From Octopus vulgaris (Eukaryota): a stretch of 64,000 nucleotides of DNA. The translations under genes and the position numbers were made by a program. The stretch covers positions 106,330,001-106,394,000 of the forward strand of contig OX597815.1 of assembly GCA_951406725.2 (NCBI GenBank), read 5' to 3'. Positions 1-64,000 of the stretch are shown here, one piece after another; within the stretch, counting starts at the first letter, position 1, and every line of letters begins with the position of its first letter. Below the pieces are notes generated by a model. It saw only the letters and a program-made list of their open reading frames with translations, was not told the origin of the DNA and searched no databases.

Positions 1-2637
1 CACCTTTCACATTAAAATTACAACTAAGAAATGATGATGATGGTAATGGAAGAGGTGATTACAGAATGATTATAAACTAGCTAGAACAACATAAGGCGAA
101 GTGTATTAATGTCATAAAATGCCGGTTTCGTTTCACTTCGTTGTTTTGCTTTCTGTTTTAATCTGTTTTATATTCACATACATCAACAATATATATATAT
201 ATATATATTATATAATTATTTTTAAAATAATAAAACTCACGTCCACCAAGCATGGAATCTGGTTTTGGGACAATGTTCGGTAGATCAGCTTCATTGTGGA
301 GGAAAGACACCGTTTACAAATTCGTAGTTTCACTTTCGTATGAATATCTTCAGCAGATCAATAACATATAAACAGTCTCCGGTAATCTATCAAAAACTAA
401 CAAAACAACTCACTTTACTTTCTTTAAAAAGTGTTCGATTTTATTTTCTTAATAACGCTTGCGAAGCAAATACTATTAGATCATGTTTACACAGATTTAC
501 ATATATATAATGTAATGTTATAGAATAATATCATAAACATATGTGCACGTGTGTATGTATATATGTATATGTAAATGAATAGTTATTTGAGCTATAGAGA
601 TCAGAGGTACTATACACATTAAATACAATACAAACTATTGTGGATCGATTTAATTTGACTGAATCAATTATGTGTGTGTGTACACATACAAACAAGCAAA
701 AAAAGTCATGTGCACGTGCATATATATATCTGTGTATACATATAGGTATACACGCATAGAGTGAGAGAGAAGTCGTGTGTATGTGTTTTGTACGTACAAA
801 ATAAGATGACAGAAATAATATTTATTCGAATATTGAAGGTATAGCTACTTAAATACTAAATTTTTTATTGAAGCTGATTGTTTATGTGAAACTCGGAGTA
901 ACAGTCTGAAGTTTATGATGAACAATCATTCTCACCTCATCCCCTTTTTTATGAGTTTCAACAAGAGATTAAAAGATTACAAGGTTACGATTTTTTATCT
1001 TTTACTTGTTTTTGTCAAATTTTTAATTTCTCCCCCACTACAGCTCATTTTGTAAAACTTTTTATTCGAAAATTTGTTCCAATTTTCAATTTCATAAAAA
1101 TTCAAGGTAATTACCATTCAGAAAGTCCCACTGGTTGCTGGTTACTGCTCATACCTGGTCTAGAAGTTACTAAACCAGCCCGTTTTAATGACGAGTGCGT
1201 GGATGAATACTGAACTACAAACATCAGATGATATAGAAAGCGGGCCTTAGTATGGTCGCTCATCCTGCTAGAAATAACTGTCAAATCTCTCTCAAACTAC
1301 ACATCTCAAAGGAAGGACACATTGAACAATACAGTCCAAGATACACAAAAAAATTTTTTAAAAGACGTGATTACGATTTTGAAAAAATGTTATTCAAAAT
1401 TTCAGGGTTTTTCTCTTTAAATCACATCCTTCCCTAACTTTCCACATAAATGAAATTAGAATTTAACAGAATTTACGTCGACACAATTCTTTCTTGGCCA
1501 GAACAAGTTTATACATCATCTCAGTTCTATTAAACATAGTAATTTGTCAGCTCCTTTTTCATCATTCATGGGCCCGTACTGGTCGGGGGGAGGCCCCTCA
1601 GAAACACTGTATTAGCACATTGTAAACATTCAATATTACACTACCAGCAGCTTCTCAACCTTCTTTTGATCGATACAGAAATGTTTTCTATAGATTGTTA
1701 TAGAATTTCAATATAGCCCTGAAAAGTAATTTAATATATAAGTCGCATATCTGAATTTTCAAAATTATTTTATTACAGGAAGTGTACTGACTAAGGCAAC
1801 TGATTTGGTCAGAGACTGTGTTGGGACTAAAACGATTGCGACGTGGAAGATACATTAGCCATTAAAAAACGCATAGAGACTTCACTTAAACATATATTGT
1901 TATTCTCAAAATTTTTGTCACGCGAACTGCGACCTGGTCACTGACAAGATTACAAGATCGCACTAAATCCTTGTTTGTCTTAGTAGATGTGTCTTCACAG
2001 ATTCTTTTAACTTGTAATTGTCCCCTCCCTCACTGCTGACTAAAACAGCTGCTTTATCATGATAAAATGAATCTTCCTTATTTGTATGTTTCTTAATCTT
2101 CTATTATAATTCCATTCACATCCAGTATGCGGCATAGCAGTGTTTCTCATAAGTGAGAAGGGTGAAGACTGAAAAAGGAGTGGGCAAAATTAAGATGATT
2201 TTAAACTTTTAAAACTTGTCGAATGCCATGGCGAACTGAGAATTTTGTGGAGGAACATTCAATTTTATCTCCCCATTAATAAAGGGGAGGGGGGTCAAAA
2301 ACTTCCCTAACAATATGATAGGGAGGAGGTCAGGTATTTTACATTTTGAGAACCAGTATATTATAGTAAGATCTGAGAACATTTCCAGTACCATGGACAA
2401 ACTGCATAACAATATATCAAACACTTCTATGCTGTGAGAGAGTAAAACTGGTGGGTGAACTAATACAATGTTTCTCATATAGGAGCACCTCAACAACTTC
2501 TAGACAGACCTGTATTACCTGGAAGAGGAACGGATAAATTGTCATGTTGAATTTTAAAAGTGTTATTTGAAACTTTAAAAGGCTTGTCTTGGCAAATAAA
2601 GAAAATAATGTAGATGCAAATTCTACTGTCCTCCAGT

Positions 2638-2786
2638 CAGGGCCGGCTCAATGTACCAGAAACTCGGGCAGTCGCCCGGTGCGCCAGAGAGGGCGTGACA
2701 AAAACAAAGAAATTTCCATGACTGTCAGCTTGTACACACCGAAGTTCAGATTGCCCAGGGCACCAGCAACCCTAGGGCTGGCCCTG
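2638..2786. mobile_element. hAT-type MITE
   Basis: TIRs cagggccggc / gctggccctg; imperfect 8-bp TSD cctccagt / cttcctgt. Confidence 0.65.
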
Positions 2787-3704
2787 CTTCCTGTTAATAT
2801 AGGGTGGGAGATAGGAAAGGATTTCCTCAATATTTTGGTAGGGTAGGTATTTGTTAGTTTGCTAACCAGAATGTTATTGCATTTGTAGCGTACCTCGGTT
2901 ATATCCTCACTGTTTGAGAGATATAATACAAATAATGTCGTAGCAGATAGCAGCCATCCTTTGGCTACTTAGGACCAGTTGTGTGCGCTACTCTGATTGG
3001 TTGGTTTTGGTGCAGTTTTATCTCTTGGTTTATTTCACGCCAATGTATAAACCAACCAATCACAACCTTCAGAGAAGGCCACATGACACTGTTTTTCTGA
3101 TATCTTGTTTGAGCCAACTAAACCATTTAAAAAGGCTAGATCGACAGAACATTTCGTCTTTGGTTCTAGTCCTTCTTAGGACTAACCAGACAGCCAGTTC
3201 CAGCGACTTGGCCATATTCCTGCGATGACACCAACACCAACATGCAGCATCTCAGGACGTTTTCCACCACTGTCACCTTAAGCTTATCGACAACACCAAC
3301 ATATCTACATGCACACCAACCAACATTGTTACAAGTTCAACTTCACACTGTTGTGAATACTCACCAAGGTTAACAGCTCCAGTCTACCTGCGAGAACTTT
3401 CTGTACCAAAGTAACTCAGCACAGCATCAAAGCCTCAACTTCTACACGTGTAGTAACTGGCTCTGCAATTGTGACCACCAATTTCTCTGTTACAGAAATA
3501 ACTGTTATGGTGTGTCTTACATCGAACTGGTATTTATCAACATCTTGTCTGAACATTCATTTTTGTATCCTGAGAGACACATTTTCTATTATGCAGAGCT
3601 ACTTACTACACGTGTTCTTTGTCTATTTCCTTAACTTCTTGGAGATTTTAGGTAAAATTATACTAATGTGTCCTGTTCTAAGTTAATTAAATTCTATGTC
3701 TTTG

Positions 3705-3796
3705 TGCAGCTGAAGATTGCTCTGCATTTTAAATTGATGTAATGAAATGATTGCATTGTTGAGTTTAATGGAGTTGCATGAAATGATCGTACTGCA
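3705..3796 (+). ncRNA. Degenerate type-I hammerhead-like motif in a Penelope pLTR-like repeat
   Basis: tgcag-CTGAAGA-[long stem II]-GAAA-tgatc-GTA-ctgca; stem I tgcag/ctgca is perfect; paralogous copy at 8231-8316. Confidence 0.5.
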
Positions 3797-3943
3797 TTAC
3801 CTCTGGATATCCTTGTTGCTTATTTTGATTTTAATCACCTTAGTTTGAAATTGTATGGATAATACCGTACTAAATTCTGGTGCCTCAACTTAGGTGCCAT
3901 ATTCATCTGAATCTAAATTATATACATATACATACATACACAT

Positions 3944-5730
3944 CGCTCGGATGTTTTTTCACATGCCACCAGCACAAGTGCCAGTAAGGCTACACAGGTA
4001 ATGATCACGCTCAAATGGTGCTTTTTACGTGCCATCGGCACGGAGGCTAGCTTGTTGCTCAGACAACGATCTCACTCATATGGTACTCTTAGCGCTCCAC
4101 TAGCACAGATGCCGGTCATCAAATTTCATTTCGATTTCAATTTCACTTGCCTCAACAGGCCACACTCAAATGGTGTTTTTCATGTGCCACCTGCAGAGGA
4201 GCCAGTCCAGTGGCACTGGCAACGTTTTGAATGTTTTTCCATATGCCACCAGCACAAGTGCCAGTAAAGCTACGCTGGTAAGAATCACGCTCGAATGGTA
4301 CTTTTTACGTGCCACTGGTACAGAAGCCAGTTAGCTGCTCTGGCAACGATCACACTCGGATGGTGCTCTTAGCGCTCCACTAGCACGGATGCCAGTCATC
4401 GAATTTCATTTTGATTTCACTTGCCTCAACAGGTCTTTGCAAGCAGAGTTTAGTGTCCAATGAAGAAAAGGTATGCATAAGTGGACTGATTACACCCCTG
4501 GTATAAGCCACAAGGTTATGGTCTCACTTGTGCTTGCTGAGTCTTCTCAAGCACAGCATATTTCCAAAGGTCCCGGTCACTAGTAATTGCCTTGGTGAGG
4601 CCCAATGTTCATGCTTCACCACCTCATCCCAGGTTTTCTTGGGTCTACCTCTTCCACAGGTTCCCTCAATCGCTAGGGTGTGGCACTTTTTCACACAGCT
4701 ATCCACATCCATTCTCGCTACATGACCATACCAGAGTAGTCGTCTCTCTTGCACACCACATCTGATGCTTCTTAGGTCCAACTTTTTTCTCAAGGCACTA
4801 ACACTGTCGAGTATGCACACTGACATTACACATCCTTTGGAGCATACTGGCTTCATTCCCTGCGAGCTTACACGTGTCCTCAGCAGTCACGGCCCATGTT
4901 TCACTGCCATGTAGTATGGCTGTTCATACACATGCATCGTACAGTCTACCTTTTACTCTGAGCGAGAGGCCCTTTGTCACCAGCAAAGGTAAGAACTCTC
5001 TGAACTTTGCCCAGGCTATTCTTATTCTAGCAGCTTCACTTTCAGTGCACCCTCCCCCGCTACTGACTTGGTCACCTAGGTAACAGAAGCTATCAACTAC
5101 TTCTAGTTTTTCTCCCTGGAATGTGGCGGAAGTTGTTCTCTGCACATCTTTAGTGTTATTTACTGCTCCCGAGCATCTGCCACATACAAATACTATCTTC
5201 CCAGTTAGCCTTCCTTTGATATTGCTGCACCTTTTATGTGTCCATAGCTTACACTGGGTACATCTTATAGAGTTTCTACCTACATCTTTTCTACAGATCG
5301 AGCAAGGCCATCTACCTGAAGGGATTTGTGGTTTGCCTGCCTTCCTATTTATTAGGACTTTGGTTTTAGCTAGGTTGACTCAAAGGCCCTTCGATTCTAA
5401 TCCTTGTTTCTACACCTGAAACTTCTCCTCGAGTTCTGATAGTGACTTAGCAATTAGAGCAAGGTCATCAGCATAGAGGTGCTCCCAGGGGCATCCTGTC
5501 TTGAATTCCTCTGTTATTGCCTGGAGGACTATGATAAATAGGAGGGGGCTATGGACCCCTACCTCCACCCGGAATTCTTCTCTGTATTTGTTGCCAACCC
5601 TCACCTTACTGACAGCGTCCCTGTACATGGCTTGCACAGCTCTCAGTAACCATCCATCTATCCCTAGTTTCCTCATTGACCACCAGATAAGGGATCAGGG
5701 GACCCTGTCAAAGGCTTTCTCCATGTCAAC
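3944..5730 (-). mobile_element. 5'-truncated RTE-clade LINE (RT remnant plus 3' UTR with internal duplication)
   Basis: Frameshifted RT: DMEKAFDRV, YADDLALIA, LEVVDSFCYLGD, RLLWYGHVARM, GRGRPKKTW; 3' region 3944-4435 has two related ~220-bp subunits. Confidence 0.9.
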
Positions 5731-5921
5731 ACCATTTTCTTATCTTGTATTAGTAATTTGTGGTAAATCATTTTACCTTTGCCCATATAATACGGTAAAT
5801 GAATTGATTGCATCGCAATCATTAACATTTATGTATTAACTTTTTTGGGTACTTCACTAGCAGTATATTGGATATACGTTATCCCATAGAGGGTTGCATT
5901 TACAACCCCTATCTCAATTTG

Positions 5922-5955
<34 letters not shown>

Positions 5956-6322
5956 TATACATACACACAAAGTTAAATAGAAAGAATATAAAATTAGCAA
6001 GTGGTAATATGGTAATAATATTACTGTCAACAATAACTAAATCCCCTACAATGAGAATGATATTAATGGTGACATAGGAAATAGAAACAGTAGTACTAAC
6101 GCATCTAATATATACAATATAGACTGTAACTCGAAGGTCTGTACTAGCACAGAGATTACTGACATGTCTATTGATGATGAGATGAATTTAAATTATACTA
6201 CAGTTGAGGGAAGGATAGATAATAACAGATATGAAAATAACATATACGATAGTATTAGTAGGATTAATAATAATAGTAATAATGATATGAATATCAATAA
6301 TATTAATAGTAGTAATTCTCCT

Positions 6323-6740
6323 GGTTGCCATTGTAGGTTAAATCCCACTGTCCGTTATTAGGCCAGTGTCTAATCCAAAACGTAATTTATAAATGAACAA
6401 TCATAACTGTGGCTGGTAACTTTATATATATATATATATATATAGGATGTTCGATAAATATGGAAAAATGTATTAATAACCATTTTTCATCTTTTGAACT
6501 CAAACATAAAGCCAGTTGTACATCCTTATCTAGCAAGATTTAGGAACTGAAGGAAAGTGGAATCGCATTTACCGTTAAATGGGATATAATAAGGAAAGCT
6601 CAGCGTTATACAGACAGTCGATACGGGTGTGAGATGTGCTCTATGGAAACTTATGAGATTTTTAAATACAGGGACAAGTGCAACTTGATTAATAATAGAT
6701 TAGACCTAAGGGTATCATGCGTACATAGGGTCACCCATAC
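6323..6740 (+). mobile_element. Penelope-like (Neptune-type) GIY-YIG endonuclease remnant
   Basis: Manual translation: GCHCRLN/CPLLGQCLIQNVIYK*...IYIGCS...NHFSSF...TSLSSKI*ELKESGIAFTVKWDIIRKAQRY...CEMCSMETYEI...LINNRLDLRVSCVHR; Cys-rich linker plus VIY/YIG motifs, with stops. Confidence 0.8.
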
Positions 6741-8230
6741 ATTATATATTTTCGAAATTAGCGTTTATAGGTGCTATACTTGAACTTAGGTGGTGGAAAT
6801 TCATTTTTGGTGTCATATTTGATGTGAACTTAGCCTCTAGTATTATATATAATAAAATCATGGGATACTGAGTTATATGGTGAATTAAATTGCATTGCAT
6901 ATGTTATAAGCTATATGGTATCGTATGTGGTGTGCTACATGTAGTTACTATCCCATGAATAATCCTGCCTAGTTAGTCTGATTTCATCATGCATTTGGTG
7001 ATTAAACTATTTGTTCCTTTCTATGATGTTCTACTCTACTGATCATATATATTTTTGTAATGGCTTTTATGTAAGTAAGTCTCCTAATTATATACCCGCA
7101 AGAAACTATAAAATCATGTATGTAATAGCACCGGTAACTTTGCAACTTATAAAATACCTCTTCGGTACCTCCAGCTGCCCTTGCTACTCCCATACCTATT
7201 GCTTCCTCTTTGGGGTTGTCTTTATCTCTTCCCTACCTCAAATTTTAATACCCTGTCTCTTTAAATGTAAGTTATATATATTTCTTACTATTCTCTATAA
7301 ATTCTTATTTTGATATCCTTACCTATTAACCTCTTATCCCTTACAAGTTGTTACTGTTCTTAAATAGGGATATATACTTTCTAGTTATTTAAGTCTATGC
7401 AAATTGATTATAATATATCCATAATAATGTATAAATATTTGTGTATGTTTGCACATAGATAAATATGTGTGTATATCTGTACACAACTTTTTTTTTTTTT
7501 CTGATTCTTAGCTTATAATCAATATATAGATAGCATGTTTATCTTTCCAGTATTTCATAAGTAAATGCCCAGAGCAGTCTATATTGAAACCACCTAATAA
7601 GTAAATAATTAAGTACACGAATGAATATTAAACTGATTCTATGTAATCTTTCCTTTCTAATGTTGAAAATTGGTATATATACACATTTTATCTATTTGGG
7701 TTAAGATATCATATTTGATAATCTTAAATTTTATCTTTATACAACATAACATTATTGTTTATAAACAATCACCCATAGTAGCCCATGATAAAATTTCCTC
7801 TGTATTAACATCATAGGTTTTATTAGTGTCTTGTTCCTTTAACTGGTAATTAACATCTTGATTCAGGTGGGTGGGGGGTCTTTCCCTACCCAGCCACCTT
7901 TAAAGACAGTTACTTTACACTACTCCTAAAATCTTGACATTTGTGATCATACCTAGCTATGAGCTGTCAACTCACTCCCGCCCTTCATTTTATACAGACA
8001 CAGTCCTGTAGTCTTAGATTTAGTAATTGATAAAAAGATAAATAAATTAAAAATGAACCACTATCCTTTACAAGCTATGACCCCAACAAACTTCATGCAT
8101 TTCTTGGAAGTGTAGTATATTCTTAGCCACAATAGGGACAGCATGTATTTTTTCTATCTTCTTGCTCTATTAGAGTATTTGAGTAAAATTATATTGTGTC
8201 CAACAGATTAAAATTCTATTTATTTATTTG

Positions 8231-8316
8231 TGCAGTTGAGGATAGCCCTGTATTTAAATTGATGTAATAATTGCATCGTTCAATTAAATGGAGCCACTTG
8301 AAACAGTCGTACGGCA
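8231..8316 (+). ncRNA. Degenerate type-I hammerhead-like motif, second pLTR-like copy
   Basis: tgcag-TTGAGGA-...-GAAAC-agtc-GTA-cggca; flanks are similar to 3640-3810. Confidence 0.4.
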
Positions 8317-8329
8317 TCAAAGCTTGATA

Positions 8330-9300
8330 TCCTGTTCTTTTTTCCTGTTGTTTCCCATTCATTGTCTGTTTCTTTCTGCTCTACCTCTGTTGATATTTTT
8401 TCTTCCTCCTTATTTTTTTGCTCTTTCTGGGGTTCTTCCTCTTGTATCTCCTCCATCTTTTTGGTTGCTGAAGGGCAGTCCACTCTGATGTGAACTTTCA
8501 GGCCACATTTAAAGCATCAAGGGATTCTGCCCTTCACCCTGACCCTCATTACCACGTCATCCATAATTATTGTTTCTGTAATGTTTTCTATGGTTTCAGT
8601 TAAGCCTTGAATAATCATGTCCAGTGTCTGTCCCTTCCATATAACACTTTGCGTTTTTGTGGCCTGGAGAACCGCTATGTTGTCCTCATTTCTCAGAAGG
8701 ACAGCAGTTGGTATCCTGGCCACATCTATCTCTGGCAGAATTCCCTCTACCCTAACTTTGGTTGCATGTTATCCATGGTAAGTGGGCAAAAGCACCACTT
8801 CCTCACTCTTAATGGTAGTTGCTGCATGCTTTTTTGTCATGTCCTTGGATATCACCTCCACTACTCCAAACTTAGTACCTCTTGCAAGGTACACAATTTC
8901 ATGCCATATTGGTCTTAACGCTTTTTCTATTTGATCCATGGTCATGACATCAATTTTTCCTTTAATTATTGAAAATGTTTTGTCCAAAATTGTTCCTTCA
9001 TATTATTAAGCATCTCTTGTTGGGGGTACAACATCAAATCCATCCCAACTTGGTAAATTTTTGTAATTTTCAAATTCACCAATATTAATATCATTTTCCT
9101 GACACTTGCCACGTCCACAAAGTTTCTCTTTTCTTCATTTAATTTTTCATTCATTTTCTTGACTATTTTCAAAAATTCTTCCGCTGAAGACAACATATCT
9201 GAAAAACTGAAGTCTTCTTCAGACATCCTTTTTACTAAGCCAACCCTCCTCTGTGAGGAGGGGAAGCATAAACAAATTGCTACAAAGCAGCACAAAAGCA
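8330..9300 (-). mobile_element. Non-LTR retrotransposon ORF1 (gag-like) remnant with CCHC zinc knuckle
   Basis: Minus-strand fragments ending RVRVKGRIP*CFKCGLKVHIRVDCPS (CX2CX4HX4C), then a charged tract; multiple frameshifts. Confidence 0.65.
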
Positions 9301-9462
9301 ATTAATCGAAGTGTTTAAAACACTGAAACAAAATAAACGATGTTAACACTGAAAATACCGCCGAAAATCACTCATGTACACTTGAATAACACTTAGAAGC
9401 ATGCTAATGATTCTGCCAGCTTGCTGCCTTAGTCCTTCTCATTGTAGATAATATAATCCTGT

Positions 9463-9715
9463 CAGGTGAAGACGCGTGGCCTAGTGGTTAGGCTATTGGA
9501 CTCACGATCGCTGACTGGGTGGCGTGTTGTGTTCTTGAGCAAAACACTTCATTTCATGTTGCTCCAGTCTCCACTTCGATCAGTGGGAAATGTTGGCCTG
9601 CTCGCCTAGCCAGCAGGGTGGCATCATTTGAAGGCTAAAATAATGCAAAGGTCCATTGTAACCAGTAATGTGTAAGAACATCTGATAACCTGGTTGGTCA
9701 CGTGATCGCATGGAT
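9463..9715 (+). mobile_element. tRNA-derived SINE
   Basis: A-box-like gcgtggcctagtggttagg and the core gtgttcttgagcaaaacacttcatttc; related copy at ~54895-55060. Confidence 0.6.
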
Positions 9716-9769
9716 CCTGTCAGACTGTTTGCAATGGGATTTGATTAATTGCTATGAAGTTTAGATTGT

Positions 9770-10374
9770 GTGCTGTCTCATATTAAAATCAACTCCGAAT
9801 GGGTATTTATTTATGCATGATTATATTACAGTACTTACATAATTATACAGATGCCAGGTTTGTGATGCAGCCTGCCAATAATAAATGAGGTTTATAGTTG
9901 AATTAATAATAGATAAGAAGGACTTTGTACAAGAGGTGGGAACATAGTCCATGATTCTTTTAACCTAGGGTTGAGCAGCGACCAAGAAACTTGTCTTCAT
10001 ACAAACTTGTTTGTCACTTATGTGCGCCTCTGATGTGTTTGACTGCACTTTCACAATTATGACACTCATTTATGTGAGGACACGTAAATGAGTGTCATAA
10101 TTGTGAAAGTGCAGTCAAGCACATAAGTGACAAACAAGTTTGTACGAAGACAAGTTTCTTGGTCGCTGCTCAACCCTAGGTTAAAAGAATCATGGACTAT
10201 GTTCCCACCTCTTGTACAAAGACCTTCTTATCTATTATTAATTCAACTATAAACCTCATTTATTATTGGCAGGCTGCATCACAAACCTGGCATCTGTATA
10301 ATTATGTAAGTACTGTAATATAATCATGCATAAATAAATGCCCATTCGGAGTTGATTTTAATATGAGACAGCAC
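9770..10374. repeat. Near-perfect ~600-bp foldback palindrome
   Basis: Arms of ~300 bp are reverse complements with a few mismatches and one 13-nt indel; central loop agga at 10077-10080. Confidence 0.97.
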
Positions 10375-10393
10375 TCTTAATCACTATGCCATA

Positions 10394-10640
10394 GGAATAT
10401 AGCGTAGTGGTTAAGAGCATGAGCTACTAACCCCAAGATTCCAAGTTCAATTCCAAGCAGTGACCTGAATAATAATAATAATAATAATAATAACAACATC
10501 AAAAATACCTTAGGAATGAGAACCCAGGTTCGAAATTTCCCCAAAACACCTGATGAAGGCTGGAGGGTATATCAGCTGAAGTGTTGTGTTAACAACAAAC
10601 AAGATGAGGACAAATATCTGTTAATTGTAAATAATGTACA
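10394..10640 (+). mobile_element. tRNA-headed SINE with (AAT)n linker and hammerhead-like tail
   Basis: A box tagcgtagtggttaagagc, B box agttcaattcc, (aat)n, then aacac-CTGATGA-aggctg..cagct-GAAG-tgtt-gtgtt. Confidence 0.7.
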
Positions 10641-11129
10641 TTTATGACCTATAGTAAATGAATGAACTAAAAGAAACAATTCAGAGGGGCTAGTGGCATG
10701 AAATTAAACTATCACAAAGGTAAATGTATATCTGTACACGGGAGCTGTGATGCATATGGATGAGGACAGCTGTGTAACGAATAGCTTCCTAGATTCTAAA
10801 TCAGGATTTGAAACCAAATCTACATGTTCTACAAGTTCTCTTCTTATTGTTCTCAGATTTCGCAATAGGAAATTTATGAGAGCTACATGTTAACCTGTAA
10901 CCTTTTGAGTATAACTTAGGTCAAGGCAGATAGGAGATGAAAAATTCTCTGTTTAACTTGACCGAATTTAGTTAGAAAAAATATAAATACAGAACCCAAA
11001 ATCCGTTTAATTTCTCTTCACTTGGCCTCTTCCCAAAGGAGTACTCACATAACCTGTCATCGCATGACTACACAACTTTCACCTGCTCTACTTTTTCTAT
11101 CCATTCATCTAACAGTCAATAAAAAATGA

Positions 11130-11420
11130 ATTAAACTACCTGCAGAATGGATAATAGAATACAATAATGCAAGTCCACATATTGCTCAAGTGACTCAGGA
11201 AAAGATTATAGCACTAAATATGGAAGTTTTGCCTTATCCCACTTACTCTACTTAAGTTACTTCATCTGACTATCATCTTTTCAGACCATTGCAACATTAT
11301 GAGGAGAGTAAACAGGTTATTAATTGTGAAGTGGTTAAAAATATTGTTGAGTGCTTGTTTGCTTCAAAACTTGAATAAATTTATGGCCATGAGTTGAACA
11401 ATTTGCCAAATAGACGGAGT
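11130..11420 (+). mobile_element. Mariner transposase remnant (catalytic C-terminal part)
   Basis: YNNASPHIAQVTQEKIIALNMEVLPYPTYST*VTSSDYHLFRPLQH, resembling HDNARPH...WEVLPHPPYSPDLAPSDYHLF. Confidence 0.75.
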
Positions 11421-12185
11421 TGTAGCAAGGGCTAGTTTCGAAACCGTGTAGGTGTACTAACTAGACTGGGACTACATCAGATCATGCAACTTCCTTGAAT
11501 ACTAACCAATCATCTTGCAACAATATCACCCTATATTATTGGAAATTCCAGATGTCCTCACATAAATGAGTGTTATAATTGTGAAAGTGCAGTCAAACAC
11601 ATCAGAGGCGCACATAAGTGACAAATAGAAAGTGAACTCTTGAAATTTTGTTTTTTATTTTCAATTCCACAACACAACGCTAATGTAAAAAACAAAGTGT
11701 TCACTTTAATTGATATTCAATAGTATACTAATAGAAAATTTGTGTTTCAATAGTCAATGATATATTTCGTCTTTTAGTTTCAAAGGTAAAATTATTTGAA
11801 ATTCAACGAAACAATTAAAAAGGGAAAGAAGTGTTAGAAAAGGAAACACAATGTTGAAAATCTCCTTATTTGAAAACAGATCGAAGATTCTTTAACTGAC
11901 TCCCTCCACCCCATCCTTTAACCAGCTACCTGAACACTGTGGCCAAATGATAAAAAGCTGTTTTTAATATATAACAGCCTGAAGGTGGTGCGCCAGCAGA
12001 ATCGTTAGCAAGCTGGCCTTGTGGCATTCTGTCCATCTTTGCTTTCAGGATTCAAATGCCACCAGGATTGACTTTTCTTTTCATCCTTTCGAGGTCGATA
12101 AAAAAAGTACCTGTAATCACTGGGGTCAATGTGATCGACTTAACCCTCCCTCTAAACTGCTGGCCTTGTACCAAAATTTGAAACC

Positions 12186-12620
12186 AATATACAACTTCTC
12201 ATTCAATTCCTTAAAGGATTTATGAGCACCAGTGTCTAAGTTTAAGGTCAAATCAAGGGAATCATCCATTTCAGGTTGATTTCCATGGTGACCTTGAGTT
12301 AAAGATAATTCAGAGTATGAGTTTTTCCTAAACCTATCAAGTGTGTGGCTGTTCGCCCCTGTTGAAATCACCAAAGCATCGTAAGAGCAAACTTAGTTGA
12401 TAAAAAAAGCAAATGAGGTCGCACACATCAGCACTGTCAAATGCCCCCATCAATGCATTGAAGGAGCCTTTCCTGTCAATTTGTTTGACTTGGGGCATTC
12501 TCTTGTTGAAGAGCAGAATTTTTCTGGAATACATGATAATGTTTGATTACCCATTTCTGTATAGGCCTGAGCTAAATTCAGCACCATATATAACAAAACC
12601 CTCGATATTGGGGTATTAAA
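12186..12620 (-). mobile_element. Penelope-like reverse transcriptase remnant
   Basis: RKILLFNKRMPQVKQ...FNALMGAFDSADVCDLICFF and DSLDLTLNLDTGAHKSFKELNEKLYI resemble PLE RT motifs (FDVTMGSYDGAEVCELVG; FLDVTLNL..G.YKPY.KPN). Confidence 0.75.
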
Positions 12621-13325
12621 CTCCACTATATCAGATTAAGTAAACCTTGCTCTACATCTACTGTTATTGGTTTTAAACTATGTAATGACCTTATTGACAC
12701 TACACTGAAATGCAAGGTCAGAGGCTCTCCTAATGTGACTGAGCTTCATAAACAGACACTTGCTCACCAGATTGATCTCCAGCTTTACAGGATTCATCAG
12801 ACAACACTTGAGGTAAGAGGTAAAGTTCGGTTTGTAATCCTTAATTGAGCCCTGATAGTCCTGAAGTGTGTGACTTCATTGGCTTACATGTATTGAGTGC
12901 TAGAGAGTCTGTGTCGTTAAGAAGTTTGCTTCCCAACCATGTTTTGGGTTCTGTTCCACCACGTGGCACCTTGAGCAAATGTCTTCTCCTATAGCATGGG
13001 CTGTCCAATGCTCTTGTGAATGAATTTGCTACATGGGAACTGTAAGAATCCCAATGTGAATGTGTGTGTGTCCTTGTTCCAACATTGCGGGATTGTTGTA
13101 AATAAATGTCATTAACTTCCAATATTCTGCAAAAATATCTCTGTCGATGGGGAAAGAGGTAAAGGTTGTTGATGGGAAGGGCATCCAGCTATGGAAAATC
13201 TGCTTCAATAAACCCTGTCCAATCCATGCAAGCATTGGAAAGCAGACTTGAAAACAATATAGTATACACACACACGCATACATACATATATATATATACA
13301 TGTATTTTATTCATACTTATTTATT

Positions 13326-13881
13326 GCCCACAGGGGGTAAACGTAGAGGAGTTAAACAAAGACAAAAAAAGGGATTAAGTCGATTACATCAACCCCAGTG
13401 CATAACTGGTACTTAATAGACCCTAAAAGGATGAAAGGCAAAGTCGACCTCGGCGGAATTTGAACTCAGCATGTAACGGCAGACGAAATACCTATTTCTT
13501 TACTACCCAGAAGGGGACAGACAAAGGGATTAAGTCGATTACATCGACCCCAGTGCTTAGCTGGTACTTAATTTATCGACCCCGAAAGGATGAAAGGCAA
13601 AGTCGACCTCGGCGGAATTTGAACTCAGAACGTAGCGGCAGACGAAATACCTATTTCTTTACTACCCACAAGGGGCTAAACACAGAGAGGACAAACAAGG
13701 ACAGACAAACGGATTAAGTCGATTATATCGACACCAGTCGTAACTGGTACTTATTTAATCGACCCCGAAAGGATGAAAGGCAAAGTCGCCCTCGGCGGAA
13801 TTTGAACTCAGAACGTAACGGCAGACGAAATACGGCTACGCATTTTGCCCGGCGTGCTAACGTTTCTGCCAGCTCGCCGCC
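13326..13881 (-). mobile_element. tRNA-derived SINE with three tandem internal units
   Basis: Three copies of ggattaagtcgatta..cga..ccagt...ggatgaaaggcaaagtcg.cctcggcggaatttgaactcag; head ggcggcgagctggcagaaacgttagc on the minus strand; CpG-rich, so probably young. Confidence 0.85.
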
Positions 13882-13886
13882 TTTTA

Positions 13887-14017
13887 TTACTATTTAGTAG
13901 ATAAACAGAGTGAGTCAAGGGGCGAGAGTTTCGTGCATTAACACTTACCAAATAAGTGCTAACACACGAAACTCTCGGCTCTTGAGTCTCTCTGTTGCTT
14001 CTGCTAAATATTAGTAA
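13887..14017. repeat. ~130-bp hairpin (MITE-like) just upstream of SRRM1
   Basis: aacagagtgagtcaaggggcgagagtttcgtg...cactta / taagtg...cacgaaactctcggctcttgagtctctctgtt with a 5-nt loop. Confidence 0.8.
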
Positions 14018-14209
14018 ATATATAAATAAGGAGAGGGAGCGAGTGTGTGTATATAATATATATATATATATATATATTATGATTATTACTACACAACGTT
14101 AAAAGATCAAAAGTACACACGTGTATGCAATAGTGGTTCCCCCTTAAGAGATGCAGCGATAACAGGAGTAGATAACCACTGGAAACTGTGTACTAATAGC
14201 AACATACAA

Positions 14210-14223
14210 ATGCATTGTGGGTA
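14210..14223 (-). promoter_or_regulatory. ZNF143/Staf-like site in the SRRM1 proximal promoter or 5' region
   Basis: atgcattgtgggta is the reverse complement of TACCCACAATGCAT, which fits the Staf consensus, 60 nt before the ATG. A YY1-like aatatggctgc is at 14476-14486. Confidence 0.45.
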
Positions 14224-14283
14224 ACTTTTTGCCTGGGATTTTTTGCACGTTCTCTAGATAGAAGCTGCATAAATACCGCAATC

Positions 14284-14307
14284 ATGACGGATGCAGGGTT
14301 CTTTAAG
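14284..14307 (+). CDS. SRRM1: SRRM1 coding exon 1 (MTDAGFFK)
   Basis: ATG at 14284; peptide matches the SRRM1 N-terminus MDAGFFR; donor AAG|gtaaaa at 14308; phase 0 join to exon 2. Confidence 0.9.
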
Positions 14308-17300
14308 GTAAAAAGACTAAAAACTATCTCTTATTCACTAGTCATTTTTCTTATGTCTGCCCTGCTGTGTCCTTTTATGTAGATTGTACGATAATCGGTG
14401 ATTTAAAAACATGCTAACCGAGTACAAAGACTAATCTAAACGTGTGTGTGTCTCTATGTAGGTCAGACACTTTACAATATGGCTGCTCTGTTACCTGTTT
14501 ACCGCTCAAAACTACACTATATTTATATCTATATCACGAACATAATCTTCGCATTTGTGTAATATGCACGTATAAATTTTATTAAAAAAGATAGAGATTT
14601 GAATTTAAAACTTCACTGGAGCTTTACGTACTATGTTGAAATGCTCTGTAATTAAAACATGGTTTTTATCCTCTGATAAAACCTCAATAGGTTTCGCTTT
14701 TTTTTTCCTTTCAGTTCTAGCAAAGCTTTCATTTTTAATTTTGTTCTTGTGGAATGTTATTGAAAGACTAAAGTTTTATGTTTTTATTTTCATTTTCACT
14801 TTTTAGTTATCTAAAAGTATTTTCATATTGAAATACCAAAATAAAATACACTTTGGTGAGAAAAATATTCCTCTAGTTTAGACTTCATGTATAATGTATG
14901 TGTGTATATATAAATATATATATAAGCTGTGTATTTCGTTAAGAGTCCTCATGGCTTAATAAAACGGAGCTTGAGCAAAGGCGTTCCAGCCATAGCCATC
15001 CTCTCTTCATAGAATGTCTAACTACATTATCAGATGTGTCCTTTTTTTTTTAGATTAGTGATTTGAGGTAGATTTGGTTGCTACTTCTAGCAATTTGCGC
15101 GACCACAGCATCTTCAGTCTTGTCATGTTAATGATTTAACCCTTTTGACATAACGAAATGTGACTGTCTACTTACTACATTTTTATAACTTACTGAAAAT
15201 TTATTTGAAAACTTCGATCAATAACCACATAAAAAAATTTTTTTAAGACATTGCAATTGTTGTTTCACGACGAATACATTTCGGACTGTTTTCATTACTA
15301 CATGTGATCATGATTTGAGCAGATTAAGGCAAAATTGTGGGGATGGTAGATGTTGGCTATGCCACTTTACTGTCTCTAAGAAATATCCATCGATTTGAAA
15401 TGCGGAGGACTAACGAAAAAGTGCCAGGATACTTCATAATCACCATTGTCTTCGCTTTATTTTTTAAAATGTTTTACAAGTTTATAATTTATTTTATATT
15501 TTCTTTAAAAAAAAATTTTATTTTTTTTTACTATTTTATTCCTATTACTATGTTTATTTTTATATATAGACGGAGCAGATCTATTATGAAATTTCCAACT
15601 CTGATCATGCTGCATTTCTTTTACATATCTAGAACCACATCTCCCCAGTCCTTTCTTTTTTTAAGACCATATAATGTAATTTTTTAGATGGTTTGGCCTC
15701 GCTTTTCAGCAGGTCGAGCGACCTTTTGAAGCATTTTTTAAAATCTTCTTTTACCTGCTTGCCATCTCAAGTTTCACCACACATATTAAAGATGGTGTAG
15801 TCTTGAATGTACAAGAGGATTGTTAGCTCGTTTTATCTAGTGTGCATTTAGTGCTATTTAATCCAATGTTACCTTAGGTCGATAGCGTGATTAGAGGGAG
15901 ACTGTCGTTCTAGTCTATTAAGTATTGCGTAGATGTACTCTCGATTCGTTTGTATACGACCAACTTACTTCGAGTCATATAACATGCACACATTTGCATT
16001 GTTCTCTGTTTTTCTACCATGTGCTCGTCACTTTTTTCAGACTGCGGTCCTGTGCAACAAACTCCAAGCCTTGTTCCATGTTATGCAATGCGTGGTTTCG
16101 ATTCCCTTTTATTGCACACTCTCATATAAACATGCTTAATGCTCATTAGAACTGCTCGACGGCCATGCATCTTTATTGTCAATCCAGCCCTCTGTATAAA
16201 TCGAATATCCGTGTTTTATAAAAAAAAAAAACTACGCCTAACAAACTGCTTAGTAGAATTTCTTCCGCCTCATTTACGTTCCGGCGTAGTCGACTTTGCC
16301 TTTCATCGTTTCTTTCTCGATAAAATAAGTACCATTTGAGTCAATGAAATGGACTAACCCCCCTCCCACTAAAATATGCTGGCCTTTTGTCAAAATTTGA
16401 AACCATAATTACTATTACTCCTTTAATGGTAGTGGAACGCTATTGGTGCTCCAAAGTAACGAAATGTTTTGATTTGTATTATCATGATTTAGTTTTTCTC
16501 GCTGTCGTAAAGCAAACCCGGCTATGATCAACTAACTTTTTCAAACCGTCACTACATTTGTGGAAGCTTATAGAATTACGTTCCACTCATGTGCTGTAGG
16601 ATTTGTTTAATCGGTTATATACCACGATGTGTGGAGCCAACATAGGAACTATTGCGGAGTCGCTAGCCTGCTAGAAAAGCAACCAAATTACTCCCAAATC
16701 TCATGCCTCCGTCTTCCAAAAAGATACATTGCTTCCCTTCACATCGATGCTGTAATGTTTTCGATAACAGGTTTGTTCGATCAAGGCTGATCGGTTGAAC
16801 AACAGCCTAGTTCGAATGAGAAATTGTCGATCGATACGCCTCCTCCAAAATTAAATTAAATATTCCCTCCTTCGATAACAAAATGGATAATCTTGTGTAT
16901 GTTAGAAATCATTATTTATTATGAGATTCTATACAATTATTAACACTAAATTAATCTCGTACCTTATTTCCGTTTGTATTTGTTGCTAGTTCAGATGGTC
17001 GCTGCTGAAATGCCCAATGCATGCGTCTCCCTCATTTAAGCTAGTCTGGATACAAACAGCTGGTTTTATCTCACTTAATCCTGTGACACACTCTGTGTGG
17101 TAACCTGTAATTGTTTATCCAGTCTTGAGGACGATTTTTTCTTTTGTTTTGGCCCAATAAAATACATATTGAAATCATATTTGTGGAATACAAAGGAATA
17201 CGAGATACTTGCCACATATTGCGTTCACCCTTAATCCACCGTCTTCTATTAAGTTTTTTTTATACTCTAATCTTTAAATAAGTCTTATTAAACTGTAATT

Positions 17301-17861
17301 GTTTAACTCTTCAATGTAATCTTGTTAAATACGCGACTCTACTACTGATTCTCAACCAGCCATAACATCATCGGAAATGTTTACTGAGCAAAAAGTAATT
17401 CAAATATGAAGAAAATGCTTGATTATGAAAAAATATTTTTGTTTCATATTAAGTTTCTAAAATACCTCTTTGTAGTCTCAACATAAGTTTGCAGGCGTTT
17501 GAAAGAAAACTTTCTGGCTTCCATCTTTCTGTGAAGAATTTTTTAAATTTGTATATTGATGAGCCCAAAAAAGAAGCCTCAACGTAGTCATTTGATTTTT
17601 TTAGAAATAACAGCCAAATATTAATCCAAATCATACCATTATCTTTAAAAATTGCTGCAAATACTACGAAAACAAGCTGTGATCATGGCTGGAATGATTT
17701 TTAGTATAGATCTATAAATATATAGGTGTTCTGTAATAGATTCACCATTTGTAAATAGATAAAAATGTCAAGCATTTTGTAAATATTTCATATATATATA
17801 TATATATACACGAATAGGTAAATAAATGGAGTTGAACGAAGAGGTTAATAAAATTCTTTTA

Positions 17862-17941
17862 CTTTCGACATGTTTCAAAGACAACACGGTTTTATTCCAA
17901 AGGAATAAACGGTGTAAGATGCAATCTTCTCATCAGGAAAG
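17862..17941 (-). ncRNA. Minimal type-I hammerhead ribozyme, antisense in SRRM1 intron 1
   Basis: Minus strand: ctttc-CTGATGA-gaaga[internal hairpin]tcttt-GAAAC-at-GTC-gaaag; complete core, 5-bp stem I, palindromic ACATGT stem III. Confidence 0.75.
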
Positions 17942-18001
17942 AAAGAGAATATTGAATTTTCCATGTTAACGGTAAACATAGGATAATTCATTCACCCATT
18001 G

Positions 18002-18035
<34 letters not shown>

Positions 18036-18951
18036 CCAAGAAATATAATAGCTATCCAATATACTGCTGGTAGAATACCCAATTATTAATATACAAGTGT
18101 TTTTTCATTGCATTTAGTTGCTGTTTAGCTTCTGGGTTAACCATGATTGAGTAGACTTTACACTCTAAAGCATTCAAGATGTAACCACTTCTTCCCCGCA
18201 GTGGTGTGCTGTGGTTAACATTTCATTATTCACTGTTTCCTTCTTTATCAGGTGATGGTCGTTTGAAGGAAATTTGGATGCTATTTCTAGCAGATCAAGT
18301 CCTCGGTCACCCATCTGAATTTAGTTTTCTATCTTTGAGATTGCCCACAAATAAAATGTAGTGCATATTTGTTTCAGCGAGTTTGAGCTTGTTTACAACT
18401 TTACTGTTTAACTCTGGTTTCATACAAAGTTCTGTATATTTCACTATTCCTACTTTTAAGTAAAGATTCTAATTTCTGGTTATAAAGGCTTTCAAAAAAT
18501 GCTGCAGACTTAGTGTATAAAATTGAAGCAATATGATGGGCACAGTTGTGGTTGTGTAGTAGGCTGTTCACTTCCCAACTACATGGTTCCAGGTTCAGTT
18601 GCAAGTGTCTTCTACTATAGTTTCAGGCTGCCCAAAGCCTTGTTAGTGGATTTGGTAGACAGAAAATGAAAGAAGTCCATCATGTATGTGTGTGTTTGTC
18701 TCTCAACATTGCATAATAGTTGTAAATGGGCGTCACTGTCATACAAGCAGAATTATTCATTTCCAATATTCTGAGAACATGTCTGGAATCAGGTGAGGGT
18801 TGGTGACGGGAAGGAGATCTGGCTGTAAAAACTCTGATTCATGCATGAGAAAACTGGATGTTAAATGATAATGATGAAATTATCTGTTTTTAATTTTATT
18901 TACCTCAACCATTTTCCTAATAAATAATATGAAATTTTTCTTCACTTGTAG

Positions 18952-19041
18952 GGAACCACTGCAGAGCAGGACAATCGGTTTGCTGATAAAAAGAAAAAAC
19001 TTTTGAAATCAATGAAGTTCGCAGATGGATTGGAGAAAAAG
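18952..19041 (+). CDS. SRRM1: SRRM1 exon 2 (GTTAEQDNRFADKKKKLLKSMKFADGLEKK)
   Basis: Acceptor ttcacttgtag, donor AAG|gtaaat; 90 nt; matches SRRM1 GTSAEQDNRFSNKQKKLLKQLKFAECLEKK. Confidence 0.95.
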
Positions 19042-20285
19042 GTAAATAATTTTGTTTTACACATAAAGGTAAAATTATGATCTTAAAACAGCAGTTTACT
19101 TTAGGTTGACTAAACTTGACAGTTATCAAACAATTTTCTGTCTTCATAAAGCATGTCATTTGGGTGGAAAACTCTTAAGAATTTTTGTACTAAAGATTAT
19201 TCGTTAAATTTTACTTAAAGCAGTGCTAAGTAAAGCTTGTATTTATATTTGGTTTAGTCAATCTAGCTATTGTTATATGGTCAGTAGGTATGATTCCTAC
19301 CTATCTCTTGATAGTATCATCATATTCTGGCATTAAAAGCAACATTCAATGAAAAATTAGCTATTTCTTGGAATATGACAAAACTAGAAAAGAAAGTCTA
19401 ACAACTCAATTTTCTACAATGATAGTGCAAATGATATTTATATAAGCACAGGCTGTGTGGTTAAGAAGTTCACTTTGCAACCACATAGTTTTGATTTCAG
19501 CCTCACTGTGGAATCTCGGACAAGTGCCTTCTACTATAGCTCAAGCCTTGCAAGTGAATTTGACAAATTGAAAAAAAGCTAATTATGAATGTGTACATTA
19601 TATACACAAACACGTGTTGTCTTGACATTGTTCTCTGATTGTAAACAAATGTCAGTCATAAAAACAACAAACTGTCATTTGCATGAAACAGGTGATGTTT
19701 GCAACAGGAATGGATCTTGTAATGAGAAAATCTTCCTCAATGAATTTTATTTGATCCCTGCAAACATGAAAAAATGTTAACATGATATATAGAACAGTAA
19801 TACCTTCATATCAATGGTTGATAAATTAGTTCCTGTTTTCCTTTCTTTTCTCTCTCTCAAATTAAATTCAAAATTTGGTATAGAATTGTATAATGGTATA
19901 TAATTTCTCTTTAAGGCCATTAATCCACTATAAATGACCGCCAGGAACTTTTGGTAATGTATATATTATTGGAAACTGATGAGTAAAAATTTGTTTACAG
20001 ATTTTAAAAGCAGATTAAAAAAATATCTTCAAAAGTTTACTTTCAAATGTTATTTTTCTATTTGATTAGACAGTTTGTTCTACCTTCATTAGATCTTGTT
20101 GATATTGATAATTTTATTAAAAAGATTTTTTTTCAACAATCAAGAGCATTCATATAATGAAATGATTCTTCACATATCTTTAAAATGTGATAAAAACATT
20201 TAAAAAGTATTACTGTTATTTGTATTGGTTGTTGTCTTGTTGGATCAAGCATTTATTAATATAATAATTATTTCTATAATTTTAG

Positions 20286-20408
20286 GTTGATATGAATAAA
20301 GTGAATGTAGAAACTCTAAAACCATGGATTTCCCAGAGAATCACTGAACTTTTAGGGATTGAGGATGATGTTATTGTTGAATTTGTATATAATCAACTTG
20401 AAGACAAA
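20286..20408 (+). CDS. SRRM1: SRRM1 exon 3, PWI domain (VDMNKVNVETLKPWISQRITELLGIEDDVIVEFVYNQLEDK)
   Basis: PWI signature; acceptor ttttag, donor AAA|gtaagt; 123 nt. Confidence 0.97.
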
Positions 20409-22671
20409 GTAAGTGCTTTTAACGGTTTGTTCTTGTTATATATTTATCACATGCATGTAATATTAGTAGATAACATTTAATTGAATGAATTATTTGACAT
20501 GTAAAATTGATATGTGACTTGTGTACATGCATTTCTTATAATAGATTTCATAATGTTGTTCTTTATCGTATAAACTGTATAATCATTTGTATATATAGAA
20601 TCTACTGAATTCTATAATGTATTTATATCATATCTGTATTTATATGTTTCTGGTTGTTTATGGTAATGTACTGATGTTTGGCTGTTTCCTCTCACAATTA
20701 GAGATGATCAAATTATAAACGCCTTCCCTGTCCCGTCAAAGTCCTGGCAAAGCTGCTCACTTGCAGGATTAATTTCTTACTATTATGTCGGCTGGATGCT
20801 ATTGGTCGTCGCTGCCATCGATGAGCAACAACCTTTCTCTCAAAGGTGGTATAAACCACATGGTCGGGACATTTTAAGACATTCTCAACCGTGGTATGTG
20901 TTTCTCTTGACCTTTGTTCCTCTTGCATCATTTATGGTAATTTGTTGCACACTACTCTTATCTTCTCCCCTTAAATAGTAACATTAGCATAGCATTTACA
21001 CACAAATATTATCTGCTAGTGAACAGGAACTGTTATGTGTGAGGGACTTCAGAAAAATGAGCATGTTTCATTCAGGGGTGGTGGTATTGAGTTGTGATTT
21101 TGGAATAGTCTGGAAAGTCAGTTTTCTATAAGGACTTCTAAATTTACTTTAGATCCTGTATGGAAACAAGTTATAAATCATCAGCATTTAATGCTGGCAT
21201 GGGTTGGGTCATCACAGTTATTATTTTTAAGTTACTGCCTTCTTAGATGGATTAGAGGACTACCTCTAAGTTTCATATTGATATGGTTTCTAAGGCTGGA
21301 TGCTCCCTGTTAACACCAAAAATTTTAATGTACTTTAGTAAAGTAGTTGGTGTTAGGAATATGCAAATATAATATTTGTATAATTTGCATATTTTATATT
21401 CCTTTAGAATAAAGTATGTTATTTTATTTACATGTTTACTTAATGCTGAGCACTGCTAATTGTTGTTTTATGATTTATTAGATTTAGCAATGATACATTG
21501 ACAAATTTTATAAAATGTGACCTATTAGTTGAATTGAATCCACTTACATTATACAAATACCTAAGTTATTGTATAATTTTCTTACTGTGTGTTTGTGTAT
21601 GTTTATGGCTTCTCAGTTTTAAAAGTTTTGTTTAACCTTTCCCTGGTCATCACTGATCAAGCAGACATGCTTCGGGTCAAAAGCATTGTAGTGACTATCC
21701 TGTCTTAAGTGTTTTTATGACTACATTATCTTATAGGGCCTTCCATTTTTAAAGATGGTATATTTTTAGGGAGATTAAGCTACAGCAGGTTTTAGTGACT
21801 GCTTAGTAGTGTCTTCCTTGATTCATCACTTTAAGGTTTTATGCAGTAGTATATGTGCCTACTATATACAATAGCATATGTATTTTCAATATTGGTTTCT
21901 ATTTTCTTATGTGGCTCTAGGATAATTTTTTAAGTGTATCTTCTATTTTCATCTGAAATTTTATATTTTAGGCTAGGCTTTTATATCTATAATTATATCA
22001 CTGTCATTTGAATGTAGCTGAATATTGTATTTAGGATATGAACAGGATTACTATTTTAGATTTCAGGCAAAATTATTTTTACTTTTTGTTCTGACCATTT
22101 TAGTTTTTTTTTCTTTTTTTCTACATGTGAGCTAGTTCATATATATATTTATATATTATATTATTCGTTAAGTATTAAAGAAATGTTTGTAGGACTAGTA
22201 ATGTTTGCATTTCTGTAGCATTCAGGTATTTTTCAGCGGTGGTTAAAGCATCCAAATGTCCAGCCTACATTTTTTAGAACCCCACAGCTTAGCTGTATTT
22301 TATTAATTGATGTCAGTTGGAATGAAGCAGTAGTTTATATTTTAAATTCAACTGCTTCTCTCAAAATAAATTTTTTGACCGTTAGTTAAGAATATATCAT
22401 TTGAAAAGCTAAAACACTATTGTGATTAGTGTCTACTTGTATATACAGTGATTTTAATATATTTGAGTTATTGTCCAGCAAGGACTTCTCACAGTTTTTT
22501 TTTTCTTTTACTTGGAATAAGCTAAGTATATTATCCCTTAAACTCTGAAGAAAACTTGAACTTGCTCATTGTAGCTTCTTTATTTTATTATTTGATTGTC
22601 ATGCAGGTAATGGCCTCTTGATTTCAGTATAACAATTATTGTTTAAGTTTTTTTATTCTATAACTCCATAG

Positions 22672-22845
22672 CAACAGCCAGATCCAAAGGATATTCAAAT
22701 TAATCTTACTGGATTCCTGAACCCCAAAAATGCCCGGATTTTTATGCAAGAATTGTGGGATCTGTTAATAAGCGCGCAGGATAATGTTAGTGGAATTCCA
22801 ACAAAATTCCTTGAACAAAAAAAGGAAGAAATAAAGAAACGTCAG
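22672..22845 (+). CDS. SRRM1: SRRM1 exon 4, second half of PWI domain (QQPDPKDIQINLTGFLNPKNARIFMQELWDLLISAQDNVSGIPTKFLEQKKEEIKKRQ)
   Basis: QINLTGFL..KNAR.FM.ELW.LL.SAQ motif; acceptor ccatag (alternative in-frame CAG 6 nt downstream); donor CAG|gtaggt. Confidence 0.95.
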
Positions 22846-23036
22846 GTAGGTGCATTCATGCTTACTTTCTCTGTTGCCATGTTTATCAGATTATCATGTT
22901 TATCACTTATTAGTTGGTTCCTTTCTAGAACCAATTTTGTTGGATCTACAAGCACAGTTTAACCATGCATATTTATTTTACTTTCAAAATAAAGATGGTA
23001 AATAAATCCTGATTTAACCTTTTCCCATTCCACTAG

Positions 23037-23146
23037 GCTGAACAGGAACGGATTCAAGCTGGTTTAAGAAAGCAAGAAGAACATATGAAAGACATTAATA
23101 AAGACCGTCACGATGGTGACAGAAGAGACCACAGGTCTCAAGATAG
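23037..23146 (+). CDS. SRRM1: SRRM1 exon 5 (AEQERIQAGLRKQEEHMKDINKDRHDGDRRDHRSQD)
   Basis: Acceptor cccattccactag, donor AG|gtgagc; phase 0 to 2; similar to IEQEKLASMKKQDE. Confidence 0.9.
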
Positions 23147-23199
23147 GTGAGCATCTGCATTTTCCATTTGTATTTTTTTTTTAAATTGCTATAAGCGTA

Positions 23200-23545
23200 A
23201 GCATGGCTGTGTAGTAAGAAGCTTGCTTCCCAACCACATGATTCCAGGTTCAGTTCCACTGTGTGGCACCTTGGGAAAGTGCCTTCAACTATATCCTCAG
23301 GCTGACCAAAGCCTTGTGAGTAGATTTGGAAGACAGAAACTGAAAGAAGCTCGTCATATATATGTATATATTTTATGTGTGTGTCTTTGTTCTGTATTTA
23401 CATCCCCATAACTTAGCAGTTCCTCAAAAGAGACCAATAGAATAAGTACCAGACTTACAAAGAATAAGTCCTGAGGTTGATTTCCTCGGCTAAAAGGTGG
23501 TGCTCCAATATTGCCACAGTCAAATGACTGAAACAAATAAAAGAA
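23200..23545 (+). mobile_element. tRNA-derived SINE (related copies at ~12910-13250, 18535-18875, 19445-19780)
   Basis: gctgtgtagtaagaagcttgcttcccaaccacatgattccaggttcagttccactgtgtggcaccttgg head shared among the copies. Confidence 0.75.
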
Positions 23546-24306
23546 TAGACTTTGTTCCTCCTTTCTACCAACATCCTCAAAAAAATAAATTATCCAGTTT
23601 ATTTTTTAGTGCAACTAAATAAGTAAATTGTGATGACTGAGCTCATGGAATTTTATTGGTATATGCAATACTAATTCCTCATGAATAGATGGTGATGTAT
23701 ATTATTGTTGTTTTAACACAGCATTGTGCTGAAGTGTCCGATCTTTCTGACATGTTTTTTGGCCACTGTCAACAAATATTAGGCATCATTTATTGTAATG
23801 TACCAGATAAAAGTTTGGTGGTGCATATCTTGTCACTGCTATACTTGTTTGATTTCAACAGGTCATGAAAGGCTTAATGATTATTTTCAATAGCTAAACA
23901 TATATTTTTCTGGGAAGACATAGCATGGGTAGCATACAAATAGCTTGATGAAAATTTATTAGAATTACTTTCTTGGAATTATTCCTGCAGTCTTTGTTTT
24001 TGCAATTTTCATATTCATTTACACACATTGTAAAGTGGTTTGGAAGAGCATTCAGCTGCAGAAACCAAGCCAAATCAGACTGGAACTTGGTGCAACCCAT
24101 GCTAACATAGAAAGCAAATGTTAAAGGATGATGATTTATTTTCTAATTGTCTAACCAACTTATGCCATTGGCTAATTCTTTATTGATTACAATAAAAGCT
24201 TGTTCCCAGGCTGCAGCCACACTGTGTTGGTTTAATAATAATTGGTGTTGGTAGATTAAGAAACAATTTATACTCAATCTTTGCTGGAATTTTTTTTCAT
24301 CTCTAG

Positions 24307-24471
24307 GTCAAGAAGCTCATCCAGGAGTAGGTCATCAAAAGACAGCAGTCAGTCTAGATCTCCACAACGACCTTCAATTGATTCAAAATCACCAAAGTTG
24401 ATTTCAGCTAGTTCCCCTGGCAGTAAAGAGGAACCCAGACCTTTGGAACCAAAGCTAGATATAATTGATAT
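24307..24471 (+). CDS. SRRM1: SRRM1 exon 6 (RS/SP-rich)
   Basis: Acceptor catctctag, donor AT|gtaagt; 165 nt, phase 2-2; open frame SRSSSRSRSSKDSSQSRSPQ. Confidence 0.88.
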
Positions 24472-24674
24472 GTAAGTAAAATTGAAAATTCCAGTTTTCT
24501 ATTTTCTTTAAAAAATTGATTGATGGTATACTCAACAATTAACTATCACCTAGATCATACAATTGTTTTACACTTTCATCATTGTGTGCATGTAAAATTT
24601 AAAATAGCAAATTTTAATAATCCTTTCTACTTATGTTAATTGCTTTTATTATAAATTCTTTCAATTCAAAATAG

Positions 24675-24860
24675 CAATGAAGATGCTGAGAAAGAAAATA
24701 TAAAGAATCTTGACAATAAAAAAAAGGGCGAGGAGAAAGTCACTGTAAAGAAAGAAGTGACCAAGAAAGATAGAAAATCTAGATCTTCATCTCCTGAAAG
24801 ACGAGATAAAAGTCATTCTAAAAGTCCAAAATATCGACGTCGATCACGTTCTCAAAGCAG
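24675..24860 (+). CDS. SRRM1: SRRM1 exon 7 (charged/RS-rich)
   Basis: Acceptor aaaatag, donor CAG|gtaacg; 186 nt, phase 2-2; NEDAEKENIKNLDNKKK...RRRSRSQS; not in the ORF track. Confidence 0.85.
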
Positions 24861-24960
24861 GTAACGGTTGTGTTTTCCTCTTGAATATGAATTTATGAAG
24901 TTTTTATATAATGTTATCTGAAGAATCTTTTAAGCAAAACATATCATTTTCTTTTCTCAG

Positions 24961-25395
24961 ATCTCCTTCACGGCATAGATCGCCAAAATCCCATAAGTAT
25001 AACTCACCTCATAAATCTCCCCAGAGACGCACTATTTCTCCTGAAAAAAAGAGAAGTCCACCTTACTGGAAGAGGTCAGTATCACCAAGAAAAAAGCACA
25101 GTTCTCCTCCCCGTAAAAGGAGGAGCCCATCTCCAAGAAAACCTCGTAGCTCACCTAGGAAAAGGAGGAGTCCATCACCACGAAAGCGGAGGAGTCCTTC
25201 ACCAAGGAGACGACATAGTCCATCTCCATGGAGGCGACGTAGTCCCTCTCCTCGTAAGAAAAGAACTATTTCACCTAGGCCTGTCAGCTCTTTCAGAAGA
25301 AGAATAAGCCCAAATCAGAGAAAATGGATTGGATCAGCTTCACCTAATCCAAATAATAGACGTTCTCCACCAGGGCGCCGTCCTATAAGAAGGAG
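24961..25395 (+). CDS. SRRM1: SRRM1 exon 8 (RRSPSP repeats)
   Basis: Acceptor cttttctcag, donor AG|gtaaga; 435 nt, phase 2-2; tandem ~8-aa RKRRSPSP units. Confidence 0.92.
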
Positions 25396-28300
25396 GTAAG
25401 AATGTCTCTATATTTCACTGTTTTGGGAATGTTGATCTTTCACAAACAGTTGCATAAACATAAAGAAGTGGTCAACTAATATAGAAAATTATACATAGCA
25501 ACTTGACAAAACTGGAAAACTTTTATCAATTTCATTTGAACTTTTACTTTGTCTCCAATTTTAGTGCTGAGAAAAAGTAGTCTTTCATACTCCTAAATTG
25601 ATTGGATGAGCATTGCTGGCATGATTTGGATTGTATGTTCTGATCAACCAGGTGCAAACAATCCAACAAACACTTCATCTGTGTTCTTAAACATCACGTA
25701 AAAATAATATCCCAGTTTTTGTAGCAATTAATCTCTGCATTTATTACATGGAACATATAAATTGGAATAAACAAAAGTAAATAGCCAATGGAGATGACTG
25801 AGTGAACTCCATTTCTTCCAAAATTTTTGAAAGGTTTTCGCCCTATTCTCTTTCTGGAAATCATTGCTTTCTCTGCCAATAGCCTTATTAATAAATCTAA
25901 AGTTTATATTATTTTGTATAACTGTTGGCCACCGTTAGTGTTTGCCTAATGATAGTATGATTCTTTTAACATAATTACATGATTTACATTGGAATTTTGA
26001 TATGTACAAGTATTTTGGTAACATATGGCAACATGGTATTTTGTTAGCAAAATGGTTAATTTGGAAGTTGTTTAACTTTTGGCATCTTGTAACAAGCTTG
26101 TTTATTCAAATGCTTGTGTTATTTACTTGTCAGATTGTTGAAAAAATTGGTAACATTGTAAAAAAAAAAAGATTTAGGGTTTTTTTAATGCTTATGTTAA
26201 AAGCAGTGTTGTGCATGTGGTTAGTAACTGTCGTAGACATACAAACATCACAAAAATGTTATTCCCTGGCTTTTTTGCTTTGTCTCATGAAATTTATTGG
26301 TAAGCTATTTCAGAAGCAACATACCCAGGTATGCACAAAAATTGTTTATGTGCTAGGGGTATATTGTAAATGTTTTCCATAAAATAGACCATAATGGTTT
26401 ATTATATCTGAAAGTGATGTATAGAGAATCTTAATATAGTAAATGTGCTTATATCTCAGTAGGTGCAATAACTGGGGTTTCAGTTACAGAATATAAAAAA
26501 ACGTATATTAAGACATCAGGATTCAGAGAGATTGTAAAAGCATTTTTCATTGTTCAATATTGGAAAATACCATTCAGTATAATGCAACAATATATCCTTA
26601 TAATATTTTTTATGATTGTACATGTCATAGCATGACAGCTATATTATGTATTCACTTTTTGATCTTCACACTCAGGTAGCACAGTTACATAAACATAAAT
26701 AAGTAGTCACCTAATATAGAAAATTATACACTAATCTGAAGTGAGTTGTTAAGTAAATTAAAGCAGCTGTTTGTCCTCTGTAGTTCTGCAGTGTCAGTAC
26801 TATGTCTTTTTCTTGAAGAGCTTGCATATATTTTTGTACAGCTTTTTTCAATTTGACAAATTTCTATTTCAGGCAGTAAACACTGAGATGCTCAATAACA
26901 AACATTTTGTCTTTGAATAAAGTGATAAATGAAACAGGATATCTGATTTTCCCTCACATTCCAGATTATTTGCAAAAAATATATTTTTAATGCGATGATT
27001 TATTGAAAATTCAGAAACTGAAAGAGAATGCTTACATGGGTAATGATATTAAACTCTGGAAAGTGTGTATGTATGTATACAAGTATGCCTGTTTATACAT
27101 TCTAAGTATAAAACTTTTGTTAAAATTTGTATATAAACATACATACACAATGTGCTTAAGTTTTCTAAAGGAGCCCACCAAAAGAAGGTTTGATCCATAG
27201 CTTTAGTAGGCTTCTTTGCAAAAACAATGCACGCTATATGTTTGTGTTTACTCCATATTCATTTTACATGTTACCTGTAACAGAAAAGTTTCTTGATTGT
27301 ACAGGATCAGTTTGAGTATGCTTTCAAGTTTTTAGGTGTACTCTCTAAGGTTACACTTGGTATCTTCCAAATAAATTTCAACCACTTATGAAGTGATGTG
27401 TAATCTGTTGCCTTTTCCCCTTTCCTTTGTTAGGCATTGATTAAGTAGTAAACTTTAAAGGGACAAGGTACAATGCTAAACTTCACTTTTCATGCTTTTA
27501 TACACAAAAAAATTTTACATTACTCTCCTGTGTAACAATTTTCTTTCAGTTTCTGAATTTTTAAAAGTTACAAATAATCATTTGGAATTTGGTAAAAACA
27601 TCAGGTATTTCTTTCAGTTACAAATTATTTTCATTCACAAACAAAATGCTTTGTATTATTAGATTTTGGAGTTTATACTGGCATCATTATTTGATGCCTA
27701 TGTTCCATGTTGGCATGGATTGGACAGTTAGACAAGATCTGATGGGTCCAAAGACTGCATTGTGCTCCTCTGTTTACTTAAGCATGGCTTCTGCATCTGG
27801 ATGTTCATCCTAATGCCAACCACTGTACATTGTGTACTGAGTGCTTTTTTTGTGCCACCAGCACTAGTGGGGTCATTATGCAGCTTGCAAGACTATAAAC
27901 CCTAAAAGAAGCAGCTTTTCCTAAGAGAAAAGGGGTTAATATGTGAGAGAAGGCACCAGAGCCATGTGGCCATTCATATTTTAGAAGAAAGGTAGGAGTG
28001 ATCAAGAAAGAAATGTAGTGACGAGATATCTGTGTGGACCAGGTACAAGATAAGTGGAAATGAATGGGAGCAGAGTAACTGCAAGAGTGTTGAATAGTAG
28101 GATATGGTTAGCGATGGGGAATTGGTGATTGGGTAAATATAATGAATAAACAGTGAATGGTTAGATAAGGGGAGATAGTGAAGTGTAGATGACAACTGGA
28201 AGATTGAATAGTGTTGAAGGGTAGATGTAGTAAACAGTAGATAAGAGGTGACCAGTGATGCATAGTAAGAAAGAGTAGCAGGATGGTAATGCTGGTTCAG

Positions 28301-28602
28301 TAGACGGAAAGATTAGAGAGAGAGAATTGGTAAATGGATGGATAAGTTGCAAGAGGGAGGGAAAGTCTAGCATGAACAGAGATTGAGAAACATGGTAAAG
28401 CTGGGGTGATTTAATGGATAGGAGGAGGGTCAAAGATGTGGTTGGATAGGACAGTATTAAGTATGATGGATATCAATTTAAATGCTTCTAGGTTGTGAGA
28501 AAGATCAGTAGACTTAAGAAGAAAAGCTGCAGTTAAAGAGATGAAGGGTAGTGTAGGTTTCTTGGAGAGAAAATTTGTCAAAGGGCGCGCACACGCACAC
28601 AC

Positions 28603-28637
<35 letters not shown>

Positions 28638-28640
<3 letters not shown>

Positions 28641-30094
28641 CAAAAACCACACTAATAGCTTAGGAGTGAAATTTAGGATTTACCTGTTATAATAAAAACT
28701 TTTCTCAATTGGTTTGCACACTATGGCAACACCATTGTTATGTTTTCATTATTCTGTGTAACGTCCTGTCTTTTTTTTATTTCAGATTCTCAGTTTTTGA
28801 ATGAACCACGCTAATAGCTTTTGAGTGATAATAGCCCATCTAGACTTTTTTTTTTTTTTTCGGAACATGGAGAGTAATGATACATATTAAGCATACATTG
28901 AGTATATATTGAACAGAAAACCTTGATAATATTATAACATTTATTGACATAATGAATTATTTAGCCACATGACCACCATTTCAGTGGATAACTTCAAAAA
29001 CCCTATTAGTCATGGAATCTGTCCATTACATCCTCTGCTGCAGCTTTGATGGTCGCCCATAGGACATCTTTTAACATAAATTGGTGTCCATCAGCATAAA
29101 CATCTTGTTTAATAATTGTCCAAAGATTTTCAATAGGGTTGAGGTCTGGAAATGCTGGCAACCACACTATCAACCTTACACCTTGTATGCTGTAAGACCC
29201 TAGTAATGTTTGGGTGGTCCTAGCAGAATGGAAAGGAGTGTTGTCATACATAAATATGAGATTCCTTAGAAGTGACAGCGGTATGTCATCTAGCCAGGGA
29301 TCTAAGACCTCCTTCAGGAGATTGCAATGGGTGGCTATGGTCACTTTAACCCTTTCCAGCACCCTGATTGGGCCAACAAGTCTGTCCCCAATGATACCAA
29401 CTGACAACACAACTCCGCTCTGTTGTTGATGTTGTAAACGTTGGTGACGCTTATCTCCAAAATAGGTCCAACCATTAGGTCCATCAAGAGTTGCCTTGGT
29501 TTCATCAGTGAGCTGAACACAACTCCTGTCTAACATTATGATCCTTTGGGCCCATTGAAGCCTCAAACTCCTGTGACAGGGCATTAAAGGAGGCAGTTTC
29601 AGAGGTCCTTGCACAGAAGCCATGGTTCCAAGGATACAATTTCTAGTGGTTTTTGGCACACAAAGAAACCCAGAGGCAGTGAAAATGGCTTTGCTTGTTT
29701 GTCCGGGTTTCCCACATAATCTGCAGCCAATATTCCTTAAATCCCAAGCTGTCACAGTCAGATCGTTTCTTCCTTACAGAAGGGTCCGTCAGGAACCATT
29801 TAACTGTGTCCACATGATGACCTAACTTCTATGCAATGACATGAAGAAAAATGCCTCTAGCACTTTGCATGATGATGACAGACTTCATTGTTAAGTCCTT
29901 TTCTATGACCCATTATTCTTAGGAGGCTCACCCAAAAACTGAAGAATCTGAAATAGAAAAAGGAAAGGATGTTACACTGAATAATGGAAACGCCGATAGT
30001 GTGCAGACTAGCTAGGAAAAGTTTTATCAAAATCAACTCACAGGAAACCAAGAAATCCAATTTCACTCCTAAGCTATTAATGTGGTTCTGGGTG
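28638..30094 (-). mobile_element. Tc1-superfamily DD37E (TRT-like) transposon, decayed, with long TIRs
   Basis: TDETKATLDGPNGW, MYDNTPFH and PDLNPIENLW with 37 residues between the second D and E; ~180-bp imperfect TIRs (ctaatagcttaggagtgaaatt / aatttcactcctaagctattaa); inserted in a CA/TA microsatellite. Confidence 0.88.
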
Positions 30095-30189
30095 TATGTG
30101 TGTGTGTGTATGTATGTATATATATATTTATATTCAAGAACTGGATATTGCTATTCAACTCAGTCTCTTGTCGAATCCTTCGTGAGATT

Positions 30190-31470
30190 CAAGGAACTGC
30201 AATCAGCAGTTCGACCTCGCTATTCTACAATTTCCATCCATTTGCATCACATGACCATGCCAGCTCAGTCTTCTTTCTTGCACACTACATCTGATTCCTC
30301 TTACTCCCTGTTTTTCTCTCAGCACATTTGTATTATGTCTTTGTGCACATTTACATTGCACAACCAGTTGAGCATGCTCACTTTATTTCTTTTCAGTCTT
30401 CTGCATTAAAAGCCCACATCTCACTATCATGTTGCATCACATTTCTAACTCAAGCATCATACAATCTGCATTTTACTTGGGGGAAAAGACCTTTATTGTC
30501 AGTAGTGAAATATTCTCTTTGAAGTTTTTCCAGTCTTTTCTTAGTCTGGCTACTATACTTTTGAGAAATACAACCACCTCCCATGCTAATTATATCCCTT
30601 CGGTAACAAAAGCTGTCAACTACTTTTAGTGAGCCATCCAGGCATTTAAGAGAATCTAATTCTGATGATTATAGTACATACTACTTCAGTGCATCAATCA
30701 CATCTGAAGCTTACTTTCCTTGTTTGCACTTGTGATTTCTCTACACTACTTATTTAACCATAGCTTTCATTGGGTATAATGTATGGAGTTAATACCTCTT
30801 TTCGTAAATATATCAAGCAAGGCCACTATCTTGAAGATGCCAGGGTCATGTCTTTTTTCTTACTTACTAAAAACCTTAGTTTTTACTAAGTTTACTTCGA
30901 GGTCTCTTGATTTTAGGTTCAGTGTCCATGTCTGGAATTTCTTCTAATTCCCCTATAGATTCAGCTGTAAGAACTAGATCAAGAGTATATAGGAGTTTCC
31001 ATGGTTATTCAGTCTTAAAACTCATCTGTAAGAGCCTGTAGGATTTATGAATAGGAGAGGACTGGCCCTTGGTGAACTACCTTCATGCTAAATTTGTCAC
31101 TGAAATAGTTGTCATCTCACTCTGCTTACTGTGTCTTTGTACATAGCTTGTACATCCTTCACAAGCCATTCATCTAAACCACCAAACTACTGAACATGGT
31201 ACTCTGTCATATGGCTTTTCCAGATCAGAGAAAGTCAAGAATAGCAATTTATTCTTAGCCGAGTGTTTCTTCTGCAATTCTTTCATTAGGAAGATGGTAT
31301 CTGTGTGATCTCTTCTTAGTACAAAGCTAAACTACATCTCCGCTAGGTCTACTCACAGATCGTGTTCAGACTCTTTTTGTGACCTTTAGTCTGATCCAGT
31401 AGTTTAATTCCTCTGTAGTTGCTTCTCTCGAAGGCATCTTTGTCTTCATGGCAGTTTAAAATGATACTGC
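30190..31470 (-). mobile_element. Older degenerate RTE LINE copy in SRRM1 intron 8
   Basis: Collinear similarity to 4700-5730 (catgaccat.ccag..., tcggtaacaaaagctgtcaactacttttag, ggcttttccagatc); many stops. Confidence 0.75.
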
Positions 31471-32069
31471 TATAGCTTTCTATATACAACATGATTATGC
31501 ATCACTTGTTTGTTTTTGACTTTTAAATTTGAAAAGAATATTCTGCAGAATCATAAGCTCTGTTGTTTCAACAGGCAAATAAAAAGAAAAATACAGAAAA
31601 AAATCACAAATAGTTATCTGAAAGGGCCCAGTATTTAAATTTAAAAAAAGAAAACAAAACTTTTTCCTCCACCTAAAATCATAATCTTTCATGTTTTAAA
31701 CAATAGAACTCTGAAGAAGTTACCATAAAAAAAAATCTTGGCCACTTTAGTGGTACTCTTATTCCATAAAGCAAGCATCCAAGGTGGGCCAGCTTATTTG
31801 TAACAAAGCTTAAAATCATATATGTTCTAATAAAGTTAAAATTTCTTTTACTGCATGATACTTCATAAGTAATTAGGTCCTCAATAATTAAACAAGTTGT
31901 CATCATTATCATTTTCTTGGCAGCAAGTTCCATGAAGTAGGTGTATTAAGTCTGTGATGTAGTTTTAGATGCCTTTCCTTTTTTTAATGATAACAGCATT
32001 ATTATTTTCCCTTTCATCTACCCTAAAATAATGTAAAATCTACATCACAAACAATATTTTACTTACTAG

Positions 32070-32169
32070 GTCTCCAAGCTCCAGTTCTGTTTCCAGTAGT
32101 TCATCTGAGTCTTCATCAAGTTCAAGTTCAGCTGGTAAATCGAAGCGCACTACTGAAAATTCCAGAAGG
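32070..32169 (+). CDS. SRRM1: SRRM1 exon 9 (poly-Ser: SPSSSSVSSSSSESSSSSSSAGKSKRTTENSRR)
   Basis: Acceptor ttacttactag, donor AGG|gtaagt; phase 2 to 0; corresponds to the SRRM1 poly-serine tract; not in the ORF track. Confidence 0.85.
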
Positions 32170-32489
32170 GTAAGTAATTTGGTTGAAACAGGCTTGTATG
32201 ATAGTTTCTCCAGTTATTGACCCAGGCTTTTTAACTTCAATTAAAGGAAAAATGTTTGTATACAATTAAATCATAGACTAAGTGATTTTGTCTTTTCACT
32301 AGATAGTTTCAATCAGTTAGATTATTATTTTTTTGTTTCCAGATTTTATTAATTTCAAATTTCTCTGAAAAGCAAAGATGATGGAAAATATTATCAAAAA
32401 AAAAATTAATTGTTAGAATATTGTAACTTTTTAACAATAACAATTACATTTTATATATATGTATGTATATATATATGTATGTATATATA

Positions 32490-32530
<41 letters not shown>

Positions 32531-35500
32531 CTCTTTAGAAAGAGTGTTAAGAAACTCACTTTTCCTCTCAAACATAAATTTGGATTGTATTTATTTTGAG
32601 TATAATTCCATCATCTTTACTCTTAGCTTTATAGAATTATTTAATGGCTGCTTGTCACTGGGATTGTTGGTACAGTTAAATATGTAACATCTTGGTATTG
32701 TGCTGATGATCTAGACAGAAATGTTTCTTTTTATCATGATTATTTCCCTACAGTTAATTTGAATACTCCAAATTGATTTCAATTTCCTTTATAAATGAAT
32801 TAAATTTATTTAACATTGCATGTCCCTTTACATGATAATGAAATCTTTTTCCAGGCCTATCTTCATAAGAATTTCTAAACAAGGTGTAACAACATTTTGT
32901 GCAAGTGAATACTCAGAAACAATACGCTAGGTTCATTTTCAATGAAAATTGACGGATCTAGTTACCCACTTTTGTTGCTGCTCTATAAATTCTAGTCTGA
33001 ATAAAATTAGCTTTCCAGTTTTATTAAAACAAAACTAATTTCAGCGGGTAAGTGAAATTAGTGGGAATGAAAATAAATATACCTAGGTAGTTGATCAGTT
33101 GTCTTGTTTTGTAGAGAAATGGAATAGAAGTTTGAAGAAGTACTTTGTCAATGCACAATAAACTACTTCATGTTAAGTAGCTGTGGTTTTAATTCGAGTT
33201 GGACAAGTAGAGTTCCAACCTAAATGAGAGTAGGGTAGAGCAGAGTGATCCAGTCGTTTTAGACCCAGTTCTGAATGTTCATAATGCAGCTTCCAGGACA
33301 GGTGAGTGGAGAACATGAATAACAAACAAGTGAGATTATTGGTTACCACCTTATTGAAATAACATCATACTGATGGAAGTAGATATAAGAAAAGCGTTGT
33401 TTTGTAGACATGAAATTGGAAACAAAAAAAAACTGGATTTGGAAAATATGCGGAAAAAAATAAATGCTTCATAAAGCAATGACAACGAAACTGAATGATG
33501 CTTTCTTGCAAATACTCTCTAAGTTTAGCTCTTTGAAGGTGTATATTTGTTTGTTATATATTTGTTTTTATTGTGATATATTTAGTGTTTTTTGGACAGG
33601 TGAGACATTTAAATGTTTTTTGTGTTGAAATCCTAATCATTTTAGATGGAGAAAAAAGGAAAATAAGAAAATATTTTGAATGGTTTGTTTTTGTTTTGTT
33701 TGTTATTTTATTGGAAGCCTGACTAGAATATTTTTTAATGTATATTTCTTTAGTTCAATTTAAATCCAAAATTCTCTTGTACTTGCCATCTCTTATGGAA
33801 GTTCTTGTTATGTGTAGGAGAATGCAAATTAAGCTTGTGACTACTTTTGATGTTGAAATTTTGGATTTCTTTAATAAAAAGAAAGCAGCAATTTACTGTT
33901 TTTCGGCTGATCAATTTTTGGTTTTAAGGTCACTTAATTAGTTTTTTTAATAACAATGGTTAGACAGTTTCCTTGTATTAGAGGTTAATTAATATTAGAG
34001 TAGGATTTAATTAAGACTGCAAGATACAATTAATCTAATTTATCAGTACTATTCTCTTGTCTGCTAAACAATGCAGTGATTAATGCTACAATATTATTAG
34101 CTTTTTTGGCATTTCACCCTAAGTTAGTCTATTTCTTTTTTACTGGAAACCAAACAGAGACACTGCTGATTTGTTGAAGTTATTCTATTTTTGGAAGCAC
34201 ACATCCAGTGTTGAAACCTCTCCAAAAACGGAAACTGGAGGCCAATTTATGTTAAAACCAGGACAGTTTCAGAAAGATTGAAAACTTGTCACTGCTGGAT
34301 GTTTGCTCACAGATTATCATAATAACAGATTATTAAGGTAAGTTGCTTTTGTGTAATTTTTTAAATAAATTTTCACCAATATAGTTAATCAATTGTATCA
34401 GCAAATGCTTGCTGTGTGAGTACATTGAAACAATTAGATTTCATGTACCCTGGAGAAAAGAGTAAAATATATGTTTATGTGTTGTCTTTTTATTAAATAT
34501 GTGCTCGTCTATGTTGCATTTTTTTAGTCATTCTTTACTGTTTGCATGATAGTATAGATAATTTTATGTATGTTTGGTTAGATACAACATGGTTTGAGAG
34601 TCCGTTTGTTAACCAGTTTGATTTTTATGCAGAGAGGTGTGTTCAGTTAAGGAAGGAGGAGTTAACTAAGTTTTCACTTTGTCATTTCAGAATGATTGGG
34701 ATAGTTGAAGGGTTGTTGTATAAGACAATTAGTTTTGTGTGAATGAGCATAAATGCATTTGAATATTCATGCCTAAAAGATGTTATCAGTATTGAGCTTG
34801 TTTACTTTAGTCTAAGTATGAGGCAATGTACTCCTGAGTATTTTCAGTTTTCCATGCAGGTGAGTTTGTTTGTATATATAGAGGAAAGTGAGCAGGTAGA
34901 AGTTCCTGAAACCTTTGGAATAGAGGTGAGACATGCTTATTGAATGAATCTAGGAAGAAGTAGAACGTAACTAATCAGTTATATTTACTGTAGAAAAGTC
35001 AGGTCAATCTGGTTGTAATGTGTGTGTGTGTGGTCTGTTAAAGTGAGTAAAAGCATGTAGACTTTTATAGTTGTCTCTTAATGGTACAGGGCTAAAATAG
35101 GTTAGATTTTGCTGATCAGTCATAGTGAGTGTAAGTAGATGATGCATGACCTGGTTGGTAAAACTCTACTCTATTTATATATTTGTTGTATAGTTGGTGG
35201 CATTGAGATAGATCACTTCAACTTTCTGTTGCCTAGATATGAGTTGCTCCTCTTTACTTGTATTTATCTCTCCAAACTGCTCATTAGATAACTTTTTGGT
35301 ATTGCTTTATCTCTCAGTATTCCCTCTATGTTTGTATGCACACATGTTACTGTTACTTTTTCCAAACGTTTTAGGGATAGGTCTGAGTTTTTTCTTTGTT
35401 CTCTTCACCCTCATTTTCAGTGTCACCAATGTCAAAAATGTTGCCTAGAGCAAAATTGAGAGATGTCGTCTCTCAGTAGTTTCAACATCCTAAGAGAAAA

Positions 35501-36359
35501 TTTGCCATTGGAGCTGGTTGATGTCATTCATATAGAGAGCATCATTTTTTAAAAATGCAATTTGTATAGTACTTCTGATTATGTTTTGTGGTTATTGATA
35601 GACTTTGTTTACAAGGCTGTTGTCAATGGATTCTGATTATTACTGCTTTTCCAAAAGCATATTTGTGTTACAATACATAATACGTGAGTGTGGTATAATG
35701 CTGTGACAGTCAACATACCTAAGGCCAATGTTTTTAATAGTAATAGAACAAAAAATAATCTTGTATCATTTATGGAGTGATCTCATTGAGTGTATATGAT
35801 AGAATTAGCTAGGAAATCAGTATATTTAGTGACCACATTGGGATGTGAGTTGTGGTATTTCAGGACTTATTAACTATAGGATCATCTGCGGGATGAAGTC
35901 TCTAGATTTCTCTCATTGTTTGCAAAGAGTTTTTAATTCCTGTTACCTAAATCTACTCGCATTGAAATTATAATATAGAAGCTAAAATAAAAAAGTGAGT
36001 GGAAGAAGTTTAGGAACTTATTTTCTGTTTCCAACTAGTTGGTTCTCTCTCTATACCACTGGTAGCCTCAATGAAACATGTAATAAATATATATATATAT
36101 ATAACTCTTATATTCATTGGAAAAAAGCTAAATATTTAAATATATTGAAGGCAGGTGATGTGTGTGTGTGTGTGTTACATGGCAAACTCACTAGTGCTGG
36201 TTCCATGAAAAAAGCGCCCTGTTCACTCTTGTAAAGTGGTTGGCCTTAGGAATGGCATCTAACTGTAGAAACTAAGGTGTAGTTTTCTGATTCATCAGAT
36301 CCTGTCAAACTCTCCAGCCCATCCCAGCATGGAAGACAAGTTTTAGGTGATTATATATA

Positions 36360-37517
36360 TTGGGTTGGCAACTGAGTTCCCACTGCTTTTTTAAAAGGTT
36401 TAATAAAAAATAACAACTAATTAATCAATAATGTATTCACTCTTGTTGTTTACAACTTCTTCCCAACGTTCTACAAGATTTTCAATACCTCGTTGGTAGA
36501 ATTCACCCGATTTTGACTCGAAAAATTGATCCGATCAAGCTTTCAATTCTGCATCAGTATTGAACGAAATTCTGTGCATAGCATTTGAAAGAGATCAAAA
36601 GAGGTGGAAATCCGTTGGTGCCAAATCAGGAGAGTACAGCGGGTGTGGCAGCACTTCCCAGCCATGCGTTTGAATGGTCATATTGGCAATATGAGTGTGT
36701 GCGTTGTCGTGCAGCAGAAGAACTCCGTGCTGCCGATTAGGTCTTTTCTCCTGAATAGCCGTGTTGACTGTTTGGTTCTGTTCAGGCAATTTGTAATGGA
36801 TAATTCCTTCCCAGTCCCACTACATGCAGAGCATCGTTTTACACGGATGAAGATCTTTTTTCATGCACGGTGTCGCTTGTTTACCGGGGCTAAGCTATTC
36901 CTTATGCTGCTTCATATTGAAGTACAGGTACCATTTTTCATCGCCAGTAACGATTCGGTAAAGAAATTGTTGCATGTCCATGTGTTGAGCGGTGACAAGC
37001 AAGCAAACCAGTGGAAATTGTTACTCATTGATTTTTGTTGTCACTTGAAGCATGTGGAACCTATGCTCCATACTTCTGAACCTTTCCCATCAAGTGAAGA
37101 TGCTTCTCTATAGCATTGTGGGAACATTCCATTTTCTCTGCCAGTTCTCTTGTCGTTTGACGAGAATTTTCGTGCAAAAGTTGGTTTAATCGCTCTTCAT
37201 CGAACTCAACTGGACAGCCAGAACGAGGTGAGTCTTTGAGGTCAAAGTTTCCATTTTTTAACTTGGCATACCAATCACGAGTGGTTCTTTCAGCTATGAC
37301 ACCTCCTTACACAGCACCAATGTCGTGAGCAGCTTTTGCGGCCTTAGAACCTTGATTAAAAGCAAAAAGGTGGGTGTCGAAAATGCTCGTTTTTCTTAAC
37401 TTGACATTCCATTTTAATGATCTGAAAATAAACAAAAATTAAGTAAAATTAACTAGAAAAGAAACAAAATACATTCCAAAATTTTAAAAAACGGCGGGAA
37501 CTTAGTTGCCAACCCAA
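36360..37517 (-). mobile_element. Mariner (DD34D, mellifera-like) element with both TIRs and TA TSD, internally decayed
   Basis: TIRs ttgggttggcaactgagttccc / gggaacttagttgccaacccaa flanked by TA; MECQVKKNEHFRH start; LLHDNAHTH and WEVLPHPLYSPDLAPTDFHLF. Confidence 0.93.
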
Positions 37518-38311
37518 TACATATCATCTTCATCACCATTTTAATGTCTACTTCTCCATGTTTGCTTGGGTAAGACGAGAGAATGTCATGGCAGAGTTTT
37601 TCTATGATCCTTTTGTAGATATGACACTGGCAAGAAGCTACTGTTTACAAACTAATGCATGCATACAGGCACACACATACTTGTATGCACATTATGAGCT
37701 TCAATTTCTGTATGCCAAATCTATGTCCAAGTATTTGGGCAGCCAGTGGGGGCTATAGTAAAATGTACTTGGCTAAGGTGACAGGCAATGGGACCTGACA
37801 TACATTCAGTGTAGTAGTAATAGCTTATATAATGTATTGTGCCAATTTTGTAAGAGTATCTATTTCTAATTGAAAAATTCAAAATAACTGCTAAACTTCA
37901 GAAATTTGCCTGGCAATAGTTTCTTAGTTTAAGTTTATGTTGAATTTCTGGAAAATAGTAACAAGCCCTACAGACAAGATCCAAAACCTCATGCCTATTT
38001 CTCCATTCTAATTTTGTTTTTGGTTTTCTTACAGTAGGTATAATCTTTTATATTAATTTTTATCAAGTTATACTTTGTTATTCTTTTCCCCCCCTCTGCT
38101 TAACAAAGGCAATTTATCAGCCAGTTCTAAATAGGAAAATATCACGTCTTGGTTTGATGTGTCAACAGTAATTACTCCAAATATGGAGTATGGCCACAAG
38201 CTAATAACTGAAACAAGTAAAAGGATATGAGTAAATTATACATTTTTGACTGTTCTTTTATTTTAACTATTCCATCTTTTGTAGACAGTAGGTAATAGAT
38301 AGGTGGTTTAA

Positions 38312-38503
38312 CCCTTTTGATACCATATTTCTCTGAAAATACTCTGCTAATGAAGAATTCAGCAAAATAACTTGTTATTAAGCGACTGAATTGAAACATA
38401 AATTTAATATGAAATTTGATGGAAAGTTTTAATTAGATCACTTTAAAACGGAAAGTTTGTATCGACATAGGAGGCAGTCTCAGGTGAGTTGGTATCAAAA
38501 GGG
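38312..38503. mobile_element. piggyBac-type MITE (related copy at ~60651-60886)
   Basis: TTAA on both sides; TIR cccttttgatacca / tggtatcaaaaggg. Confidence 0.85.
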
Positions 38504-40570
38504 TTAAATGCTACTTGTTTTTCATGTTGGTTTTTTATTATTGATTTTTATTCCCTTCTAGCTTGAATTTTTTTTTCTAATACTTTTCTGTGTCCTGTTT
38601 GTTTTAGATCAGACATTGAGATATAAAGGAATAATTAGAAAGTACATAAAGAAATTAACAATTAACAAACTCAAAACTTCTGGTCAAATTTGATCTACAC
38701 GATATTGTCTTTTCATCACCCAAAATTATAATTGCCTTACTCATCTGGAAAAGTGATCTTTCTGTATTCCTCAGTCCCATTACATATTCTTTCTCTCTTT
38801 CATGGTCAGGAAAATGGATCATGCACATGTTCTATACATACTATGTACAGGTTTGTTGCATTTGATTGGCAGTGTGCAAGTTGAATATAAAATTGCTAAG
38901 CTAGTATGCAAAGTACTTCCAAGAAATAATGAGAGAACATGTGAGCTGCAAAAAAAAAACCCCCCCCGGGTGTAATGGGGCTCAAACTCAGGAGCTAAGT
39001 CAACATAAAGAGCAGTCAGTGCAATCAGACAGTTTACATAGTAATGGAGAGTTTTTTTGTTTTTTTTACCAATTTAGATGTCAATCACGTTGCTAGATCA
39101 TATATCCATAGTTGTTCATAAATTCATGGCCTGTGTGTATAACTGTTTTCATGATTTTTACTAAAGTATTTTCAATTATATCATTTTAAATACTTTGTTT
39201 TTTTGCATGTGTGCTTTTCAGCATATATATTAAGATTATCTTGAAAACTTAAATGTCAAACTTGCTGTGCCAGAACTTTAAGGGTTTTGATGTTGAATAA
39301 ATAATTTTTTTCTTGTTTATGTCATTACCTATATTATTTTGAATTTTAAAGAAAAGATATAATTTTTCATTTTTAGCATTGTATAACTTTTTCTTTGTCA
39401 GTCCCATCATTATCTTCATTGGTGATTCACAGACCTAAGAAGAATTTCTCGGCAAGAGAAGTGATATCGATCCAGCTTGAATCTATTACATGGTTGGCTA
39501 CTTATTCCAATTGACAAGAATCTGTTACTCTGTTAAAAGCAGTATAACTAATGGTCATATTGTATGAAAGCTGTGTATTTAAAGATACAAAACAAAGATA
39601 CTGGGATTTGATTAATATTACCACAACAGAAATGACTGCTTCTTTACAACTTTTTTTTTTTTTTTGTACAAATCGTTTGTTACATACCAAATAATTTACC
39701 TCGTCTGTTTTTGTTTTTGGCTTGATAGTACAAATGTATATTCCCTTGCAGTCTATTTTATCACTCTAGCACTGTAAGTTGTCTGCCCAAGAGAGCAGAT
39801 GTTTCAGTTCAAGCATTAATAAAATGTGAAAATTTTAAAATTTAATCAACATTTTTATGCTAATAGTAAAGTTTATAAAGAGAATATGAAAATATTCAGT
39901 ATCATTTTAAAGCCTTTCAAATAATTAAACATTGTATATATAAATTGCAATAATAGCTCTTTTATGTGGAAAATATATTGAATATTTTTGTAATTTCAAA
40001 GATATTTTTAATTCAGTAATAATGACAGTTTTAGAAGATATATTTCAAACAGATCCTTGGTTACAAATTCTTTAAGCGTTTTATTTATCTGTCTCTTAAA
40101 GAAAAGGCTAGACTATTATTTCAAAAATTTTATTACAAAACAATCCATGAAATACAATTATTGGCTTTTATTTTGTTTTTCAGGTTCATTCTATATTTGT
40201 TTAGGTTTTAATATTTTTTATTTTAGCAGTGTTTATATATTCATGAAATAATTTTCTTAACATTTTTTCTGTGGAGATTTTTATTGAATGTCTTGTCTTT
40301 ACTTTTTTGTTACAAAATTTTTTTATGTATACTGTTATACAATTTTATGAACAAAATATATTTTAACTTTACCTTTATATAATGGGGAGCACAATTTTTC
40401 TTTGACTGCAAAGAGACCAGTTTGACAGCAGCCATTATCTCATTTGAATTTTAAGGTATATATGTATTGGATAGGTATCTTTTCTGTTTCTCATGCTTGC
40501 TTTCTCTCTATCTTCACTTTAGTTTTGGTTTATGTTAAGTGTTTTTACATTATAACATGTCTATTCATAG

Positions 40571-40718
40571 GATAATAAGCAAGGTCATAATCATGAATCT
40601 GCAAAGGCTGCTTCTCCTGTGAAATTAGGTATTCAACAGCGACGCCATTATAGGACTCATGAAGACACTGTTGAAAGTTCAACCTCTTCTTCTTCTGAGG
40701 ATGAAGAACCACCTCACA
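40571..40718 (+). CDS. SRRM1: SRRM1 exon 10 (DNKQGHNHESAKAASPVKLGIQQRRHYRTHEDTVESSTSSSSEDEEPPH)
   Basis: Acceptor attcatag, donor A|gtaatt; phase 0 to 1; QQRRxYR...SSSSEDE resembles vertebrate SRRM1; not in the ORF track. Confidence 0.85.
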
Positions 40719-41151
40719 GTAATTATTTCTTTTTAGATAAACTTTATTCTTAATTTTGCTATTCACATTACAGCAGTTTTGCAACTTTTTATACAAATTT
40801 TTCTCATTCTAACAGTTTAATTTATCTCTTTTGCTTTCATTCTTCAGTAAACCTTATCTGACTTCCAACTTTTTTTAAATTAGTGTCAAGGAAGGGGCTG
40901 TACCCAGTGTCCTTCACGGGCCATTTGAGGCACATAAAATTGTTAAAAATCAGAAAAACCAGTCTGTAGAAAGCTCACATTCAGATATGGGGGGGGGTAT
41001 ATGCTATATGAATGGCAAAAGGTGAGGTTGCATGGGTCCAGCAGAACAATGAACAAAGACCATTGTAGCATCAGTAGAGAAGATAGATTGTGGAGACCAC
41101 TCTTCTGATGACAAGTTGTGACTATGTTGATTAAAAACTCCATATCACACT

Positions 41152-41787
41152 TATTGTTTCACAATCTGCATAGCTTTATCCTTGTCAGAATATTTAAAAA
41201 AAATTTTTTACATTTGAAATAGTTCATGTAAATGTAATCAGAATCTTGTTCTTTTTCAATATAAAAACAACTTGAAGTAACAAGTGCCCATTCTCATCGA
41301 TGCAGTCAAGTGACTGTCTATGTGCAGCAACAACCCCGATTAGCAACAGTATTTTGTTGTGGGTCTTATAAAAAGCTCACAACAGTTGAATATTTTTTAA
41401 CCTCAAAGAGAAAGGCAAGTTTTTACTGGGTATGCATAACAATTTGAATTTGTAGATCATATCCTAAGTTGTTTGTGATGAAGAAAAATTGATGACTCTT
41501 CTTGTCTGCTCACTGAAGTTTAGGTAGCCTACTTGTTATATTGATACTTAGTTTCATGAAAGCCAGCCAGACAGCTACCTTCTCCACTAACTTCTGTAAC
41601 TCTTCTCAATTTTTGTACACATTCCTATATTGTGTAAAGGGGAAATACTTTTACTTGTTAATTCAAGTTGTTTTTATGTTGAAAAAGAACAAGATTCTGA
41701 TTACATTTACATGAACTATTTCAAATGTAAATGTGTTTTTTTTTAATATTCTGACAAGGATAAAGCTATGCAGATAGTGAAAAAATA
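41152..41787. repeat. Long inverted repeat in SRRM1 intron 10 (arms 41152-41285 and 41653-41787)
   Basis: ~135-bp arms are reverse complements with scattered mismatches; ~370-bp spacer. Confidence 0.92.
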
Positions 41788-42132
41788 TTGGTTCTTGTAC
41801 TAGTTGAGAAGGAATAACAATATGTAATGGGATAAAGCTTCTAGATTTTAAGTTATCTGCTGTCGATGAATAATGGATCCATCTCTAAATCCTTGTGTAC
41901 ATGAATAACTGTATTATTGTTAGACTCTGGGTAAATCTTGTCACCCATCTCTTTGCCTAATTCTTATTAGCTGTTATTGTGCAGCTGTTTTATTTGTTTC
42001 AGAGTTGTTTATTTCTCAGATGGAACAACTTTCCTTTGCTGGTTACCCTTTGGACAAAAGCAAATGTGTATCTGAAATTTTATTTTGCTTTGTAAAACTT
42101 CTATTTAATTTCAAACTGACTTGTTATTCTAG

Positions 42133-42301
42133 AAGAATCTCGGGACAGAAGAGATAAGAGATCAGAATCACCAATACGAAATCGTCGTTATCCATCACCT
42201 TCTCGACCCAGAGACAGATATGGTAGGAGAGACCTTATCCGTGATCCTGGTTCCCGACGAATTAGGAGGAGGCCTTCTCCATATTCTATGCGCCGGTCAC
42301 C
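42133..42301 (+). CDS. SRRM1: SRRM1 exon 11 (ESRDRRDKRSESPIRNRRYPSPSRPR...)
   Basis: Acceptor ttattctag, donor CC|gtaagt; phase 1 to 2; open Arg/Ser/Pro-rich frame. Confidence 0.85.
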
Positions 42302-42515
42302 GTAAGTGGAGCATATTCCTCATATCCATTTCATGCTAGCATGTAATTTGTTATTTAATTGCTGATCTCTCAACCCTGCAGTAGAATAGAATATATTTTT
42401 TATCCAGGTAGAAGACAGCAAGGAAAGGATATGCAAAACAGTATAGTAATTTAGAAGCTAACAGGTTGTGTTACTTTATTAATATGTACAGTTATGTGAT
42501 TGTATTAGTCTAGGT

Positions 42516-42812
42516 CATGAGTTCTCAATCATCATTTATCTATGGACCCTTTTGATTACTATTTTATTTTGATATGCCCCCATAACCAATTGGTTTTTTG
42601 AAATAGTTTTTATAGAAACTAATTTCAAAATTCCTATTTTGTTTTTCACATTAATTTGTGTAGATAGAACTATGTAAAATGTTTGAGAAATAAACCTAGC
42701 TGTTTCTTTCAATAAATACATCTAAATCAGAATTTTTTCATGGACCCTTAAAATACTACTGAGGATCCCCAATTTACTATTTTGTTGCATGGACCCCACT
42801 TGAGACACACTG
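42516..42812. mobile_element. hAT/Charlie-type MITE
   Basis: Perfect 8-bp TSD gtctaggt (42508-42515 and 42813-42820); termini catgagttctcaa / ttgagacacactg. Confidence 0.85.
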
Positions 42813-43042
42813 GTCTAGGTGGTGTATTAGTCTCTCCATCTTTCTCTTGCAAAGGTTTATCAGGATGACACATTAGTCTCTCCAGCTGTAAAATCCAGTT
42901 TCAAAAGATGTCTTGGAATGTACCATTTTGTTTGACTTGTACTGTCATGAAAGAAACATGTACAAAATATACATAGAAATAATTCTGTGAATTATTACTC
43001 TCGTTTTCTATTCTGTATAATGTATTTTTTTTTACTTTTCAG

Positions 43043-43126
43043 TTATCCATATGCACCTAGAGGCTGGTCTCCTCAACAAAGATATCGCAGATCACCTCCT
43101 CGCTATGCGTCTCCTAGACTTAAAAG
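43043..43126 (+). CDS. SRRM1: SRRM1 exon 12 (YPYAPRGWSPQQRYRRSPPRYASPRLK)
   Basis: Acceptor tttacttttcag, donor AG|gtcagc; 84 nt, phase 2-2. Confidence 0.83.
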
Positions 43127-43586
43127 GTCAGCACCAATATTTCATATCTACTTTCCTCTTGTTCAAATCTAAAATTAAGCACAATGTGATTTATTTACGT
43201 AAATTTCATTTCACGTTGATGCATTAAGGTGGCAAGTTGGCAGAATTGTTAACACACCTGGCAAAATGCTTAGCGACATTTCATCTGTCTTTATGGTCTG
43301 GGTTCAAATTCCACAGAGATCAGCTTTGACTCACTGAGGTCAATGTAATAGACTAGTCCCTCCCTCAAAATTTCAGGCCTTGTGCTTCTGGGAGAAAGGA
43401 TTATTATTATTTCAAGTTATTACCTCTATATTGATACTTTGATTAAGGAGCAGTATTATTACAGTAGAAAACATTGAATGTTCTATAAGTCAAAATATGT
43501 TGAAAGTGTATTTCTTTATCATTTTATTTTTGATTGCAATAAAAAATGCCCATTCTTATTAATTTTGTATTTCATTCTTTCTATAG

Positions 43587-44643
43587 AAGTCCACCTCACT
43601 CTCCAATGCGTGCTAGAGATCGACCTCGCTCTAATCGTCCTCGAGATATTTCTAGATCTCCATCACCAAGACGCCGAAACATTCCTTCACCTAACCAGAT
43701 GCGGCGAAGACATCGAAAGGTTACACCAGATTCCCCTCCTCGTCAGATGAGGCAACATTCACCATATGCTAGGTCCCCTCCCAGGATGAAAAGATCACCA
43801 TCACATTCACCACTGCCACCAGTACGTCAGAGAAGGAACATCTCGAAATCTCGCACTCCTTCTCCTCCTCGAAAAGTAATCCATGGTGACCGCTCTTCAT
43901 CAGAATCACCACAGAGGGTAGTGAAAAAGGTCTTGCCAGGAGCTAAGAGAGATCGTAGTGAATCAGAATCTCCCGTTTGCCGTGATGCTTCACCTCAGAT
44001 GTCTGTAATGACAAGGCGACAGATTCCAGCTACACAACATCAATCTTATCTGAAACAAAAATCTTCTTCAATGTCGGGTTCTGCATCTCCATCACCTGAA
44101 CGTTTCCGACAATCACCATCACCTCTTCGTCAAAGAACAAGTAAAACTGTAACAGTACATCAACACTCAGAGAATCTATCTCCTGTGGCATCACACCAAA
44201 GAAAAGCTCGGGGTGTATCTGCATCTCCAGAAAAAGTGAACACTTCCTTGAAACTCCCCAAGAAACGGTCATTATCTCGGAGTATGTCAATGAGTCGTAG
44301 CCCCTCTCCAGTTCTGTCCAGAAGGAAAAAATCATCATCACCTCCAGCTAAAAAAGCTCGGGACGATGTTGAATCAAGCAAGTTAAGAGATTCCCCTAAA
44401 AAGACTAAAAATTTACCTAAAGATCAACAAAGGTTAAGTAGTCAAGACTCGTATAAGTCAAGACCACTTTCTTCAAATTTATTAGTTCCAGAACCTGTTT
44501 CTGTTGACACAAACCATCCTTCTCTTGAAAAGGTGTATCAGGATGACACAATATTCCAAGACTCTTCTGAATCTCCAAAGAAAAAGCTAAAAACAGATTC
44601 ATCAGAGAAAAAGAAAAAGAAGAAGAAGTCTTCCTCGTCTGAG
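43587..44643 (+). CDS. SRRM1: SRRM1 exon 13 (large RS/SP-rich exon)
   Basis: Lies in the 380-aa ORF 43546..44688; acceptor ctttctatag, donor GAG|gtttgt; phase 2 to 0. Confidence 0.92.
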
Positions 44644-44817
44644 GTTTGTAAGATTCATTACATCTCTCTAGAGCTGTTAAAACTGTAAAATAAGGCATGA
44701 GATTGTCAGCTTTCTCAGATTAGGAAACATCTGTTTATAGTGTTGTTGCTTGGGAGTTTTTGTAATGTGTGTAAAAATAGATATTCTACTTGAAGTATGT
44801 GTCTTCTTTCTTTGTAG

Positions 44818-44925
44818 GGATCCGACAGTGATGCTGCAACAAAGAAAAAGAAAAAGAAGAAGAAGAAGAAAAAGCACAAGAAACATAAGAAACATAAGCA
44901 CAAGAAGGGCAAAGAGGAAGAAGAG
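44818..44925 (+). CDS. SRRM1: SRRM1 exon 14 (poly-Lys/His tract GSDSDAATKKKKKKKKKKKHKKHKKHKHKKGKEEEE)
   Basis: Acceptor tctttgtag, donor GAG|gtttgt; 108 nt; matches the SRRM1 KKHKKHKKHKK tract. Confidence 0.92.
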
Positions 44926-47724
44926 GTTTGTTTTATACAGTTTTAATTATTGATGATAGCAGTATATTCTAAACACTTGTGATTTGCTATTGTTAACCTT
45001 TTGATTCAACAAATATTAAGTTGTAGCATGTGTAATATTGAATTCATGTGCATCTACAAGATGAAGTTTACACATTATTAGTGTTCTTCATTCCTTTTCT
45101 TGTCAATTCTAGTTGGCTTGAAGTTCACTTGTTTCTAGAGCATTTAAGTGAATTATACATTACTTCAAATCATTGTTGAAGTTGTCTAGTAGTTATATAT
45201 AAGATTTGAAAATTTTTCTATCTCTTCATAAATGAATCTGTTTATATACAATACCCAGTGTTAACATTACAAGTACTGCTTTCAAAGTCTATTTTCTGCT
45301 ATATTTAACAATTAAGTTAACAACTAATTAGCTTTGATGAGATGTACATGCTACCATAATACACCTACTACAAGAACTCATGCAAATGTTTGAATTTGCA
45401 GACTTGTTCAACTCATGCCAGCATGGAAAAATGGAAGTAAAATGGGGAAAGAAAGAGAAAAAAGGCACCAACATCTTCATATTAAACCAAATAAATATTT
45501 CAGGCGTATTTTTCTTAAATCTGATGTGGTTGTATTCTACACTTACGAATAATTTTCAACTCCTACATGTTTAGGAAAATGCCTATGTTAGATGAATAAA
45601 ATTTTGCTTGCAATACAATTACTAGTGATGAAAGTTTGCTGTTTTAGTTAAGGATTTACTGTCAATGAGAATCTATGTCAATCTCAGTTCTGTATGTCGA
45701 AAAATATCTTGTTTGAACAAAGCAAAAGCTATTTACTTCAAACTATTAATATTTAACTGTAGAGTTGTGAAACGTCTTAAGTGTTATGCTTTCACCATCA
45801 TGTTTGATATTATTAGTTCTCGACAACACTCAAATAGTTTGAAATTCCATGAGAATTGATCATAAAAATAGTCTTAGATTGAACAGGGAAAATGGAAAGA
45901 TATGCATAAATCAATGGAAAGTTATTTAGTGTCATCTTCCCTTTTTCACTTTTATGAAGTTTCCGTATAATTTAATGTAGTTTTTCTTCATTTTATTTTT
46001 GACTCACATGTAGTTATTGTGTCGGTTTTATAGCTTTGTTGGGAACCACCAATATATATGGAATATAGTGTTGTATAGACTATAATTTATTCACATAAAT
46101 ACACCAAATGGTAATGGTAATGTCTGTAGGCTGTTGTTAGCTTATTTATTCTAATTGTAAGATAGCAATTGTGATAATATTTTGGGGAAAATATACTTCC
46201 AGTAAGATTAGTATTCCTGTAGTATGAAGACTAGGAAAGGAAGGAGAACTGTAACAATAATTAATGAAAAACTGACAAATTTAAGCAGATGTATAACAAG
46301 ATACTAAATAAAACTGGTGGTAGATTAGTACTGCTTACCATAAGTGTGTCATCACAAATACTAGGTTTCTGAAAGAGCTGCAAGTAGAATTCTTTATATA
46401 AGAGAAATTTAATAGTTTTGATATTGATTTAGGGGTAAAAAGAAGGCTAAATCATCAACATTCATTCACTTTTCCATGCAGGCATAGTTTAGGCAGGTCA
46501 TCATTACCTGAGTTACTTCTTATTAGGGAGTTACCAACCTCCAAGAAGAGCCAAAGAGACTATGTTTCCTTGTTGGCCTATCATTGATTGTTATACAGCA
46601 TATTGAATGCTTTTTACTGTGGCACCAGCATCAGAGATGTCTCCATTCATTAGCATCTTAGATGTTCTCTTGTTCCTCATAAGAGAGTCTCCTCTTTTTG
46701 TAATCTCTCCAGTTATTCCTTTCTTTTAAAAGAAAGACATTTTCTAACACATCACCATTACAGTTAGATATTGGCATCTCTTGTCACATGGGTGGGGTGG
46801 AGTGTTGAGAAAAGTAGGAGTAATAGGTTAAAATCAGGAAAATGAACAAGAGCTGAAGTGGTAGTGTAATAAAAGAGAGAAGTAATAGTAATGTGACCAG
46901 AGTGAAAAGAGTGGGATATAACAAAAGAAGTAAGAGCAAGAGATCAGAAAGATGGTGATGAAAAGGGGAGAGTGATACAGAAGTGAATATTATGCAAACT
47001 GCTCATAAGTATGAGAATAGTGAAGTTCAACAATAAATTCAAAGTTTAAGGATCTTAATCTCATGTCATTTGTATTATTTTGGATCGTTTGGGTTTTCAA
47101 GGCACACTAGCATAGGAATACCCAAAGAAAATGTCAGTTGACTGTATGGATAGTTATGAGCTAAGTATGGATAATGTCAAGCCAAGTAAAATCATAGTCG
47201 TGGCCAGTGCCAGTGACATAAAAGGTACCCTCTACGCTCTTTGAAGTGGCTGGTTTTAGGAAGGGTATCCAGCTGTAGAAACTAAGCCAAAATAGACTGG
47301 AGCTTGGTAGAGCTCTCCATCTTACCAGTCCTAGTCAAACCATCTAAGCTGTGGCAGCATGGAAAACGGATGCTAAATGATGATGATGGCATCTCTTTTG
47401 CTTCACTTATTCAGGGTGTTGGAAACCCAGTCGAAATACATTTAGCACTCCGCATGCAATTGTATTTCTGTTCTGCATGGGTAGTTAGATCGACTGTTCC
47501 ATTTTTATCTATTGCTTTTAAGCTAATTTAGATCATAACCCTCCCACAGACCTGTACAACATGACACTAGGAATAAGACTTGATAGCATTGACTTTAGTG
47601 TGTGAATGATTATGATCTAACTATTGTAATCATTTTTTTTTATATAAGACTGTTTTAATTCATTCTTAAATATTATGTAATTAGTTTATTGGTAAAACAC
47701 TTAAATATTGGCTTTATTTTTCAG

Positions 47725-47871
47725 GCTGGTTCTGATAGTGCTGCAGAGCAAGAAAAACTGGAACAGTTATTGAGAGAAAAAGCATTACAGTCTCTGAATA
47801 AGGCCAAAACCAATCCTGCCACATCAGGCAATGAATCCAGTTCTGGAACATTTCATAATCCAACAGAATAG
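47725..47871 (+). CDS. SRRM1: SRRM1 last coding exon (AGSDSAAEQEKLEQLLREKALQSLNKAK...PTE*)
   Basis: Acceptor ttatttttcag; LE..LREKAL.S motif of the SRRM1 C-terminus; stop TAG ends at 47871. Confidence 0.93.
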   Translation, partial: AGSDSAAEQEKLEQLLREKALQSLNKAKTNPATSGNESSSGTFHNPTE

Positions 47872-48939
47872 TTATTGAACTTCGGTAGAATGTGACAGCA
47901 TTTTACAGTCTGTGTTACATCTTACAATACCATCACTATCCATGCTGTTGCTGCTGATATTACTAATACTATTACTTAAAATAGTGATCTTATTTGTTTT
48001 GCTGCCTTGAACATATCGTAAATAATTATTTACTTAATAAAGTACTGGTGCAGATAAACTGGTAATCTAAATATTGTTCCACCTGTTGGCTTTACTTATT
48101 ATTATAATTTTTATTTTTCATATATATTTTATTTAGGTAGTTTTTTTGGGTTTATTTTAACTTTCCAGGAATAATTTTTATTATTAGTATATCTATTTAT
48201 TTTGTAGGTTCAGCAGGGAAATTTCTTTAAAGATTTTAGGGAAGCTGACAAGATTATTTTTACTGATTTAATTAGGGAAAGCTAAAAGTATTTTCATTTA
48301 GTGATAGGGCAAGTATTATGAAATCAACAAAATATTAGTTGCTACATCTACCTAAATGCTGTTTGTGATAACTTTACTTTGCAAGGAGTCAGTTTATTAC
48401 TTATTAGCATTAAATGTGAAGGATTGTTGTCAGAATGCTCTGCTTTTTAGCTGAGTCATTATATTCCCAATGATTCATATCTTGGGTTTTATTTAAAATG
48501 GTTTTTCTTTGAAGACTGAAGTGATAATTATTTTTCTATCAACAGCTTTCAATGGTCCAACATGACAGCTGGATGTAGAGATGAGCATTGAATCCTATAG
48601 ACAGTATTTTCTTATTCCGGTTGATATTTTTTGAGCTTTTTGATTTTCTTTATTTAAAAATGATTTTTTTTTTTTTTAATAACAAATTCTCCCTTCCCGG
48701 TTCCCAACAATTTTCTTTCATTTTGCATTTCTGCTATTCATATTTTGTAAAAGAATATGTTTATTATTTAAGGCAGCAGTATTCCTTGTGGCATGGAAAA
48801 TGGATTGCCTTGTTCTGTATTAACTATCTCATTCTAAAGTGAGCTGGTATGAAACCTGTGAATTCTGTCACAATTTCTGATATATTTTATTGTACAGTTG
48901 CTTTACAATGGTTCTGTTTTATTACAGAGTCAGTGTCTT

Positions 48940-48945
48940 AATAAA
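48940..48945 (+). terminator. Probable distal polyadenylation signal of SRRM1 (a proximal AATAAA is at 48036-48041)
   Basis: AATAAA followed ~25-70 nt later by a U/GU-rich tract (tttttgttcgttatttcttttgtttgc), with TGTA upstream. Confidence 0.6.
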
Positions 48946-49291
48946 GCTACCATATTTCACCACAAGCTCATTTTTGTTCGTTATTTCTTTTGTTTGCTTT
49001 CTTTCTTCTATTCTTTGGCATACTCAGTCTCAGTCTACATTATTAAAATATTATAGTGAAGTACAATAACAAAGTCAACTAGAGATACTTGCACAATTTA
49101 ATCTGCTATCCCCTCATCCCTTAAACCTGAAGTGGGTGTGTATGTGCAACTTGAAAGTGATGCAAAACTAAAAATGTTGATTTGATGGGAGTTTCTGAAA
49201 TCTCTTGTTAGTTAATATCTTGTTTTAATTATTTCTGATTTACCTCTTAGATTTTTTTTTTTACTTGGGTTTGGAATGATTTTAATTTTTT

Positions 49292-50125
49292 TACCCTTTA
49301 GCATTCAAATTATTCTGTGAGATGTATTATTTGTTCACATTTTGAATTAATTATGCTGTAGCTTTAAGATTTTGATGATGCAACTTTTTATTTTTAGAAT
49401 AACATTGCAGCATAAATGCAAGAGGCCTGATCTGGCCAGTTTCAACAGAAAGCATTTAAAATACTATAGCTGGTTTGAATGCTAAAGAGTTAGATTTACC
49501 TCTAATAAAATGGGTCTTATTCAGTATGATTAATGACACTGAATTTTGAGTTCTGCACTCATTTCATTGTATCAGCTAAATGTTGACGTTCTCTTTTCTC
49601 ATTCTACCTGATTCACAGTTTTCCCATGTCAAACTAGTATTATAGATAAAAATTTCACACAATGAAATATATTTCGTTAACATATATAGTTTTATGGTGC
49701 AGTAGTAAAGAGAGCAGTTTGAAATATTTCATTCTGCAGGAAAATGATGTAACTATATATGTTTGGGACCCATACTGTCAGGCTATATTTTAAAAAATAT
49801 GATAGACTTAAAATTCTTTCAGTTTTCACTTATTTCGTCTTGTAACATTTTAAACCTGAATGACAATAACCTATTTACTCACCAATCCCTTGTTTTCTGA
49901 AGAAATTTTTTTGAACTTTTAAACCAGCTATATCTGGCCAAAATATTTACCTGTTTTATCTTCAAACTGGCCAGATCTAACCTCTCACACTCTACAATAT
50001 TATTCTAAAAATAAACAATCACATTGTTGAAATCTCAAAGCTACAAGGTAATGCATGACATTCAAATCAGTGTGTCAATGCATTATTAAATTTGACAAAG
50101 ACATCTGAATGTTAAAGTGTTAAAC
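49292..50125. mobile_element. Two oppositely oriented piggyBac-type MITE copies (~49292-49492 and ~49915-50123)
   Basis: ccctttagcattcaaa...tttgaatgctaaagagtt termini; the second copy is the reverse complement (aaaccagctata...ctgaatgttaaagtgttaa). Confidence 0.65.
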
Positions 50126-50613
50126 TTCCTAATGCTTCAATTTTGTCACAATTATTTTTCAGCTACTTTAAAAAAAAAGAAATTGAGAAAATGTAGTGCA
50201 ATGTGACAGTTTTAGTAGAATGGTGTTGTCATCATTTTAAATATAGGCAAACAAGACATAAAAGCTGAAAACAGGCAGTATGAGATACTACTTTCCATAT
50301 ATATCTGGAAATATAACCATACTTGCAAACAGCAATGCCTCAATATACATGTTAATTTGTTCTCAGAGACTGCTCGTAAAGTGAAAACTCAAAACAGCAA
50401 TAATTTTCCATAGTAGCAATGTTATAAATTGTAATTCGTTCCCAGAAAAATATTTTACCTATAAAATTTACAATATATGTAAGTAAACGACAATAGAAAG
50501 TAGAGTATTTTATGTAAAGTAAAAAGAATATCAAGATCATTTATAATAAAAAATATATTATAATTATTTTCTGAATCACTTGTGCACTTATAGATGCAAT
50601 TGCCAATTCAAAA

Positions 50614-50750
50614 GTACTTGTAGATTTCTTTTTAAAAAACAAGTCTAGAGTTATTTGCTTTAGAATTTCTCGGTAACACGCAGAAGCATTTGTTATGGTA
50701 GTAGAAACTTTTGCACTTCATTCAAAATTTGGATCTTGTGCCTGAAAAAT
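50614..50750 (-). mobile_element. Tigger/pogo transposase C-terminal remnant
   Basis: FQAQDPNFE*SAKVSTTITNASACYREILKQITLDLFFKK resembles Tigger FEAQDPNVER..KV...V.NAI.CYR.IY....QTSLD.FFK. Confidence 0.65.
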
Positions 50751-51421
50751 AAAATTTATAATGTGAAGTATTTACACAAATTTACTTGGTAAGTGCTACA
50801 CCCAAAGGTCATCTTTCTTTAACAATTTTTATGGATTTTCTGTTCCCTTGTTGTCACCACTTGAAATGCTGCAAAGGATGTTAATGTTTTTAAACATTTA
50901 TTTTGTTCTCAAGCACTGATATTTACTGCATTGTGTTGACCTTGTGTACATAATTTTTCTTTCATTTTCACTACTGTTGATAACAGAAATATTCATGTTT
51001 GTGTCATCTACATTACACTTTTCTATCAGTATTTTCAATATCAATTGAGGAAGAACTTTCAAATTTGTCTTTAGAAATTGCTGGTGCCAATAATGTAGCA
51101 TTTGCATCATGTTCTAGAAATAATGAGCACAAGAATCTCTTCACTTATAATTCGATTGGTTCCAAATTTTCAATCCTTAAACAAGAGGCAAGTTCACACA
51201 GAAATAATATTGTAAACAATGGTTACTTTCTTCAATGTACTACTGCTGTGGCTGTTCTGAAATTGCTAAATGTGGCCGGTCTTTAAATTTACTGGCTATT
51301 TTGCCTTGATGTATAATGAGTTATATAATCAAGATTATGAAACTATTAGCAGTAAAATGCAAGCTAGAATATACATTATTTGAAAAATTAGGTAGATTTA
51401 TAGCTATCCACTTGATAACTA

Positions 51422-52109
51422 TTGTGTTGAATCAAAAAACGCTTTCATTGAAGCCTCCAACTCATTGGTTGATGAAGTGTCACAAGTGCAGGAAGTAAGT
51501 CATGGACCAGAACAACAGTCTGAGGGAGATATTTTTCTGCAATCCTAACAAGCATAAGCAGAGGCCAGCTTCCAGAATTTGTCACTAAATATGGGCGTTT
51601 CAAATACAAGCTGATGCTCTACATCTGGTGGAATTATGAGTGGATAATCCACTACAAATTCATTCTGGATGGTTGATTCATCATTGCCAGCCTGTACTCC
51701 AAACAGCTGGAGCAGATGTATGCCATTCTGCAGCAAAAATACCCTGGCATTAGTTAACAAAAAGCAAGACCTCACACTGCTTGAACAACACAGATTAAAC
51801 ACCAGGAGCTTGAGGAAATCAAACCCTGCATATTGTCCAAATCTAGCTCCCTCAGATTATTTCTTGTTCCAATCCATGGCTCATTTCCTGTGCGTCTACT
51901 AAGAGGAGGTGGAAGTTTTAGTGAAGGAGTTCTTTGCCTCACAAGACAAGAACTGATATCAGAATGGAATTAAAGAACTGGCAGAAAGGTGATGTCAGAT
52001 AGTGCAACACATTGGCCTCTACTCTACTTTGAATGCTGGGCTGCTTTTGTTGGAACTTGACAAAGCAAATAAATCACCAAAATACTGGAAAACGTTTGAC
52101 TCAACACAA
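51422..52109 (+). mobile_element. Internally deleted mariner element with TIRs and TA TSD
   Basis: ttgtgttgaatcaaa / tttgactcaacacaa flanked by TA; PAYCPNLAPSDYFLFQSMAHFL. Confidence 0.85.
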
Positions 52110-55100
52110 TATTTTCATTAGCTGTGTTATGTTAAAAAATACACTAGATCTAGTTAAATTAGCAACTCTGGAATAAAGATGAAAAAAAAAACAAAATAAT
52201 GGAATGTGAAAACAGTAGTTGTGCAGCATGTCAACTTGCAAAGAAACTGAAATTAAACATGAAGCAATCTATGTTTAGCATTTATTTATTAAAGATTTCA
52301 TTTTTGTAATTAAAAAAATTAGCATCCAAACAAGAGATTGTTAAGCTTGATTAAATTTTTTTGAGTTCTTGATTATTAATTAAAAATATATTGATGAAAC
52401 AATTAAGATTGAACGACAATACACATAATAGTTAGGTCTCTCTATAAGTATTTATTCGCTTATGATTATATACAACACTAAAGAAAAATAGTTTTCTTTT
52501 TGTCCTAGACAACACTGTTAGTGTCATAAAACTGCCTAATTTCATTTTGCTGCTTAATTAGAATGATTGTTCTTCAATAAGAAATTGATAATCACTTTGT
52601 CCATCTACCTATACTACTGTCAACTGTATTCATTGCATCCATGTCTATCTCTCAACAGTTTGTTCACTCTTGTGGTAAATAAGTACAGCTCATTACTATC
52701 AGCAGTGGACTATTTTATCTGTATTTTACTGAATTCATTCACCCATAGACTGAAAAAGTGGAGTAACTTACCCTCCATACACTACATGAATTCAACTTTT
52801 GTGTTGGTGTCTGTCACACTCATTTATCTTTTTAAATTCTGCTTATTGCTATGTTAACTCATGTTTCTACCTACTTCCTGGGAACCTACATTTTCTAGTT
52901 GGTTGATTAATAATCTAGTGAGGAGTGTTAGTGTTAACATTAATAATGTTGGCTAAAAGTGTTAAGAAAATTAAATTATAATAATGTTCAATTTGCTAGT
53001 TGACCAACTGTAGACTGTTTGGAAACAGTGATTTAACTAATTAAAAACCTAAAGTATACTCAGGTATACAGAAGAGAAATGCTTAGCTGATAACAAGTAG
53101 TGCCATTGCATTAACATTTACTTTTCCATACTAGCATAGGTCAAACAAAATTTCGTTGAAGCAGAATTTTTAGTCAGGTGCCCTTCCTGTTGTTAGTCTC
53201 TCCTGTTTCCAAACAAGATAATATTTCCCATGGCCAGACATATTTTTCAGTTATGATTGATGCTTATTTACAACCATCATGTGGAGTCAAGACAGGGGTA
53301 CATACACACACATATGTGCAAAAACATATATGTCAGGCTTTTGTCAGTTTCCATCTACCAAATCCACTCACAAGGTTTTGGTTGGCCTGGGGCTACAGTA
53401 GATGTCCAAGGTCCTGAGACTACAGGTTGGGAAACAAGCTTAGCACCAATCAGATTGCTGCTTTACAGTAATTATTCCAGCTCTCTACACATTCAGTTCA
53501 AATCCTACTGAGATCAACATTGCTTTACATCCTTTTCAGGTAAATAAATACCAGTTCTGTACTGGGGTCAATTCATCTCTTCCTTCCACTAGTTCTGTCT
53601 GGCCATCTTCCTTCCTGAAAGAAATCAGCTGTGGTCAAACCTGAACAGGAATGGGCTCCATGCAATTTGTCCAAGATATGCTGTATAACACAGTGGCATA
53701 CCTACAACTCTGTCAAGAGGTTGATGGCCCAAATCAAGGTAAAAGCATCAATAAATGGAAGAGAATGCTAGGTATGTTGTACTTGTCAGTTGAGCAATGA
53801 AAGTACAGCTTCACTGTGACTTACCAAAGTAATTAATTATCAAATCTCTAAATAAACAATAATTGTTCATTTGATGGTGTAAGAGGAATACTGACAGTAA
53901 ATTTGTAGATCATACTGCTTCACTAGACAATATATATTTTTGATATTCACAAATAGGCCTTATTGTACATATTTCTACAGCTGTGTCAATATATTCTCCT
54001 CTATTTCATACAGTACACAGATTATCATCTCTTTGATCAAAGATTTCCTGTCAAACCATTGTGTACCATCACAGCATTCTCCAGTCTATATTCTGTTAAC
54101 TCTAATGTACCCCTGGGTTCACTCATACCCCATGTACTTTTCCTTTATAAATTATTTTGCTATTTATTCTAACAACATACTTTTATACATATGAGGCCAT
54201 CCTTCCTTCTTCAATAACCTTTCTATACAATCTAGAGACTGCATGCCAAACATGCACCTGTACTGTGGACAAAGACGTTTTAAACATCTGCATTCAACAT
54301 TACCAACAGTCAAATATGAAGAAACAACACCACATTATCTCAAGTTGTAGCTAAAATCTTTGAAGACTTTCTGAGAGCAGCCCACTTTCCATGCTGGCAT
54401 GGGTTGGACGGTTTGACTGAGGACTGGCAAGCCAGAAGGCTGCACCAGGCTCCTCCAATCTGATCTTGACTGTTAAAAAATATTTAAGCCCTAAACAGTT
54501 GTTAAACCTCTATAAAACACAACCAGGCACATTTGGTTTCAACAAAGTTCATAACAAAGAAGTCATACAGCTGATTAACAAAGACCTAGTCATCAGCTAC
54601 AACCATAGTGCTACTGGTAATATGTAACCCAGTACAACCTGAGGGATCATTGGAAACTAAACCAGTAACCCCACCAAGCTTGCTTGGTGGGGAGGGTGAT
54701 TTATTGGACATACAGGATATAAAACAAAGCCCATCAAAGGGTGGGAGAGTTCAAGAGAACCAACAGCCAAGCAATAAATAATATAATATAATAATAATGA
54801 AATTATTGTATATAGTGCTCAGGTGCACCATAGCTTGTCAAAAGTGCATATAAAGCATGCGCCTTAATGTACAGATGTCTAAGAGCATAAAGTGTGAAGG
54901 TGCATGACCAAGTAGTTAGGGTGTAACATTCACAATCACAAGATCATGATTTTGATTCCCAGACTTGGCTGGGATTAGTGTTCTTGAGCTAAACATTTCA
55001 TTTCACATTGCTTCAGTCTACTCAGCTGTAAATAGGTAACCTTGTAATAGATTGGCATACAAGGGTGAGATGGTGACTTGGGAAAATTACCAAAATGGAA

Positions 55101-58100
55101 GTCTCAAGCCACATTTTGTGTTTAGCAATCAAAAGGATGAATAGTACAAGCCATACTGATCCCAACTGGTTTGGATCAGTTGTTCATCCTCATCTAAGAA
55201 TGATGATGACAATCATAGCCCTACTGTCTATTTTTTTCTGTCTCTTCTGCAGCTAAGCAAGCTATGTACCACCTTCTCCTTGGCCCACCTGTTGCACCCA
55301 TCTTTTCACTATGTACTAAGCACTTTACCTAAACCATTCATTTTACTGTTGGAAGTTTAAACTGAACTTTGATGCCCCCACCCTGGCAAGGGCAGGGACA
55401 CTGATCAGCAATTGTTACACACAGATGTACTGGTGATCTGCTGGTCTACACAAAGTAAGTATTGTTTATATTCACAGATAGACTGATCACACACTGTACA
55501 CACAATATATGTTGATTATACTTGATATACACTGGTCATTAAAATTACTACACACACTGATTACCCATTGCTTTATGTAAAATGAGACCAAATGAGAAAA
55601 TTAGTTTAAAGCAATTCTGATAGAATTAAATAAATTTTGGCAGCCTAATGTTTTTATTCTTGGCTGTTTTTTATGAAATCTTACAGAAAAAGGAGGTGTT
55701 TATTGACAGATTGGAGCCACACTTGGCAGACTTTCAGTCCATTGTAATCTTGTACAAGTCAAATTTTTTAAACTTATTTTATGTAACGCCTTGCACCTAT
55801 CTTCTCTTTGCCACCCTCTATAGCTGTAATATAAAGACTTTGATATAATTATATCTTTGGAATCTTGATCAGTTTAATTTCTTGTTTTGTAATATGGAAG
55901 TTTGAATCATGGAAAAAACACTTTTGTAAAGCAATTTGATCATATACTTAATATAGCTTGTTTTGAAATATTTTTTTCTCTTAGCTCTTTTTCTAAACTG
56001 CCATTCAAAAATTTGTTTTTTCACAAATATACTTATAGTGGCTCAACAAATATTCCAGCTCTCTGTTTTAGGGGAAATATTTTGTTGCTATTTTATGAAA
56101 TTGTTTGGATTTTTTTTTACCTCATATTCTTCCTTCTTGATGCATTAGTTAGTCCATCATCCAGAAAACTTATGATGTAAAGTGCTTCAGCCATGACAAT
56201 TTACTCTTATATTCAGATAGTTTATTTAGGCTTACATTAGTTAATATATCATTCTCTTTTTAAGTCAGTATAGTGTGATTTGAAAGAGATTTAGCTACTA
56301 CTTGTAAAAGGTTAGTGACCATATTAAAAGTAATTTCTTTTTAGTAATGTGAATAATACTTATCTATACCAATCTGCCAAAAAGGAATTGTTTTGTTTTT
56401 CTCAGCTTTCTTAGAATCAGCTGATATATAAAATATAGCAGTTAAAGATAAAGGATAGAGTAAATATTCACAGAAAATAGTTGAATCAATATTTAAACAC
56501 ATTTTTACTTGAGTTAGAGTAATTTAATCTACAGATTGCACTTCAATAAGTTTGTATTAATTTTGATCACATGGTATTTGGATAAATATGTGGGTTACCA
56601 TTATTAATGTATTATGGCTTTTAGGTATCAGCTTTTAGGTAATAACACATCTTCCAAATACAAAATCTCTCTCTCTCTCTTTCTCCCCGTCCCTAATGAA
56701 ACCCAAAAGCTACACAAGATGCATTATTGGTGCATCTCATAATTCATGAATGAGATTGTTTGTCAACTTCATCTGAAGTCAGTTTTGTGGGAGAACCAGT
56801 CTGACAGAATCCATAGCAGAATTTAAATTCAGCACTGCAACTTAAAGAAACACTCATTCATCATCTACAGACTAAAACTGCTACTTGCAGCTGTTGACTT
56901 TATTTATCTATGATACACATGAACAGTTAAGTGTCTTGACTACAATAACAATTAACTCTTCAACTAAATGTCCACCATACAAATGCTCAGTTGTGATTCC
57001 TCAGACAAGAAGATGTTGGTATCATTTAATGAGGAAGTAATGAGCTTAGATCACAAAATGTTGCTTCTCCCACAGAATATAACACAGGTTTAAGATAAGT
57101 AGTGATTTGCCATATTGTATATCTTTCCAACTGAGAAAAACAAGCACTAAAACCTTTTATCATCAATATCATAATAACCAATTCAGACAAATATAGACAG
57201 CCATACCAGGTTGCAACAATTGCTACCATATCAGTGAAACTACAGCTCATAGGTTCCCAAGAATGACATAAGAGATAAGCTCTAAACATATTCTGTTTGT
57301 TGAGATTTCAACTCCTAAAAAGATATACACACCACATACATCCAATCTTATGCTCTGGTATATAGGACCATTTGTGTCTATTCAAAAGACACTAGTAATA
57401 TAGAAATTTAGCACAGAATTATGTCAGAAATTCAGATTATAAAACAATGTTTTTCATGGAACCTGGGCCAACTATCTAGAACCAAGGTAGTGCATCTTTC
57501 AAAGTGCTGGTTTAACAATTACTGATACTTAACATAACAAAATTGTACCCACAGTATACAGAAGAAAGCATATAAAATGTAGAACAATTAGCGTTGTAAG
57601 TGTACCTCCAGAATGACCTTAATTTTTATAACTACAACAAAGTAAAAAAAAAATGCAAAGTGTATGTTTTATGCTTATGGTAGCCAAAACACAGACCATT
57701 TAAAGTATTTGGTTTCAGTGTTTATGTAAGAAATGTCTCCTGCGTCTTATATTAAATCATGAAATTTTAAAAGTTAAATGTTACAAGTACTCTTACTCCA
57801 AAATATTATAAAGACATTTTTTTCTTTGTTTATATCTGATTATTTACTGGTGTTAAGAAAGGCATCTAGCCATAGAAATGAAGCCCAAATCAGCCTGGAG
57901 CCTGGTACAACTCTCCAGCTTACCAATTCCAATCAAACCATCTAACCCATGCCAGCATGGAAAACAAATGCTAAATGATGATGATGATGATGATGATGAC
58001 GACGACAACGATCTGTGTAATCACTCTCTCCAATACCAACCTAGATTAGATCACTCTTTGTTTCTTTTTATCAACTCATTGAAGGTCACCTTTTGACTCA

Positions 58101-59519
58101 TGTTACCAAATCACTAAAAACTACCCTTGGTCTTGTGTTACAAATGTACAAATGTACTCTAGACCACCCTTGGTCTCATGGTGCCATTAGTTTCATGCTA
58201 TCTATCAACCCTAGCCATTCTTTGGTTTTATTACCAATCTAAAACAACACTTGGTCTTGTGTAAACTTATCCAACACCAATATCTATATTGAAATTAAAT
58301 CTCAGTTGAAATCTCATTATCGCATCAATAACTAAGAGTCAATGGTAGCAGTCCAACTATAATTTTGCCCATAAGTTATAAGTTATATTCCAAATAATAA
58401 TGGGAAAATTAGTTATGTCAGATCGCTTTGAATACTGCAGGTAACAAGTAGTCCAGCATATTTCGTTACATGACCAGATCATCAGTGACTAAACCAGCAC
58501 TCCTACCAGGCTAACCTGGTGTTATTAGAGACTCAAGTGAACAAAGCACACCCTATCAAAAGGACAAGTAAACCCAATGTAGAGTCAATTACTGTCTGCA
58601 AAAGTGCATAATGATATAGAAATATTCAAAGTAGTGAATGAGCATACTTTTAAGACCATTTGAGGAGTGATGGACTGCTGGCTCTTATCAGAACATCTAT
58701 CCAAGAGAAGATCAGGGATGACCTATCTGAATTCAAATCCCTGTTGTCTTGCTAGTCCCTTTGACTAGGAAGGATTAAGAAAAGGATTGGTATAATCCAG
58801 TTGATTCATCTCTTTCTTGGCTTAGCTTGGCTTGGCTTGGCTTCATGCTCTTGTTTAATGGGGCTGGGGTCATTCCAAATTCATGGTCCCAGAAGCATCA
58901 TCATGCATAGAGCCAATCCTGGAGGCAGCTTTCCTCAGAGTGTGGGCACAGGTGCTAATGGCTTTTGTGAACCACCTCATGCACTCCATGTACCAATGGT
59001 GTATAGCCATTTTGAACACCCAGGCAGGGTATACACAGTATTGAACATGTCACACCTGACAATCTTGATGTGCTGGATCCACCCACTACTAGAACACATG
59101 ACAACGCCCCATAGACTGTGGTCAAAGTGCATCCAAGAAATTGACTTTATCACTGACAAAATAAAATTAAAACATATTTCACAGTTGCACACATCTTGTG
59201 TTTCTTTTGCGGTTCAGTGTAAATAACCTCACACACAAGTACATAGTAATCACTTATTCTCATGTAATTTCTTCTTACAATGTGATTATTTTCAAAACCT
59301 TTAGTGATGTGTTCCAGTTTAAAAACTAGAAGTATGCAATTAAAACTTCAGCCATGGGTGGCCTAGAACTTGCCTCAACATAACAATAAAGAATGCCACT
59401 CATTGGTGGTCTTAAGAAGAGTCACCTAAATCATGAAGCTCAGAAGATGGTTTCATTCAAAATAGAATGAACAAACATCATATCTCTTTAGCTCAAACAT
59501 TTAATGCATTTATATCCTT

Positions 59520-59945
59520 CTGATCCCTCGGCTTTGAGGAATAGGCTCCAAATTCAACACAAGACGCCTGAAGACGGCTGAAGCATACAACAACTGAAAC
59601 ATTGTGAAAGTAACAATCAAGATGAGGACACCAGTCCGACTAATATAAATCATCATCATCATCATCATTTAGCATCTGTTTTCCATGCTAACATGGGTTG
59701 GACAGTTTGACCAGAGATGGTAAGGCCAGGGGCCTCACCAAGCTCCATTGTCTGTTTTGACACAGTTTTTACAGCTGGGTGCCCTTCTTAATGTCAACTA
59801 CTCCATAGAGTGTACTAGGTGCTTTTAACATGGCACCAGCATGAGTGCTTTTCACATGATACCAGCAATAGTATCAATTCTGCGGGGGTGGACTGGTCTT
59901 CTTGAGTGTATATATAATATAAATTCCTCATCTCAGTAATATAGA
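59520..59945 (+). mobile_element. Hammerhead-like tailed repeat related to 10500-10640, interrupted by an antisense SINE (~59651-59905)
   Basis: gaggaataggctccaaattc..aagacgc-CTGAAGA-cggctg..caact-GAAAC-att-gtg..aacaatcaagatgaggaca parallels 10511-10612. Confidence 0.6.
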
Positions 59946-61229
59946 ATAGCATTAATCTCTGAAATATTTCAGTCAAATATCACATCTAATCACAAAAAGA
60001 TATTGTGTCAAATTAGTAAGAGTTGATTAGTGAAAATATCAAGTAACGGAAATTTGATACAAACAAAACTCAGAAGTGATTTTGTGTAACTTATATTTGT
60101 CATTACTTGAATTTTAAGTTATGTCAAAAAGCAAAGATCATGAAATAGCAGGTATATAATTTAAATCACAATAATAGGTAAAAGAGAAAGACCAAACAGA
60201 ATTGTGTGAGGTCAAGCCAAGGACATTAGTGACGTACTACAATAATAATGTAAAGACAAAATTATTGAGTTTACGTAGTTTTGGATTCAAAACTATAACA
60301 TATATTTTACTGACTCTGGAGTGAACACTTTATTCTATATTGTCATGCATTATTGAATTATCAGTACTATTTAGGAAAATTATCTGAGCTACACAGGAAT
60401 CTTCTAGGGTAATTTGTATCTTATCTATTTAACATTTCAAAGCAAACACCAGTTTTGTCAATTGCAAACTTGCTTTTAAAAATTAACATCCATGAATAAT
60501 AAGTCTACCATACTGTACATTCTCACTTGTAATCCCTTTACATCTCATCCATAAGACTCAGTATCCTTAAATCTGGCCTTGTCTTCTTCCACAGGTATCC
60601 TCTGCTGACAGGTTTCTAATGGTGATGGTTCGGTCAAACTAGTTGGTGGATTAACCTTTTTGATACCAACCTACCCAAGACTGTCCTCAGTTTAATGAAA
60701 CAAATTTTATGTTTAAAGTGATTTAAATTAATAAATTAAAACCTTTCATCAAAATTTCAATTTTATCATAAGTTCTAAACACCATCTTAATAATGCCAAA
60801 GTTAATTTACTAAATTCTTCTTTATTTTCAATATTAATTGAAACAAAACCAGTATTTCAACTGAAATATGATGACAAAAGGGTTAAGTTTACCACTCACA
60901 GACAGTTTCCACCAAGGTTTACCTTCAAAATTTATCTCAACTCCAGTCTATGGCAGAAGACATTTTCTACAAAGTGTGATCAAACACGGAGCTGTAAGAT
61001 TGCAATGTAAATTTCTAACTCTTAGCTATGATTGTAGCCTAAGAACACATGGCAATGTCTTCAATTATATATAGATTCATAACCCACTACCACAATTTTA
61101 TATAATTTTGCAGCATCTTATCTTGTCATGAAACCTTCCATCACTAGAAGTCACTTGATACAACCCTTAGGCATCAGTCTGCCACTCGATGTCATCAGTT
61201 GAAATGATCCCATCACATGGTGCATCTTT

Positions 61230-62274
61230 GCAGTGCTTCCTCACCTGTTTGTTGATTTTTGTGATGGCTGAAACGAAAGGAACAGTGTGTTTCTGTGAAA
61301 TTCTGTTTTCTGCTGGGGAAAACGGCAGCCAAAACAGTTATCATACTTCAAACAGTTTACAAGGCTGCTGCCATGAGCAAAACACAAGTTTATGAGTGGT
61401 TTAGGAATGGTCACTTGTTGCTTGAGTATCAACCTTGTTCAGGGCGACCATTAACCTCCCAAATGAATGAAAACATGAAAATTCCTGAACTGATCTTGGA
61501 GGACTCTCACCAAACAATTGATGAGCTTGTTGATATGACTGGTGTGTCCTGGAGCTCCTGCCAACGAATTTTGAGCAAGGAATTTCAAATGAAAAGAGTT
61601 GCATAAAAGGAGGCATAAACGAAATTTATGCCTCCATGGAAAACAACATTCAAACGAGGTTGTTGCCAATGTCACTGGACTGGTTCCCAAGCAGGTGGCA
61701 CATAAAAAACACCATTTGGGAGTGGCTGTCGCCAGTCTTGCTTAACTGGCCCTCGTTCCGGTGGCACATAAAAAGCACCCACTACACTTTTGGAGTGGTT
61801 GGCATTAGGAAGGGCATCCAGCTGTAGAAACTCTGCTAGATCAGATTGAAGCCTAATGCAGTCATCTGGCTCGTCAGTTTGCAGTCAAACCGTCCAACCC
61901 ATGCCAGCATGGAAAGCAGATGTTAAATGGTGATGATGATGATGATGATGACTTGCTCACAGATCAAAAGCAGTCATGACTGAATGCATGACATGAACTG
62001 AAAGAACAGTTGGAAGTTGATCCAGACCTTTTTCGTGATGAAAGTTGGTGTCACAGAATTTGCAGGTGTGGAAGGGGTAAAAAAAATAATGGTGGCATTA
62101 AAAGGCATCACTTCACAAGAGTTCCAGTACTGCTTCAAAAGTGGAAAATGCACCTGGACTAATGCATTGCTTCAAATGGAGAATACTTTGAAAGTGATAA
62201 AAGTGTAAACATGTAAAACTAAGTGAATGAAATAATATTGCAAAATTCTGGTTTCTTTTGGGTACCCCCTTGTA
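61230..62274 (+). mobile_element. Mariner (irritans-like) remnant interrupted by a SINE (~61645-61950)
   Basis: KFCFLLGKTAAKTV...SKTQVYEWF...SGRP...QRILSKEFQMKRVA HTH region; C-terminal ALKGITSQEFQYCF; end ttttgggtacccccttgta. Confidence 0.8.
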
Positions 62275-62507
62275 CATATAATGAATATTGAGATAGAGAA
62301 ATAACTCAGAGTGATCAGGGGCATGAATATGGACAACAGAAACAAATAAAATTATTTAAAATGCCATACAAAATAAATTCTTGATTTATTTTGTATGGCA
62401 TTTAGAATCAGACATTTTGATTGTCTTGCATCAAGAAGACAGTTCTAGATATGTCTTTTTGACTCAAGAGGTATTGTTCACACAGCAGGTGTCCTGCCAT
62501 CACTTCC

Positions 62508-62870
62508 TCATCATCATTTAACATCCATTTTCCATAGTGGCATGGGATGGATGGTTTAACAGAGCTGGCAAGCTGGAGGGCTGCACCAATTCCAGTCATC
62601 TATTTTGGCATGGTTTCTATGGCTGGATGCTCTTCTTAATGCCAACCACTTTACAGAGTGTACTGGGTACATTTTATATGACACCAGCACAGGTGCTTTT
62701 ACATGGCACCAGCATGGGTGCATTTTTACATGGTTCCAGCACAGGTAGTTTTTACATGGCAACAGCATAGGTACTTCATATGTGACACTGGCTTGGGTGC
62801 TTGTTATGTGATGCCAGCCTTGATGCTTCTGATGTGGTGCTGGAACATGCTTTTTACATGGTACCAGCAC
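62508..62870 (-). mobile_element. SINE of the (GAT)n-tailed family with a ~25-bp minisatellite (other copies at ~27680, 36170, 47170, 54380, 57850, 59651, 61770)
   Basis: catcatcatttaacatccattttccat...gcatggg; repeated ttttacatggcaccagcacaggtgc units at 62670-62870. Confidence 0.7.
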
Positions 62871-64000
62871 ATATATTTGTATGTGAAGAATCAACACAGC
62901 CATACATATGTGCAGCAATGTGAAAAATCATCCTAATTATCAATTTTCTGTTGAAGATTTCTGGCACTTCTAAAACATGATGTTTATATAAGTTTGACTG
63001 TGTTGCATGAAGCTTTGTAATAACATAGCAATAAATTATGTATATAAACTGATAACAAGTCTTTGTCATAACTCTGCTAGAATTGGTGACCCCAACACGA
63101 TACAAGCACACAAACCTCACTACACATCTATAGTATTCATCAGCTTAATGTATAAGCAAGATATTTTGTATATTGTACTGGGTATCCAACAGTGGACCCC
63201 TAACTCAGGAGTTCCATAGTTTTGAGGAGTATGGAACCACCTCTTAGCCTCCATTGTTCTGGACTGGAGTAGTTACACTTTTCAGAGTCTTGGCTATGGA
63301 TTAATTAACATGGAATTGCCTCCAGATGAAGGTCACTCACAGACATCCCCATAGACCCAGAGTAGATGAAGCCCTTCAGCTCTTTAACTCCATACAGATC
63401 CTGCATTCAGATAACTACCGGACTCGTGACATCTGTTGCGTCAGACAATTACAAGTTTAAAGGACGGGAGAGTGGGACTGGCTCTGTGCAGACCATGCCC
63501 ATTATAATAATATTCATTGTGCAGATTGTTCAGCGAACCAAGACACCAGCACCAATATAATCATACTTTCTTCGTAAGTCCAGTGGCAGTAGGGAAAAAG
63601 GCGATGGCGACAGGTAGATAATGCAACTGGAAGTCTTCAGCTTTGACACACAGGTGGTCATAGGGCAAAAAGAAGATAATTCAAGTGTCTTGCTAAACCC
63701 TCATTCGTAGAAGCGATGAAAGAGTCCATCAACATATTTGTTTAGTAATGCATTAATATACAGTATAAAGTCATTGTCCTACCCCACGTTTGTATATAAA
63801 TTTATGTGTATTCTCAGATGTTTATGAAAACCTTTATAACATGTTGTTATGTGTATGAATGATTCCTGGCAGTTTATTACTACAGGTGAATAAGCTGACG
63901 CTCGAGATTAACCGTATGTAACTATTCTGACTCCCATACAAATTTTAAAACGAGCCCTTTTCTTTATATATGCACGTGTGCGTGTGTGTGTCGAGAGAGA

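What the first reader, a model, noticed from the sequence alone, without database searches (positions are those of the whole stretch)
17809..18003. 195-bp hammerhead-ribozyme cassette inserted in a (TA)n tract, antisense in SRRM1 intron 1
Seen: the minus strand has a complete hammerhead core (CUGAUGA...GAAAC-AU-GUC) closed by stem I CUUUC/GAAAG. Stem II GAAGA/UCUUU carries an extra internal hairpin (uuuauucc-uuu-ggaauaaa), and stem III is the palindrome ACAUGU. The unit is bounded on both sides by (TA)n. Known: minimal type-I hammerheads with palindromic stem III typify Penelope pLTRs and metazoan non-LTR retrozymes and can cleave as dimers. Inference: a non-autonomous PLE- or retrozyme-like monomer that targets TA microsatellites; its antisense orientation would spare the SRRM1 pre-mRNA. 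This is the best preserved ribozyme candidate in the window.
Basis: partly seen in the sequence, partly recalled or inferred. Interest (0 to 1): 0.72.

Follow-up and report, generated by a model that had tools for sequence, protein, structure and literature searches.

The report
Two-ended Penelope insertion with decayed hammerhead
This 195-base piece is a short back-to-back leftover of a protein-coding Penelope-type jumping gene and carries a slightly damaged copy of a predicted self-cutting RNA; every back-to-back copy of its family whose two ends could be read joins two different fixed end points, which likely means that both broken DNA ends start copying the element's RNA.

Summary
The hammerhead motif is real: the only one in the window, none in 200 shuffles, with compensatory changes in stems I and II across subfamilies. 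It is not a retrozyme monomer. The unit is a truncated foldback insertion of a ~3.2-kb Penelope-like element (reverse transcriptase plus C-terminal GIY-YIG, Hydra-type; at least 1,822 hammerhead copies). A 139-nt hammerhead arm ending at site A is joined head-to-head to an inverted 53-nt arm ending at site B, 155 nt further along the element. This copy has lost 2 nt of the family's 8-nt stem III palindrome and its G10.1-C11.1 pair; it is likely inert, and antisense sparing of SRRM1 is unsupported. The family is the more interesting part: 52 of 52 classifiable foldbacks, then 17 of 17 in a fresh set, pair one A end with one B end, never AA or BB, and either arm may be the longer. This favours twin priming from both DNA ends over the published fold-back model (inferred). 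The family lacks the Hydra CxCX5C linker yet still sits in (TA)n. Earlier scan notes already report Hydra-type foldbacks in this genome and others.

The parts
17790..17808 (.). (TA)n tract at the site-A end (inferred pre-existing target)
   Evidence: sequence; 69 of 81 A ends run into TA
17810..17948 (-). Arm A: 139 nt of the element's 3' pseudo-LTR in sense orientation, holding the hammerhead and ending at site A (~60 nt past the predicted cut)
   Evidence: 94% identical to L030 copy; family end position
17813..17827 (-). Site-A end motif ATTTATTTACCTATT
   Evidence: sequence; ends of 67 copies listed
17862..17941 (-). Type-I hammerhead motif: stem I, CUGAUGA, 53-nt stem II with inner hairpin, GAAA, stem III ACAUGU, GUC cut site (17867/17866), stem I 3' strand
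   Evidence: covariation across subfamilies; cleavage untested
17870..17877 (-). Derived changes of this copy: C11.1 to U at 17877 (a CpG site) and a 2-nt shortening of stem III
   Evidence: 5 of 129 and 3 of 129 aligned copies; genome counts
17949..17950 (.). Head-to-head junction of the two arms (2 unmatched bases)
17951..18003 (+). Arm B: last 53 nt of the 155-nt tail (5' UTR of the next unit), element-sense on +, ending at site B
   Evidence: 52 of 53 identical to L030 tail in opposite orientation; tail runs on to the ATG in full-length copies
17986..18000 (+). Site-B end motif ATTCATTCACCCATT, an imperfect direct repeat of the site-A motif in the element; the inversion makes the two look like terminal inverted repeats
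   Evidence: sequence; ends of 79 copies listed
18004..18032 (.). (AT)14.5 tract at the site-B end
   Evidence: 82 of 90 B ends run into TA
14308..18951 (+). Host intron between coding exons 1 and 2 of an SRRM1-like gene

Best explanation
The 195 bp are a 5'-truncated, head-to-head insertion of a ~3.2-kb Hydra-type Penelope-like retroelement into a (TA)n tract, likely made by twin priming and likely inert today. Shown: the element's layout (hammerhead-bearing pLTR, 155-nt tail, ORF with RT, Asn-rich linker and GIY-YIG), two fixed 3' end sites A and B, and the strict A+B pairing in foldbacks. Inferred: the element's endonuclease cuts both strands of (TA)n. One freed DNA end primes reverse transcription at RNA site A and the other at site B, both preceded by a similar AUUYAUUY motif. 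The two cDNAs stop at unrelated lengths (here 139 and 53 nt) and are joined by short microhomology and repair. If only one end primes, an ordinary truncated copy ending at A or B results. In the source element the hammerhead would process tandem transcripts as a dimer through its 8-nt palindromic stem III; this intronic copy has since lost 2 nt of it and its G10.1-C11.1 pair.
For: Composite anatomy. Full-length copies with two hammerheads 3176-3182 nt apart around an RT+GIY-YIG ORF. 5'-truncation gradient. Ends: A 81, B 90, other 21, read-through 16, edge 2 of 210. Of 67 foldbacks, 52 had both ends classifiable and all were A+B; 38 of 38 after removing hits of the composite query and a duplicate; 19 of 19 from queries blind to the ends (p 2e-6), while unpaired ends from those queries were A 19, B 22. 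Fresh set of 40 loci: 17 of 17 A+B. In 46 direct junctions the A arm reached further upstream in 23, the B arm in 21, and 2 were symmetric. Fold-back copying of a B-primed strand cannot give the first class, and an A-primed strand cannot give a B arm. 19 of 30 short junctions overlap by 1-7 nt. In vitro a Poseidon PLE cuts and extends both strands and starts at two internal sites bounding the tail (PMC11167929).
Against: All mechanism is inferred from genomic copies; no biochemistry. 15 of the 67 foldbacks had one end off-class or at a locus edge and were set aside. Later asymmetric deletion in palindromes could mimic unequal arms. In 31 of 52 pairs the B arm runs through site A, so one RNA would have to be read twice or two RNAs used. 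PMC11167929 saw no difference in start site between strands in vitro. Unpaired ends in the fresh set were skewed (B 17, A 5). L212 may duplicate L151 (same junction), leaving 16 of 16. No intact ORF was found (longest open frame 785 aa). Searches return best-scoring copies only.
Confidence: 0.7

Rival explanations
1. Same element, but the inversion arises by fold-back self-priming: one strand is made from site B, folds back and is copied until the endonuclease resolves it at site A; unequal arms come from later deletions (model of PMC3846280; tail as endonuclease resolution in PMC8557442).
For: Explains a tail at one end only. The two arms are usually of one subfamily (median 4.8% apart against 10.7% to other copies; 12 of 30 pairs share a rare variant). 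10 of 46 junctions are within 56 nt of symmetric.
Against: In 23 of 46 junctions the A arm holds sequence upstream of the B arm's start, by up to 2.5 kb. 21 of 52 pairs, this one included, have B arms confined to the tail. A-ended single copies are about half of all singles from neutral queries, which this model must explain separately.
Confidence: 0.2
2. The 195-bp unit is a non-autonomous retrozyme- or MITE-like monomer that amplifies as such.
For: 18 of the 30 loci have a similar short B+A layout; the ends look like imperfect inverted repeats.
Against: Their junctions differ from copy to copy, so they are independent truncations picked by the composite query. No tandem arrays. The apparent terminal repeat is the A and B motifs with one arm inverted.
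Confidence: 0.04
3. The copy is an active or co-opted ribozyme whose antisense orientation was selected to spare, or to regulate, SRRM1.
For: Core letters CUGAUGA, GAAA and GUC are intact; orientation is antisense.
Against: Private changes weaken it: G-U for G10.1-C11.1; stem III self-duplex -4.6 against -7.0 kcal/mol; the hammerhead fold is 4.5 kcal/mol above the minimum in the unit against 1.6 in two family copies. Single PLE hammerheads did not cleave in vitro (PMC4209133). Orientation of one copy is a coin toss.
Confidence: 0.06

Closest known systems
Hydra clade of C-terminal EN+ Penelope-like elements, incl. Hydra-1_Obim (Craig et al. 2021, PMC8557442)
   Same: RT then C-terminal GIY-YIG, DKT motif, CxxC..E..N..CxH in the endonuclease, canonical hammerhead in the pLTR, (TA)n targets, 5' truncation, partial tandems and inverted 5' copies; nests among DKT/CxCX5C proteins in a tree.
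   Different: A different family from Hydra-1_Obim (other N-terminus and other hammerhead, by eye). No CxCX5C linker (Asn-rich stretch instead); RWL for RWK; unit ~3.2 kb (mostly under 3 kb published); stem II 53 nt against about 10-25 nt in File S2; tail ~155 nt against 30-40 bp.
Poseidon of Anolis carolinensis, PAc (Frangieh et al. 2024, PMC11167929)
   Same: Two internal start sites that define the tail; AT-rich targets; hammerhead upstream of the start sites.
   Different: There the sites are adjacent and inside the ORF; here they are 155 nt apart in the 5' UTR and carry a repeated motif. No strand-specific use of the two sites was reported there.
Adineta vaga Penelope elements (PMC3846280)
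   Same: Tail optionally at the 3' end of one inverted pLTR; Asn-rich inserts between RT and EN; microhomology junctions.
   Different: Qualitative description of few copies, explained by self-priming on an antisense template; 8-10 bp TSDs, not microsatellite targets.
Metazoan non-LTR retrozymes (PMC7229834; bioRxiv 10.64898/2026.07.22.740005)
   Same: Type-I hammerhead, low GC, link to Penelope pLTRs.
   Different: Retrozymes are non-coding tandem repeats of 150-450 bp with a hammerhead in each unit; this is a single composite piece of a coding element.
Twin priming of LINE-1 (recalled, no call)
   Same: Inverted 5' arm made by a second priming from the other DNA end.
   Different: Here both primings use fixed internal sites, the arms often overlap on the template, and neither is at a poly(A) end.

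Membership tests
Type-I hammerhead ribozyme | Core CUGANGA, GAAA, UH with stems I and II | tested here: met
   74 of 129 family copies have all elements intact
Type-I hammerhead ribozyme | Covariation in stems I and II | tested here: met
   18 rows: 96.3% of cells paired; C-G/U-A in stem I (5 cells), A-U/G-C in stem II (4 cells), each perhaps one event; weak within close subfamilies
Type-I hammerhead ribozyme | Match to an Rfam hammerhead model | tested here: not met
   no hit at gathering score or E <= 10; the long stem II is the likely cause
Type-I hammerhead ribozyme | Self-cleavage at the GUC site | not testable with these tools
   needs in vitro assay
EN+ Penelope-like element | Single ORF with RT and GIY-YIG endonuclease between pLTRs | tested here: met
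   every fetched copy is broken; Pfam has no matching model, assignment rests on motifs and homologs
EN+ Penelope-like element | Partial tandems, inverted 5' copies, optional tail, hammerhead in pLTR | tested here: met
Hydra clade PLE | DKT in place of DKG; C-terminal EN | tested here: met
   SDKT
Hydra clade PLE | CxxC and CxH around the conserved E and N of the endonuclease | tested here: met
   CNICNSE...N...CKH aligns with P0002-P0004
Hydra clade PLE | N-terminal RWK motif | tested here: inconclusive
   RWL here; among relatives RWK 22, RWR 14, other 14
Hydra clade PLE | CxCX5C linker before the endonuclease | tested here: not met
   0 of 36 reading frames (32 distinct loci) have it; 24 of 27 complete relatives do. 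Filed as a Hydra-derived variant, not a plain member
Hydra clade PLE | Insertion into (TA)n | tested here: met
   151 of 171 clean ends
Hydra clade PLE | Groups with Hydra RTs in a phylogeny | tested here: inconclusive
   nests among DKT/CxCX5C proteins (SH-aLRT 93-99) but quick tree, long branch, no outgroup and no named Hydra protein in it
Non-LTR retrozyme | Tandem 150-450 bp units, each with a hammerhead | tested here: not met
   one 274-nt pair in 223 loci, otherwise ~3.18 kb spacing or single
Non-LTR retrozyme | Non-coding family | tested here: not met
   the same hammerhead flanks an ORF
Non-LTR retrozyme | Expressed as small circular RNA | not testable with these tools
   only unstranded contigs of guessed RNA runs
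Naiad PLE | N-terminal GIY-YIG, DKA, no canonical hammerhead | tested here: not met
   C-terminal EN, DKT, canonical hammerhead

The most novel reading that the evidence does not exclude
Penelope-like elements make their inverted insertions by obligatory asymmetric twin priming: one ribonucleoprotein cuts both strands of (TA)n and commits one DNA end to RNA site A and the other to site B, both marked by a repeated motif, with no need for the linker zinc finger; the 155-nt spacing in this family makes the rule visible and testable.
Probability: 0.5. Interest if true: 0.7.

Novelty: new variant of a known kind. Interest (0 to 1): 0.43.

Why it matters
The single copy is ordinary transposon debris. 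The family bears on two points that PMC8557442 leaves open: how Penelope elements form tandem and inverted structures, and what directs them to microsatellites. A strict A+B rule with independent arm lengths gives a clear prediction for the in vitro system that now exists. (TA)n targeting without the CxCX5C linker argues that the linker is not required for it. A young subfamily (copies 99-100% identical over 171 nt) makes the family a practical test case. The long stem II also shows a hammerhead form that Rfam missed here.

Tried and rejected
Rfam, gathering and E <= 10: no hammerhead. Pfam gave no RT or GIY-YIG hit; PDB sequence search of the RT gave nothing meaningful. The G-U-rich terminal stem of the unit first looked like RNA-structure evidence or a MITE end; rejected, it is the A and B motifs with one arm inverted. 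Naiad was my first guess and was rejected on domain order. A model with the B enzyme trailing the A enzyme on one RNA predicts that B arms never reach further; rejected (21 of 46 do; rows L095 and L103 there have unreliable coordinates). In one search the count of 7 short stems III includes 4 ACAUGUGU rows; the true number is 3 of 129. No RNA holder was listed; contigs of guessed RNA runs show neither strand, ends nor circles, and no contig bridged the insertion, so presence in other individuals is unknown. A tree with an outgroup of other PLE clades was not made. Intron strand bias was not testable without annotation. Literature searches for a strict A/B rule or twin priming in PLEs and for octopus PLE hammerheads found only the papers cited; the library lacks most subscription papers, and supplements of the bioRxiv paper and of PMC11167929 were not read.

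Full report
Observation. A type-I hammerhead descriptor hits once in the window and never in 200 shuffled windows; the predicted cut is between 17867 and 17866. Rfam misses it. The host is an SRRM1-like gene on the + strand: coding exon 1 ends at 14307 and exon 2 starts at 18952, exon 2 hits SRRM1 in the PDB, and PWI exons follow. The motif is therefore antisense in the first coding intron. The genome (2.8 Gb, about 30 large contigs) is probably an octopus. This is inferred from its size, a homolog named from Argonauta and earlier scan notes, not established.

What the unit is. The own-genome search scored 40 of 1,995 candidates and gave 58 matches. Many matched in two pieces on opposite strands. 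Against one natural copy (L030), nt 56-194 of the unit match in sense (94%) and nt 1-53 match 155 nt further on in antisense (52 of 53). [quoted passage not shown] Three loci hold two same-strand hammerheads 3176-3182 nt apart around this ORF. In them the 155-nt tail continues to the start codon, so the tail is the 5' UTR of the next unit. No fetched copy has an intact ORF; the longest open frame is 785 aa. A 22-nt family pattern has 1,822 exact matches and its control none. One subfamily is young: the 40 best copies are 99-100% identical over 171 nt.

Clade. The relatives found are 28-41% identical full-length or long proteins, with a few closer fragments. They carry DKT or DKS, RWK or RWR, CxCX5C and CxxC..CxH, the features given for the Hydra clade in PMC8557442 (section 11, passages and supplement Files S1, S2 read). 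The family nests among them (quick tree of 32 rows, no outgroup; proteins lacking either motif were left out except three, and L170 fell out). It is not Hydra-1_Obim. It lacks the CxCX5C linker in 0 of 36 frames (32 loci), which hold an Asn-rich stretch instead, while 24 of 27 complete relatives have the motif. Yet 151 of 171 clean ends run into TA. Asn-rich inserts are known from Adineta Penelope elements (PMC3846280, passages).

The hammerhead. Of 129 aligned copies, 74 keep every element. Between the two main subfamilies none of 15 differences falls in the core. Among 30 chosen copies covariation was weak, with one double change in an outer helix. With 12 rows from divergent subfamilies, 18 rows gave 96.3% pairing and double changes in stem I and stem II, with 0 of 500 shuffles reaching the score and a third double change in distal stem I. 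Relatedness inflates these counts; each may be a single event. Stem II is 53 nt, longer than in the Hydra hammerheads of File S2. The family stem III is the 8-nt palindrome ACAUAUGU (or ACAUGUGU). The window copy has the 6-nt form (45 matches genome-wide, in both subfamilies, so likely repeated slippage) and U for C11.1 (3 of those 45). That the G10.1-C11.1 pair matters for rate is recalled; PMC2837043 (one passage) only calls the positions conserved. The hammerhead fold lies 4.5 kcal/mol above the minimum in the unit, against 1.6 in two family copies and 3.7 in a third. Single PLE hammerheads did not cleave in vitro and dimers did so weakly (PMC4209133, part 1 of 4 and passages). The copy is likely inert, so no sparing of SRRM1 needs to be invoked.

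Two ends, one rule. 3' ends cluster at site A (~60 nt past the cut; 81) and site B (~215 nt; 90), with 21 others, 16 read-throughs and 2 at locus edges. Both are preceded by similar motifs. Among 67 foldbacks, all 52 with two classifiable ends are A+B. This holds for 38 of 38 after removing hits of the composite query and one duplicate, and for 19 of 19 from queries blind to the ends, where unpaired ends were A 19 and B 22. I then took 40 further loci from the top of an endonuclease search (loci not yet held) as a fresh test: 17 of 17 foldbacks were A+B, 16 if L212 duplicates L151; unpaired ends were B 17 and A 5. Three divergent-subfamily loci also scored A+B. Of 55 foldbacks examined, 46 had a direct junction: the A arm reached further upstream in 23, the B arm in 21, and 2 were symmetric. 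Of 30 short junctions, 19 overlap by 1-7 nt.

Mechanism. That the tail is often at one end only is in print (PMC8557442 Fig. 2 legend; PMC3846280), where inversions are put down to self-priming on an antisense template and the tail to endonuclease resolution. Fold-back copying of a B-primed strand can only give an A arm contained in the B arm, which half the junctions contradict unless later deletion is added. Two independent primings on RNA explain the pairing, the independent lengths and the two kinds of single copies. PMC11167929 (parts 1-2 of 4 read) shows a PLE protein cutting and extending both strands, starting at two internal sites, predicted to be a dimer, and not needing hammerhead cleavage; it reports no strand difference in start site. 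Open: why the two ends always choose different sites, and how the B arm passes site A in 31 of 52 cases. These steps are inferred.

Comparison and verdict. It works like the 3' end of a Hydra-type Penelope element; it is not a retrozyme as defined in PMC7229834 (passages) or the 2026 preprint (part 1 of 5). I file it as a new variant: a Hydra-derived family with a long stem II, a 155-nt tail and no linker zinc finger. My searches found no counted A+B rule or twin-priming model for PLEs, within a library that lacks most subscription papers. Earlier scan notes (unchecked) describe Hydra-type foldbacks with long stem II here and in other genomes, and one mentions two fixed end points; a sequence look-up found no note on this hammerhead. 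Interest 0.43: the copy is ordinary, the family-level rule is a testable lead.

Noticed in passing
L194, L200, L201, L202, L204, L207, L215, L218, L221 (about 185-240 nt upstream of the cut): A sub-lineage carries an extra ~140-bp stretch starting with a (TC)n/(CA)n run in the 3' UTR (alignment breaks).
   Followed up: no
alignment A2, columns 5-10 with 136-141: An outer helix (GUUGAG/UUCAAC, GUCGAG/UUCGAC in the young subfamily) encloses the hammerhead and ends just before the site-A motif; one compensatory change. It may position site A.
   Followed up: partly
L182:4335-4700: A second copy sits tail to tail in the (TA)n tract behind an A end, suggesting re-use of the same tract.
   Followed up: no
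G000:C20:23329826-23348385: Seven RT hits of this family within 19 kb on both strands, possibly a duplicated array.
   Followed up: no
L044:1933-2366: The only short same-strand hammerhead tandem seen (274 nt apart).
   Followed up: partly
L007:1499-1549: A B end joined directly to an (ATC)n tract instead of (TA)n.
   Followed up: no
window 18040-18120 and 18256-18300: Two other high-copy repeats right beside the unit in the same intron (depth).
   Followed up: no
window 13361-13675: Two copies of a 159-bp unit resembling a common octopus short repeat (recalled).
   Followed up: no
window 29009-29773, minus strand: A 255-codon open frame with motifs recalled from Tc1/mariner transposases.
   Followed up: no
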